The notes under the pieces are model-generated. The model searched no databases. It was not told the origin of the DNA and was given only the letters and a program-made list of their open reading frames with translations. Of a DNA stretch of 64,000 nt, positions 1 through 64,000 are shown piece after piece. Location: assembly GCF_902459465.1 (NCBI RefSeq), contig NC_047065.1, positions 868,001-932,000 on the forward strand, written 5' to 3'. Position numbers and translations under genes: made by a program. Source of the stretch: Asterias rubens (Eukaryota). The first letter of the stretch is position 1, and every line of letters starts with the position of its first letter.

Positions 1-339
1 CATATTTGGTATATTTTCCTTAATAAGATTTCTCTCAGAAAATAAAAAAACAAAACAAATCTAACTGTTGAGTGTTCATTAACAAACAACTCTACTCTCC
101 TAAAAAGGGCCCGGTACTTCGTGGAGGCATCAAAAGCAATTGCCTCCATACCCCCTGGGCGTGCTTTAGTGCCCTTGAAATGCTCCAGTAGAAATTTACA
201 ATTTCCTTAAAGGGTGCCATTTACCAAGGAGAAAGAAGCATATGGGCCTGACCTGCTTAAAAACATTATTTAATGGCATGTAGATGTTTGAATGACTTTG
301 TCAAAACAATGTTCTAAATCCCCCCTTTCTTTTTAACAG

Positions 340-1405
340 GTGTCTTTTGTTCAGTCTCTCTACAACCATCCGTACTTTGCAATCAGCGGACTTTGTTTAA
401 TATTGTTATTCCTATGTGGAATACACAAACGAGTTGTTGCACCAGCTATGTATCCTTTGCTATTAAGCTTTCCAGGAATAGATTGAACGTGGTCAGTCCA
501 ATTCTGTATTAACTGAAAAATAGTATTTTAAGGATCTGTATACGTTTGGTAATGACTCTAAAAATTAATGTCAATAAAAACTTACTAGGTTAGTATGAAG
601 TACAGCAGCTTTGGGTGCTTTGAGAAAAAGATATCACTGGTTATCCTTAAAAAAAATTGAATCTTAGAAGCATTACTGCAGTAACATTTCTCAGATTGTG
701 TATTCAAATTGCAGACTTTTCTTCCTGCATGGACAAACTGCTCTAGATTTTCTGCAATATCTCAAAAACGCTACAACATGTACCACCTTTTGAAATGATT
801 TTTTCACTGGTTAGTTTTATGGTATAAACAGTATTTACAACTGTATAGGCTTCTATAGGCAATCAACCAAATTGAAGATAATGGCTTACCTCATGGTGAA
901 CTTAACAACTAAAGTAAAACTAAAGTTCAATCTTTTTGTTACAAAAACTTAACTAATAAATTATCACAGTATCACAGCCAGATGTCGCTCTGTACTTGCA
1001 GACTTCAATATGTCATGCGATGATGTAAGTATGATATCATATGAAACCAATCAAAAATCATTTTAAAAACTATTTTAAATTTTATTGCAGTATGTTATAT
1101 TGATTTTCAAGGATAAATACTTGATATTTTTTAAATTGTCTTAGTTTTACCCAGTTACAGGTTTGGTAAGGTTATGAGATAATGGTTAATCACAAAACAC
1201 ATGAACATTGTCTGGAACTATTTTGCTAGCTCTACCAGTCTTGTGTAAACCCTTCCAACATAAAGAAATTTTTTGAGTGAGAATTTTTGCAAGATGCTGC
1301 TTAAACTCCGTTATACTCCGACATTCAAATAATAACAAGGGCGGACTTTCTTTTGCTTTTGATTCACAGACAGGAAAACTTATACTTAAGCCACGATCAA
1401 TGTGA
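340..1405 (+). CDS. CNEP1R1: CTD nuclear envelope phosphatase 1 regulatory subunit 1 (TMEM188/Spo7-like), last three coding exons; 5' part lies outside the window
   Basis: Exons 340-449, 970-1024 and 1370-1405 splice in frame to [66 protein letters not shown]. This matches the recalled CNEP1R1 C-terminus ([39 protein letters not shown]). All junctions are GT-AG. Confidence 0.95.
450..969 (+). other. U12-type (minor spliceosome) GT-AG intron in CNEP1R1
   Basis: The donor is GTATCCTTTG at 450, the U12 consensus. A branch-like AACTTAAC lies at about 946-953, roughly 16 nt before the AG at 968-969, and there is no long polypyrimidine tract. Confidence 0.85.
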
Positions 1406-1546
1406 CATCGACTATGCCTGCTCTCACTAATGGAGGAACATTAATGAAATAAGATTCAGAGAATCATCGCCCCGTTTCATACATAAGGTCTAGTGCCAAC
1501 TAGAGGAATTGCTTCCAGCTAGCATCTGAGACATGGATGATGAAGA

Positions 1547-1719
1547 CAGGCCTGGAATTTCATCTTTGAAGGAGGAAGGCCACAATCTTTCAAAGAATGC
1601 TCTCGTTTGCATATAATATTACAAGGTCTTTAAAAACATTTCAAGGGAAACCAGACCTAGGCCAACACCAGGGCAATTAGATTATGATGGATTCTGTGCC
1701 CTTGAAATTCCAGGCTTGT
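1547..1719. mobile_element. MITE with CAGGCCTGGAATTTCA-type TIRs; related pieces at about 113-250, 29600-29787, 45640-45735, 47608-47670 and 49225-49275
   Basis: Inverted ends caggcctggaatttca ... tgaaattccaggcttg. Copies share the internal motifs gtgcccttgaaat and gggcaccaaggccaag. Confidence 0.6.
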
Positions 1720-3045
1720 AAGAGAGTCTTAAAAACTATGAAATGAACCAAGGCAACAAAAATCAACACGGTACACTTTGTTTGATGATAAAGACTTCTA
1801 ATTTATTGTTTGACACAGCTGGGCATTTTAGGTTCAAAACGCAACAAAAAGCAGAAAGAGTTAGTCAAACCTCTCCCAAAACCCCTTTCCACCCTTTTAT
1901 ATAATGTTCAAGTGAACATAATTGTTATAAGTGCATCTTGTCATTCTGTATCATGTAATGATTACATTTTAACTCAATTAATTTGTATAGATGATAAAAT
2001 GAAATAAATGATGAATTTATTATACATTATGGGTAAACAAGACCAATATTATTTATGTTTGTGTTCATTTTGGGTATTGGCCAACAGTAATGACAATTGA
2101 ACTGATTTTGTAATCATAAATATGGGAGCAAGTCCAGGATTCCAGCATACCATGGCTGATTATCGGATGTGGCTTTTACACAGCCAAGGTTTCGGACTAT
2201 TTATTATAAAAAACAAAAAACTAAAAATCCTGGTGTATTTTATGGAAAAGTTTGTTGTCTTTACCTCATTTAGTCAGAAATTTATTGTGGCAACGGTGTT
2301 CTCAACAAAACAAATTATTCTGGAAGTTCCGAAAAGTTTTGAAAAACAATACCAGCGCAGAGGCGAGGTAACAATTTTTTTTTATAGATATCCACGGAAG
2401 TGGTCAACAGCTCTGTGGCATTGAGGCTTAAGGTTATGTCTCACGAGGCAATGTACAGGCAACTAGTTCCAGACAATCTCCAAGAAGAGAATCCATTCTG
2501 TCACATTTAAATATTCACAGATTTATCTTGAGGATTGTAAGACATTGTTTGAAAATTTACTCGTGTGCTACCAACGTGCACTCGCAGCCAGCACTGCAGT
2601 TTGTTGCCTCAACTTTACCTGTAAAAGTTGCTACATGTGACAAAGCCCTTTTACTGCTCTGCTCCACAACCTCAGGCCATAGCTCTGTGTCACGCCAAAC
2701 TGTATTTAACTTGGGTTGTTAAGCTCCACTCACAGATAGATGGATGGCGGACTTCAGTTCTGCATGCCATTTCTAAACAACGATTTGGATCAGGATCTCT
2801 TCCAGTGTAATCAGCTTCTTTGTTCTGCCCAAGAGCTGACAGTCCCTATTATCCATTATAAACCAACCCCCCAAAGGGTGTGTATGATTATCTCCATGCA
2901 AAGAATGGGTGGTTTACCTACTGCAGTGAACAGGTACACTGGACATTGTCTAGTACCAAATCACCAAAACTCATGGCAAACCATGATTTTCATTATGGTG
3001 AAGCGGGGATAGTTCGGGTTCAAAAGGATGAAGCTCTTCTGGATG

Positions 3046-6000
3046 TCAAGTGTCACCTCGTTGAGCTTTGTACTGCTCCATCTCTTCAGGGAACATCTTG
3101 TTCAACTCTGTTATCAAACTCTTCTTGAATTTCTACAAAAAAAAAAGATACAGCAATGAAAATACTCATTTTAAAATCTTCCTTAATTTCTACCAGAAAA
3201 GAAAGACAAATGAAAATATCAACTCATTGTAAAAGCTCATCTTCATTCTAAAAATAGACATGCAACTTTGTAACTACCACCAAAAAAAAGAATATCAGCC
3301 AATCCACTGAAAGGAGGCATGCCAGTAAAATGATAATAAAGCTTTTTATACAGATAATTTACTCATTTATTATGCGCAAGTTTCATAAATAATATGTTCA
3401 GATCTACATTACAATAGCATTTTGACAGCAGTGAACGATTTCCCTTGTATAGCAGAGCAAAATGCTATGCAAAATGTGTCAGTTGCTAATCAAAAATCAT
3501 CACTTGCTAAATATTAGCATTCAGTATGCACATAATCTGTTCAGTCGAAATACCTTGCTATGCAAAAATGCGGGATGAAATCATTCCCTGGACAGTACTT
3601 TTTGCTCTTACAAAGAAATGGCTAATCAATTGCAGTTTTCTTCACAGTTAATGACACCTCTATGACGAGAGTTTAATTTCTACTGGAACATATCAAGGTG
3701 CATCAAGGCAACACTTAGCGGCGTAGAGGCTGTTGCCTTTATGAATTAAAATACTTACTGAGAACGTTTCAATTTTGCCCTTGACTTGTTCGTTTTTGAT
3801 GACAGCTTTCTCCATACAGTCTTTCGTGTACAGCTGAGGATTTCGGCCCTGGTCTATGTAGCTGAAAACAAATTACAAAATAAAGTTTCCACAACTTAAA
3901 GGGTTTGGATACTTTTTTGTTTCACACAAAACACAAACGTCCACAGATTTACGTTAAATTTACACGGTTCAAGATAATAATAGAAAGTTTCTCTTAAGAT
4001 CCAACTTGCTAAAGTGCTGTAGTTTTTAAAGGATTTGGGTACTTTTTGCAACACGAAACATGTCTACAGATTTATATTAAACTTACACAGTTTGAAGATA
4101 ATGATAGTAGAGGTGCTGTAGTTTTTGAGAAATGAGTAAAACAATGTCATGAAAAAAATAGGTTTTTACATGATGAAATAATTGGTGTCTCATGATCACT
4201 AAGACGAAAATTATTTTCATGACATTGTTTTACTCATTTCTCAAAAACTACAGCACCTCTACAAGTAATATTTTCAGGGAAGCTTTCTACTACCATTATC
4301 TTCAAACTGTGTAAGTTTAGTGTAAATATGTGGACATTGTGTTTTGTGTCCTACAAAAAGTACCTAGACCATTTAAGAAATGATTAGAATAATTTCAAAA
4401 AATTATTTTTTGTCTCAGTGTTGAAAAAAAGAACTAATGACTTACTCAAACACCTCCAGAGGGACTTGAACATCTTGTACCTGCGCCTTTGTCTTTTCAA
4501 TTTCCAAAAGGCCCGTAACGAGGGTGTGTCTGCAGAAAATGAATAATGCCATTAGTAATAAGAGAAGTGACAGTTAAAACAATAACATACAACAGGATAA
4601 CTACAAGGCTCACTCTTAGCACTACACTAACCTAGCATACATTGTCTATTAAAAAGTGCTTACACCACTTCTCAACTTGCCATTTGGAAACCCTGTGCAA
4701 CCTACTTGTATTAATGGTTATGCACCTTATGATCCAACACCTCTATATGTTTTCCCAACCCTAATCCAACCCCTAATTTTTTTACAAGGGCAGATTTGAA
4801 AATAGAAAACCAAACTACCTACACAGTATAACATTTCAACTGTTTTAATTTGAAGAATTTGAAGTTTTTCCTCGTATTGTGTTCTGGGGAAGTTTTATTC
4901 TCAACTTAAACAGATTTGAATTTTTGTTAACAGAGCACAGTGGCTTAAGACCCAGACATCAGGTCCGATTTTTTTTCTGAGATAACTACATATCTTCGGT
5001 GACTTGAACAAGAAGAACTAATTTGTTGAAGAATTTTTATTTTTTTGAAATTTATTACCCTGTTTTTTTAAGGAATTGTAGTTCGTATATAGTGACATAC
5101 GTTTATAATCAGCAAAAATCACAAACCCTTATGTTAAAAAAAATACCTGGGTAGGCATATAAAAATTGTTTGAGAAAAAAAATATTGTTTTTAAATTACC
5201 TGTATAAGTGACCTTTCACACTGTAGAAAATTAAATAGGGACCGAAGTTTTGATGATACGGCAAAAATGCTTTGAAATCTTCGACTAAAATGTCAAAAAT
5301 AATACTTATAAAAAAAAAATACCGCCACACATTTTTAAAATAAGCCATTAAGGGCCTGGACGAAATGCTAAAAATATGTAATAGATTAGTAAAGTAACCA
5401 TTCGTTGTGGCTAGAAATTCACGGTAAATTAGCGAAAATGAGTTTTTACTCCTGAAAATGAGAATTTTCAAAAAAGCAATTGTCTACATCGCAAAATTAA
5501 GGAAAATAAACAAAAATCAAAACGTTGGATATTTTCCCAATCGGCCACCAACGGCCAACATATTTTTTGTATTTGTTTCCATAAAATGATAGAGTGACTA
5601 CTTAGCTTTGAAAATAAAATAGCGCCGAAATCCCGCAAGATCGCCTTCACTCCCAAAAACTAAGTTTTCAGAACGCTGTTTGTAACCAAAAACATCGTGT
5701 ACATTAACATTACACACAGAAAATATAGCGCCCTCTGTTGACTTCAAAACCACATCATAAAAATTGTCACAATAATTCATGAATCACGACACGGATCGAT
5801 AAATTGTGGATTATTTTAAAGGACAACCTCGTTTTATCTACCTAAAGATGACATTGAGACATGCTTGAGATATTATAAAGGTATTTTGACCGATTATAAA
5901 GGTATTTTGACCGATTATTGTACAGAAACTTGTCGATGTCGGTGTCACATAGTGTGCAGAGTGAACATTTGAACAAAACACAATATTGTCGGACTGGTCC

Positions 6001-6472
6001 AGTCATAAGTTTACGATGTAAAATCACCGGTTTTAGTCCTGCAGTCCAGTGCAATTTTCAAGCCTAGTACTTTCAACAGGCAACACTTTGGTGCAACCTA
6101 AACTGCTCAGAGTTGAGTCATATACCCCTCTCATAAAGCAAAACCATACAGGGACCCTAAGGTCATGGGCACGTTTGTAAGCACAAACAACAAATACTGA
6201 CAATCGATTTGCCTCCTTAAGCCACCCTGAGTGAGGGTGCTGTTTGGCCTCAGTAAGGAGCTTTTTGAGAGTGTAACATCATATGCAAGGGGTCTACCAG
6301 AACTTAAAAAACCACAACAATAATTTTGATGACTGATGTACTCTTACAGTTTCTGATTGAGTGTTATTTGTCCCTGAGGCTGAAAGTCACTGACGATGAT
6401 TCCCAACTGACGAGTATTCTCAATGAAACGTTCAAGACTCTCAACTAGTGGATCAAACTTCTCAGATGCCAT
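3046..6472 (-). CDS. MED10: Mediator complex subunit 10 (132 aa)
   Basis: Exons 6472-6348, 4529-4446, 3861-3759 and 3132-3046 total 399 nt and translate to MASEKFDPLVESLERFIENTRQLGIIVSDFQPQGQITLNQKL...DVQVPLEVFDYIDQGRNPQLYTKDC...KNEQVKGKIETFSKFKKSLITELNKMFPEEMEQYKAQRGDT*. An acceptor at 6494-6493 implies an upstream non-coding exon. Confidence 0.97.
3900..4372. mobile_element. TTAA-flanked (Kolobok-like) MITE in MED10 intron; homologous half-copy at about 38570-38830
   Basis: TTAA flanks at 3896-3899 and 4373-4376. Imperfect TIRs agggtttggatactttttg / aaaagtacctagaccat, with internal inverted repeats. Confidence 0.75.
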
Positions 6473-7177
6473 GTTGATTATTACCAGGATCTCTGTTGAT
6501 AACAAAGTATACAAAAAATTACAAATTTGACAGCAAGAGCTCAGGAACTGAAATATCTAAATTGTTTCCTTTCAAACACTCTTTCTTGATGTAAATGTTT
6601 AAACTTGCACTAGACCCAGTAAACTGGGGCGCTGTACTCTTTTTCTATTTGTCATTATCAGTCAAAGTATGAACATTTTTGGGGGAAAAAGGAGTACAGC
6701 CCCCCAGTTACAGTGTCGAACATACTTGCACTAATAATAAACATTACCCCGTTACTACTTTAGTCTTTATTATATAAACAATGAATATGGCTCCCACATA
6801 CGTTCACTTCAGTTCAGACGTATTTAAATGGAATTTGAAGGTGGTCTTCTTTCTTGTTCATCACTTTAAAAACATCACACTTGGTCTGGACAATTTAATC
6901 ATTTGTAAGCCCTTTTTTTTTTTACAATAAATCCATAAATGTAACGATTAAGATGAAGAATATATGTGATATTTATAAATAAAAGATGGACAACTTTCTG
7001 TATTCTGACACTTTTTCACTAACGAGCGTATACAAAAAAAGGTATGGGGTTCAAATAGCGCACACCTTTTTTTGACAAACCTCATCTGCTCATGGTTCTA
7101 GAAGTATAAAAAAAAGGCCAATAATATCTAATTTTATGGTAAAATTACACAGGCCTAGCATATTTTAATTCTATTTC

Positions 7178-7332
7178 GGGAAAAGTTTCCGTATGTACGG
7201 CGCCACCACTTTTTAATTCGATATGAAATAATGGAGATCCGAAATTATCTAATTTACCTCAATGAGATATCCCTTTTCGTAAAAATAAGTGAAAAAGTGG
7301 TAGTGGTGGCGCCGTACGGAAAGTTATCCCTA
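7178..7332. mobile_element. ~140-bp MITE; second copy at about 21281-21412
   Basis: Both loci have the TIRs ggaaaagtttccgta..ggcgccaccacttttt and aaaaagtggtggcgcc(g/a)tacggaaagttatcc. Confidence 0.8.
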
Positions 7333-7606
7333 TAGATTTCCTACCAAGTCAAAGTACACTGACAACAGTTTTGGTTTACTAACACTACTGACTACTACTG
7401 TACTAATACTACTAGGCTACACAGAAACTTCTCCCTTTAATTAGGCTTTCCTTTACTTTTATATATTTTACTTTTATTTTAGACTCGTAGTCGTATATAG
7501 ATGGTGGGCAAACAAAAAGAGAGAGAGCTAGCCGGAACGAGAGCCACGTACAACAACCCAAACAAGGTCAGGTTACAGTAGGCTTAAACTTGCCTTTTTA
7601 ACTTAA

Positions 7607-8800
7607 AGGAACACGTTGCCTTGGATCGGACGAGTTGGTCTATAAAAAAGCGTTTGTAACCGTTTGTTATGAAATGCATATGGGTAGAAAGATAATTTAA
7701 AGGTAGAATACAATGATCCACACAAGTTAGTTGCGATAACGTAACCCTCCTGCCGACGGCGTAGCCGGAGGGTTACGAGTCACTCCCATTCGATGCAGGG
7801 CGAAATATTTTAGTCAACTGATTTGCTCATTTTTTACCACTTTAAAAAATGACACAAATTCTATGAACACGAACTTAATCCTCAATGTCTAATGAATAAC
7901 ATTCAAAAACACAATTGAGAAAATATTTTGAAAAAAAGGACAAAAACTTACCAGATTCCGGGAGCGTAACAGTCACAAATTTGAACCTGTCGCTGGTTAC
8001 CATGCGCTGACCCCAAGCGCTGAACCAAACCGCAGGTACCAGCCAATTGAATTGACTACCTGCCGACCGAGCCGCAGCCAAGTTTGACTAAACCATTCTG
8101 TAAAAGGGGTGTTACAAGGGGTGCTGCAGTGCTTTAAGTGAGTGAACAGCGGGCAAAGTAAATGGACAGCGCACACGCACTGTCGCGCTGCCTTATAACA
8201 CCCCTTTAACAGAATGGTTTAGTCCAACAGCAATGAACATCGGGAAGTCACAAAATGGCGACTGTTTCGTTCCGGGATCTGGTAAGTTTTTGTACTTTAT
8301 TTCAAAATACTTTCTCAATGGTGTTTTGAATGTTATTCATTAGATATTGAGGATTAAGGTCGTGTTCATAGTCATAGAATTTATGTCATGATTTTCGAAA
8401 GGGGTAAAAATTGAGCAAATCTGTTGACTAGCTGTCGAAATTGTTCGTGTTTGACCATTTCGCCCTGCATCGAATGGGAGTGACTCGTAACCCTCCGGCT
8501 CCGCCGTTGGCAGGAGGGTTACGTTATCGCAACTACACACAAGTTTGCCTCGAAATTGCGTGGTTTTCCTTTTACTGTGCGAACAAAATCGGTCGGCCAT
8601 TTATGGGAGTAACAAATTTGACTCCCATAATAATATGGCCGACCGTGTTAGTCGACGAGGTAAAAGGAAAATCGTGCAATTTCGAGGCATGTTTGTGTGG
8701 ATCATTGTATTCTACTTTTACAGCATCTTTCTACCCATATGCATATTATAACAAACGCTTTTCAAAGACCAACTCGACCGATCCAAGGCAACGTGTTCCT
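7607..8800. mobile_element. TTAA-flanked (Kolobok-like) foldback MITE interrupted by a nested insertion
   Basis: TTAA at 7603-7606 and 8801-8804; TIR aggaacacgttgccttggatcg / cgatccaaggcaacgtgttcct. The element is 377 bp once the insert and one TSD copy are removed. Confidence 0.85.
7728..8535. mobile_element. 808-bp foldback DNA transposon with 9-bp TSD (Mutator/MULE-like by TSD length)
   Basis: TIR tagttgcgataacgtaaccctcctgcc, with imperfect arms about 240 bp long. The TSD cacacaagt is at 7719-7727 and 8536-8544. An internal inverted repeat spans 8086-8224. Confidence 0.85.
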
Positions 8801-9601
8801 TTAATCGAAATACTAAATATTTTCACGAAAAGGGTGCAATGAATATCGCATGAGATTTTCCGTTATTAACCCACAACCACCAACAAAAATACTATGCTTT
8901 CGTTACTTTTACTTATCCATATTAACGGAATAATTCAGTCAAAAGGTAGATTAAGATGTCTCTTAAACTTACCAATATCTGTAAATATTACATGCCTTCG
9001 AAAAATCACCTTTTAACAACCTTTTCCCGAAGCAACGAAGTGAATATTGTTCACAGTGTTAACCTCAGACGGCGATGGTCAACGATGCTGCTCGTTGCGT
9101 TACTTCACTAACCAGCATGTACACGACGCCGGATACCAGCGATTCCATTAATGTGGTTTTTTTTTTTGGGGGGGGGCCCACCCCCCCCCCAAAAAAAACC
9201 AAAACACAAAATAATTATTGTAAAATTTTACGCTTGACCAATACCGACAGGAAAATCAAAATGGGGAATTTAACACAGTAACAACATATTAAAAGGCATG
9301 GCCAGAACCTTTTCAGGTTGGGGCTGGGAAAACCATATTCCTACTTTATCAAGCATACAATGGAAGCTTCTTGATCGACCGAGTTCCATTTCCCCACAAT
9401 AAGAGCAAACCATCACCTTTGGTTCTTTTTTGGATTTCTGATATTTCGACTATAACTTTTAATGGATGGTAAATTAAAATTAGATTGTGATGGAAAAAAA
9501 TAATAAAAGTTGAGCAACTCAAAGAAATGAGTTATGTATAACGGTTGGCAATCTCTTGTTCCAAAGAATTGGTCATTTAAAAAGAAAAGATTGACTTTTA
9601 T

Positions 9602-9641
<40 letters not shown>

Positions 9642-9680
9642 ACAAATAAATAAATAAATAAATATTTAAATAAATAAATA
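9602..9680. repeat. (TAAA)n microsatellite
   Basis: About 18 tandem taaa units with a few interruptions. Confidence 0.95.
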
Positions 9681-10700
9681 AAGAAGTAAATATATAAACA
9701 AACAATTGCTATTAATTTATTTAAATTTCTGCATTATTTCCTGTTACTCAAATTTGTTATATAACAGTATTTTTTTGAGACTCTTATTAGTTTGTTTTAT
9801 TTGATGTGTTGTCGGGTACACCTATTAACAAATATTGTAAATAAACAAATTAATAAATGAAGAAAGGACATTTAAAAGGACATTTAATTTGTGAAACAAT
9901 AGGTTTAGATTTGTCTTGAAATAGTTATACTTTTGTTTTTTGGGAGTGACTTCTGAAGTAAAATAGTCTATTCCTTGTGTATAAAACATCATATAGCTAG
10001 ATCAGTAACAAAATACAATATTTAAACAACTCACATAGTTATTCTGACTTTATTTTGATAGGATTTCGTAATTCAAAAAGTTGGCTGTCAAAAAGTAACA
10101 AAGACATTAGCTCTGTCCTGAGCCAATTGTGGCTTGATCACCAGGCCAGTGCTTAATGGAAATCCGATTTCATTAGAAATATAAACTGTGAATAACACCC
10201 GTGTCTGAATTAGCGGCTATACAGCTACAGCTAGAATTACGCATCAATGCACTAAAGTACATGTATAGGACATCATTAGCAGCAGTCGTAGCCGTAACTG
10301 TATAGCCACCAATTCAGATTTTGTCTATTTCTATTCCCTCAGACAGGCTGCCAGTCCAACTCCATTTGCACTCCTGGGTGGAGAGAAGCAATTAAGATAA
10401 ACTGCCTTGCTTAAGAACACATGGGTCATGACTGACTAGGCCATAGGATTCAAACCCACATTCTGTGCAGGAAAGAGTTAGAGCCAACCGACCAAGAATG
10501 CTCAGCATGACACCCCAAGGCTGGTATAGGATGCGGTTGTTCAACAAAAGTCTGATCTAACAAAACTTAGCCAACAATGCAAACTTTTTCCTGAAAACCA
10601 AATTTCCCTCAAAGTCAAGTCCATTAAAACCCAAATGAGTGACCAATCAGAGCAGTCAAGTAGTTCAAAGTGTGCCTCAAAGAGTGCCTCAATAATGAAC

Positions 10701-10878
10701 CAGGCCCAATTTCATGGCTCTAGCCTACTAAACTTAAGCCAAAATCAGCGCATTTGGATGCAGGGAATGCTTACCTGGTACATCAAGCGTATTTGCAGAA
10801 ATTCAGCGCCCCGCAAGTGGAGAATGGTGATCGTAAGCACAGAAGCAGCGGTAAGCAGAGCCATGAAAGTTGGGCCTT
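10701..10878. mobile_element. PIF/Harbinger-like MITE; related copy at about 49329-49490
   Basis: TIR aggcccaatttcatggctct / agagccatgaaagttgggcct. Confidence 0.65.
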
Positions 10879-13003
10879 GGCTATTTAGTGTATACAAGTA
10901 TCCTTAACAATGTTTTTATTTTTGCAAAACAGTACAAATTATTTAAACGCACTATAATTTGTGAAAACAAAAGATCACACATGAAAGGGAACTTTCTAAT
11001 TTCCAAGTGTGCTTAAAAGATGAACAAAGAAAACAATTGCACAAAAAGGGTTAAAATGAATAAAATCTGAATGAAAAGTTTTGAAGATACAAATATCAAG
11101 ATGGTCATTAGTACAATATTCTATTTTTGAAATTTGTCTCACTGCAGATGGAGCTGAAGTAGTTTAAACTTTTGTAAACAAAAAAAAGTCACTTTCACTT
11201 GTTGTTACAAGGACACTTTTGTCGACTAGAGATCGATATTGCCTGGTGCCCAACACATGTTGTGAAGCACGAGTACCAGTTAATATCAACAGCTAGTCAA
11301 TGAATGTGCAAACTTGGCCATGTCTAGTGGTTAACTAAAAGTAAAAACTTTTTTAACTTTTGGATAAAAGGAAAATTCCAGCAGTTTTTCACAATTATAA
11401 ATGTTATGTTATATTTTAGGAAATACAAGTAGGATCCTGTTTAAAAACTTGTACAGCATTGTAAAAAGACAAAAATACGGACTATGAAAATTTCACTCCA
11501 CATACACTCTCCCTTTAAATTACAGGCTGTGTTAAAACATAGTTTGTGTTAAAACATAGTTCTAAAACTTTTTTTAAAAAGCAATTAACATGAAAAATAT
11601 AGGCATGGTTTGGTAAATAAATAGGCTCTCATTCGTTAACTTTACATGAAGTTAGATTAGTAATAATAGAGTAATCAGTTAAAATTGTTATCAAATGTAC
11701 AGAAGATGCTCTACAATTAATTGTTTGTTTTCATTATAAAAGTTATTTCAGCTGCATTTTTAAAATTTAATTACAATAAAAATCACAATTATTCGGAAGA
11801 AATCAATTTAGATTTTGTAAATTTTGTTCTTTAGAGTAGTGTAAGTTGAAAAGATCAGAGTGATATGAAGACAGTTGGAAGGAATTGTTTCAAAAATTAG
11901 ATAATATAAATGATGAAGAAGACATATTTCAAGAACTCAAAGGTAACCATGTGGATGATATCATGAGACATTCTACATTTCATGTACGAATAGAAGTAAA
12001 ACAAACACCATATATTAGAAGTAGGCTTTTTGTACAAAACACAAACTCTTATAATGTATTACTGTTACAAGTATTATCAAGGGCAATGACAACCTGACAA
12101 ACGTTTAGTTTGTTTTGAAACTCAGTTGATTTGTGTTCAACTGCACAGTTTTTCCTTTGCAAGACATGAAGTGATTATTTGCTTTTCTAACTGTACGTTG
12201 ATGCTTGACAAGAACTGCATACTCAGTACTTTGCCCCAGAGAGCCATAGAGAATAACAGATATGCCACAAGTATATTTATGTGGGATTTGAACCCACAAC
12301 TCCTATATTCTAGAGTAGATGTCTTACCACTTGACCAGCAATTCAAATCCCATACATCAGCATCGGGTTCCATACCTTGGATGATTTAGATTGGCTGGGG
12401 TTTGAATCCTACCCAAGTAGTATGCCTATGAATTTGTTTTACAAAAAGACTATGGAAAGCACTGAATGTACTATGCTCAGCACACATCAGTGTATATAGG
12501 GTAAAAATATATATATATAAAAATAGTATATTTTTATCACCACTGCAATGTGAAGTTGTGTTTCTTTCTTAAAGGGTTGTTTCTAACTCAACAAAATAAT
12601 GATAAATCAAAATAATCAAATAGTGATAAAAACATATGTTGGCATGGAAAGACTAAACTAGTGAAAAAAGGAAACACTCAACGCTTAACTCTTTAGATAC
12701 CATAGCGATCACAAATGGCTTGCACCAAAATGCCCATAGCTGCCGCAAACGGCCGCAAAATTTGACCTACTTCCTCTCAAAGCAGAGGGTCAAAGAAAAG
12801 GTATTGAACCAAATTAGCATTTTCCAATTTGTCCATGTTAGCATAGACTCTACAATTCTATAACAAAGCTATGTATATCTGATTCAATAACAAATTTTCC
12901 AGACAATATTCCCCCCAAGTATAAGAGAGCCCCCGCCCCAAAAACTCTATGAATAAGGCGTAGGGTGATGGTTATACAGAAATAATGGTCTCTAAAGGGT
13001 TGA

Positions 13004-13473
13004 AGGCAGTGGACACTATTGGTAATTACTCAAAATAATTATTAGCATAAAACTTTTCTTGGTAACAAGTAATGGGGAGAGGTTGATAGTATAAAACATT
13101 GTAAGAGACGACTCCCTCTGAAGTGACGCAGTTTTCAAGCAAGAAGTAATTTTCCACAAATTTGATTTCGAGACCTCAGATTTAGAACTTGAGGTCTCGA
13201 AATCAAGCATCTGAAAGCACACAACTTCGTGTGACAAGGGTGTTTTTTTCTTTCATAGTTATCTCGCAACTTCGACGACCAATTGAGCTGAAATTTTCCC
13301 AGGTTGGTTTTTTATCCATGTGTTGAGATACACCAAGTGAGAAGATGCTGTTACTTTAGAGGGAGCCGTTTCTCACAATGTTTTATACTATCAACCTCTC
13401 CCCATAACTCGTTACCAAGTAAGGTTTTATGCCGACAATTATTTTGAGTAATTACCAATAGAGTCCACTGCCT
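13004..13473. mobile_element. TTAA-flanked (Kolobok-like) MITE family; other copies 39575-39952, 47454-47600 (truncated) and 51758-52069
   Basis: TIR aggcagtggacactattggtaattactcaaaataat / attattttgagtaattaccaatagagtccactgcct followed by TTAA. Copies share the internal palindrome tgatttcgagacctca...tgaggtctcgaaatca. Confidence 0.9.
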
Positions 13474-13809
13474 TTAACACATGAGGCGTAGGGGAAACAC
13501 AAATAACATTGTTTATCCTGCTGCAAATTTAAAATATAAAAGACAAACAGATCAAAAATTTACCTTAGAATTAAAAAAAGGAAGATTCAAGCCCACAATT
13601 TTGTTCTTAAATGTAACAAGGCTTGCCATAATCTCAATGGGCTCACCTTACTTTGAATACAACAATGTAAAAATAAAATTAAAATAAAATTGGAAGTAAA
13701 AAAACCCACACAGCATTTATAACTGAATGTCCTACCTAGGGTTAGACTGGAAGTGCTGCTTTCAATGATGGATGGATTTGCCACGTGAAATATGAACACA
13801 AGAGTAAAT

Positions 13810-14255
13810 GGGAGACTTTGGAACGCTAGGTGGCAGCAGACTTACCAGGTAAATGTCCATTGTTAACGTATTTCTGAGCATGCGCACATTACCGAGAACA
13901 ATAGATTTTACCTGGTAAGTCTGCTGCCACCAAGCGTCCCGAAAGTCCCCTATTGTATGAAAGTTATGCTGGACTTTTCGCCTGTGAAGACATAAGATAC
14001 TTTGGTTGCTCTGTAACACTTGCGAACTATCATTTGAGCATTACTTCATCAGAATAGCACAAGACGACTAAAACTCATTTTGGGGGAAAGGCTGCATCTT
14101 GCAATCTTGAAAAAAAAAAGACTTCTCGGGACACTAGGTGGCAGCAGACATAAAAGGTTAAGCCATTGTGCTGAAAAAATGTCTTTGTGTTCTAAACATT
14201 GTCAACAATAGAAATTTACCTGGTAAGTCTGCATCCACCATGGTTCCAAAGAGTC
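13810..14255. mobile_element. Two neighbouring ~140-bp MITEs (13810-13950, 14120-14255) with CTCF-like motifs in their TIRs
   Basis: Arms gg(a)gactttggaacgctaggtggcagcagacttaccaggtaaa / tttacctggtaagtctgctgccaccaagcgtcccgaaagtcccc. Confidence 0.8.
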
Positions 14256-14492
14256 ACATTGGTTCTGTGCAAGAAGGCTATATTTTAAATGGGTTGTTTT
14301 ATGTGCTCACTGAAAAATTAAAAGGAAGATTCAATCTTGCTGAGGCTGTAATACAAATGTGTGTTTCTAATGTGCTTTTTTGCAGAGGCAAGTTTGCCTC
14401 TTAATGCCCATTAAAGTCATGGAAAACTGAGATAGTACAGTGGTTTTATAATGCAGCAATTCTTGTTGTACTGAAGCAAAGAATTGTTCACT

Positions 14493-17400
14493 TCAGGTTA
14501 CAGCCGATGACCTAAATGGGTCTTCATCTTTATCCATGTGCTCTTCTTTAAAATGTTGATTCAACTGGCAACGAGACTGACCCATGTGACTGCATAACTG
14601 GCATTTCATTGGCTGTTCATCTCGTCGCTGATGCCTGTACATCTTCTTTGGCTCGGCCGTGTGGTAGTCACAGCCCCAACAACACAACACGGTGCGGCCA
14701 GATTCCCGCAGAATCTGGCGGCTACATTCAAGCGTAACATCACCAAATTTGACGATCTGCTCGCTGATGAGTTGGGAGGGGATTGTGACGGGGGTGGGTG
14801 TGGTTACTATCGTTGAAGGAGACGAGACAACTAACTCAAGAGGAAGGTACTTGTCACTAGTGTTTCCCACATTGTACACCCGCGTAGGTGTGGTGTTTGA
14901 GGGGCTAGTGGTAGCCGCTAATGCTGAGGGACAATCACTTCCACTTGATGATATTGTGCTCCCAGGGGTTGCTACTGCTGTTGACGACATAGCTGGACTC
15001 ACTGCATTAACAAGACTACCAACACTGTTTGGCTGTATGGGATTACAACTGGACACAGCACTCACCAGAACACTGGTATCGAGGGGGCTACAAACATTTG
15101 TCATGGTTGATGAGGTAGGTGGACTGGAAAAACTACTGGTTGGTATAATGGGTGTGTGGAGTTGATGTGGAGAGGGGTGTCTTATGCCTTCGTGAAAGAA
15201 TGGGCCAGGGTGCCTTTCTGGGATGTTCTGATGACCACGGTGACCAAATGGTCTCTGGAGGCTGTTGCAAAGGCTCGTCTGTATAGAGGGTTGGTTTCGA
15301 CTCATTGATGGTGACATGAATCCTGGTGGGAATATATGACCAGAGTTGTCATGCATTGGAGGTGAGTGAGCATAGGGTACAGAGCAACAAGTATCCAAAC
15401 GCTCATCAGAGAAACTTCTCGGAAGGGAAGAGCTAAACATTCCTTCGGTCAGGTTTGAGGTTGGTAGATTCCTCAGCGGCGAAGAGAAACGAGGACTGTA
15501 TAAAACGCTATCATGCATGTGGACTTGTCCATAAGATCTTGGAGACATGAGACTGATATCTGGGGGGTGAGGACTCGGAGGTGGCATATAGAGAGAGCGG
15601 TGGATAGGTCCGAATGGAGTTGATACAAACATGTGGTTGACAGTTCCTTGGGGGTTAGGTCCAGTGGACTGCCCATGGTGCGGCGTTGGGGGAGGTGTGC
15701 CATGTAGCTGGTGGGCCACTCCATGCCCCTGCATTGAGTGACCCGGTAGTGCTCCTGGAAGCGGTACGCCATGGAGAGGTGTCATGGATAGATTGGGAAC
15801 AGGAGTAGAACTTCCATACAGAACTGATGGAGGAGGCATTAGTGGCATTGGCAAATGAGACACTGAATCTGTAGAGAGTCTGCTTCCAGGTACAGCATGC
15901 ATGTGGTGAGCAGGATGCTGATGGGGCATGGTGTGCCTTGGCTGCCCCATCACAACATGTTGAGCATCTGTGGATGTCAGTGTATGCCGATCAGCTCCAA
16001 GTTGAGGGTGCACTTCAATCGAACTGATGCACTCCTGGTTTGAAGTGATGACACCACTGCTGGTATGACTCTGTGAGCTAACTACTGAAGCTGGTGTTGA
16101 ACACCTTCGCAACTGAATGCGTGGGGCTCTTGTTCTTTTCTGCAGTGCTTCATTCATGGCATTTCTAGCATTTGCTGAAATATTGCTGTGAAGTGGCACA
16201 GATTGTACAACAACATCAGGGTTCTGAAAATGCTCTCCTGAAGTTGCTGTTGGAATAATTGGACCAGGCTGTTCAAGTTCAGAATTTCTAACACCTGCTA
16301 AATCAGAACTGAGAGTTGCCATTCTCCTTTGCCTCAAGAGGTTAAACTGTGAGACATGACTACTTATCAAATTTTCTGTCTCTCTTTGGTTACGGATGCC
16401 CTCTGGAGGCATACACCAACTTCCCGATTCTGCGGGTCTACCCAGTGATGTATGCATGCCTGGGGCAGCTCTCAAGTGAAGCACATCTCCAATATGATGT
16501 GAATGAGCAGTGCTATCATTCACTGCACTGGCAGAATGGGAACTGCAAACTGTCCCTCCGGAGTAACCAGCTGTTGTGGACAGAGTTGATGTGGCTGTAG
16601 TTGGGAGGCTATTTGAAACTGTGGATGAAGTGCTTACATTCAGTGGAGACATTAACCAAGGGTTTCTCTCAAGAGCTCTTGATCTGAGTATTGCTGTTGC
16701 CAGAATGCCTGCATGATGGGGTACAACTGTTGCCGGTGGTGTGAATAAACTTGGTTCAGCATTTCTCAACGGCAAGGAGTTGGGTTCATTTGGTCTGAGA
16801 ACAGATGCATCAACATTTTGCCTAAGTAGAGCAGGTTCTGGAATAGTCTGTCTAGGAATCACTGAAGGCATTTCGCTGTTTGGCTGATTGAGAACCAGGC
16901 TTCCTATCTGACCATTGGTGTGAGTGGGAGGGTTTCTTTCATGTTCCTCCAGGAGCTGTAGCTGTCTGCGTGCTGGATTCATCACTCTGTCTTCTCTTAA
17001 CGTCTCTCCTATTTCGGACGGAAAGGGCAGTTCTCTCGATCTATCCATTTCAGAGAAGAAAGCTCCCTGCTGTGTCAGTGGGGTTGGTAAGGTAGGTACA
17101 TTCAAGTTGGTAGGACTATTGACAAGGGTTGGAAAGTCTTCGTTTCCGCTGTGTACCGATGTCATTGTATTGTGAGAATATGTCACTGCTGTGCAAGTCC
17201 CAACACTTCGTCTATTGAGAACGGCTGCTCCTTGAGAAGCGTTGACTATGATACCTGGGGGTCTTATAGTATCTTGAGGCTGAATGGAGGATCTTGGAAG
17301 AACACTGTCATGGGGTCGCAGGACAGAGGAGCTTCTATCGGGAAGAGTGAGGGAATTCCTCACTATAACATTGTCACTGGAATTGAAAACTGGTCTTGTG

Positions 17401-20400
17401 ATAATACTAGATGTGATAGTGTTTGGCAACGGCACAAAGTTCGAAGTGGTGATGACACAATTCAAAGATTGCAGAGGACGCTGGGGTTGCATAGGTTTCA
17501 TGACAGATGACGGGGACAACACTGGAGTACTGTCTCCAAGAGACTTGTCCATTGCTTGTTCAAATCCCAAAGGTGAAGGCACAGAGGCATTACTTGTATT
17601 TCTCAGCTGGGGCGGATGCTGATTTGTAGGAACGTGAAATGCTACGGGAGGTGTGGTCGTTGCAGTTGGTACACCTCTCGAACCTGTTGCAAAGTTAGGA
17701 AGGCTTGTAGCCCTTGGTGCCACATGGTCTGTCCTACTCCAACAATCGCTTAAAGCTCTACCCATGTGTTGAATGTTAGTGCTTGTGGTCACACAAGTTG
17801 ACACCAAAGTTTGTCGACTCTGATTCGTTGGCCCACTGTTAACAGGTGCGGTCAAAGGGGAAGCTGCAGTGTCTGGCTTACATGCGGGTCTCCTAGACAA
17901 TTCTGGTGTTCCGGCACCTTTTCTGTTCAAATCACTTACTAGAGGCACAAGATTAACACTGTCATTATTAGTTACATAACCTGGATGTCTAGTGTGTGTA
18001 ATCCTGGAATTTCCTATTAATTCTGATCCAAGGTCACTCTGACCCGCCAAAGCACCGTCACGATTTACCGACGACCCATATTGCACATTCTGTCCTTTAG
18101 CAGACACTCCATCCCCGCTTTGCTTTGGTGTGTATCTACTAACCAATGGACCATGGGCAACTTGAGTTTGATACAAAGGGCCCCTCTCCGTACTTTGATT
18201 GGATCTAGAATCCACTATCACAGTTCTGCCACCACTTTGCTCGCTTGAAGTACTGTGTACAATCACTGGAGGTGCACTGGATGAAATTGGTTGAGTCTTT
18301 TTTCCCTTATTGCGACTTCTTGAGCTACTAGTTCTATGTGGTTTGGTTTTCTTTGGTTGATGGGTTTCTTTTTGTTTATCAAGAGAAGCAGTCGCTCTGG
18401 GACTTTTCAGCATAGCTCTCAATGTCTCATCCAAAGACATATTGTTTGTGTCCAGGGCACTGGTGTTGTCATTGGGGGTCGAAACAGAGTCTTGCGTGTC
18501 ACTTCCAATAGATTCAGGAGTTAATACGTTAGAAACAGCTGTGTTGGGTGAGTAGACTGGGGGCATGGTGGCTATTGTAGTCGCAGCCGTTGATATCTGC
18601 GGGGATGTGATACCAGGAGCCACCACAGTTGGTTGTACGACCTCAGCATGTTGCCCACAATCAAAGATTTGCACTTGGCCATTGGCGATCCCAACACTAG
18701 GCACAGTTATCTGCAGTACTCCAGAACTGGTCAACACAGCTGGGAGATTCAGCCGCACACCTCCATTCAATGAAACAGGAGGAGTGACAGAGGGCTGCAA
18801 CTTCTGGTTCAAAACAGGATTATTAAGCATGGCTCCATCGTACGAGCCTCCATTCATTAAAAGACTGTACTTGTATCTACTAGCTTTAGGCTTCGCTTTA
18901 GTTTTACTGTTAGGACTGGTTATTTTCGGTCCTTTACTTTGTTCACTTCTTGTTGCCGCTTTGGAAGCTCGCCTTTCACTACTTGCCTTACTCGCAGCAA
19001 CCTCGGTAGATGTTTGACAATGAGACGGTGTGCTGATATTGTTAGTGCCGTTTGGCAATAGCTGAACTACTGTCTTATAATGACCAGCAACATCAGTCAG
19101 TGATACCCTAGCTGGAGGGGTCATTACATTCAGGTACTTGCCTTGTGGAAACAAAGTATGGGTCATCGAATACGGAGAAGTGTTCATTGGAATCTTGTCG
19201 CCCTCCCCGGGTGGAGCGCGGGCCAACATTGGCATACTTGGGATCAACTGGACTTTGGGGCTCATAAACATGACAGGTCCATTCTTGCAGCCCCCTTTAG
19301 TCAAATGGTCTGTATAAGTGACATCCTTGATGGGGACAGTGGCTGTGACGACCGACTGATGGTGGTCCGTGGGTTTGGGAGCAATTGGCTTGAACTTCTT
19401 TCTGCAGAGAGTCTCCAGTTTAGGATCAGTGGTACTGTCATCATGTCCTTCTGCTGACTCCAACCTTCGCTTGGCTTTAGGTTGGCTGCATGTGGAAGGG
19501 GTTAACTGACGATCTGTTTTCAAACACATACAAAAATAACCACAATTACAATTCTAGTTCTTTGAAGATAATTTAAAAAAAATTGTCCAAAACAATAGAA
19601 TTGGTATGTTTGCCATTTAGAGCCTATGACGATAAAAACCCAGCTTTATTTGTCATTCAGTCTCTGTTAAACTGTTTGAACAGTATATCACATATAGTTG
19701 CACACAGTTTACCCAAACATTGATTAATACAAATGTGTACAAGGGATTTTCTGGCAAGCAACATCCGCGTGTTGTTCATACAGTAATGTTTACAACATGT
19801 ACTTAGATCTAAACAATACCAAGTACTTTATTGAAAAATAATCAAAACTAAAAATTATTTGTGATCTTAATTTCATACATTAGACAGGGATAAGAACTGT
19901 ATGAAACCCAAGTAGGATTTGAAACTTTGCATCATGGTGGAAGTATGTAGAAATGCATGGTAGAAATAATTCTGCTTTCTCCAGAAGACGATCAGAGCAT
20001 ACTGAGCAAAACAGTGAGTTGAAACTGACGGTTCTTTCAGAAACACCCCAACTAGAACCACCCTAACTCATTTTAGAGACAGTCATTACATGGCATTACC
20101 GCAAACCTTTCCATATTGTACGAAACCTGTAAGCATCACTTCTTACTTCTGCAACAAAGATCTGAAGACGATCAGAGCATACTAATCAAAACATTTGAGT
20201 TATCAGCCACTGGTTCATTTCAGAACCAACACAACTCAAAAGAGATTTTCACATGGTGTTACCGCAAACCACTCTTAATTATACTTCCACCATGCATAGT
20301 TTCAAATCCTACTCAACAATGATCTGTTTGAATTCCTTCCACACACAATTTGACAGTTACAGGATAACTGATACCCATGTGATGGTGGGTCGCTATAATT

Positions 20401-21973
20401 TATTCTTCACCTTTTGATCGTTTATCCTTGGCAGTGTGGTTGGTAGTTGTCTTAGTTTTCTCATGAGGTTCTTTAGTTGTCATCTGACGAGGAGGTGAAT
20501 GGCTTCTGCCACCAATGACTCTTCCTGGTGGCTGGCCAGGTGATTCCTAAAATCAGAAATTCAAATACAAGATAGTTACATTTCAAATTGACAGTTATTG
20601 CAGGGTCTTTTTATAATAATAATAATCATAATAATACCACCATTTATAGCGCCTTTTCCTAAGGTTGCAAAGTGTTCAGAGAATGACAGGAAAAAACAAC
20701 AATGGGAATGCAAACAAAAACCAAGAGGAAAACCACAACTAGGCAAAGCCTACAGTATTAATCAAGAATGTCTCACGAAAAGCAGGTCTCTCTTTGACTA
20801 AACGGTAAACCGCCTCCATGTCAGATTTCCTCAAAGGAATTATTCATCATGTTCTTGCAAACTAGTTGATGTCATTTTCAAGCCTCAGGTGGTGCATTTT
20901 TTTATTTGTGTGGGCAGGCACTGCAAACAGCAGTAAAAAATTATAAACATCTTAAAAGATTGTGCCCTACATGTATTGATTGTGTTGTTGTTTATATTTG
21001 GATTGTTACCGAAAGACTTTCCGCATCCTGCCACCACTTTCTTTAACACTAATTTTTACACAAAAAAAGGAACCTCATTGGAGGTCGAGTAAATGGATTC
21101 GAGTAAATTAGATTAACTTTAAAATAATATGATGATAGTAATACTAATACTATTTTTAATTTTTATTTCATAACGAATGAAAAAGAGGTGGCAGGAATGA
21201 GGATACAGAAACTTTTCTATCCAATCACACTCTTCTTACCCTTCATAATTATATAATAGAGTATAGACATAGTCATACTCGGAAAAGTTTCCGTATGGCG
21301 CCACCACTTTTTCATTCGAAATAAAATAATATAGTATCTAATTTACCTGATTGATATATCCCTTTTTGTAAAAATGAGTGAAAAAGTGGTGGCGCCATAC
21401 GGAAAGTTATCCTAGCAAAATATCAAGAGAGGGCGCTGTTGATCCCACATAAAGGAATAGGCTTGCATGCCTTAGTTGAAGAAACTGCATAGAAACCGCC
21501 CCATATTCCTTCCCACGATTCACAAAGCATTGCGGTTCTGAATCGCGATAAACCTTATGTGGTGAAAAGCAGCAGTCACAGAACGTAACGCTGCACTGCC
21601 CATGCACAGGATGACACACTAAGAGTGCCTGCTGACACCACTGGAGGTAGAACCTCCATGATGACACCGACAGTGACACTGACAGGTGCAGCGAATGCAT
21701 GAATGCATCACCACTGCAGTTGCTGTCTCTGTCGTCGGTCAGTGTGATACAAAGTAGTAAGTTGGGTCCCGCAAACTCAACTTGGGACACAATTAAAACC
21801 CAATTATCTATTTGTTTATACATTATTTTTGCCTAGCTAGTGAATGTACTGATACCTAAGACAATACAATTTTCAACAGAAATAACTTTCAGGTAAGCAT
21901 TAAACGCAGAACACTTTAACAAAACAAAACATTACTTTACGAAAGTAAAACTTACAGAAACATTGGCAGCCAT
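14493..21973 (-). CDS. Large Ser/Pro/Thr/His-rich nuclear protein (~1724 aa) with C-terminal C2H2-type zinc fingers
   Basis: Exons 21973-21956 (MAANVS), 20546-20411 and 19513-14493 (5021 nt) splice in frame. The C-terminus has CWGC-x12-H (atypical first finger) and CQLC-x12-H-x4-H; a KKFKPIAPKP motif lies near the N-terminus. Confidence 0.85.
19975..20270 (+). mobile_element. Tandem pair of Penelope-like short elements with degenerate hammerhead cores
   Basis: Units start at C(A/T)GAAGACGATCAGAGCATACTG (19982, 20162) and end at catggtgttaccgcaaacc. Homologues lie at 41920-42185 and 44725-44835. Confidence 0.7.
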
Positions 21974-22780
21974 CTTGACATATTGAACCTTCGGTCAACA
22001 GAGGGCGTTTTTCTAAATAAATAATCTCATCTGACAGCAACTGAAGAATAACTGAACAAAGTTTACCTCAATATTTAAAGCAATACCCTTCCTTAGTTAT
22101 GCTCGCTCATCCCATTAAACCAAACATTAAAGAGCGAGTATAAGTATACTTGGCTTTCATTCTTTCTTGCGAGCCTGAAAACATGTAATTTTGAGGTGGA
22201 AACTTACACAACATAAACTTGTGTGAAATTGTTTTTTGAGGGCGTCATCTATTTCCTTTTTTTCATTTAATATCCATCCTTTTTGTCTCACCATAGAGTT
22301 AGAAATAAGATAATAAACCTGTGGAGTAAAAACAGTAAACTTTAAAAAAAAATATAAAATTGTAATTGAGTTTTTGATATATACCACGATATTGTTATTA
22401 AAAAAACTTTTTACAAAACACAACACTTGATGATTGAAATGGCCGGAACAAACCATTCACAAAGAAGGGGTTTCTATTAATCTTGAGCGACCAGTTGTTA
22501 ACAAAACCATCCAAAAGGTAATTGTAAAAAAACAACTGAAAAAAAAAACCCGCTTAATTTGTTTGGATTTTTTTAAACAATTATGTTATTACAATATTCA
22601 ACTGTTGTCGAACCGGCATAAAAATAAGATGGCATAATTTAATTAACCCCTATTTCCCGCACCAATTCTAATGACCCATCAACCCATGTCGTCATTTCCA
22701 AGATGGCGCTGAATCAGCGAGGCCTATGTCGATGATTTTGTTCGTGTTCTTCATGTTCTTAGATACAAAATAACGGAATC
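21974..22780. promoter_or_regulatory. Probable bidirectional promoter between the zinc-finger gene and HSF1
   Basis: The divergent start codons are 807 bp apart. YY1-type CAAGATGGCG at 22699-22708 (+) and CAAGATGGCTG over the minus-strand ATG; CTCF-like GTCAACAGAGGGCG at 21994-22007. Confidence 0.65.
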
Positions 22781-25700
22781 ATGGCTGTTCAGGACGTGAA
22801 AGGATCTATTGTACTTCCAGGCTCTAGCGTTCCTGGGTTCTTGTCAAAGTTGTGGCTTCTTGTGGATGATGCAGAGAATGACGAATTAATTGGATGGAGC
22901 CAAGTAAGTTTGGGAAAGATCTGCAGACTAGACTCGAATGTTGATCGTCTCAACAAAAAGTCATGTCTAAATTGTCATTATCGAGTATACTTCAACGTTT
23001 TGTTCAATTCAATTTCAATTTCGACCGATATTAAATTTGAAATGAGACTATACAGATCACTCAGCGCAGTAGGCTCAGCAGGAAATTGGAAAATTCAACA
23101 TGAACTTCAGTTCAAAATAAAGAAAAACTCTTGCTTTTAAAAGTTGCTTGTGCCCCAAAAAAGAAATTAATAAAGTATGCCACTAACTGTCTGACCTTGT
23201 CAGAGCATGACAAAATTGACATAGCAGGGAGTGTCTGTGTCAAGACCAGCTCCACCAAGAAAATGGCTCATTTATTTATATAGTTTCATTATTATTACCC
23301 TCTTGATTCAAACACAAAGGCAAAGTGTCTGTTCCTCTTAACTCACTCTGTTTTTCTGGACTTGGTGAGTTCGGGATATCATGGACATGAGTTGACGTAA
23401 CATGATTAAGGGAATAAAACTAAAAGGAAATAAATAAATAAAATTAATTCATTTGTAGTCTGCACTTTTCCCATAGGTGACTACAAAGGGGTCTTCATTC
23501 AAGGCTCCCTGCATGCTCAATGTGTATTATTTTTCTTAAAAAACACATTTTTTTTATGAATATGACCTGTTGTTTATTACACTCGAGTGAAAAATAATAA
23601 ATAAACAAACTAAATGTAAAAATACAGTACTAATTACATTGTTCTTTTTGTAGTTGACCATAACCATGGAGGTAGATACCTCCATGCCATAACATACACA
23701 GAAAACCCATCTCAAAATAAGATACATTTATAAACAATTATGTATAAAACCTGAAATTAAAATAAAATATGAACGATCATTAATTATGGAAAAAACTTTA
23801 CTTGTGTTCTTATTGCAGAATGGAAGCAGCTTCATCGTTCAGGACCAGACCCGGTTTGCCAAGGAAATCTTGCCCAATTATTTCAAGCACAACAACATGG
23901 CAAGCTTCATCCGTCAACTCAACATGTGTAAGTTCTCCATAGTTAAGGGAACAATAAGACTGTCGTCCTTTTTTGTAAAGGGAGTCCTAAATAAATTATT
24001 AACATCAACTGGCAATGAATAGTTCCCCATCGTTGTATTGATTGCATGTTATTAGTGATTGATTTGTACACGTAAATTGGTTATTAGTGATTGATTTGTA
24101 AATTATAAACTAGTTTACCATAAATTAATTTCAAAAAGTTTGAAGCCTTTTTTAACATATCGCTGAATATCAAGAGTGGGTATGTACATGCAGGAAGAAT
24201 AATCCGTAACTAAAACACAAAATCTGAGAAATGTGACACAGTAAGGTTTCTCTTATTGAAAATGCTGGGCGATAAAAACTTTCTTTTTGTAATAACCACA
24301 TTAATTCAAAGTGAAATGATTCTCAAAATGCTTAAAACTATCCACAGCTGCTGTACCTCTAACCGAGTGAGTTCATAATACCATAATAAAGCTACACCTT
24401 CCCTTTAAACAGTGTTCTGGCTTGATTTTTCAGATGGCTTTCGGAAGAAGGCAAACCTGGAACATGGTACTCTCAAAGCGGAGAAAGATGACATTGAGTT
24501 TCAGCACCCAAACTTCAAGAGAGGGAAAGTGGGACAGCTTGAACTCATCAAAAGGAAGGTATGTTGAGAAACAAGTGTCACTGAAAGCATTGTTGACATT
24601 GTTGATCCTGCTTTTTGGAAAAGTCAACACAAAAGGGGTGTTTGGTTTATTTTTGTTGTTGTTGTTTTATAATGATAACTCAGTGACGCTCCTGGCGCTG
24701 TAACATACAGTTATTTCCTGCAAGGTATGTGGGATAACGTTTGAATTATGATACCTAATCCTTAGCACCATGTAATGGTTTACAAGGTGCTATGGCGCAA
24801 TGTGCTGCCAATAAAACCAGCAACACCTGGGCAAACCCCCTTTTTATTTACATGTGTAAACAATACACGCTTTCGTGCCTTCCGAAAGGATGAAGTATCA
24901 TAGTTAGGTTGGTGTCTTGCTCAAGGACACAGGTGTCAGGACTCCACACCCAAACTCTTCTGAACAGAAACACCAGAGTTTGAATCCGGCGCTCTTAACC
25001 AGTAGGACATGACACGCCACGCCATGTTTTGTGTTCAAAGGAGAGTTAGACTCCTTCTGTTTTTGTACTCGACAGTGAGGCTCTAGTCTTACAAAATAAA
25101 CCTCTTTCAGGTGTCCGCTCGGGAGGAGTCGAAGCTTAGAATTGACAACGTACATCTTCTCCTGAACGATGTCCAAGACATGAAAGGCAAACAAGACAAC
25201 CTCTCGGGCACTTTGGAGGGTATTCAGAGGTAAGCATACATGTCTGTCAAATCTCCAAAATATGCCAAATAGTTTTTTTTTTTTTTTTCAATTTGAAAAA
25301 AGGGTAATAGATAACCCTAAAGATATTTTTGTGCCTCTCAGCCTCACTTTATTTTGTATGTATGAGGCAAAGAAAAACGCCTTAGTTTAAAAATCACTTT
25401 TACGTGTTCCTTTTGGTAGAGAGAATCAGGTATTATGGAGGGAAGTGGTTCATCTCAGACAGCGGCATGAGAAGCAGCAAAAGATTGTGAATCGTCTGAT
25501 CCAGTTTCTGATCACAATGGTCAAACCAGTCGGCCTTAAGAGAAAACAGTGAGTACATCCAATCAGATTATAAATTAACAAAATAACAGGGATGCTGTTG
25601 ATACCCCCTCATCTCTTTTTTTATATACTGTAGCTAACGCAAAATATAACCAAAAAGTGTTCGTATCTGTGAGCATCTTGACCTTGCCACTTGACCTGTG

Positions 25701-28700
25701 AAAAATAACTTGTCACCTTTGACCTTGTTCAGCCCCAAAACAATCCAAACTTTCCCTTCTCTAAGACAAGGGGCAGCTGATGCCATAGCCTCCATTTGGT
25801 TCCAAGCCTGCAGCATTAATTACTATCCAGTTCCATTTTTTTTTCACTTAGCACTTTATTTAAAAACCACAAAACCATTATTGAATCCAATGAACAAGGC
25901 AAAAGCAAAAAAAAAATTAATGTAATAATTTGTCAGTATTTTTCATAATTTTGTAATTGTATTATGTTTATTTTGAATCAGGCAACTGATGCTTGAGCCA
26001 GCCCCAGAAGAAAGTAAATCCAAGTACTCAAGATATGCACCTTATAGTGAGGCTCACCAGCTCGTTAGCCAACAACCTGTAAGTTGAAAACAACAGAATT
26101 CAAGAGAATCATCAGTTTTGGATTGATTGTGCATAGGATTTTGGAAAATATTTCTGCTCACAAATTGCTATGGAAAAATATTGAATAAAGGACTTACTTA
26201 GGATTGTGTGTTTCAGACAAATAAACGTAGATGATTTTCCATGAGTTTTGTTGCAAATTGCATGGAGAACTTTCCAAAACAAAGTCTTCCGACAGGACAA
26301 GTGGGTGTAACTGGACATTTTTCAGCGCTCTTGTGCAACCTTTTTTTCAGTAGAATTGAATCTTTGCATGGTAGAAATACGACTGTTTTACAATCTGGTT
26401 TTCAGCATATCTCGTACCTTGCCCTTATTAAAGTCTTTGTAACCATAACACCGTTAACAATCTTGACTCTATGTTGCAGCTACAGAGTACGTATGACACT
26501 GATCTTGACAACCTGCCGGGCTTAAGTGATTCAGAACCCATCTTGGCAGATGTAACCGAACTTCCCGTTGAGGCCTTCCGAGCATGTCCGAGCAACGATG
26601 GTGATAATAACAGTGCAGTGCCAGCCGAGCTCGATGCATCCACAGGACAACTTGACCCCTCTCTATTTGACCTTGAAATATCCGCTGACTCAACAGATGA
26701 CGTCAACTCACCCATTGTCACATCACCAGGTAGCATGGTACCATCCACCCTTCCTTTGTCCGCCGATCTGGAGCTATCACCTGGCTCTTACAGCAGCAGC
26801 TCCACCATGGCTCCATTTGGGGTCGGAGGAGCAGATCATCAGATTGTAAGCACTAAAGGGAATAGCTTCGGACTTGATGCAGGACCAATTCCATCCATGG
26901 GGGATTTGTCATCTAGGACAAATTCTTATCCAAACTCAAAAAGTCTGGTGAAGAGAATGCCTTCACATGATGAGCAGCGGTGAGTCAGCACAAAAAGCCA
27001 TAGCACTTTAAGTCTTTAATTCTGTTATTGTGGAGTGTTGGTGGACGAGCTGTTCACTACACCAGGCCAAGGTTGTCAGAGTTTGGTTTGTTGTTCCAGT
27101 TATGACACATTTGTCTTTAAGCAAGACACTTGCTCCCCTTGGTGTTTCTGGCATAGTTTAGCTGCAGATTTAATAATATATATATTATGAAGGAACGCCT
27201 AACATCACAAGGCCCCAAATGGCCACTTCAAGATGAGGGCTACACTATAAATGATTTGGGCTATCGAATGGGTTTCACCTGCTAGAAGTCTGGCTGATAG
27301 AACAGGATGCATTACCATCCCTACTTTTTAAGAAGCATTTATGGTAAGTGCCTTGCTCAAGGGCACAAGTGTCATGAATGGGTATCGAATCCACACTCTG
27401 CTGCTGACAGTACCAGAGCTTGTGTCATGACACACCATGATTGCACACAGCATATTCTATACCTGTAACCAGTTAACTTTATAATTGTGTCTCACACTTT
27501 AAGATAGCTCTGACATAAAATTTGAGCACTTTGAGATTTGAAATAAAATGTTGTATATAAATAGTGCATTTAATATTTTTTTAATAATGACTTTTTTTAT
27601 TTCTAGGCATGAAATTGGAGAGCATGTCACAACTGTTCAGGACAATTTAGACATGATCCAAAATTTGCTGACATCTATCGGACCTTCTGATGGCTACAGC
27701 CTTGACATGGATTCACTGCTGGGGGTAAATAAAAGAAAGAAAACACCTCTTTGGGTTGTTTCTAAGAACAAAAATATTTGTTAACCCCCCCCCCCCCCCT
27801 TAATCTTTAGGAAAGTAACAACAAAGAAAAGTTAAAGACATTTTACGAGTTTCCATTCTGAGTACTGTTTGAAGCAATAAGGTCTGATGCTGGAAAGAGA
27901 CATTACTCATTAACAATTTAAAAGGGGTGTGACACTAGGGTTATGTTCATTCTTAGGTATGTGGAAGCTTTATAGTTCCAGAGCGCAACTCGTGGAAGAG
28001 CTTATATATTTCCAATTCTGAGGACTTTGTTGGGTTAAAGGAATAATTAGATACTGCTGTGAAAATCTTGAGTCTAATGAAAAGAAGACAATGAAGTGTT
28101 CACTGTTCGTTCTTTTCCTCTCTCTTTGCAGATTTTCAGCTCAGATAATAGTGGGAGTACCACTGAGCCGGTACGTTAATGTAGCTTTAGCGTATCAATG
28201 TTAGTCATAGGTGCATTGATTACATTATGTCTGATTTGATGGTTAGTAGGCTCTAAATGTCCTAAAGACTTAAAAAAGGCAAAAAGACTTAAAAAGGCAA
28301 AAGTGAGTTGTTACACTAACTTTCGTTGTAGGCCATTAACCCTAATCAGCCCTAATCCAGTTGGTATTTTACCTCGGGAACTTAAAAATCCATTTTAATG
28401 TTTGCTAGTCTTGTTACATTTAAATCATGTTTTGCTTTCACTTTTTAAAGTAAAGAAGACTACCAGCCGAGATTTTAAATCCCAAAATCTGTTTTTATTT
28501 CACCAGGACCTGTTTCCACCTCCGAATGATAATATGTCTACGCTGCTTTTTAACCCGGATTCAAACACCACAGGTGAGAATGAGAGTTTGTCTGTTCTTT
28601 AAAGATATTTTGCAGAGACCCTGTAATTCCTTTATAAATGCTTCCAGGTTTTGGTTGGATTGGATCAGTTTTCCTTGGTGAATAAAACCAACGTTAAGTT

Positions 28701-29528
28701 TCTTTCTAATAATTGGTCTACTTTGGGGTTGAAAAAATACAAATTCACAAGGCAGGATTTGAACCAAGGACCTCTAGATTAACGTACCGGAACTCTACTA
28801 ACTGAGCTATCTATATATAGCCCTGTGTTGATGGTTGACAGGTTTTCTGCTTGAACAAGCTAGGGGCCAAGGCCATGCTCATGCACCACCCCTAAGAAAC
28901 ACACTACCATGTAATCATGCTATTTTTAACACAAATAATAAGCACATATTAAGATAATATTGAAAAGATAACTTTTTTGTGACTAGCCAGCAAGACCAGT
29001 TAGTTTTACATTTCACTGGGCCATCAGCCTTTTCACTAGTCATACTGTTTAGTTAATTTGTTGCTTTCTCTTGTATAAATTGGTTTATTTGTTTGTAAAG
29101 CGCATTGAGAGTACTTGCAGAACTGAATTGGGCTATATAAGTATTTATTCTTCTTATTGTTATTATTATAATATGGATGCTTTTAACATTGAACTATCCA
29201 CACTGACCACTTTGAGAGAATTTTTGGCTGGTCCTCAGATGTTTTAAGTGCCACTTGGCCAGCAGACCACTTAAGGGAAAGTGCTGGCATAATATCAAGG
29301 GTGTTACACAATTGGTTAAAAGCTTTAAAATAACCCTTAGGAATCCCAGACGACTGAAGAGACCTATGTTTGAATTCATTCATACTGAATTTTCCCCCCG
29401 CAGGCACAGAATTGGTTCAGTACGTCTCCCCTGGCGATGACGATGATGATTCATTACTGCAGTCACTTAATGAAGACTCAGATGCCTTGGAGAAACTATC
29501 AGCCGTTTATGATCACACAGTAGATTAA
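22781..29528 (+). CDS. HSF1: Heat shock factor protein 1 (516 aa)
   Basis: Exons 22781-22903, 23819-23927, 24434-24558, 25111-25229, 25420-25548, 25982-26078, 26480-26979, 27607-27724, 28132-28170, 28507-28573 and 29404-29528 total 1551 nt in frame. They encode the HSF DNA-binding domain (FLSKLW...[20 protein letters not shown]...[10 protein letters not shown]), HR-A/B (ENQVLWREV...[12 protein letters not shown]), HR-C, and a GTELVQY activation motif. Confidence 0.97.
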
Positions 29529-29895
29529 TATTCTGTTTAATAGGCATGGCTCGATCCACAACAATCCACAAGACAGCATGGGTCATTTTTACAAAGATAC
29601 TGGGCCTTGAATTTCATCTTTGATAGTACAAGTCCATTTCTTAAAGTCTATGGGAAACTAATGAAGGGGCACCAAGGCCAAGACTAGGTTTTTTCTTAAA
29701 GTCTATGGGAAACTAATGAAGGGGCACCAAGGCCAAGGGCAACAGAGGCAATGACCCCAGTGGTCTCTTATGAAATTCCAGGCCTGAGTCCTAGAACTCT
29801 TTAGGAGTTATTAAAAACATAAGGCTAGTCCCAAGTTAGGCGCGTCCTAACTCGAGATAAGACTAGTCTTAACTCTTACACCCCAACAGCCGATG

Positions 29896-30111
29896 TCACG
29901 AAACTTTACGCAACTGCATAAGTCTACTTTCGCAACATTTATGGCACAAGGATGACCATAAATGTTGCGCAAGTGGACGTACACAGTTGCGACAAGTTTC
30001 GTGAAATCGGCTGCAGGATTGTTGCTCAGAATCTTTACTGGACTGGGATTTGATTAACAATACCACAATCGAAATGAGAAGAGAATAAGTGAAAAATCTA
30101 AACTGCTTCAT
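29896..30111 (-). CDS. Candidate secreted six-cysteine cationic peptide (defensin-like), 71 aa
   Basis: Clear signal peptide MKQFRFFTYSLLISIVVLLIKSQS. The mature part has C-x6-C-x2-C-x12-C-x2-CC and a net charge of about +4 plus 3 His. It is a single exon and there is no expression evidence. Confidence 0.55.
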   Translation of the reverse strand: MKQFRFFTYSLLISIVVLLIKSQSSKDSEQQSCSRFHETCRNCVRPLAQHLWSSLCHKCCESRLMQLRKVS

Positions 30112-32251
30112 TTGAACAAGACGCTATGGCGAGATTTATCTCTTCTATGTTATGAGTGATACTCAGCAGGATTGAAGATGATGTGAGACTCAAACTCAAC
30201 ATTTGAACCTCATTCTTTTGAGACAAAGATGTGGAATTGGAAATTTGAGCCCTGCGTGGGTAGTGCGTGATGTCAACTTTTTACACTTGATGCTTATTTG
30301 CAAGATGATATATTATTTGGGAAAGTTCCCTACATATTTTTTAGACATTTTATTTTTACTTTAAAAAGAATGTTGAACTGGTCACAGGTGCTATTTCTTA
30401 AAGGGTACCCTTTGAAGAGAATTGAAATTGTAAATGTTTGTAATTTGATGAAAAAGCAATGAACGTAGTCACCAAAGTGTATATCAGGGTCGGAAGAGGA
30501 CCTTGTAGGAATATGGGTTTTACACAGAGGTAAAACACTGGCGTCGGTAGGACCATGGAGCTATAAATAGCTCGGTATGACCATGGAGCATAGCTCCGTA
30601 GGACCATGGAGCTATAATAAATAGCTCTATGGCTGGACTGTTGGTTTGCACTAAGGGGAAACAGTTGCATGTGTGCAACCATCAAGACATGGTACCTGAG
30701 TAATTTGATTTGATTTGAATGTATTCTGATAAAAACACGAATGTGGCAAAAATATGTACACAGTAGCAGGGGGTTATACAAAAAAATAAAAAAATGTTGA
30801 AAACAGGAAAGAAACTTTGCACAAAATTATCAAGAAATAGGAGTTTATATACATATAGAAAGTGTTGTTACTTTGTGAAAGAAACCCTGAATAAAGGGGA
30901 AAAGGAGGCCTTGTGTGTCAAGTTAAAATTCTGTATGGAAAGGGAAGCACGCAAAAGAGGCAATTAAAAAGGTTAATTTAGAAAATGTCAACCAAAAAGT
31001 TATTGGTATGATTAGACCTTGCACTCTACAAGAGAAGCTGTTTATCTTAGAAGGTTATTATTACACAAAAACAGGAACATGTTCTTCAAGTGGTGCAATG
31101 TTGTGGACTTGCAGTTGAAGGACACTCATAAGACTACAGGGTGTAGATCATTTGTTGGCTGCCTTATTTGCTTAGAAGCTTTAGTTTTTGTTGTTGAGAC
31201 TGAAATTGTTGGCTAATATTTCTATTGAAAAACACAAAATTAAAAGTCAGGATCCATTTAAAAGAAATTGTTTTACTTTTTTTATCTGAGAACCCCAAAC
31301 TGTATGAAATGTAGGGTCTTGTACATTGTGTGACGTATACATAACATTGTAAGAGATTTAAACAAGCTGGCACTAGCTTGATATAACCAGTAAGCACAGT
31401 AATTATCATGTTAATAATGTCAACAATATTTGCGCTAAGCAACTGGCTCATTTGAATCTAACTCAAAGAGTTGTGACTGGTATTGCACTACTGCAGTATG
31501 GCTTTGCTTGTGCAAAGTCGGTTAAAAACTAAATTTGCCGAAATTTCAGAGCGTTGGACTTGATCGAGTCTTTTCTCAAAATAGTACAAGAGAATAGGGT
31601 TTTACATTATCATAATAAACATCAATATGTCAGTTTTTTTTCTGAATTAACAAAGCAAAAGACTTGAAGGGAGGGTATACCTATTGTAATTACTTTACAG
31701 TACTAAGTAACTTCTGACATAACACAATTCATATATGAACTTTTACAAGCTGCACACTACATGCTTAGTAGACCAATAAGCCACTTTAAAAAGGAAGAGA
31801 AGGTGGTTTTGTCCAGCTTTAAGAACTTTGTAGTTACAGGTTAAAAAAGTGAAACGTCATGTGATGTTATGGTTTGCCATTGTGGCTGTTCTCTACAAGT
31901 GTTTACAAATTAGATAACATTTGCTAAACAAAATATTAGCAGCTAAGCATGGATCAACTACACATGAGAAATGTTTAGATCTACACAAATAATTTGACTA
32001 AATTTATTAGTTTATTGAAAGAGTGGCTTTTTCTGCGTTGTCCCAATCAAACGAAACTTATTTCAAATAGATTGTTATTTGTTGTAGTTAAGCGTTTTAC
32101 TTTGGTTTCATTTGGTAGTTTAGCTCGAGCTGTGTCCACATCTTGTAAATGAAAACATGTACATTAAAATATTCATGCAAACTTCCTGAATTCTGGATTA
32201 AACCCAGTCTGTTGCCGTTTTATTTAGTTTCTTATGTGTTTTCTCTATAGT

Positions 32252-32423
32252 AACAAATATTGACTGCTTCGAGTGCCATGGTTAAAACTATGACTCCCGA
32301 GGTGATCCCCGGAGCGTTCTATTTTCCCGAGGCGAAGCCGAGGGAAAATAGAACGCTACACGGGGATCACAGAGGGAGTCATAGTTTTAACCATTGCACG
32401 AGTCAAAGCAGTCAATATTTGTT
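32252..32423. repeat. ~170-bp near-perfect inverted repeat (palindromic non-autonomous element)
   Basis: aacaaatattgactgctt...aactatgactccc...gcgttctattttccc gaggcgaagccga gggaaaatagaacgc...gggagtcatagtt...aagcagtcaatatttgtt. Confidence 0.9.
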
Positions 32424-32649
32424 TTATTACACCCCAAACATTTCTAAATACTGTACTATTATTATTTAGTTACAGACCTGAATGCTACAATCCACGGACG
32501 ACGCGAATACAGATTGCAAAAACTTTTACTGGGTGCATGTAGTGTCGTGCAATCCGAAATGGTTTATTAATTTATCATCCTCGTACACGCAACGGACGTC
32601 TGGGTACTGCAAGGAGTGTGCTAGTCTTCGGACTAGCGCACGGCAAACC

Positions 32650-32859
32650 GACGCACTATCACACGGCCGTCGTCTAGCAAAACTAAGACATGTCATGTGA
32701 CGCGCTCTAAACCAATGAGCAGGCAGAATACTTGCAAGGGGTGTTCTACATTATAACACCCCTTGCAAGTATTCTGCCTGCTCATTGCTCATTGGTCATT
32801 AGAGCGCGTCACATGACATGTCTTAGTTTTGCTAGACGACGGCCGTGTGATAGTGCGTC
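32650..32859. repeat. 210-bp near-perfect inverted repeat, abutting a second small MITE (32857-32971)
   Basis: Arms of about 100 bp (gacgcactatcacacggccgtcgtctagc...gcaaggggtgtt) around a 9-nt loop ctacattat, with one small indel region. Confidence 0.9.
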
Positions 32860-35800
32860 TTGGTTCAAGACTCGTGATATCAAAATCCCCCATAGACGAC
32901 ACTGTGATAGCGGTCTATGGTGAGAGTGCGCCCTCTTGTGATAGTACGGGAGAGTCTTGAGCCAAGACTAGTTCTTTGCGTCTGGGTGGCGGCCTTGCCC
33001 CCCCCCCCCCCCCCATTCATTATCGCCACAGTGTTATCAAAATGTTAACATTGGAGTTAACCAACATCAGGGGACCTTTATGTTTGGTACACACTACACA
33101 CAATGGGTGTTATCTCACTGCATTGTGTATGTGACGGATTATAAACTCTAGATTGGCAATCGAGTTTTTATAACGGTAACATTTTCTCTTGTTATCTTCT
33201 CTCGATGTACAAACATTCAACCTACTCAACGCATACTAAAGCAAGTTGTGTAAGGGGTACGGGTTAGATTAAATAACTGATGCAATCTGTCATATGGGTC
33301 AGCCATACCTTCGGGGCTGCCATTTTGTTGTTCAACCAACAAATCTACATATCCAAACCGAGGCTGAAAGGTATTACGAAAGGTATTAAAAAAAGACTTC
33401 AATATTGTGACTTTGGGGTGTTAATGCAAATGACCATGCTGGCTCTGACTAATTGAATCGAAATGTGGTGGTTCCTCTGTATACGGAATAATAAACCATT
33501 GCTGTAGTTGCAGTTAGAATTAAAAATTAATGACAAAAATACCCCATTGTCCACATTGGACTCGTTATTGTTGCAAAGGTCATTTCAACCCAAACATCAT
33601 CTCACTGATTGTTATCAAACAAAATTTCGTATTAGATTTATCATTTAGCTGCATAATGATGGGCATTTATTTATACGATCTTTAATGACTAGAAATAACG
33701 TTCCACAGAACAACAAATACACTTAAGGTCAATTATTTTCCCAGTTTGTTCGATTCTCTTATAGGTATTTGTGGAAGCAAACGCAACGGGCAGTGTTCGT
33801 TATAGCCTAAAGCGCTCCCCGTTAAGGCACTAAGAAAAATTGCAAAGTGAACGCGAGGTATGCTTTGCACAGCACACGATTGGAAACTAAAAACAAAAAA
33901 CAAAAACCATCAACAAACAAACGAAAAAAGGTTGGTAAGCAATTTGCAACAGCTTATTATATATTTTCTCAATGGATTTATATATAGTTACATGATATGC
34001 ACTTTTCACGAACGATAGTGGACATTGTGTTTTCATAATGCCGCTGGGTACCAGAGAGCACGCGCGTGTTTGTGTATTATAAATAGCCCATGACCTTTAT
34101 CGTTATTTAGTACGAAATGCAAATCGACTGATTCAGAAGAAAACAATTAACAGGACATTTTTTTTTTCTTTTCATAATTAACATCGCGATCATGTTTCCT
34201 ATTTATTTCTTTTCGCCACATTTCATATACATGATTTTTATTTTGTAGTATTTTTTGTATAAAGGCTACTCGTTTACTATACTTGGCAGGTTTTTCCTTC
34301 AGTCACGTTTGGTAACCTAATTAAACCTTATCAAACTAAATATTAGCACATAAACTTCCATGGTAACGGGCAACGGAGAGCTGTTTATGGTGAACAATTA
34401 TTGTGAGAAATGACTCTCTCTGAAGTAACGTGGGTGTTTATTTAAAGGTAATTTCTCACTAAAATACTTGAATCTGAGAAAGACTTCATCAGTCCTGAAG
34501 GCATACAAATTTGTCAAACGATTACAATAGTGTTTTCGATTAATTCCTTGCAACTTCGATAACCAATTAAGCCAAAATGTTCACAAATTTGTTAATTTAT
34601 GCATACGAGTCCGGTGCATCTAAACTATACAAATGTGTTGCGAGTCGGTGCCTCCCTTTTAAAAAACCTCACAATACTTTACACGAAGCACCCCCCCCCC
34701 CCCCCCACACACACACATCAACCAAGGTTGATAAATCTTCTTACTGTCCATCCCCTTACACACACAGTGGCGGTTGCTATGCGTGCTACTTTTCCCCAAT
34801 TTTGTAATATTATTTACTTTGGGTTGTATCTGTAATTTATTTGGAAACTCGAGTGTTGTAGCTTAGCAACCACTGACCAAACAACATGACATGAAAGGCA
34901 TACCGACAACGAGACAGATAGTTCTTCTTTGCATCCCCGCATTAGTCCCTCCCTGTAGTATAGAACTATAGAATTGGCATCCTCAACAACTTTCCCGATT
35001 TGTTTTTAGACATTCCCTTTTGGAATCGCACTATACGGCAGTGGCAAGTTGATGTAAAGAAACAACAAAAAACAATTACAGAATTAAAAGAATCAAAGTG
35101 ACTTCTCCCACAATAATTTCGGTCTTTTTTAAAGTCCAACTTAGACTATTGACAATAAATTCTGAACCAAAAACAAAAACCATAACAATCAGCTCAAGTG
35201 ATAAATCCCGTCAACTGAAGTGCTTGCGAGAGAATAACAGTCGTGCAAACGAAAATTTCCGGTCACAAGAGGTAAAAAGGTGCATCAACGTTATTAACTT
35301 GCATCCGTACACAGAACGAAAAGCTTTCAACGTGGGCACCATTCAGTTTAATCTTACAGTCGGTGACAAGGACTTATTACACGAGTTTCATACTTTTAGA
35401 TTCAAATTTTTGATTTGATAAATCACAACCAAGGTTTTTTACAAGATGGTGCAAGACAATTCCACTAAGCAACACTTGGGATGTGTGGAGGTCTTTAACT
35501 TCAGGTATGGGATTTGAGGCATTGCATGGGGAGCAGTATTGTAGTCGAGACCTTTAAGTCCGAGAGAGACCTACAACACTGATGGAGAGGTATCAATGTA
35601 TATTTGGGTTGCGGTAATACCATGTGTATATCTACTTAGGAGATTGTGTTCTTTTGAGAACTTTTCCTGCCGCGGCAATAGACCTGCTTCCATCTTGGTC
35701 ATGTTCCTCGTATCGAATATCAATTATGAATGTGAATAATCATTTTGAAAATAGGTACCAGACTATTTTGTTCAGCCAGCCTCGGTTTGGTTACATTGAT

Positions 35801-36595
35801 ATCAATGGGAGAAATTCAAGATGGCTGCACCATGATAAAGGTCTATAGAGAAGTCTCCCGAATTCCAAAAAATATCTACTCATCAGCAGCATGGTAAAAT
35901 AGCAAGACGGCCCGGCTCGTCCCAATTTCCCATACAAATAATTGTCTGCTAAGCAAAAGAAAGAAGGATACCAGTCACAGATTATACATGTGCCATGCTT
36001 TTTTGGCTGGTAACCTTTCACACAGCAAGTATAGATAAATACACTACATTTAGATTTGTCTTCTTTATGCAATATTGTTTGAATGTCATCCGCCAGAGGG
36101 CTAGAAGATGACAGATTATAGACATTGTTAAAGAGTTGTAATTGTTCTCCCCTCCCTTGTCTCACATTGTTTGTTCTAAGGCGGGTATGTAACAGTACTT
36201 AATTAAGCTGTGACGTCATGGTGTTTCATCAGATATCACCTATCAATGATTTACGCTATCTACACACAAGCAACCAGGATTGGCTTATCACATCAGCCTC
36301 GTACCATGTATGATCGTGGAAACAATGCTATCGTTACTATATACTTACTAATATCAATAATTTCCACCTACAAAACTTGATGTGAACTTTGATCTACACA
36401 TCGAGCCAGTGCAATGCTGGTAATCTATCAACAACCACACCCGTACATTTGCAGTTAATCTGGGTAGAGATTGTAGAGAGTAGAGACGGTGGTTCTTTCC
36501 TTTGGAAATATAGTCGCTGTGTATTTTTAAAGAGATTTTTTATTGTATAAATATTGTGTTTTTTCCCTTCGGGTTGAGTTTAATCTCCCCGCAGG

Positions 36596-39500
36596 ATGGC
36601 GAGAAGTACTGCTTTACGGGACCAGCTTTTGGCTTGCTTGATATTTGGAATATTGTTGAAGGTAAGCAATCATTGTATCAGTCAAAGTAAAGCAAATGTG
36701 CACTTTATACTATTAATCTAACGTACCATAAAATTACACAATATTAAAATAAATGGCGATCGCACGGGGTCAAAGCGATTCAGCTATAAATAAAGTATCA
36801 CTACATGTGCATAAAATAGCAGAAAAGATCTGTGAATGGACCGAGGGAGTTCATGAAAATTACATTATTGAGAGTTGTTTATGTTTTGTCAAGTGTAAAG
36901 TGAACGAAAGTATAAATCTGAAAGGGCAGAGGTAGTTTGTTTACGAAACAACATAAAACTCAGAATCAAGCTTGATACATGTTTTTTGTTTTGTTTTATA
37001 CATAAGTTGTATTTTACAACTATCCCAGAACAGTTTTTGTTCTCGTTTTGTTATTGTAAACTGTTATTTGTGGTGTAGTGTGCAGTATTGTGTATGAAGA
37101 CAGTTAGTGTACGTTCACAGTTGTCTGCTGCTAAACATCTCGATGTGAAATAAATAATCAAAGTCATTAATATCTAACCATAATGTTCCTAATTTTGTTT
37201 CCAATAAAGTTTGGAGAATCAACGATCCACGAGGCTGGTCGATGTGTCATGTATAAGGAGTGTACACCAGGCGAATTGAACTGCATTAACAATACATTAG
37301 CGGTGCAGCTAAGTGGGCCCGACCATAAGACATTCTTAGCCCAAGTCTGCCCTCACCTCGCAGACAGTGAGAGGGTTTGCTGCGATCTAGATCAGTTGAA
37401 CACATTGAATGGATACCTCGCTCAAGTTCTAGGAGTGTTCAATCGTTGCCCGTCCTGCCAGGCCAACCTCATAAGGTACCAGTGCGACCTGGCATGTAGC
37501 CCGGACCAGAGTGTCTTTGTTGAGGTGGTTCCAGACTCACCAACCGCGACCGAAGTTACAAAAGTCCGACTTTATGCGACCGAGGAGTGGGCAAACGGCA
37601 CCCTAGACGCCTGCCGAGATGTGTTCTTTCCTTCGGCTAACAGACCCGTCATCGACATCAACTGCAATGGCTATTCGGCTGAGCAATGCCAACCCGAGAT
37701 ATGGCTGGACGCAATGGGAAATCCAGCCAACCGATTCGCCAAATTCACCACTGATGTGGTGTTGACTTCTAATGTGGATATACCAGGTATGGAACCGTTG
37801 GATTCAGTCGTAACATCATGTGCTGAGAAGGCCTCACCTGACTTACCAAGCTGTAGCTGTCAGGATTGTCGTGCAGCCTGCCCGCCTGGAATCCAGCCTA
37901 CCATCCCGCCGATTGCAGAGCCTTTCAAGGTGGCAGGAATCGACGGCTATACCTTCGCCGTAGTCGTTGGCTTCAGCGGTTTCGCAGTGCTGTTTCTAGC
38001 CGGTGTCATCGCCTACCACTGCATGCGTGACTCAGACGATCACCCCGAAATGGAAGACGGGAAACGACCATCCAAGAAACAACCACAGATAACCGAAGAC
38101 GACGTGAGTTGCTTCGAGAAAATCGGGAAAGTCTACGATGATGCCGTCCGTAGTTTCTTCACCCATCTCGGTACCTATGTTGCTTACCATCCCCTAGCTG
38201 TCTTGCTGATTACCCTAGCCGTTGCTGTACCATGTAGCATTGGGTTTGCCTTCTCAACAGTGACCACCGACCCGGTGCAGCTATGGTCCGGTCCCAACAG
38301 CAGAGCCCGCACTGAGAGGGTGTACTTTGATGACAAGTTTGTTCCGTTCCAGAGGACAGAGCAGCTCATCATCACAGCCAACCAAGACAAGTACAAACCA
38401 ACAAAGTATACACCCTGGAACTCAGACGAACCTCTCACTTTTGGATCAGTACTCAATATTAAAGTTCTTGAAAAGGTACGAATTTTTCCATAGTAAAAAA
38501 TAATGAAATTGTAATAACAATACACATTTTGGTACTCAATAAATGCGTCAAGGAACGGGTTGCTAATAATCCAGGTGCTGTATGAAACATTAGTAAAACA
38601 ATGTCATGACAATAATTTCCGTCTCAATTATCATGAGACTAAATTATTTTAGCATGTAAAAACATGATTTTCAAGCCAATGTTTTACTCATTTCTCAAAA
38701 ACTACAGCACCCCAGCCACTAATATTTTAAGGTACGCTTTCTGCTATCGTTATCTTCAAACTGAGTAAGTTTAGTGTAAACCTGTCGACACTGTGTTTTG
38801 TGTTACAAAAAGTACCCAAATCATTTTGGTCTGAACGCAAGAACAAAGCATTCAAAATGGCTGCTACAAAATAACGTTGGTACATGCACATTGCTTTTTG
38901 AACTTTCAAAACAAATTTATCAACAAATTCAGATAAATTAATTGAGTACCATTCCTCATATAAACAGAACCACCCACCAACTATATCTGACAAAATCTTT
39001 GATTAAGGCAAAGTATAACATCTATAATCTATAATTGAAGTCTATGGTCCTAGTTTTGTGAGTTCAGATAGGCATGCATGGTTATAGATAACTTCTATAA
39101 CTGCAATGTCACACACACACCACACGTTTCGTAATCACTCTTCAAATTAATGACTCTACAAACTTTTGGTTTGACCAAAAGTTTGTAGAGTCATTAATTT
39201 TAAGAGTGATTACCAAATGTATGTTACGTGTGACTTTACACATATTATACAAGCCTACAATAGCTTTCGACAGTAGGCTTTTAAAGCATCTGGAGAGAAC
39301 ATTTCACTTCAAAGTAATGTGATTATGTAAAAAGATATCAGTTTTTATGCCGCAAAAGTTGAATCTGAGAAGCGTTACTGTCTACTGTCAGAAATTAAGA
39401 GATTATTCTTCCAGCGTGTACATCGCTCTGAATTTTCGGTGATATCTAAAAAAAAAAAAGGGTCACTTTTGAAATGAAGTTTTCACATGCTAGTTTTATT

Positions 39501-42500
39501 GTATACATCTACATTTACAAAGGATTTAAACAACCGAAATGTTCCAAAAACCAAAATGTATACTTTGTCTTTAAAGGCAATGGACACTATTGGTAATTAC
39601 TCAAAATAATTATCATCATAAAACCTTTCTGGATTACGAGTGATTGGGAGAGGTTGATAGTATAAAACATTGTGAGTAACAGCTCCTTCTGAAGTAAGGT
39701 AATTTTCGAGAAAGGAGTAATTTTCCACGAATTTGATTTCGAGACCTCAAGTTTAGAATTTGAGGTCTCGAAATCAAGCATCAGAAAGCACAAAACCTCG
39801 TGTGACAAGGGTGTTTTTTCTTTCATTATTATCTCGCAACTTCGATGACCGACTGAGCTCAAATTTTCACAGGTTTGTTATTTTATGCATATGTTAAGAT
39901 ACAACAAGTGAGAAGACTGGTTTTTGACAATTACCAATAGTGTCCAGTGTGTTTGACAATAATGGGTAATATCTCTTTCAAGCGTTAAACCATGTTGCTT
40001 TCCCGAAACCCTATAACAGTTAGGTATACATTGCCTTTCAATTTAACAGTTTGAGAATGTTTTCATAAAGTTGTATAGTAAGACAATACAGAGAATGCAA
40101 TTTTTGTTATACTTGGTAGATTCTCGAGGTCCAAAAATACCTTCAAAATATGGAAGTTGAGCGCCCTTTAGAGGACGGAACCAGTGAGACTATCTCCCTT
40201 GCCGATATCTGCTGGGTACCAGTTACCTTACTACCACCTCCTACAACATGCGCGATTACGAGTCCCGTACAATACTGGCAGAGTAGTAATAGGAGTCTAC
40301 ACCAAACAGCTACGTCAGACGATGGCAGACCACAAGACTGGCATGATCATTTCTTATACTGTGTCAGGTAAGAAAGCAAGACCGTGCGCCATGACAAGAC
40401 GCATCACGTCCTCTCCTCCCTCAAAACCACCCTTGCAGGAGTGTTTTAAAGGGGATGATATCATTTTTCATAAAGCTTTCGAAAAGCTGCGACCGAAGTT
40501 GTCTCAGCCAACTTAAAGGGAGCAAATATTGTAAAGCATCTTGCTGAATGACACAAACGTCATGACCGGGACGTGAACCAACATTCCGATTAGTAAACCA
40601 CTAGAGTTTGAACCACTTGCACATGACACCAGATACCAAAAACCTTGTCGATATGACGAGCTCTGTGCCTAACACACCGGCACATTCAGTGGAACACGAT
40701 ACTACACAATAGTTATTGGTTTGTTTATTACATCTTTCCCTAGTCCAACAAATATTTTATCACCCCTCCATGTCGACACAATCTGGAGATACCATCTTGT
40801 TTTCTCCTCCCAATAGGAACCCACTAGCTCTAGCTGATGGGACTAATCTTGCCCTACCTCTCGGGTGTGTATCAGAGTTTCTTGGCCCCAGCTATCCCTT
40901 CATTGTGCTTGGTGGATTTAACGTCACCGATGAAGGTAAGTTTCCTATACGGTCGTCATACAGGACGGTTGGTTTAACGGATTTATTCACAAGACCGACT
41001 TTAAAAGTCTGAATTCACACAAAAACGTCTGACATTTATCATCTCTTAACAATTGAGCATATTCTAAGACTTCTATCATTCATACCTACATTGTGATCAT
41101 GGATTATTTTTTAATTACCAAATTGAATCGTCTGGATAACTCGTAATATCGAAAAACACAGAGAGCAACCCTTGATCGAGACGAGTCCGGTTGGGCAGTC
41201 AGGTTGGCTCAGTGGCTTCTCTCCACACCTTTCACCTCTGTGTAACCCCGGATCGATACCCGGACCGGAGCCTTACATGATTGGGTTTTAGTCTCTTCTG
41301 GCTGCATGGGTGTTCCCTATATATAGGGGTTTTCCCTCCCAAGCCTAAGACTGAAATTCCTTCATTGACTTCTCTACAAAAACTTGGTGTGATGTTTCCA
41401 TTAGTATGATTTGCCGACTAAATAACTCAGATGCAGAGAACCCTAGAAAACATTTCCTCTCCTTTACAGATGTTACATTTACATCGGGGAAAAATATTCA
41501 TTTTGGTATTACCCAAATACACCGATTTGTGTTAGCACTGTTTGCTCATCACTTTCTGGCCCAGAGTTCTGTGGAAAAATATCACAGGCATATGTATACT
41601 ACTTGGTGGGATTCGAACCCACGAACTTTGCAGTTGTATAGAGCAGTATCTATACCAACTAGACTCTTATTTCCTCTTGTTGATGCTAAACAGGTGAGCC
41701 GTTGTACCACACTGCCGAAGCAGTCATGGTCACCTTTGCCGTTAATAATTACCGTGATGATGAAGAGGATCTTCAATTCAAGAGATCTCTAGCCTGGGAA
41801 TCAGCTGCCATCGAATACATCGAGAAATACTTGGAAGAAAATGATGACTTGGTTATCAGATATATGATGGAGGTGGGTCTTGAGAAAAGTTGGGTTCTTT
41901 TACTCAAGAAGAAATATGCTTTTTCCAGAAGACGATCAGAGCATACTGATCGAAACGTCGAGTTGAAACCAACAGTTCTTTTCAGAACCACCCCAACTCA
42001 TTAGAGATAGTCATTTCATGGTGTTACCGCAAACCTTTCCATAAAGAAATATACTCTTGAACGCATTCTCCTGAATACGATCAGAACATACTGATCGAAG
42101 TGAATAGTTGTCAACCACCTGTTCTTTTCAGAACCAACACTACTCAAAAGAGATTTACACTTGGTGCTTACCGCAAACCTAACCTTATTATACTCTTTTA
42201 CCTCCAGGAATTTCCTTTATTTTATCCAAAAAACAAAAAAGGATTGACTTATTATAAGTGGATCAACACAACTAACTTCATATTCAATGCTAATGACGTT
42301 GCTTTTCTCTTGACATTGGTTAAAGTTGTTAAAAAAAATTGATATCAACAAAAACCTCAACATTACAGATTACATTTCTGAGTCACAGATGACAAAGTAA
42401 AAGGTTGACAATTATCTCGTTTTTCCGTCTTGATTCCAAGTGGGTCATAATTGTTATATTGGGAACCGGAATGGTTGCACTTGACTCAAACTTTAAAGAT

Positions 42501-45500
42501 GTCTTATTTATTTATTTATATGTTGTCTAGCGTTCCATTGAAGATGCCTTGATTGAGAGCAGCGAGGCAGATATACTGACTATCATCATCAGCTACTTGG
42601 TCATCTTTGCTTACATCGCGGTGGCTTTAGGAGAATTCAGCAGTCTTAAACGCATCCTGGTAAGATCAGTGCACATCAAGCAGCACATTTAGTGCACGCT
42701 CAGTTTTAAATATTGGAGGAAAGCTCCACAATGGGAAAAAAACACGCGATCAGGTTGGGACTCCGCGTCTGGGGTGGGATTCGAACCAGGGTCCACATAG
42801 GTGAAAGGCAGGGAAAGAAACCACTCAGCCAATCTGACCACAAATTTTTAAGTGATTAGTCATGATTTACCGATTTCACAGCACAGTACAAAAATTCACA
42901 ATATCTTGATTAAAATATATATTTCACAAGGCGTTTAGACAAAATTGCATTATTGTTAACAGTTATGATTGAGTACTGAATACAATCCTTACACACATCA
43001 GTGTGAGGGTAAAACCAAATAAGGTTATTATTTGCAACAGTTGGTAGGGTAAGACACTGCTCTAGAATTACAAAGGTCGTGGGTTCGAATCCCACTCGAG
43101 TAATACACCTGTGATTTTTTCCACGGAGCTAGGGAAAGTACTGAGTACAGTGCTAACACACAGGCGGTGTAAGGGTAAAACCAAATAAGGTTATTATTTG
43201 CAACAGTTGGTAGGGTAAGACACTGCTCTAGAATTACAAAGGTCGTGGGTTCAAATCCCACCATAGTCATACGCCGGTGATTTTGTCCACAGAGCTAGGG
43301 AAAGTTCTGAGTACAGTGCTAACACACAGGCGGTGTAAGGGGAAAACCAAAATTAATATTCTTTATCCAGGATGCAAATTTCTAATCTATTATGTTTTTT
43401 ATTACGGTTATGATTATTAAGATTATTATTATGATCATGATTAATATTATGATTATGATTATAATTATTATTATTTCTAGATTGACTCTAAAGTGACTCT
43501 TGGTTTAGGAGGTATCGTAGTGATTCTACTCTCAGTCACTATGTCTATGGGTATCTATGGATATCTCGGTGTGGCTACAACACTTATCATCATTGAGGTG
43601 GTGCCATTCCTTATGCTTGCTGTGGGTGCTGATAATATCTTTATTTTAGTCTTGGAATATCAGGTAAGGACAGTATGGAAATTACTATCAATTTGTGTTT
43701 TTTTTTATAAAATAAGGCAGTTTTATCAAACTACATGTAGCACTTTGCTAGGATTGAAACGTCAGGTTACAGAAACCCTAAGATATTGAAAACCTAAGAT
43801 GTGGAAAACATGATATCACATGATTAACTAGCCATCAAGAAAGACTCTGCTAGGGTCGAAACATCAGGTCATTGAAAACCTAAGATGTCAAAAATAAAAA
43901 TGATTTAGCAAGATGTGTAGCCTTTGAGAAAGACTCACCTAGGGTCGAAACGTCAGGCCATTAACTATTCTTTGCATTTATACCATAGGCCCTCTTGGTT
44001 GGTAAGCAGTTTGCAACAGCTAATTTTCTTGTTTACTTTGTAACATCCTAACATTACAACTACTGATTTGTTATAAAATAGAAGGTAGTGTATTTGAAAG
44101 TTCTGGGAGACGTTTTCCCAAAGGAAAAAATGTTCCTAATTAATTTGTTGCTCAAAAAATAGGAACCAAGTACACCATCCTATAACGACAACTGATTCGT
44201 TACAAAATAGAAAGTGTGTGCATTAGAAATTTCTAGGGGACTTTTTACAAAAAAACATTGATTTGTCGCTCTAAAAAGAGGAACCAAATACACCATCACA
44301 AAGTATCATCATTGCAGTCTCTCCTGAAACGTCCAGACCACACCGGCTCTTTTCAGGGCCAACACTCCAACAAAGAGATTTAAACACGAATGTACCCAAA
44401 AGTTTACTCTTATTTATGATTTCTTCTTATTTATCCACACCTCAAAGCTTCCAACAATACTTAATATTGCAGTTGATTACATTTGTGAACAGTTTTATAA
44501 CATGAAAGTTTGGTTTGATTTGCAGCGTGATGTGAGACAGCCCGGAGAGTCAAGAGAGCAACAGATTGGCCGAGTCTTGGGCAAGGTGGCTCCAGGAATG
44601 CTTATGTGTGGGCTGTCAGAATCCATTTCTTTCTTTCTAGGTTTGAAATTTTTAAACTACTTCAGTACCATGCCCTGAACTTTGCTAAAGAAGGGGTACA
44701 GCCATTTTCAGGCACAGTCCGGCACCCTTCTGAAGACGATCAGAGCGTCTTTATTGAAATATTGAGGTGTTCAAAACTGGTTCTGGTAGACCCCACACAA
44801 CTCAAAAGAGATTTAAAGATGTGGCTATCATAAACCTTACTTAACAAGAACAGGCAATGGGACATTGGACTCATTTTTCATAGTAATGGGCTGGCCTTAA
44901 GTCTTACTTCTTTTTCCTCTATCCTTGCTTGCAGGAGCTTTAACTGACGTACCAGCCGTGCAGACGTTTGCTCTGTGTGCTGGCCTGGCTGTCCTGATTG
45001 ACTTCCTTCTTCAAATAACTGCCTTTGTAGCTCTCCTCTCTCTGGATCTAGCAAGACAAGAAGTAAGAAAAGAAAAATTTAGACCAAATTAAGAATTCAC
45101 TCCGCGATAGTGAAGTTATCACGATCCACTGAAAGCTAAAGTAGTAGTCCCAGCCAATGTCCTGTCTTGTTCTTCCAAGGCAGAAGTTATTAAGCAAGGC
45201 AGTTCTTTTCAGAACTAAGTAATCTCCAGAATTCCGAATCTACTCTATGACAGTAGAAGTAAGACCAAGTTCCCAAAGAACAAAATCTACACAGCAAAAT
45301 AGATAAAATGTGTTACCAAAAACCAAATATAAATTGTTGTTTCAGTAAAAGTTTATAGATAAATATGCAATAAATTTGCACAGAATTTATTTAAAGTTTA
45401 ATCATTTCTGAATGTTCTTCTTAAAGAGTGGCCGAGTTGATGTAGTCTGCTGTACTCCTCCATGTCCATGCGGAAAGGGAAATATTGTTCGTCATCCTGG

Positions 45501-48500
45501 ATTCATTCAAATCTTCTTCAAGAAATTTTACTCTCATCTCCTACTCAACAAATGGGTCAAGCCATTTGTGGTAAGAAGCAACTTCACTAGAAGTATTTTT
45601 TCTTTGTACAATAAGACCGAGATATTAACACCTTGTTGCCCTTGAAATGCTAGAGCAGAAATTTACAATTTCCTCATAGGATGCCCATTACCCGAGGAGG
45701 AAATGCCTTGGTGCCCTTGCCCTTTCAAAAACAAAGCATACAGCCTGTTAACGATAATAATAACAGTGGCTTCTTAAGGCCAAGTCACACTGCAGCGATA
45801 ACAAAAACGATAACGATCACAAAGCAAAGAGGACGCATTCTATTGGTTGAAGTGCTCCACGCAGAATGCGCACACGCTTATTCACCCAATCGAGGGCGTT
45901 CATTTTTAACGTTCTCGTTATCGTGGCCTGTGTGATCGGGCCTTTATAATAGCGTTATTTTGCAGTATTTTTCCTGCAAGATATTGTGGAGCTAGGCTTT
46001 TGAAGTATGAAGCAATTCCTTTAAACCAATGTTTGCTTTTAATTACAATTACTATTAATACTAAAACAACTTTAAAAGTTGTCTTGAATAATGCTTGCGT
46101 TAGTGTTAATTTTTCATTAAGACCTTGTTGTTGAAGCTTCCCTTAACAATAAATATAACTATTTTTATTACAGTTCCTTGGGTTTATACTTTTGTTTTTG
46201 ATCTGTGGGTTACTAACTCTGAGGCTACCTGTTGGCTTAGAACAACGAATCCCTGTACCTGATGTAAGTTTGTTTAAGATACTACAGTAACTCTTCATAG
46301 TAATTAAGTAAACTTTTTTCAATCTTGGCCGGATTGAACTGGGTTGTCTTTGTTTGCTGTTCCCTCTACCAAACAATTTCCTGTTCTTACACAATCTACC
46401 CTAATCGCTCATCTATTCTTCACAGGTTCTTTGTTGTGTCCAAACCTTGCTGTCAGTCATCTTGGTTCAGGACCAGTGCTTTAATTGCTATTTAGCCTGT
46501 AGGCCTACAGGTAGTTCTGTAAAACATGTTTAATTTTTCCTGTAGCTTAACTTTTGTCTGCAAGTATTGTTTCTGTACTTTATTAAATAATAATAATAAT
46601 TTCAATTTGTACTTTTCACAGAACCATTATCTGTTAGATTATTTTGACTATGTGGAGAAATATCTCTCCGTTGGACCACCGGTATATTTTGTCGTCAAAT
46701 TCGGGGACATGGATGTTGCGAATAAGGTAGAGCATCAGAATCTCCTATGTGGCAGTGCAGGATGTGATATGCAATCATTATCTCAACAGGTCTTCCGAGC
46801 CTCTAACATCAAAGATTAGTAAGTCTTCTTGACCTAAACCTTTTTTTTCGGTCTGTTGTTGAGATTTTCCTTCTCTGGCCAGCCACACTAGAAGGCTGGC
46901 CTTTTCATAAGTCTACTTCTATGTCATTAACAACTATTACTTGGGTCATCCACAAATTACATTTTCAACATTGGCTCTTGCATTAGGTTGCAATACAAGG
47001 CGAAGAAGAAACCTACTAGTACCTAGTGACTATTTTATTGTTTAAAACAAAAAATTTGTAATTAATTCTTGTGTTTTTAAAATGTAATATTTTTGTTTGT
47101 AGTTAGTATCGAGTTGAATGTTTTAAGTGCACACATGGAAAACAATTTTCATTTTTTACTTATACACTGTGATGAAATAAATAAATTGAATTGAATTGAA
47201 AGTTTGACCACGTGAAGAGAGTTTTATCGAAACTTTTAAGTAACTTGAACTAATATTTAAATTATTGAAATGTGCATGAAATGTTTCAGTACTCGAATAT
47301 CTACTCCCCCGACATCTTGGATCGATGATTACTTTGATTGGCTAACTCCTAGCACATTGGAAAACTCCTGCTGTAAAGTATATGAACAACATCCAGAAGA
47401 CTTCTGTAATTTTGGTAAGAACTATTAAATTTGGTTCCACTATCACCATTTAAAGACACTGGACACCTTTGGTAATTGTAAAATAACAGTCTTCTCACTC
47501 GGTGTATCTCAACATGTGCACAAAACCTGTGAAAATTTTGAACTCAATTGGTAGTTGAAGTTGCGAGATAATAATGTAAGAAAAAACACACTTGTCACAT
47601 TTGCTCATAGTGCCCTTAACCGAGGAGAAACTGCCTTGGTGCCCTTGCCCTTCAAAAACGAAGCATACCGGCCTGATATAACAAAGTTGGTGCAGCCAAT
47701 AAAGTCAAACTTTGCAAAACGCACTTTTTAACAAAAAGGTCTAATTAAAATGTTCTTTGGTTCTGAATTTCAGATCCCTGGGAGACTTGTGAAACCTGTG
47801 TCCCACTAAGCCAGAAAGGAGAGCGTCCAGTTGGAGAAGTCTTTGAAAAGTTTCTTCCCGAATTTATCAATCATAATCCAGGAATATCCTGCCCAAAAGG
47901 GTGAGTAAAAGTTAGATTGATATGGTATGTGTCTTGGTGTTAATTAATAGTGGTGGGTTTTTTAGTTGTTAGTCTTTTGGTGGTGTAAAGTCAGGACATC
48001 ATTCATGACTGCCCAGACTTCAGACAACCAAAGAGCGAGCAGGGAAGACCTCGATGAGGATACCATCAAGTGGCTTGAAGTCACTAAAATACCAATTTAA
48101 TTGCGTTCAATGTTCACCTTGGTCCAAAGATCAAATTAAACAAGAAGAAGTTGATTTTTATATCTTTATTATTTGTTTTTATGTTTGCAAAGTGTCAGTT
48201 TGTGGTGAACCTCTAGCTATGAATGGCATGATGTGTGAAATAAGTTACGTAGCTGTGACATCAATCAAATACAACATCTCTTTAAAAACAATAACTTGTT
48301 TCTTAAAATGTAAACACAAATGTTGTTTTGTTTCTTTCAAACAGTGGAAGACCGTCTTACCATGATGCACTGCACTTCACAAATGATTCTCAAACACGAT
48401 TGGATGGTATGTTAGGCTCGGATACAAAAACCCCCAATTAAACTTACTCATAAAACTTTCTAATTTGCACCTCCATCTGCTCTCGGAAACTAGAACAGTT

Positions 48501-51500
48501 TTCTCTCAAGGCAGAATCACCGGGGACACATTTCCCTATGACACTTCCACTTTATAAGAGTTCATTATCATCTCCTGAACAATCCGATAAATCTACTCCG
48601 CGGCAGTAGAATATAGAAAGACAGTTTTCTCAAGAACAAACTCTACCTGGCAAGTAGATACACACATGGTGTTACCGCATATATTCATTATCATCATTAT
48701 AAAACCCTACTTTTGTACTTTGTGCAATTTGCAGCTTCGTATTTCTTCTCCTTCCATACCGTCTTGACCAAGTCTGAACAGTTCACTGCAGCCTGCAGAG
48801 AATCTCGCGTTATTGCTGCACAGGTCAAGGCAGACTTACAGATGAAGAATCCAGACCTTGGGGATGACTTTGATGTATTCTCATACAGGTTAGTTATAAA
48901 GGCAAAACTCTTGGGTTTGGGAACTCTGTGATTGTTTTGACCCTATAAGTGTAAATGTACATGTTTACAGTACAGATCAAAATTTAGTAGATGCCTCACG
49001 ATAGATTCAACGCAATATAAATAGCCTTTGCGCGTATATTGTACAATAAAACTAACATGTGAACATTCCAAAAGGTGGTCAAGATTGTGAGATATCAATG
49101 AAAATCCGGAGCCAATATGTCCAGCAAGGAAGAATTATCCCCGATGAATACCAGTACACAAACTGACTGCAAGTCAAATTTTAGGGCATAAAATACTGAG
49201 GCAAAGGACACTTCCATTGGATAATTTCAAGTCTATGAGAAACTTTTGAAAGGGCACCAAGGCCAAGACCAGGGCAGCAGTTGCCCGTCCAGTTAGTCAA
49301 GGTCTGCCTTAGACCACTAAGCGAGCCTGGGCCCAGTTTCATAAAGCTGTTAAGCAGAAAATTCTGCTTGGCAAAATTGTTTGCTAAGCAAAAATTGAAA
49401 CGGGCACCAATCTAAACAATGTAAAACTTAAGGCTGGTAACCTGTTTCTGTTAAGCAATACTTTTCTGTGCTTAGGAAGAAATTGGGCACAGGAGTTATT
49501 CTAGCCTGCTTTAGTCACTAGACCACTAATCAAGCCTGGTGCCAAGAGGCCCTTTTTCAATCTTACATTTATATATTTTCAGCTTCTTCTATGTTTACTA
49601 CGAGCAGTACATTGATCTGGTTCAGAAGGCTATAACTAATATCTCGATAGCCCTAGTGCCAATCTTCCTTGTCAGTTTCTTCATGCTGGGCTTTGATGTC
49701 ATCTCTGCTTTCTTCATTTTGTTGAACATCATTATGATTGTTGTGGATACACTTGGTTTCATGTACCTGTGGGGTGTAGACTTCAATGCTATATCTCTAG
49801 TCAATCTAACAATGGTGAGTTACGGCAGGTTTGTTACAACTTTAGTTGTTGTGGAAAGGGTTGAGACAGGGGGAGGGGCCAACAATAAAGGGCGAGAAGA
49901 TCAACAAAATTATTCATGTTTAGTTATGAAATATGAGGCCAACAATGCTGAAGTGCAGCTTTAGGCATGCTGCCAGGTTTACAAAATGTCGTTTTTGCCA
50001 TGCAATAAGTTGAATTGACTGTGCGTTTTCTTGATGACTATTGATACTCCTTGTCATAAGCTATGTCTGAGGTCAATACACAGTGGAAATTTTAATTTAT
50101 TCTGGGAGAAATCTGTGCTGGGCGATACATTTTGAGTTCTGGGCAGACCTAGCCAACAATAAACAAAGTAAATAAACCTCATCAGTTCAATCTATTGTTC
50201 ATGTTTAAACCGTGCTAAAGATGTATTTTTATGTTTCTTTACAATTCAGGCTATAGGTATGTCAGTGGAGTTTGTGTCACACACAACCCGTACATTCCGG
50301 ATGTGTACAAAACCAACGAGGAACGAAAGGGCAAAGTATGCCCTCTACCATACTGGAAGTGCCGTAAGTAAACAACCAAAATATTTCTCCTTTTCTAAAG
50401 ATACAAAAGAGTATTGCTCCTCAGCGATCATTGAGTGGCTTGTCGTGGCTGAGCAGATAAGAACACCAAAATCAAACTCTGGTGTTTCTCAGCAGAATGT
50501 TCGAGTCCCGGTCCTGACACTTGTGTCCTTAATCAAGACCCTTAACCATTATTGCTGCATACTTCCGATGGGACAAAATCCGTAGGTCCTGTGTGTTGTG
50601 TAATGCACATAAAAGAACCCAGTGCAGTTAGCGAAAAGAGAAGGGGTTTGCCCGAGGTTCCTGGTCTGATCAGCAGCATATTGTACCAAAGCACCATGTA
50701 AACCATTACATGGTGCTACATACTTCAAAACGTAGCTCCACATACCTCGCAGGGAACATACCACTTAAATACACTCCTAGGGGTGCATTAAAGCGTTAGA
50801 TAAGAACCTAGTATTACTACTGCAAATTTAATCCCTCCAATCCTCAAAAAACAGGTCCTGAGCGGAGTTGCTATGACCAATCTACCAGGTACCATCGTCT
50901 TAGTCTTCGCTACATCACAGCTGTTTGAGATCTTCTACTTCAGGATGTTCCTTATCATCACACTGCTCGGCACTGCACATGGAATCATCTTCCTACCAGT
51001 CCTCCTCAGTTACTTTGGTGAGTAAGCCTAGATTCAAGAGGTTGTGGGTTCGAATCCCACCTAAGTAGTATGCCTGTAATGTTTTTTACATAACTCAGGG
51101 TACAGTGTTTACACAGTTACTTTGGTGTGTAAGCCTAAACAAGATCGGCAAAGGTCATGGGTTTGAATCCCAAACTGATTTTTCTTCAAATTTAAAACCT
51201 ATCCTGATGTGTGTCACAGGTCTGAGCGTGAACAACCAACAAGATTTACAGATTGTTTTCTCTCGTTTTCTTGTACAGGGCCAGGCATAAATAAGGCACA
51301 ACTTCTGATTGAGCAACAGGAAGATAAGAAAGCCCTGCTTGCCAATGGCCCCAAACAACACGAAGCCAATGGCACTAACCCCATCTATGAAACAGGGCTA
51401 GGTAGCGGTGACGAGATACCACCAGATTATGCTGAGGTTGTGACCTATGAGGAGATCGGAGTTAAAGTTAACTTGAAGAAGAAGAAGACAGCGAGCGAAG

Positions 51501-51562
51501 ACAAAAGCAACGTGTCGGAAAAGGAGCAAGACACATCCCCAGAAGAGACAACACATATGTAA
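36596..51562 (+). CDS. NPC1L1: Niemann-Pick C1 family sterol transporter, NPC1L1-like (1374 aa)
   Basis: Twenty exons total 4125 nt in frame: 36596-36661, 37210-38475, 40120-40367, 40817-40935, 41694-41872, 42531-42659, 43481-43663, 44526-44640, 44935-45062, 45427-45570, 46174-46263, 46622-46818, 47290-47414, 47774-47900, 48345-48406, 48735-48888, 49583-49814, 50250-50363, 50855-51017, 51279-51562. They encode a Cys-rich NTD, MLD, sterol-sensing domain ([14 protein letters not shown]), CTD and TM9-13. NPC1-family membership is certain; the L1 subfamily call rests on diagnostic motifs. Confidence 0.85.
39131..39213. repeat. 83-nt hairpin (40-bp stem with one mismatch, 3-nt loop)
   Basis: gtaatcactcttcaaattaatgactctacaaacttttggt ttg accaaaagtttgtagagtcattaattttaagagtgattac. 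Confidence 0.95.
41200..41372 (+). mobile_element. tRNA-derived SINE, V-domain-like family; copies at about 57795-57970 (+), 42710-42835 (-), 54570-54730 (-) and 57690-57790 (-)
   Basis: Shared head caggttggctcagtgg, B-box-like ggtt(c/t)gaatccc, and core tgggttttagtc...ggttttcc(c)tcc. Confidence 0.6.
41923..41965 (+). ncRNA. Minimal type I hammerhead ribozyme motif (family X/Y; this copy has U4A)
   Basis: ttc-CAGAAGA-c-GATCAG agcata CTGATC-GAAA-C-GTC-gag: 6-bp stem II, palindromic ACGU stem III and a GUC cleavage triplet ending at 41959. Confidence 0.6.
43001..43360 (+). repeat. Head-to-tail 166-bp tandem duplication of a tRNA-derived SINE
   Basis: gtgt(g/a)aggg(t/g)aaaacc recurs at 43001, 43167 and 43333. 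Each full unit has an A-box-like agttggtag and the B-box gggttc(g/a)aatccc. Confidence 0.9.
43920..43958 (+). ncRNA. Minimal type I hammerhead ribozyme motif with compensatory U3-A8 pair; third unit of a tandem array (43745-43960)
   Basis: GCCT-UUGAGAA-a-GACTC accta GGGTC-GAAA-C-GTC-AGGC: 4-bp stem I, 5-bp stem II, ACGU stem III and predicted cleavage after 43954. Confidence 0.7.
50437..50820 (+). mobile_element. tRNA-derived SINE with Deu-domain-like core; reverse copy at 56218-56465
   Basis: The head is ggc..gtggctgagcag...gttcgagtccc. The core gatgggacaaaatccgtaggtcc...taaaagaacccagtgca...gaaaagagaaggggtt resembles the DeuSINE (AmnSINE1/SINE3/SURF1) central domain as recalled. The tail is taaagcgttagataagaac. 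Confidence 0.75.
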
Positions 51563-54500
51563 TTTATAAGTTGTTTTTAATAGAACATGTAAGTAGACGT
51601 TATTCGAAACGGCGCCCTCGTCTAGAGGTCAAAAGAAAGTTGCTCATTGGCCTATCATGCGCGTCGAGCATACATGCATGTGTTTACCATTTTTACGTCT
51701 TCAATTTGTCTCAAGATGGCAATGCATAAGGTTTATTCTTCATAGAGCAGAGATTAAAGACACTGGACACCTTTAGTAATTGTCAAAGACCAGTCTTCTC
51801 ACTTGGTGTATCTCAACATGCAAAAAATAACAAACCTGTACAATTTTTTAGCTCATTCAATTGGTCGTCGAAATTGGAGATAATAAAGAAAGAAAAACTA
51901 CCCTTGTCACACGAAGTTGTGTGCTTTCAGATGCTTGATTTCGAGACCTCAAAATCTAATTCTGATGTCTCGAAATCTCATTCTTGAAAAATAACTTCTT
52001 TCTCAAAAACTACGTTACTTCACAGGAAGCCGTTTCTCGCAATGTTTTTACCAATAGTGTCCACTGCCTTTAAGACAATGACCCCATTAGTGTAGCAGAA
52101 GCAGTGGTGGGGGCTCATAGATGGGTATCTGGTGTGATTGCAAAACTGCCAAAAGTCATAAGAACAAAACATTTTACGTCAGATTGTTCTATGGTAACTC
52201 TTTTCAAGAAAAATAAGGTTGGTTTTTCTCACTCCCTGGCCCATTTTCAGCTCATTCATGCGACAACATACAATATTGTATATGTGTGAGACATGCAAGG
52301 TTATGATACCTCGTTAGCTTCTACATAATTAATTGTATACTGCTCAAATAATGAAGACACTTTTTAGTATAAATGTCTGATAAAGTCTGACTTTTATCAT
52401 GTAATGTTTAACTTTTATTTTTACAACAATGTTTGGGATTTACGTGAGGGAAAGAGGGGAGTGACCTAAAAAATATCTTTGAAAAATAACTAAGAACAAT
52501 TAACGTGACACGAATCTAACTTACAAAATATGAGGCATTAATCTTGTTATGGCTGTTTACTTAAAGAATCTATTTGTATCATTTTTTGCTGCCATTAAAT
52601 TAAAAACAAAAGATAGCTGCAAAATGATGTGGGGTAGGTTGATGATCTGAACCCAACCGATGTTGCCAAGGCAACGGCTTGGAGATCTGAATTGCCTACA
52701 TTGTTCCCATGTTCAAACTTTTTAATATATTTTCACCAGGTTTGTGTTTACAGTGAATGTAATATCTGATGTGTGTAGTGGTAGTTTGAATTGTTCAATG
52801 TAGGAACTTGCCAGACCTAAAATAGCTGCATAGTGTTCCAGCCATATTAGAAAATACAAATCAACTCCGCTTTCCTACCAATACATAGCTGCCAATATTG
52901 GCATCGACAAACCATGGAGTTTGTGTACAACAATCACAGACATATTTAAAGTTACATTCAACACGATAAGAAACAAGTTTACATAATCAGGAAGATTTTC
53001 TTATTTGTTCATCAAAATATAGAAAGATTGGATAATTTGCAGGGAAATGTCTGCAGAGTCAGAGAGAGTGGACAGCCCTCCCAATAGTTTTGAGAGTGGG
53101 AGCTTTTTGATGAAATTACACAATTTCTATAGAAAATTCTGATATTGTTTCAATGGCAAAATTGTATTCAAATATTTGTCACTGTTTCAGTGAGATTGAA
53201 AATAGGGTGCCTTTGGTTCAATTCATCACTTCATTGAATAGAAGAAACAACAGGAGAAAAAAATATACAATTTGTTTTACATTTCAAAAAGTCAAATTGT
53301 TTCTCTAATGCCATTTAAATGGAAGGTATCTGTTTGGTAAACACTCATAAAATCAATGGCAATAAATACTTACTTCGATAGAAGTACAAAAGCTTTCGAT
53401 TGTATAAAGCATTTGACTTTAAAGTAATTATTTTTATGTGAAAATATATTAGTCTTATCCCCAACAATTTTGTGAGAAACATAACTGTCAGAAAAGTTTC
53501 TCAGATGTATCCCAACTACAGACTACTCTTCCTGCGTGGACATAACCGCTCCGGATTTTTGGCAATATCAAAAAACGTGACCACGTTTTAAAACTAAATT
53601 TTCAAAGGAATTATTTTATTGTAAATATCTTTGTTTATATAAGATTAAAACAATCGGTTCCAAACACCAAAGGTTTACTTTGCCCATATTGTGTGATCCT
53701 AAGTGTATATTTTCCTCAACAAATGCAAACCTGGTTATCTAACAAACTTGTCAATTTTGGCATTTTACTTATCGTTCTCCTCAATTATGCTGGAAAACCT
53801 CTCAGGGTGAGTGGTGATTTTGCCAACTTTATGTACGTCAAGTGGGTTCTATATCGCAAAAGCTTTTATATATTTTTTTTTTTTTTTTTTTTAGTTAGCT
53901 GAAAGTATGAACTAGAAGAATAAAAATGGGTTTACAAAAACTAAGATTATGATAAAAATTGTAGGATAATTATTTCGCTAGCTCCTGTAAGCCTTTGCTA
54001 AGAACCCCTTTTCACTAGACACATTGTAATGACAAATAGTAGAATTTTAGTTTGTCTACATGCACTTTATTGTACATTTGCCGATTCACAATTTTCTTTT
54101 GCAAATTTCTCTGATGTGTCTGACGTCTTCGACAGAAGTGAGTTCGAGGCACTATGACGAACTATTGCAGGTGCTATTAATTAAGGCTTTTAAAGTAAAC
54201 TCAACTCTGGAAAGCAAAGAAAAAAGCTTGTTCATAAAAAAGAAGAATTGGTTCAAATTTAAATGTTGCATAACTCTAATGTTACATTATGTGTGACTGT
54301 AACTTTGAATTTTATACGTATGATGAATGATATTAAAACAAGAATGCCAATGAGTTCTTTGTCTGTATTGAGTTTCTGAATTTATTTTCAAAGGATAAGT
54401 TTTTAGGTGGACTCTTTGAATATTTTGAGAAGAATTAGATTTAATATGGATTGACAAACATTATTTTATTTCATTGATTTAATTTATTCTTGTTGTGAAG

Positions 54501-54744
54501 CCAAGGCCTCTTATAAAAGCAAACTTAATAATTGTACTACTAGTCAAGAACCCCATGGATAGAAGACAAGGGAGGAAGTTTTAGTTTTAGATGTGGGTGG
54601 GAAAACCTCAGAGAATTATTTCAGGGAAAAACCAATGCAGCCATGTAGGGACTGAAAACCCAATCCACACAGTGTGATTCGAACCAGGGTCCGAGAGGTG
54701 GAAGGCGAGGAAAGATACCACTACGGCAAACCAAAATCATAAAC

Positions 54745-55036
54745 ATTAGAAGTGCTTTATATATTGTTCCTAGAAAGAACATCCTACGATCAAAGATTTA
54801 TATGAGAAAATTTCCAAGAAGAATCACCAAATCCATTTGACAACAAAGAATGCGGTTTGCTGGCCAAACCACCCATGGCAGACCAACACCAGGACGTCAA
54901 AGGAAGACCAATATTGACCAATTGATGGAGGATACCGGATGCAGGTTCAAAGATCTACCAAACACAATGAAAGACAGAGAAAGGTGGAAGAAACGTGTCA
55001 AAGAAAGCTGAGCACGCTCACATGATGATGATGAAG
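54745..55036 (+). mobile_element. 5'-truncated RTE-like LINE 3' end
   Basis: 54841-55011 translates QQRMRFAG...THGRPTPGRQRKTNIDQLMEDTG...MKDRERWKKRV*, typical of an RTE/RTE-X ORF2 C-terminus, followed by an (ATG)n tail. Confidence 0.8.
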
Positions 55037-55226
55037 ATAAATCTTGAATGAAAAGGAGATGGAAGCACTTTGTCTAATGTCATGCTGACATTGTAATATT
55101 GAGAGGACCGAGTAACGCATGTTTCCTAGAGTAACTCATGCTAAGAATTTGATACAACACATAGAATACAGATACTACAAAGTTTCACATACTTTGTCTC
55201 CATTATTTCTGTGCACAAATCAAACT

Positions 55227-55408
55227 TTGCAGCCTACTTTACATATTATCTATGAATATTTATAGTCTCACCTGTCACCTCCCCATCCCCAGTGGTATTC
55301 TGAACTACTTGCAGCCTACTTTACATATTATCTATGAATATTTATAGTCTCACCTGTCACCTCCCCATCCCCAGTGGTATTCTGAACTGCTTGCAGCCTA
55401 CTTTACAC
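55227..55408. repeat. 82-bp tandem duplication spanning the USB1 stop codon
   Basis: gcagcctacttt recurs at 55229, 55311 and 55393 (period 82). The two full copies differ at one position. Confidence 0.95.
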
Positions 55409-58400
55409 CATATTTCACTGACTGACAATGGAAGGCTGGCTCTACAAAGCTTTCTGCATTCACGCTATAAAGACAACGTTGAGAAAACCTTTGGAGTCAA
55501 ATCAATCAATTCATTGAGACATAACTACCTATTTCATTTTTCTTCTCCAACAAGAAAAACAATTGCTGTAGAAAACTATGGGTGTCATAGCCGAGCAGTT
55601 TAGAGCAACAAATTCAAATTCTTGTGGTTTAGTCATCCCGGTGTGGGACTTTACTATATTTGCTTCTCTTCATCCAAGGGTATAAATGGGTACCTGCGAG
55701 GGTAGAGGTTGGTATTTTGTTTGAAAGGCCTTCTGAGGGTCACGGCAGCTCGGGTTTTATACTCCCCAGGGAGGTGATGTTATGGGCCCAATGACCAGGA
55801 CACTAATGTAAAGTGCATTGATACATTATTGTAAAATGAGTTATATAAGAAGTAATTGTTAATTAAATTAATTAATCAATTAAGAAATATGACAGGAGGG
55901 AGTGTCAGCGAAAAGATTTTGGGATAAAACAAACTAGGAAAATTCAGTGGATTTACCTGAATTCTGGGCATATCACTGGCACCAAGAAATGTTTGGTAAT
56001 CTCCAAGGCACCAACCAAAACTGACATGAAACGACGGTTTCTAAAAATGAAAAAGAAAACTGAATTAGGCCCAGCTCTTGGAGCACCTATACAGCAATCT
56101 ACTGGTCTAAGGTTCAAGCTCACCCTTCAACAATTTTAAAAGTTACTAAAAATTTAGCCCAATTCATCTTGAATACCACATGGGCAAAAAAGTCACATTG
56201 TACGCAAAACTCTGAAAACAGCAGCCACAGCCAGTAACACCAGGGTGAACCCCTTCTCTTTTCGATAAGTGCCCTGGGTTCTTTTAAATGCGTTACACAA
56301 CACATGGGACCAACGGCTTTGCGTCCCATCCGAAGGACGAAGCAATGATTAAGCTTGCTCAAGGGCACACAAGTGTCACGGCTGGGGATCCAAACCCACA
56401 CTCTGCTGATCAGAAACACCAGAGTTTGAATTCGGTGCTCTTATTCGCTTGGCCGCGACACTTCCAACATATAAACCAATTTAACAGAAGTATCACAAGT
56501 GCCAATAATATACAGTGAAGAGAAGTTTTCAATGTTTTTTTGTACCTCATAGTAAACAGGAAGAGAGAATTCTTGCAAGCAGACATCAATTATCTTCACT
56601 AGATTCAACATCTCTTGGTGTCCATGGTTGGCTTTCAAACCAATAAACGACCTATATTTTGCAAGGAAATGAAAATGGACTTAATAAGAATAATTAAGTA
56701 ACTTTGCGAAAGATAAACTAATCGGTTTAAGTCTCACCTGTAACACCCATAAATAAAATCATCAAGTTCTTTTCAGAATACAGCACTGTCTTCAACTAAC
56801 CCCTTGCATCGTAGTTTGTCATTCTCATTGAGAATCAAATCGCATGTAAGAAGTCTGCTCCGTATCGACTGAATGAATGAAACTGGCATTTGGCCAGGGG
56901 ACCACTGTTAAGGGAGAAGGCTAACTTACATAACATATCCCTCACAGAAGTGCCCCTTTGAATAGGTGTACCCCTTCAAACAAAAAATTTAACACTAACC
57001 TGGTCTTCTCGTCATTAGCGTAAAACTCAATGTTGTCGAAGCAGTAGGTGAACCCTCCAAAGGAAGCCAGTCGCTGGCGTATTGAATCAACAAACGGGTC
57101 AATCCATTGATACTGGAGGGTCACTGTCCTCGATAAACTAATATGGAGGTCAGGCACTGGCTCCATGTCAACACTAGAGGGCATCATGCTGAGAAGATCC
57201 TCCATGATGATTTTGAGTTGTTCTGTTAGTTCAACTGTAACATAAAGACAAACTGTATGGAATAAGTGTGCTTCTCTATAGATGGTTTGCACATGATGTC
57301 ATTGACCATCATCTTTGATGTAAAACAATGAAAAAAATGCAAATAAGTTCGCGCTGTACACGGCTCTCAACCAATGGTAGACTTTCAGGCGTGACGTTTC
57401 ATCATAGATGACGGCCAATGCAATGGGTCTATTGTCTTTATTTCTTCTGACCATATCCTCCTCCAAAGACAAGTCCCCTCCCCTACCACCCTACCTTAGT
57501 GTTCTCACCAGAATGAAACAGGTAGTAAGTTCACAACAAACTCACCCCCTTTACTCTCACCACACACTAATGTAGCACTGAGCTTCTTCAGCCCCAACAC
57601 ACACACACTCTTGTGCCATGGGAGCCCATAAGGGCAATGACTCATAGGGCAACCTACATGCAACCAGTTCCAGGCAATCTCCAATTATTCCAAGGAAAAA
57701 TCACGCAGTCAGGTAGGAACTGAAAACCCAATCCACATAGTGCCCCTGCCATGGTTCGAACCAAGGTCCGAGAGGTGTCAGGAAGGTAACCCAACAACCT
57801 GGTGGAAATGACATCAGGTTGGCTCAGTGGTTTCTTTACCTGTCTTTCATTACTGTAGACCCTGGTTTGAATCCCATCTCAGACCAGAGCCTTGCATGCC
57901 AATTGGGCTTTTAGTCTCTACCTGATTGGGTAGAGTTTTCCTCCCACATTTAAAACTGAACGTTTCTTCTCGTTTCCCATTCATCCCGTTATTGGCACTA
58001 ATTGTGCTATTTTGTAATCAAATTTAATTGTTTTCTTCATAAGATAACTTTTTTGCATACCTGGGATGTACACCAATGTAGCCCAATTACCAGCGACATG
58101 CTCAAATGACCTGATTCGGCCACCATGCGAGCTGGCATTGCTGTTGCCTTCAGCGACATGAGATGACGTATCAAACATACCAAGTATTTCAGATGGTACT
58201 GAAGGTAAAGCTGGTCTGTAACATGAAAAATATTCACAAAATATGATTTCAAATCAAAAATTGCATCCACTTGCTGCCGCTTGCCAGTTTGTATTGTAAA
58301 CTTGGGTGTGAGTCTTTGCTATACAGCAATTAAAGTCACCTGGAAATAGATTTTTTTTCTTTCAAACATAAGAGTATATGCTTACGAACAATAAAACAAT

Positions 58401-59846
58401 TTTTTTAGTAATTGTTTGTCACGATTTATATGTTAAAAAAATATATAAAGTTGTTTGGGGGGCTGACTCCGCCTACCCCTTTTGTGACGTCAATCGAGGC
58501 AGACTTTGCCTGCAATGCGTATAGTAAACACACGTGCAAAGTACATGTACGTCCAAGTCGTGAGTTGGTACATTTCAAAAAGTGTTTTTCTGCATTCAGC
58601 AGCAATACACCTGGTCGGCATTGCCGGAAAAAAACAAATTTTTTTTTTTTGAAACGTACAAACTCACGACTTGGTCCGTACATGTACTTTGCAATTGGGT
58701 TTACTCTACGCATTACAGGCAAAGTCTGCCTCGATTGATGTCACGAACAGCGCCCTCTCGGGTCAGGGTCTACTCTTAAATTTGTAAATAACATAAGAAC
58801 TGATTTTTTAAAACCTTAGTTAACTGTTTATTCACATTCCACTCATCAAAACACATATATTAGTGACAAAAGCTTTATTTTGAAAAAATACCACTTCCAG
58901 GTGACTTTAAGGGTTTTATGGCTTTTGACTGGCACACCCCAATCAAAGATACTACAAAAAATAGGGAGACCCCCACCGACATAAGATCAAGATCAGTTGA
59001 TGGCGTGCTGGCACCTTCAAATCCAACAGTCTCCCTATTAACATTTTTACTGCAACAATCATATTCCAAAGTGGTGAAAATTTAGTACAAACCTTTTCCC
59101 GTCTTTCTGGTCTTGAACAGCATTCTCACTTTTAGAATGATCTATAAAATAAAACAAAAACACAAATATATCATCACTGATGATAAGTTGCAAGAGAGCT
59201 TTTTAAAAATTTCATTTTGTTTCTTCTAAAAATGACTCAGAAATGTTGTCTTGTGAAAATCACCCTTGAAGTAGGAGACTTATTTTACATACTTCTGTTA
59301 TGGAGACTGCTTTAACTGATTTCTTATATCCAACAGAACCATGTTTATAATTAACCAACAAACCAATGAGTTATTAATTTTAACTAACTCAATGAAACAT
59401 TTCATTCATTCCTTTTCTTCCTGACTGTCATTTCGCTAAAAACACTGTCTTGTAATTTTAGGTCTTCTGAAGAAGACTCTTCTCTACCAACAAACCAAGT
59501 CTATACTATTGTCAAACCTTTACCACTTTGGGCATTTAGTCAACTAAGGTCAATTAATTTGGGTTTCCAAGCAATTTGCAAATACAATAACCTTTTTCTA
59601 TTAAGAAGAATGCATCACTTTGTGAGGAAAAAACAAAATTAGTGGAATGTTTTTTTTTTTACTTAAGCATTTATAAATTTAACAAACTTTATTAAACAGA
59701 GTACTTAATAAAACATTTTGAATCATTGAGTATATATAAATAATGTTAATGACAGTTAAATCCTTACTGTCGACATCGTCCAAGTTCAGTTCTTCAGATT
59801 CGCTTGAGCTACTCTCATAACCTTGAAGAGCCTGTAGAGCCGACAT
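55357..59846 (-). CDS. USB1: U6 snRNA phosphodiesterase 1 (271 aa)
   Basis: Exons 59846-59768, 59141-59093, 58215-58061, 57234-57000, 56651-56546, 56040-55957 and 55464-55357 total 816 nt in frame. The protein has HGGRIRSFEHVAGNWATLVYIP, two HxS catalytic motifs (LHISLS, FHVSFG) and the C-terminus WCKVGCKQFRIPL. A probable non-coding first exon ends at a donor near 60697. Confidence 0.96.
55586..55850 (+). mobile_element. tRNA-derived SINE with CORE-like domain
   Basis: Head catagccgagcagtttagagc, core gcttctcttcatccaagggtataaatgggtacc, and an L2-like tail tgtaaagtgcattga...ttatataagaa. Confidence 0.6.
58334..58906. mobile_element. TTAA-flanked (Kolobok-like) foldback MITE in USB1 intron
   Basis: TTAA|agtcacctggaa ... 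ttccaggtgact|TTAA, with a long internal inverted repeat at about 58480-58748. Confidence 0.85.
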
Positions 59847-62718
59847 TGTTTGCGGTAGTTGGTGTCATGAAGAATGAATGGTCTACTCTAGAATTAAAAA
59901 TAAAACAAAACTCACTATTTGTCAGTTGTCACACTCACAGAACTATTTTTTCCTTACTAAATATCATCATAACTGCAATTAATACGACAAAAATGTCGTA
60001 CTAAAATAATTAGAGTAGAGTGTGTAGTAGTTGCGATAACGTAACCCTCCTGCCGCCAGCACACACACTTCATAACAATCCGTTTTCCCCCATTTCAGAC
60101 CAGTAATGTTTGGTTTCAGGAGATAAGAAACCAATCTATGATATTTTCTCTTTAATGTAGACTTAATTATTACGCTTATCGGAATTTATTACAGTATGCA
60201 GTAAATCAAAAAACTTGTTGTTGTTGTCATTTTCACTTAAAATATTTTAATATTTTCCCAACATTTGCACACCGTAGAATCCCAAACAGTAACCACCTCA
60301 CGTGATCCATCTAGTGACTAAAACAGAATGAAACTCAATCTAGCAGATAGTAATTTTGTTTTGAACTTTCGAGGTTGGATGATGTTTCTTTGACTCATTT
60401 GAATGTTGGCATAAAGCCATAATAATGCACTAGTGATTAGTACCAAAAATCAATCATTTTATAAATGTTTGAGCATAACCAACGACAGGAATCTTTATTC
60501 TCAGCATGATTAAGCCTGATGAAAATACAGACCGTGAGTAAACTGCATAGCTTTTGTCACCGGTGCAGCTTGCACAATCTCGCGGTAAACGGGAATCAAA
60601 GTTGGGGACCGAAAACATATGACTTTTATGAGGGTCGATAACGTATGACGCTACGATATGATTTATTTTGTTCCATGGCGTTATATCCTGACTTACGGAC
60701 ATTGCCGAGTATCACGTAGAAGTAGAAGTAGAAGAAGTATAGTATACCTTTCTAACAATGTTGACGCTCCCAAACTTTCTACGAACTGTTCATCAGTGAA
60801 CAAGCAAATTTTTAGCAGACGATAATTTTGTGGCGCTGTTGCTTTTTACTTGCTTTTTACTTGCTAGCCACGTTCAATATTTATTTTATTATTACAACAT
60901 TTAAATAATATTTTTAATGTATTGATTGCATTTAGAAGGTTTTGAAAATAAGTATGATACGGTCAAATATTTTTAAAAGAAGTACATACTCATTTAAATA
61001 GTTTTTTTGACGAATTTTGAGACGAGAAAGTAGAAAAAAAACTCGTGCCAAAAAAAGGTAGTGCGACCTCTGTTGTTCCAAAATTCGGTCGCGTACAAAA
61101 CGGTGGTGCGACCTCTGTCGTTCATTTTAATCCATTATTTCCACCCTGGGCCGCAGAATGGATGGGGCGCGCTGCTGATGCCGCAGACATGAATCGAAAG
61201 TGGCTGCCATTATTGAAATTAGATTACATTATTCGTATCAGCGCTCAGATCAGCTGACCTAATTTGGGCACCTAGGGTTCATGGTCATATTTCAACCGCT
61301 GCCTGCAGCAAGCAGAGTATAACACTTCATGCATGCCATTGAGTGCAATGCAGATTGTGCATTACGGTGGCTTTAGGAAGGATGGCTTTTGATGAGAGCA
61401 GAAATTATTTCGATGAGAAGATACATTTTTAACTGCAAATTGCAAGGCGGGAACAATGCAGAAAAAAATTAAGATGATTATAAAAGCCCATAGCATGCTG
61501 GCGAAGAAACGAAGGTTTCCAAATGTCTTATTCAAATTGTCTGCTGTCTAAGAAAACACATTCGACAGCCGGGTTTTCTTGCCAATGGACATTATTTTTC
61601 ATGAAGACATTAACACTAAAACAGGCATTTTAGCAACAACAAAAATAATATTGTTTTTCACTCATGATGAGCGTTCGCGGCCGACGGGCCAGCCTTTTAT
61701 TGTACTATTATCTGCCAACGAAAAGGAAGGCTTATTAACATTTAAAGAACAAAAATCTTCTGACTATTCATAAAACTACAACCATGACGTTTCGCAAAAC
61801 TGTATTCTCTCTCAATCCAATCTATCTTGAATAACAATCGTTCTTTGATAAAAAAAATGATTTATGCTGTTCTTTGTCCGCCCACATGTACTTTCTCATG
61901 GTCGGCTGCACTCCGTTTGCAAAGTGATGGTTTCATTTCTTCCTCCATTGGTTACAACCATTACTATTTTTGAGTGATGTTTTTTCTCTATACAAAATAG
62001 AAACAGAACCAGTGCCAACAACGTTTTTTATGACCAAAATGTTGCAAGTACTGTGCTGCAAGCACGGATATTTTGTAGAAAACTATAGAACAATGAGGGA
62101 GATTATTTAGAATATTAGGCCTACGTTCAGGGAAGAGTTTCCATAACCTGGGAGATTTTCATATTCATCCAAACGCTCGGCAGATAAGCTTCAAAACATG
62201 AAAACACACATAAAAACGAGGGGAATATGTTCGCGAAAATGGATGTCACTATATTTTTCTGACATTTTTTTTGGATCGGGCTTCATGTCCTGTTCCACCG
62301 GAACCTTTGTATACATTCCCAGCTTCAAGTGATTACACAAATGATGTAACATTACGTAACATCTAACATTTTTCACACCAAGCGAAATCGCATGCACTGA
62401 TCGTTTGTGAATGGGCTCACGCTAATTAATAATAATGTAATATTAGACTATAGGATTACAAAGCTGTGTGTGGTGTTCATAGAACCATACGGCGGCTTAC
62501 ACATTACAATGGAAAGGTCGCCTCATGCAAACCCCATACCATGATGTCACTATACGTATAGACCAAAAAAATGCGCATTGCGCATTTTGCCATAGGGACG
62601 TGCAGTAACCGTGAACATTTTAATTCGCCTTGTTCACTCCTTTCCATCGAATCCACGGTAACAAACCGTCATCAAACTTGCTACATTCCTCCCCCGTGAA
62701 ACAAGCACAAATTAAACC

Positions 62719-64000
<1,282 letters not shown>

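What the first reader, a model, noticed from the sequence alone, without database searches (positions are those of the whole stretch)
43745..43960. Second hammerhead family: three tandem units, the last with an intact core using the rare U3-A8 compensatory pair
Seen: GAAAC(G/A)TCAGG recurs at 43756, 43858 and 43947 (spacing 102 and 89 nt). Unit 3 folds as stem I GCCT/AGGC, core UUGAGAA plus an extra A, stem II GACTC/GGGTC, GAAA, ACGU helix III and a GUC site at 43952-43954. Established: the C3-G8 tertiary pair can be replaced by U3-A8 with retained activity, so the double change indicates selection for catalysis rather than decay. The motif is sense to the host pre-mRNA (intron 7, within the sterol-sensing-domain exons). 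Inference: a potentially active intronic self-cleaving RNA or mini-retrozyme, unrelated in stem sequence to the X/Y family, that could cut the nascent transcript or release ~90-100-nt RNAs.
Basis: partly seen in the sequence, partly recalled or inferred. Interest (0 to 1): 0.8.

Follow-up and report, generated by a model that had tools for sequence, protein, structure and literature searches.

The report
Penelope retrotransposon hammerhead relic in intron
The third repeat is a real hammerhead-ribozyme motif of the rare U3-A8 type. It is the broken-off tail end of a Penelope-like retrotransposon that landed in a starfish NPC1-like intron, a known kind of element, and this copy very probably cannot cut.

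Summary
**Observation.** The 11-mer recurs at 43756, 43858 and 43947. Unit 3 folds as described.

**What it is.**
- Unit 3 with its downstream flank (43918-44025) is a 5'-truncated copy of a Penelope-like element (PLE). The genome is Asterias.
- Full-length copies encode an 899-aa protein with reverse transcriptase (RT) and GIY-YIG endonuclease domains.
- The motif lies about 320 nt after the stop codon and 22 nt before the element's 3' end. At least 1,200 genomic copies exist.

**Evidence that it is a hammerhead.**
- Related PLEs from other taxa carry a canonical CUGANGA minimal hammerhead at the same position.
- Ten lineages aligned without gaps. 99% of pair cells are paired, and 5 of 13 pairs change on both sides.
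- The 3-8 tertiary pair is U-A in 5 rows, C-G in 4 and A-U in 1, with at least 3 independent switches on the RT tree.

**Limits.**
- The type is already published: PLE min-HHRs, the extra base between 9 and 10.1, and the U3-A8 variant (Cervera & de la Peña 2014).
- Such motifs have no helix III hairpin and need a partner copy to cleave.
- Unit 1 lacks the 5' core. Unit 2 carries G5A. The spacers are unique in the genome, so there is no retrozyme family.
- The youngest autonomous subfamily carries U4C.
- No RNA reads were available to test cleavage.

**Verdict.** A new member of a known kind; this locus is a relic.

The parts
43737..43767 (+). Unit 1: decayed remnant. It keeps the helix II 3' half, GAAACGUC and AGG, but lacks the 5' core (the CUGANGA equivalent) and the helix II 5' strand.
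   Evidence: alignment A1 shows the deletion against units 2 and 3
43829..43873 (+). Unit 2: 45-nt fragment of the same PLE 3' motif. The core reads UCAAGAA (U4C, G5A, a CpG-decay form of the UCGAGAA subfamily state). Helix III reads ACAU. It is cut short 8 nt after the cleavage-equivalent site.
   Evidence: only 43829-43873 matches elsewhere in the genome; 91% identity to L091 and L083
43768..43828 (+). Spacer 1. It is locus-specific, resembles spacer 2, and contains a 16-nt micro-repeat. It is not part of any genomic repeat family.
43874..43917 (+). Spacer 2. It is locus-specific sequence with no other genomic copy.
43918..43975 (+). Unit 3: the 58-nt 3'-terminal block of the PLE, with a min-HHR of U3-A8 type. 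Stem I 43920-23/43955-58; core 43924-30; extra A 43931; helix II 43932-37/43941-46; G12-A14 43947-49; palindrome ACGU 43950-53; C17 43954. The block runs to the element's first 3' end (...TTTGC).
   Evidence: (91-95% identity to more than 30 copies)
43976..44025 (+). Optional PLE 'tail'. This extension beyond the first 3' end is present in only a fraction of copies.
   Evidence: 43918-44025 is 89% identical to the tail-bearing copy in L083; the tail concept is from PMC11167929
43502..43665 (+). Host exon (sterol-sensing domain of an NPC1-like gene) just upstream. It sets the sense orientation and the intronic position of the motif.
   Evidence: GT donor at 43666

Best explanation
**Identity.** Window 43918-44025 is a dead, severely 5'-truncated insertion of a Penelope-like retrotransposon. 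It consists of the last 58 nt of the element plus the optional tail. It lies in sense orientation in an intron of an NPC1-like gene of a starfish (Asterias).

**The motif.** The 58-nt block is the element's minimal type-I hammerhead (min-HHR):
- a 4-bp stem I;
- core U3-U4-G5-A6-G7-A8-A9;
- an unpaired A before G10.1;
- a 6-bp helix II in the family consensus;
- GAAA;
- no helix III hairpin, only the palindrome ACGU, which can form helix III solely by pairing with a second copy.

**Role in the parent element.** This step is inferred from the literature. The motif sits in the 3' flank just upstream of the sites where the element's RT starts copying. It is thought to process element RNA as a dimer or with help from the element protein. 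U3-A8 is a selected Watson-Crick replacement of the C3-G8 tertiary pair.

**At this locus.** The motif is a relic. Units 1 and 2 are older, decayed partial copies joined by locus-specific spacers, and neither has a core that could partner unit 3.
For: **The family is a PLE.**
- Unit 3 matches a dispersed family (534 candidates). Pattern counts are 676, 541 and 226, against controls of 0 to 5.
- Copies show variable 5' truncation and a fixed 3' end. They show 8-13-bp target-site duplications (L002, L006, L009, L026) and an optional ~62-nt tail. Head-to-head inverted pairs occur.
- Full-length copy L091 has an 899-aa ORF with RVT_1 (E 8e-8) and GIY-YIG (E 1.7e-4). The motif lies ~320 nt after the stop.

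**The motif is a hammerhead homologue.**
- Related PLEs (64-71% aa identity) carry the motif at the same place in their flanking repeats. Four lineages have the canonical CUGANGA core.
- Alignment A2 (10 lineages, no gaps) shows G5, A6, A9, the extra A, G10.1-C11.1, G12-A14 and A15.1-U16.1 invariant.
- 99.2% of pair cells are paired, versus 90.8% in shuffles and at most 48.5% when partners are slid.
- Double changes occur in stem I, helix II, the palindrome (CG to GC) and the 3-8 pair.
- The RT tree implies at least 3 independent 3-8 switches.

**Literature.** PMC4209133 describes exactly this architecture, including U3-A8 and monomer inactivity. PMC11167929 describes the tail and internal RT start.
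Against: - No Rfam hammerhead model hits the window, even at E<=10 on 500 nt. This is expected for a motif without a helix III hairpin, but it leaves no independent model-based confirmation.
- There is no biochemical or RNA-end evidence. All available runs are assembled contigs.
- The youngest, 99%-identical autonomous subfamily has C at position 4. That position is invariant in the other nine lineages. Catalysis may therefore be reduced or dispensable in the element now active.
- The cross-lineage sequences are single contigs, mostly from marine metagenomes of unknown host.
Confidence: 0.85

Rival explanations
1. The locus is an active intronic self-cleaving RNA or mini-retrozyme. Unit 3 would cut the nascent NPC1-like pre-mRNA after 43954 or release ~90-100-nt RNAs. 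It would act alone, as a dimer with unit 2, or in trans with other family transcripts.
For: - Unit 3 keeps every position that is invariant across lineages.
- It is sense to the gene.
- The monomer fold forms stems I and II.
- Family copies appear in contigs of a run guessed to be RNA (X7).
Against: - There is no helix III hairpin. Published min-HHR monomers show no cleavage and dimers only low activity.
- Cleavage at unit 3's site in a dimer needs the partner's core. Unit 2 has U4C and G5A, an A opposite A1.1 in stem I, and ACAU, which mismatches ACGU. Unit 1 has no core.
- The spacers are unique, so there is no retrozyme family.
- The window copy also has an A-A mismatch at the sixth helix II pair.
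- PLE HHR-site read ends were not seen even for an active PLE.
Confidence: 0.06
2. The block is mainly a structural signal for the element's RT/endonuclease, for RNA binding or positioning next to the internal RT start. Its hammerhead features are vestigial and cleavage plays no role.
For: - The motif lies 22 nt upstream of the 3' end (RT start).
- The most recently amplified subfamily carries U4C yet spread to hundreds of 99%-identical copies.
- For the anole PLE, HHR mutants did not affect insertion in vitro, and the protein-binding region overlaps the HHR.
Against: - Covariation at the 3-8 tertiary pair and strict invariance of G5, A6, A9, G12-A14 and the NUH site across lineages are specific to the catalytic fold. 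A generic hairpin signal would not need them.
- More canonical, active HHRs occur in fungal PLEs.
Confidence: 0.15
3. Chance resemblance: an ordinary local tandem repeat that happens to look like a hammerhead.
For: - Rfam gives no hammerhead hit.
- The 11-mer with up to 1 mismatch has 7 hits versus about 2 expected, and 1 of 100 shuffles reached 7.
Against: - There are hundreds of genomic copies with zero reversed-pattern controls.
- The motif is linked to an RT/GIY-YIG ORF.
- Canonical-core homologues exist in other taxa, with compensatory changes in all helices.
Confidence: 0.01

Closest known systems
Minimal hammerheads (min-HHRs) in the pseudo-LTRs of metazoan Penelope-like elements, including the U3-A8 variant of Schistosoma mansoni Cercyon (Cervera & de la Peña 2014, PMC4209133)
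   Same: - Type-I motif without a helix III hairpin, with palindromic 15.2-16.2.
- Short stem I (4 bp) and long helix II (6 bp).
- An unpaired base between A9 and G10.1, and a conserved G10.1-C11.1 pair.
- Located in the flank of an RT + GIY-YIG element.
- Most copies are solitary truncated fragments, and some are inverted pairs.
- U3-A8 replaces C3-G8.
   Different: - The host is an echinoderm PLE clade, which that paper's text does not mention.
- Within this clade the 3-8 pair has switched repeatedly and includes an A3-U8 form.
- The youngest Asterias subfamily has U4C.
- Activity was not tested here.
Poseidon PLE of Anolis carolinensis (PAc) (Frangieh et al. 2024, PMC11167929)
   Same: - The HHR lies shortly upstream of the internal RT start sites.
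- There are two alternative 3' ends, which give an optional tail in genomic copies.
- The 3-8 pair is shown to matter: C3G/G8C partly rescues cleavage.
   Different: - In PAc the HHR overlaps the ORF start and the RT start lies about 90 nt after the cut. Here the motif is about 320 nt after the stop and 22 nt before the first 3' end.
- The PAc core is canonical C3-G8.
Non-LTR (animal) retrozymes: tandem HHR repeats giving circular RNAs, proposed as non-autonomous derivatives of PLE pLTRs (bioRxiv 10.64898/2026.07.22.740005; abstract only read)
   Same: A type-I hammerhead of PLE origin, with three motif copies about 90-100 nt apart on one strand.
   Different: - No genome-wide tandem family exists, because the spacers are unique.
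- Only one of the three units has a core.
- That preprint reports retrozymes as depleted from introns in vertebrates.
Rfam Hammerhead_1 (RF00163) and the other Rfam hammerhead families
   Same: The same catalytic core layout and type-I topology.
   Different: No match at gathering score or at E<=10. There is no helix III hairpin, the core is U3/A8, and an extra base is inserted.

Membership tests
PLE min-HHR (Cervera & de la Peña 2014) | Lies in the flanking repeat or 3' flank of an element encoding RT plus GIY-YIG endonuclease | tested here: met
   The L091 ORF of 899 aa has RVT_1 and GIY-YIG. The motif is ~320 nt after the stop. Homologues carry it on both sides of the ORF.
PLE min-HHR (Cervera & de la Peña 2014) | Conserved hammerhead core boxes (C/U3-U4-G5-A6-N7-G/A8-A9 ... 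G12-A13-A14) and an NUH cleavage triplet | tested here: met
   Unit 3 reads UUGAGAA...GAAA...GUC. G5, A6, A9, G12-A14 and U16.1 are invariant in A2. Caveat: the young Asterias subfamily has C4, and units 1 and 2 fail this feature.
PLE min-HHR (Cervera & de la Peña 2014) | [quoted passage not shown] | tested here: met
   An A at 43931, invariant in all 10 lineages (column 22 of A2).
PLE min-HHR (Cervera & de la Peña 2014) | Conserved G10.1-C11.1 pair | tested here: met
   Columns 23-37 are G-C in 10 of 10 rows.
PLE min-HHR (Cervera & de la Peña 2014) | No helix III hairpin; positions 15.2-16.2 are palindromic so that two copies can form helix III | tested here: met
   ACGU in unit 3. Across lineages the pair is CG in 6 rows, GC in 3 and UG in 1, so the palindrome is kept through double change.
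PLE min-HHR (Cervera & de la Peña 2014) | Helices I and II supported by covariation among family members | tested here: met
   99.2% of cells are paired. Double changes occur in stem I (1 pair) and helix II (2 pairs). 0 of 500 shuffles reach the covariation score.
PLE min-HHR (Cervera & de la Peña 2014) | Site-specific self-cleavage (as dimer or with cofactors) | not testable with these tools
   Only assembled contigs were available. No biochemistry was possible.
Rfam hammerhead families (RF00163, RF00008, RF02275-7) | Score at or above the family's gathering threshold | tested here: not met
   No hammerhead hit in the window at gathering score or at E<=10.
Non-LTR retrozyme | A genomic family of head-to-tail repeats, each unit carrying an intact hammerhead | tested here: not met
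   The spacers have no other genomic copy. Tandem Repeats Finder finds no ~90-100-nt array. Units 1 and 2 lack a functional core.

The most novel reading that the evidence does not exclude
The family's hammerhead is catalytically active in vivo as a dimer or with the element's protein, including the U3-C4...A8 core of the currently active subfamily. Sense intronic relics such as unit 3 would then be cut in trans by pairing through the ACGU palindrome with abundant family transcripts. Hundreds of dispersed PLE tails would become conditional cleavage sites in host pre-mRNAs.
Probability: 0.06. Interest if true: 0.6.

Novelty: new member of a known kind. Interest (0 to 1): 0.3.

Why it matters
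For the host gene it probably does not matter. The copy is a relic in an intron.

For ribozyme and transposon biology the locus led to a clean natural data set:
- An echinoderm PLE clade has swapped the hammerhead 3-8 tertiary pair at least three times between C-G, U-A and A-U without ever breaking it.
- Stem I, helix II and the dimer-forming palindrome all covary. This is independent evolutionary support that PLE min-HHRs are selected as hammerheads.
- The most recently amplified Asterias subfamily carries U4C at an otherwise invariant core position. This gives a natural test of whether cleavage is needed for PLE mobility.

The results also show that Rfam-based scans miss this whole class. 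About 875 canonical and more than 1,200 variant copies in this genome gave no Rfam hit in the window.

Tried and rejected
- **Rfam scans** of the window at gathering score and at E<=10, including a 500-nt sub-scan, gave no hammerhead hit. I treat this as a limit of the models for hairpin-less motifs, not as evidence against the motif.
- **Tandem-family or retrozyme reading.** A genome search with 43766-43925 found matches only to the 45-nt motif part of unit 2. Rejected.
- **Within-genome 3/8 covariation.** Of the first 100 matches, 88 read the family's U3-A8 core. Seven were C3-A8 and none was C3-G8, so there is no covariation inside the family. One singleton, CUGAGGA-A-GACUGU..., looked like a canonical sister but has no family, so I did not use it. 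Covariation came only from other lineages.
- **Is U4 in unit 3 merely CpG decay of the UCGAGAA master?** I considered this (roughly CG 68%, TG 17%, CA 10% of 100 sampled copies; TG ~476 versus CA 226 overall). It cannot be excluded for this individual copy. Nine other lineages all have U4, so UUGA is the ancestral state and C4 is derived.
- **5'UTR of the full-length element.** I first thought the element's 5' end coincided with a hammerhead cleavage site. More copies showed the element extends more than 300 nt further upstream. That spot is instead a relic of the other hammerhead family's flanks with the ribozyme itself missing.
- **RNA evidence.** All runs found were assembled contigs, two of them evidently DNA. 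No molecule ends could be read.
The junction between tail and 5'UTR could not be followed.
- **Four homologue look-ups** gave nothing. One returned no DNA (P0013). One flank showed no motif (L104). Another flank had no loop-motif hit (L109). The L102 3' flank is too short to hold the motif.
Full report
**1. The observation**

The 11-mer GAAACRTCAGG occurs without mismatch at 43756, 43858 and 43947 on the + strand.
- stem I is GCCU (43920-23) with AGGC (43955-58);
- the core is UUGAGAA (43924-30), followed by an extra A (43931);
- helix II is GACUC/GGGUC;
- GAAA is followed by the palindrome ACGU, and the GUC triplet is at 43952-54.

The minimum-free-energy fold of the 47-nt monomer forms exactly stems I and II. 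The motif is sense to the host gene. The exon at 43502-43663 hits the sterol-sensing domain (PF12349, E 2.7e-15), and a GT donor follows.

The three units are not equivalent:
- Unit 1 (43737-43767) has lost the whole 5' core.
- Unit 2 (43829-43873) reads UCAAGAA, that is U4C and G5A, with ACAU instead of ACGU.
- Tandem Repeats Finder sees no ~90-100-nt array.

Rfam gives no hammerhead hit at gathering score or at E<=10, even on 500 nt.

**2. Unit 3 belongs to a large dispersed family**

A search of the window's own genome (418 Mb) with 43885-43975 returned 534 candidates. The scored ones are 91-95% identical over 43918-43975. Pattern counts, each set against a reversed-pattern control:

| Pattern | Matches | Control |
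|---|---|---|
| 34-position pattern | 676 | 0 |
| CCTNTGAGNAAGACTC | 541 | 5 |
| CCTTCAAGAAAGACTC | 226 | 1 |

The copies have the marks of retrotransposition:
- They share a common 3' end (...TTTTTTGC).
- An optional ~62-nt extension follows that end in a fraction of copies.
- The 5' ends vary.
- Target-site duplications of 8-13 bp flank copies such as L002, L006, L009 and L026.
- Head-to-head inverted pairs are frequent.

The window copy spans 43918-44025, which is the 58-nt terminal block plus the tail. It is 89% identical to a tail-bearing copy.

**3. The parent element**

I walked upstream from long copies to a full-length copy, L091.
[quoted passage not shown] These two domains together are the hallmark of Penelope-like elements (PLEs).
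- The motif lies ~320 nt after the stop codon and 22 nt before the 3' end.
- Copies of this subfamily are ~99% identical to each other.
- The protein is 99% identical to an Asterias amurensis entry, so the genome is an Asterias starfish.

The two alternative 3' ends match the published PLE "tail" signature. That signature arises from internal initiation of reverse transcription at two adjacent sites downstream of the hammerhead (PMC11167929).

**4. Is it really a hammerhead?**

The genome also holds ~875 canonical minimal hammerheads of the form CUGANGA-N-helix II-CGAAACGUC, against 16 for the control. Their helix II is unrelated to that of unit 3.

The decisive evidence comes from related PLEs. 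I found them through the ORF (64-71% aa identity). They come from the sea cucumber Apostichopus japonicus, the urchin Diadema antillarum and marine metagenome contigs. Each carries a motif of identical length and layout at the same position in its flanking repeats. Their cores differ:

| Core | Lineages |
|---|---|
| CUGAUGA, CUGAAGA, CUGACGA (canonical) | 4 |
| UUGAGAA, UUGAUAA | 3, plus Asterias |
| AUGAUUA | 1, present in both flanking repeats of that element |

Ten sequences align without gaps (A2). G5, A6, A9, the extra A, G10.1-C11.1, G12-A14 and A15.1-U16.1 are invariant.

I counted the hammerhead pairs on A2:
- 99.2% of pair cells are paired. The shuffled mean is 90.8%, and no slid control exceeds 48.5%.
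- 5 of 13 pairs show changes on both sides.
  - One stem I pair switches between C-G and U-A.
  - One helix II pair switches between U-A and C-G, and another among C-G, U-G and U-A.
  - The palindrome switches between CG and GC.
  - The 3-8 tertiary pair is U-A in 5 rows, C-G in 4 and A-U in 1, and is never unpaired.

The RT tree places Asterias (U-A) as sister to a C-G lineage with 100/99 support. The A-U lineage is sister to two C-G lineages. At least three independent switches are therefore needed.

**5. What is already known**

Cervera & de la Peña 2014 (PMC4209133) described this class of motif, which they named min-HHRs. Their description covers:
- location in PLE flanking repeats;
- no helix III hairpin and palindromic 15.2-16.2;
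- short helix I and long helix II;
- a conserved unpaired base between 9 and 10.1;
- a conserved G10.1-C11.1 pair;
- mostly solitary truncated copies, some in opposite orientation;
- a U3-A8 covariant core in Schistosoma Cercyon, with ~1,300 hits.

They found no cleavage by single motifs and only low cleavage by dimers or helix-III-extended forms. Frangieh et al. 2024 found that the anole PLE hammerhead needs the element protein to cleave. It is not required for insertion in vitro, and it leaves no read ends at the cut site in public RNA-seq.

The finding is therefore a new member of a known kind. That paper's text does not mention echinoderms. In the searchable library it is the only paper containing both 'hammerhead ribozyme' and 'U3-A8'.

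**6. Can this locus cut?**

This section is inference from the dimer model of Forster et al. as summarised, applied to the sequence.

Without a helix III hairpin, the active site that cleaves one copy uses the core of the partner copy.
- Unit 2 is the only nearby partner. It has G5A and U4C, an A opposite A1.1 in stem I, and ACAU, which mismatches ACGU.
- Unit 1 has no core.
- Unit 3 itself has an A-A mismatch at the sixth helix II pair. This is the only unpaired cell in A2.

I put cis cleavage of the nascent transcript at about 5%. Trans pairing with other family transcripts cannot be excluded. The spacers between the units are unique in the genome, so there is no retrozyme-like family. The runs available were assembled contigs only, so RNA ends could not be examined.

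**7. A wrinkle worth recording: U4C in the active subfamily**

The young autonomous subfamily reads UCGAGAA, with C at position 4, in 38 of the 41 listed copies.

In 100 copies sampled without regard to this site, the dinucleotide was CG in 68, TG in 17 and CA in 10. Genome-wide, TG outnumbers CA by ~476 to 226.

All nine other lineages have U4. UUGA is therefore ancestral, and unit 3 shows that ancestral core, although CpG decay from UCGA cannot be excluded for this individual copy. C4 arose in the lineage that is now the most active.

From general knowledge of hammerhead mutagenesis (Ruffner et al. 1990; not checked here), U4 changes strongly reduce cleavage in minimal constructs. Either C4 is tolerated in this context, or cleavage is dispensable for mobility. 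The second reading agrees with the in vitro result.

**8. Verdict**

Unit 3 is a genuine U3-A8 PLE min-HHR with strong comparative support. The reading as a tandem array or an active intronic ribozyme is not supported. This is a known type in a new host clade, and interest is modest.

Noticed in passing
window 41926-41962 and 42071-42105: The other hammerhead family in this window (X and Y) belongs to a genome family of about 875 canonical CUGANGA-N-helix II-CGAAACGUC min-HHRs. Both window copies are decayed. X reads CAGAAGA (U4 to A). Y reads CUGAAUA (G8 to U) and has GAAGU in place of GAAAC.
   Followed up: partly
window 44316-44430: A third hammerhead-family remnant lies in the same intron, in sense orientation. 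It is a copy of the CUGAAGACGAGCAG family whose ribozyme is internally deleted (CTCCTGA|AACGTC). The family's GGCTCTTTTCAGGGCC stem-loop follows. That stem-loop explains the sub-threshold Rfam Histone3 hits at 41969, 42115 and 44340.
   Followed up: partly
L091:4400-4520; L093-L096: The 5'UTR of the full-length Asterias PLE contains the flanks and stem-loop of an X/Y-type hammerhead unit, but the ~34-nt ribozyme itself is missing (TTTCTCC|AATTGAAACC). This element therefore carries only the U3-(U/C)4-A8 motif at its 3' end.
   Followed up: partly
L100:697-757 and L100:4323-4383 (marine metagenome contig): A related PLE has an A3-U8 core (AUGAUUA) in both flanking repeats, together with a compensated stem I (GCUU/AAGC). 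I did not look for a prior report of a natural A3-U8 hammerhead core.
   Followed up: partly
L002, L006, L009, L016, L012: In both the U3-A8 family and the canonical family, many TSD-flanked copies begin exactly at the 5' edge of stem I. In the U3-A8 family these are 58-nt solo copies. Inverted head-to-head junctions also fall at this edge. This suggests a preferred RNA 5' end or RT stop at the ribozyme's edge. It remains unexplained.
   Followed up: no
L005:1380-1440 vs L083: An internally deleted derivative joins the first ~40 nt of the full-length element directly to the last ~190 nt of its 3'UTR plus the motif. It may be a non-autonomous short form of the PLE.
   Followed up: no
G000:C1:20532243-20532276 and 20532673-20532706: Two copies of the X/Y-type family lie 430 nt apart and carry UUGAUAA in place of CUGAAGA. 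This is an independent U3-A8 occurrence in a second hammerhead family of the same genome.
   Followed up: no
window 43001-43351: A 166-nt tandem duplication (2.1 copies, 93% identical) contains a tRNA-like T-arm (GGTTCAAATCCCAC). It is probably a tRNA-derived SINE and accounts for the tmRNA and tRNA fragment hits.
   Followed up: no
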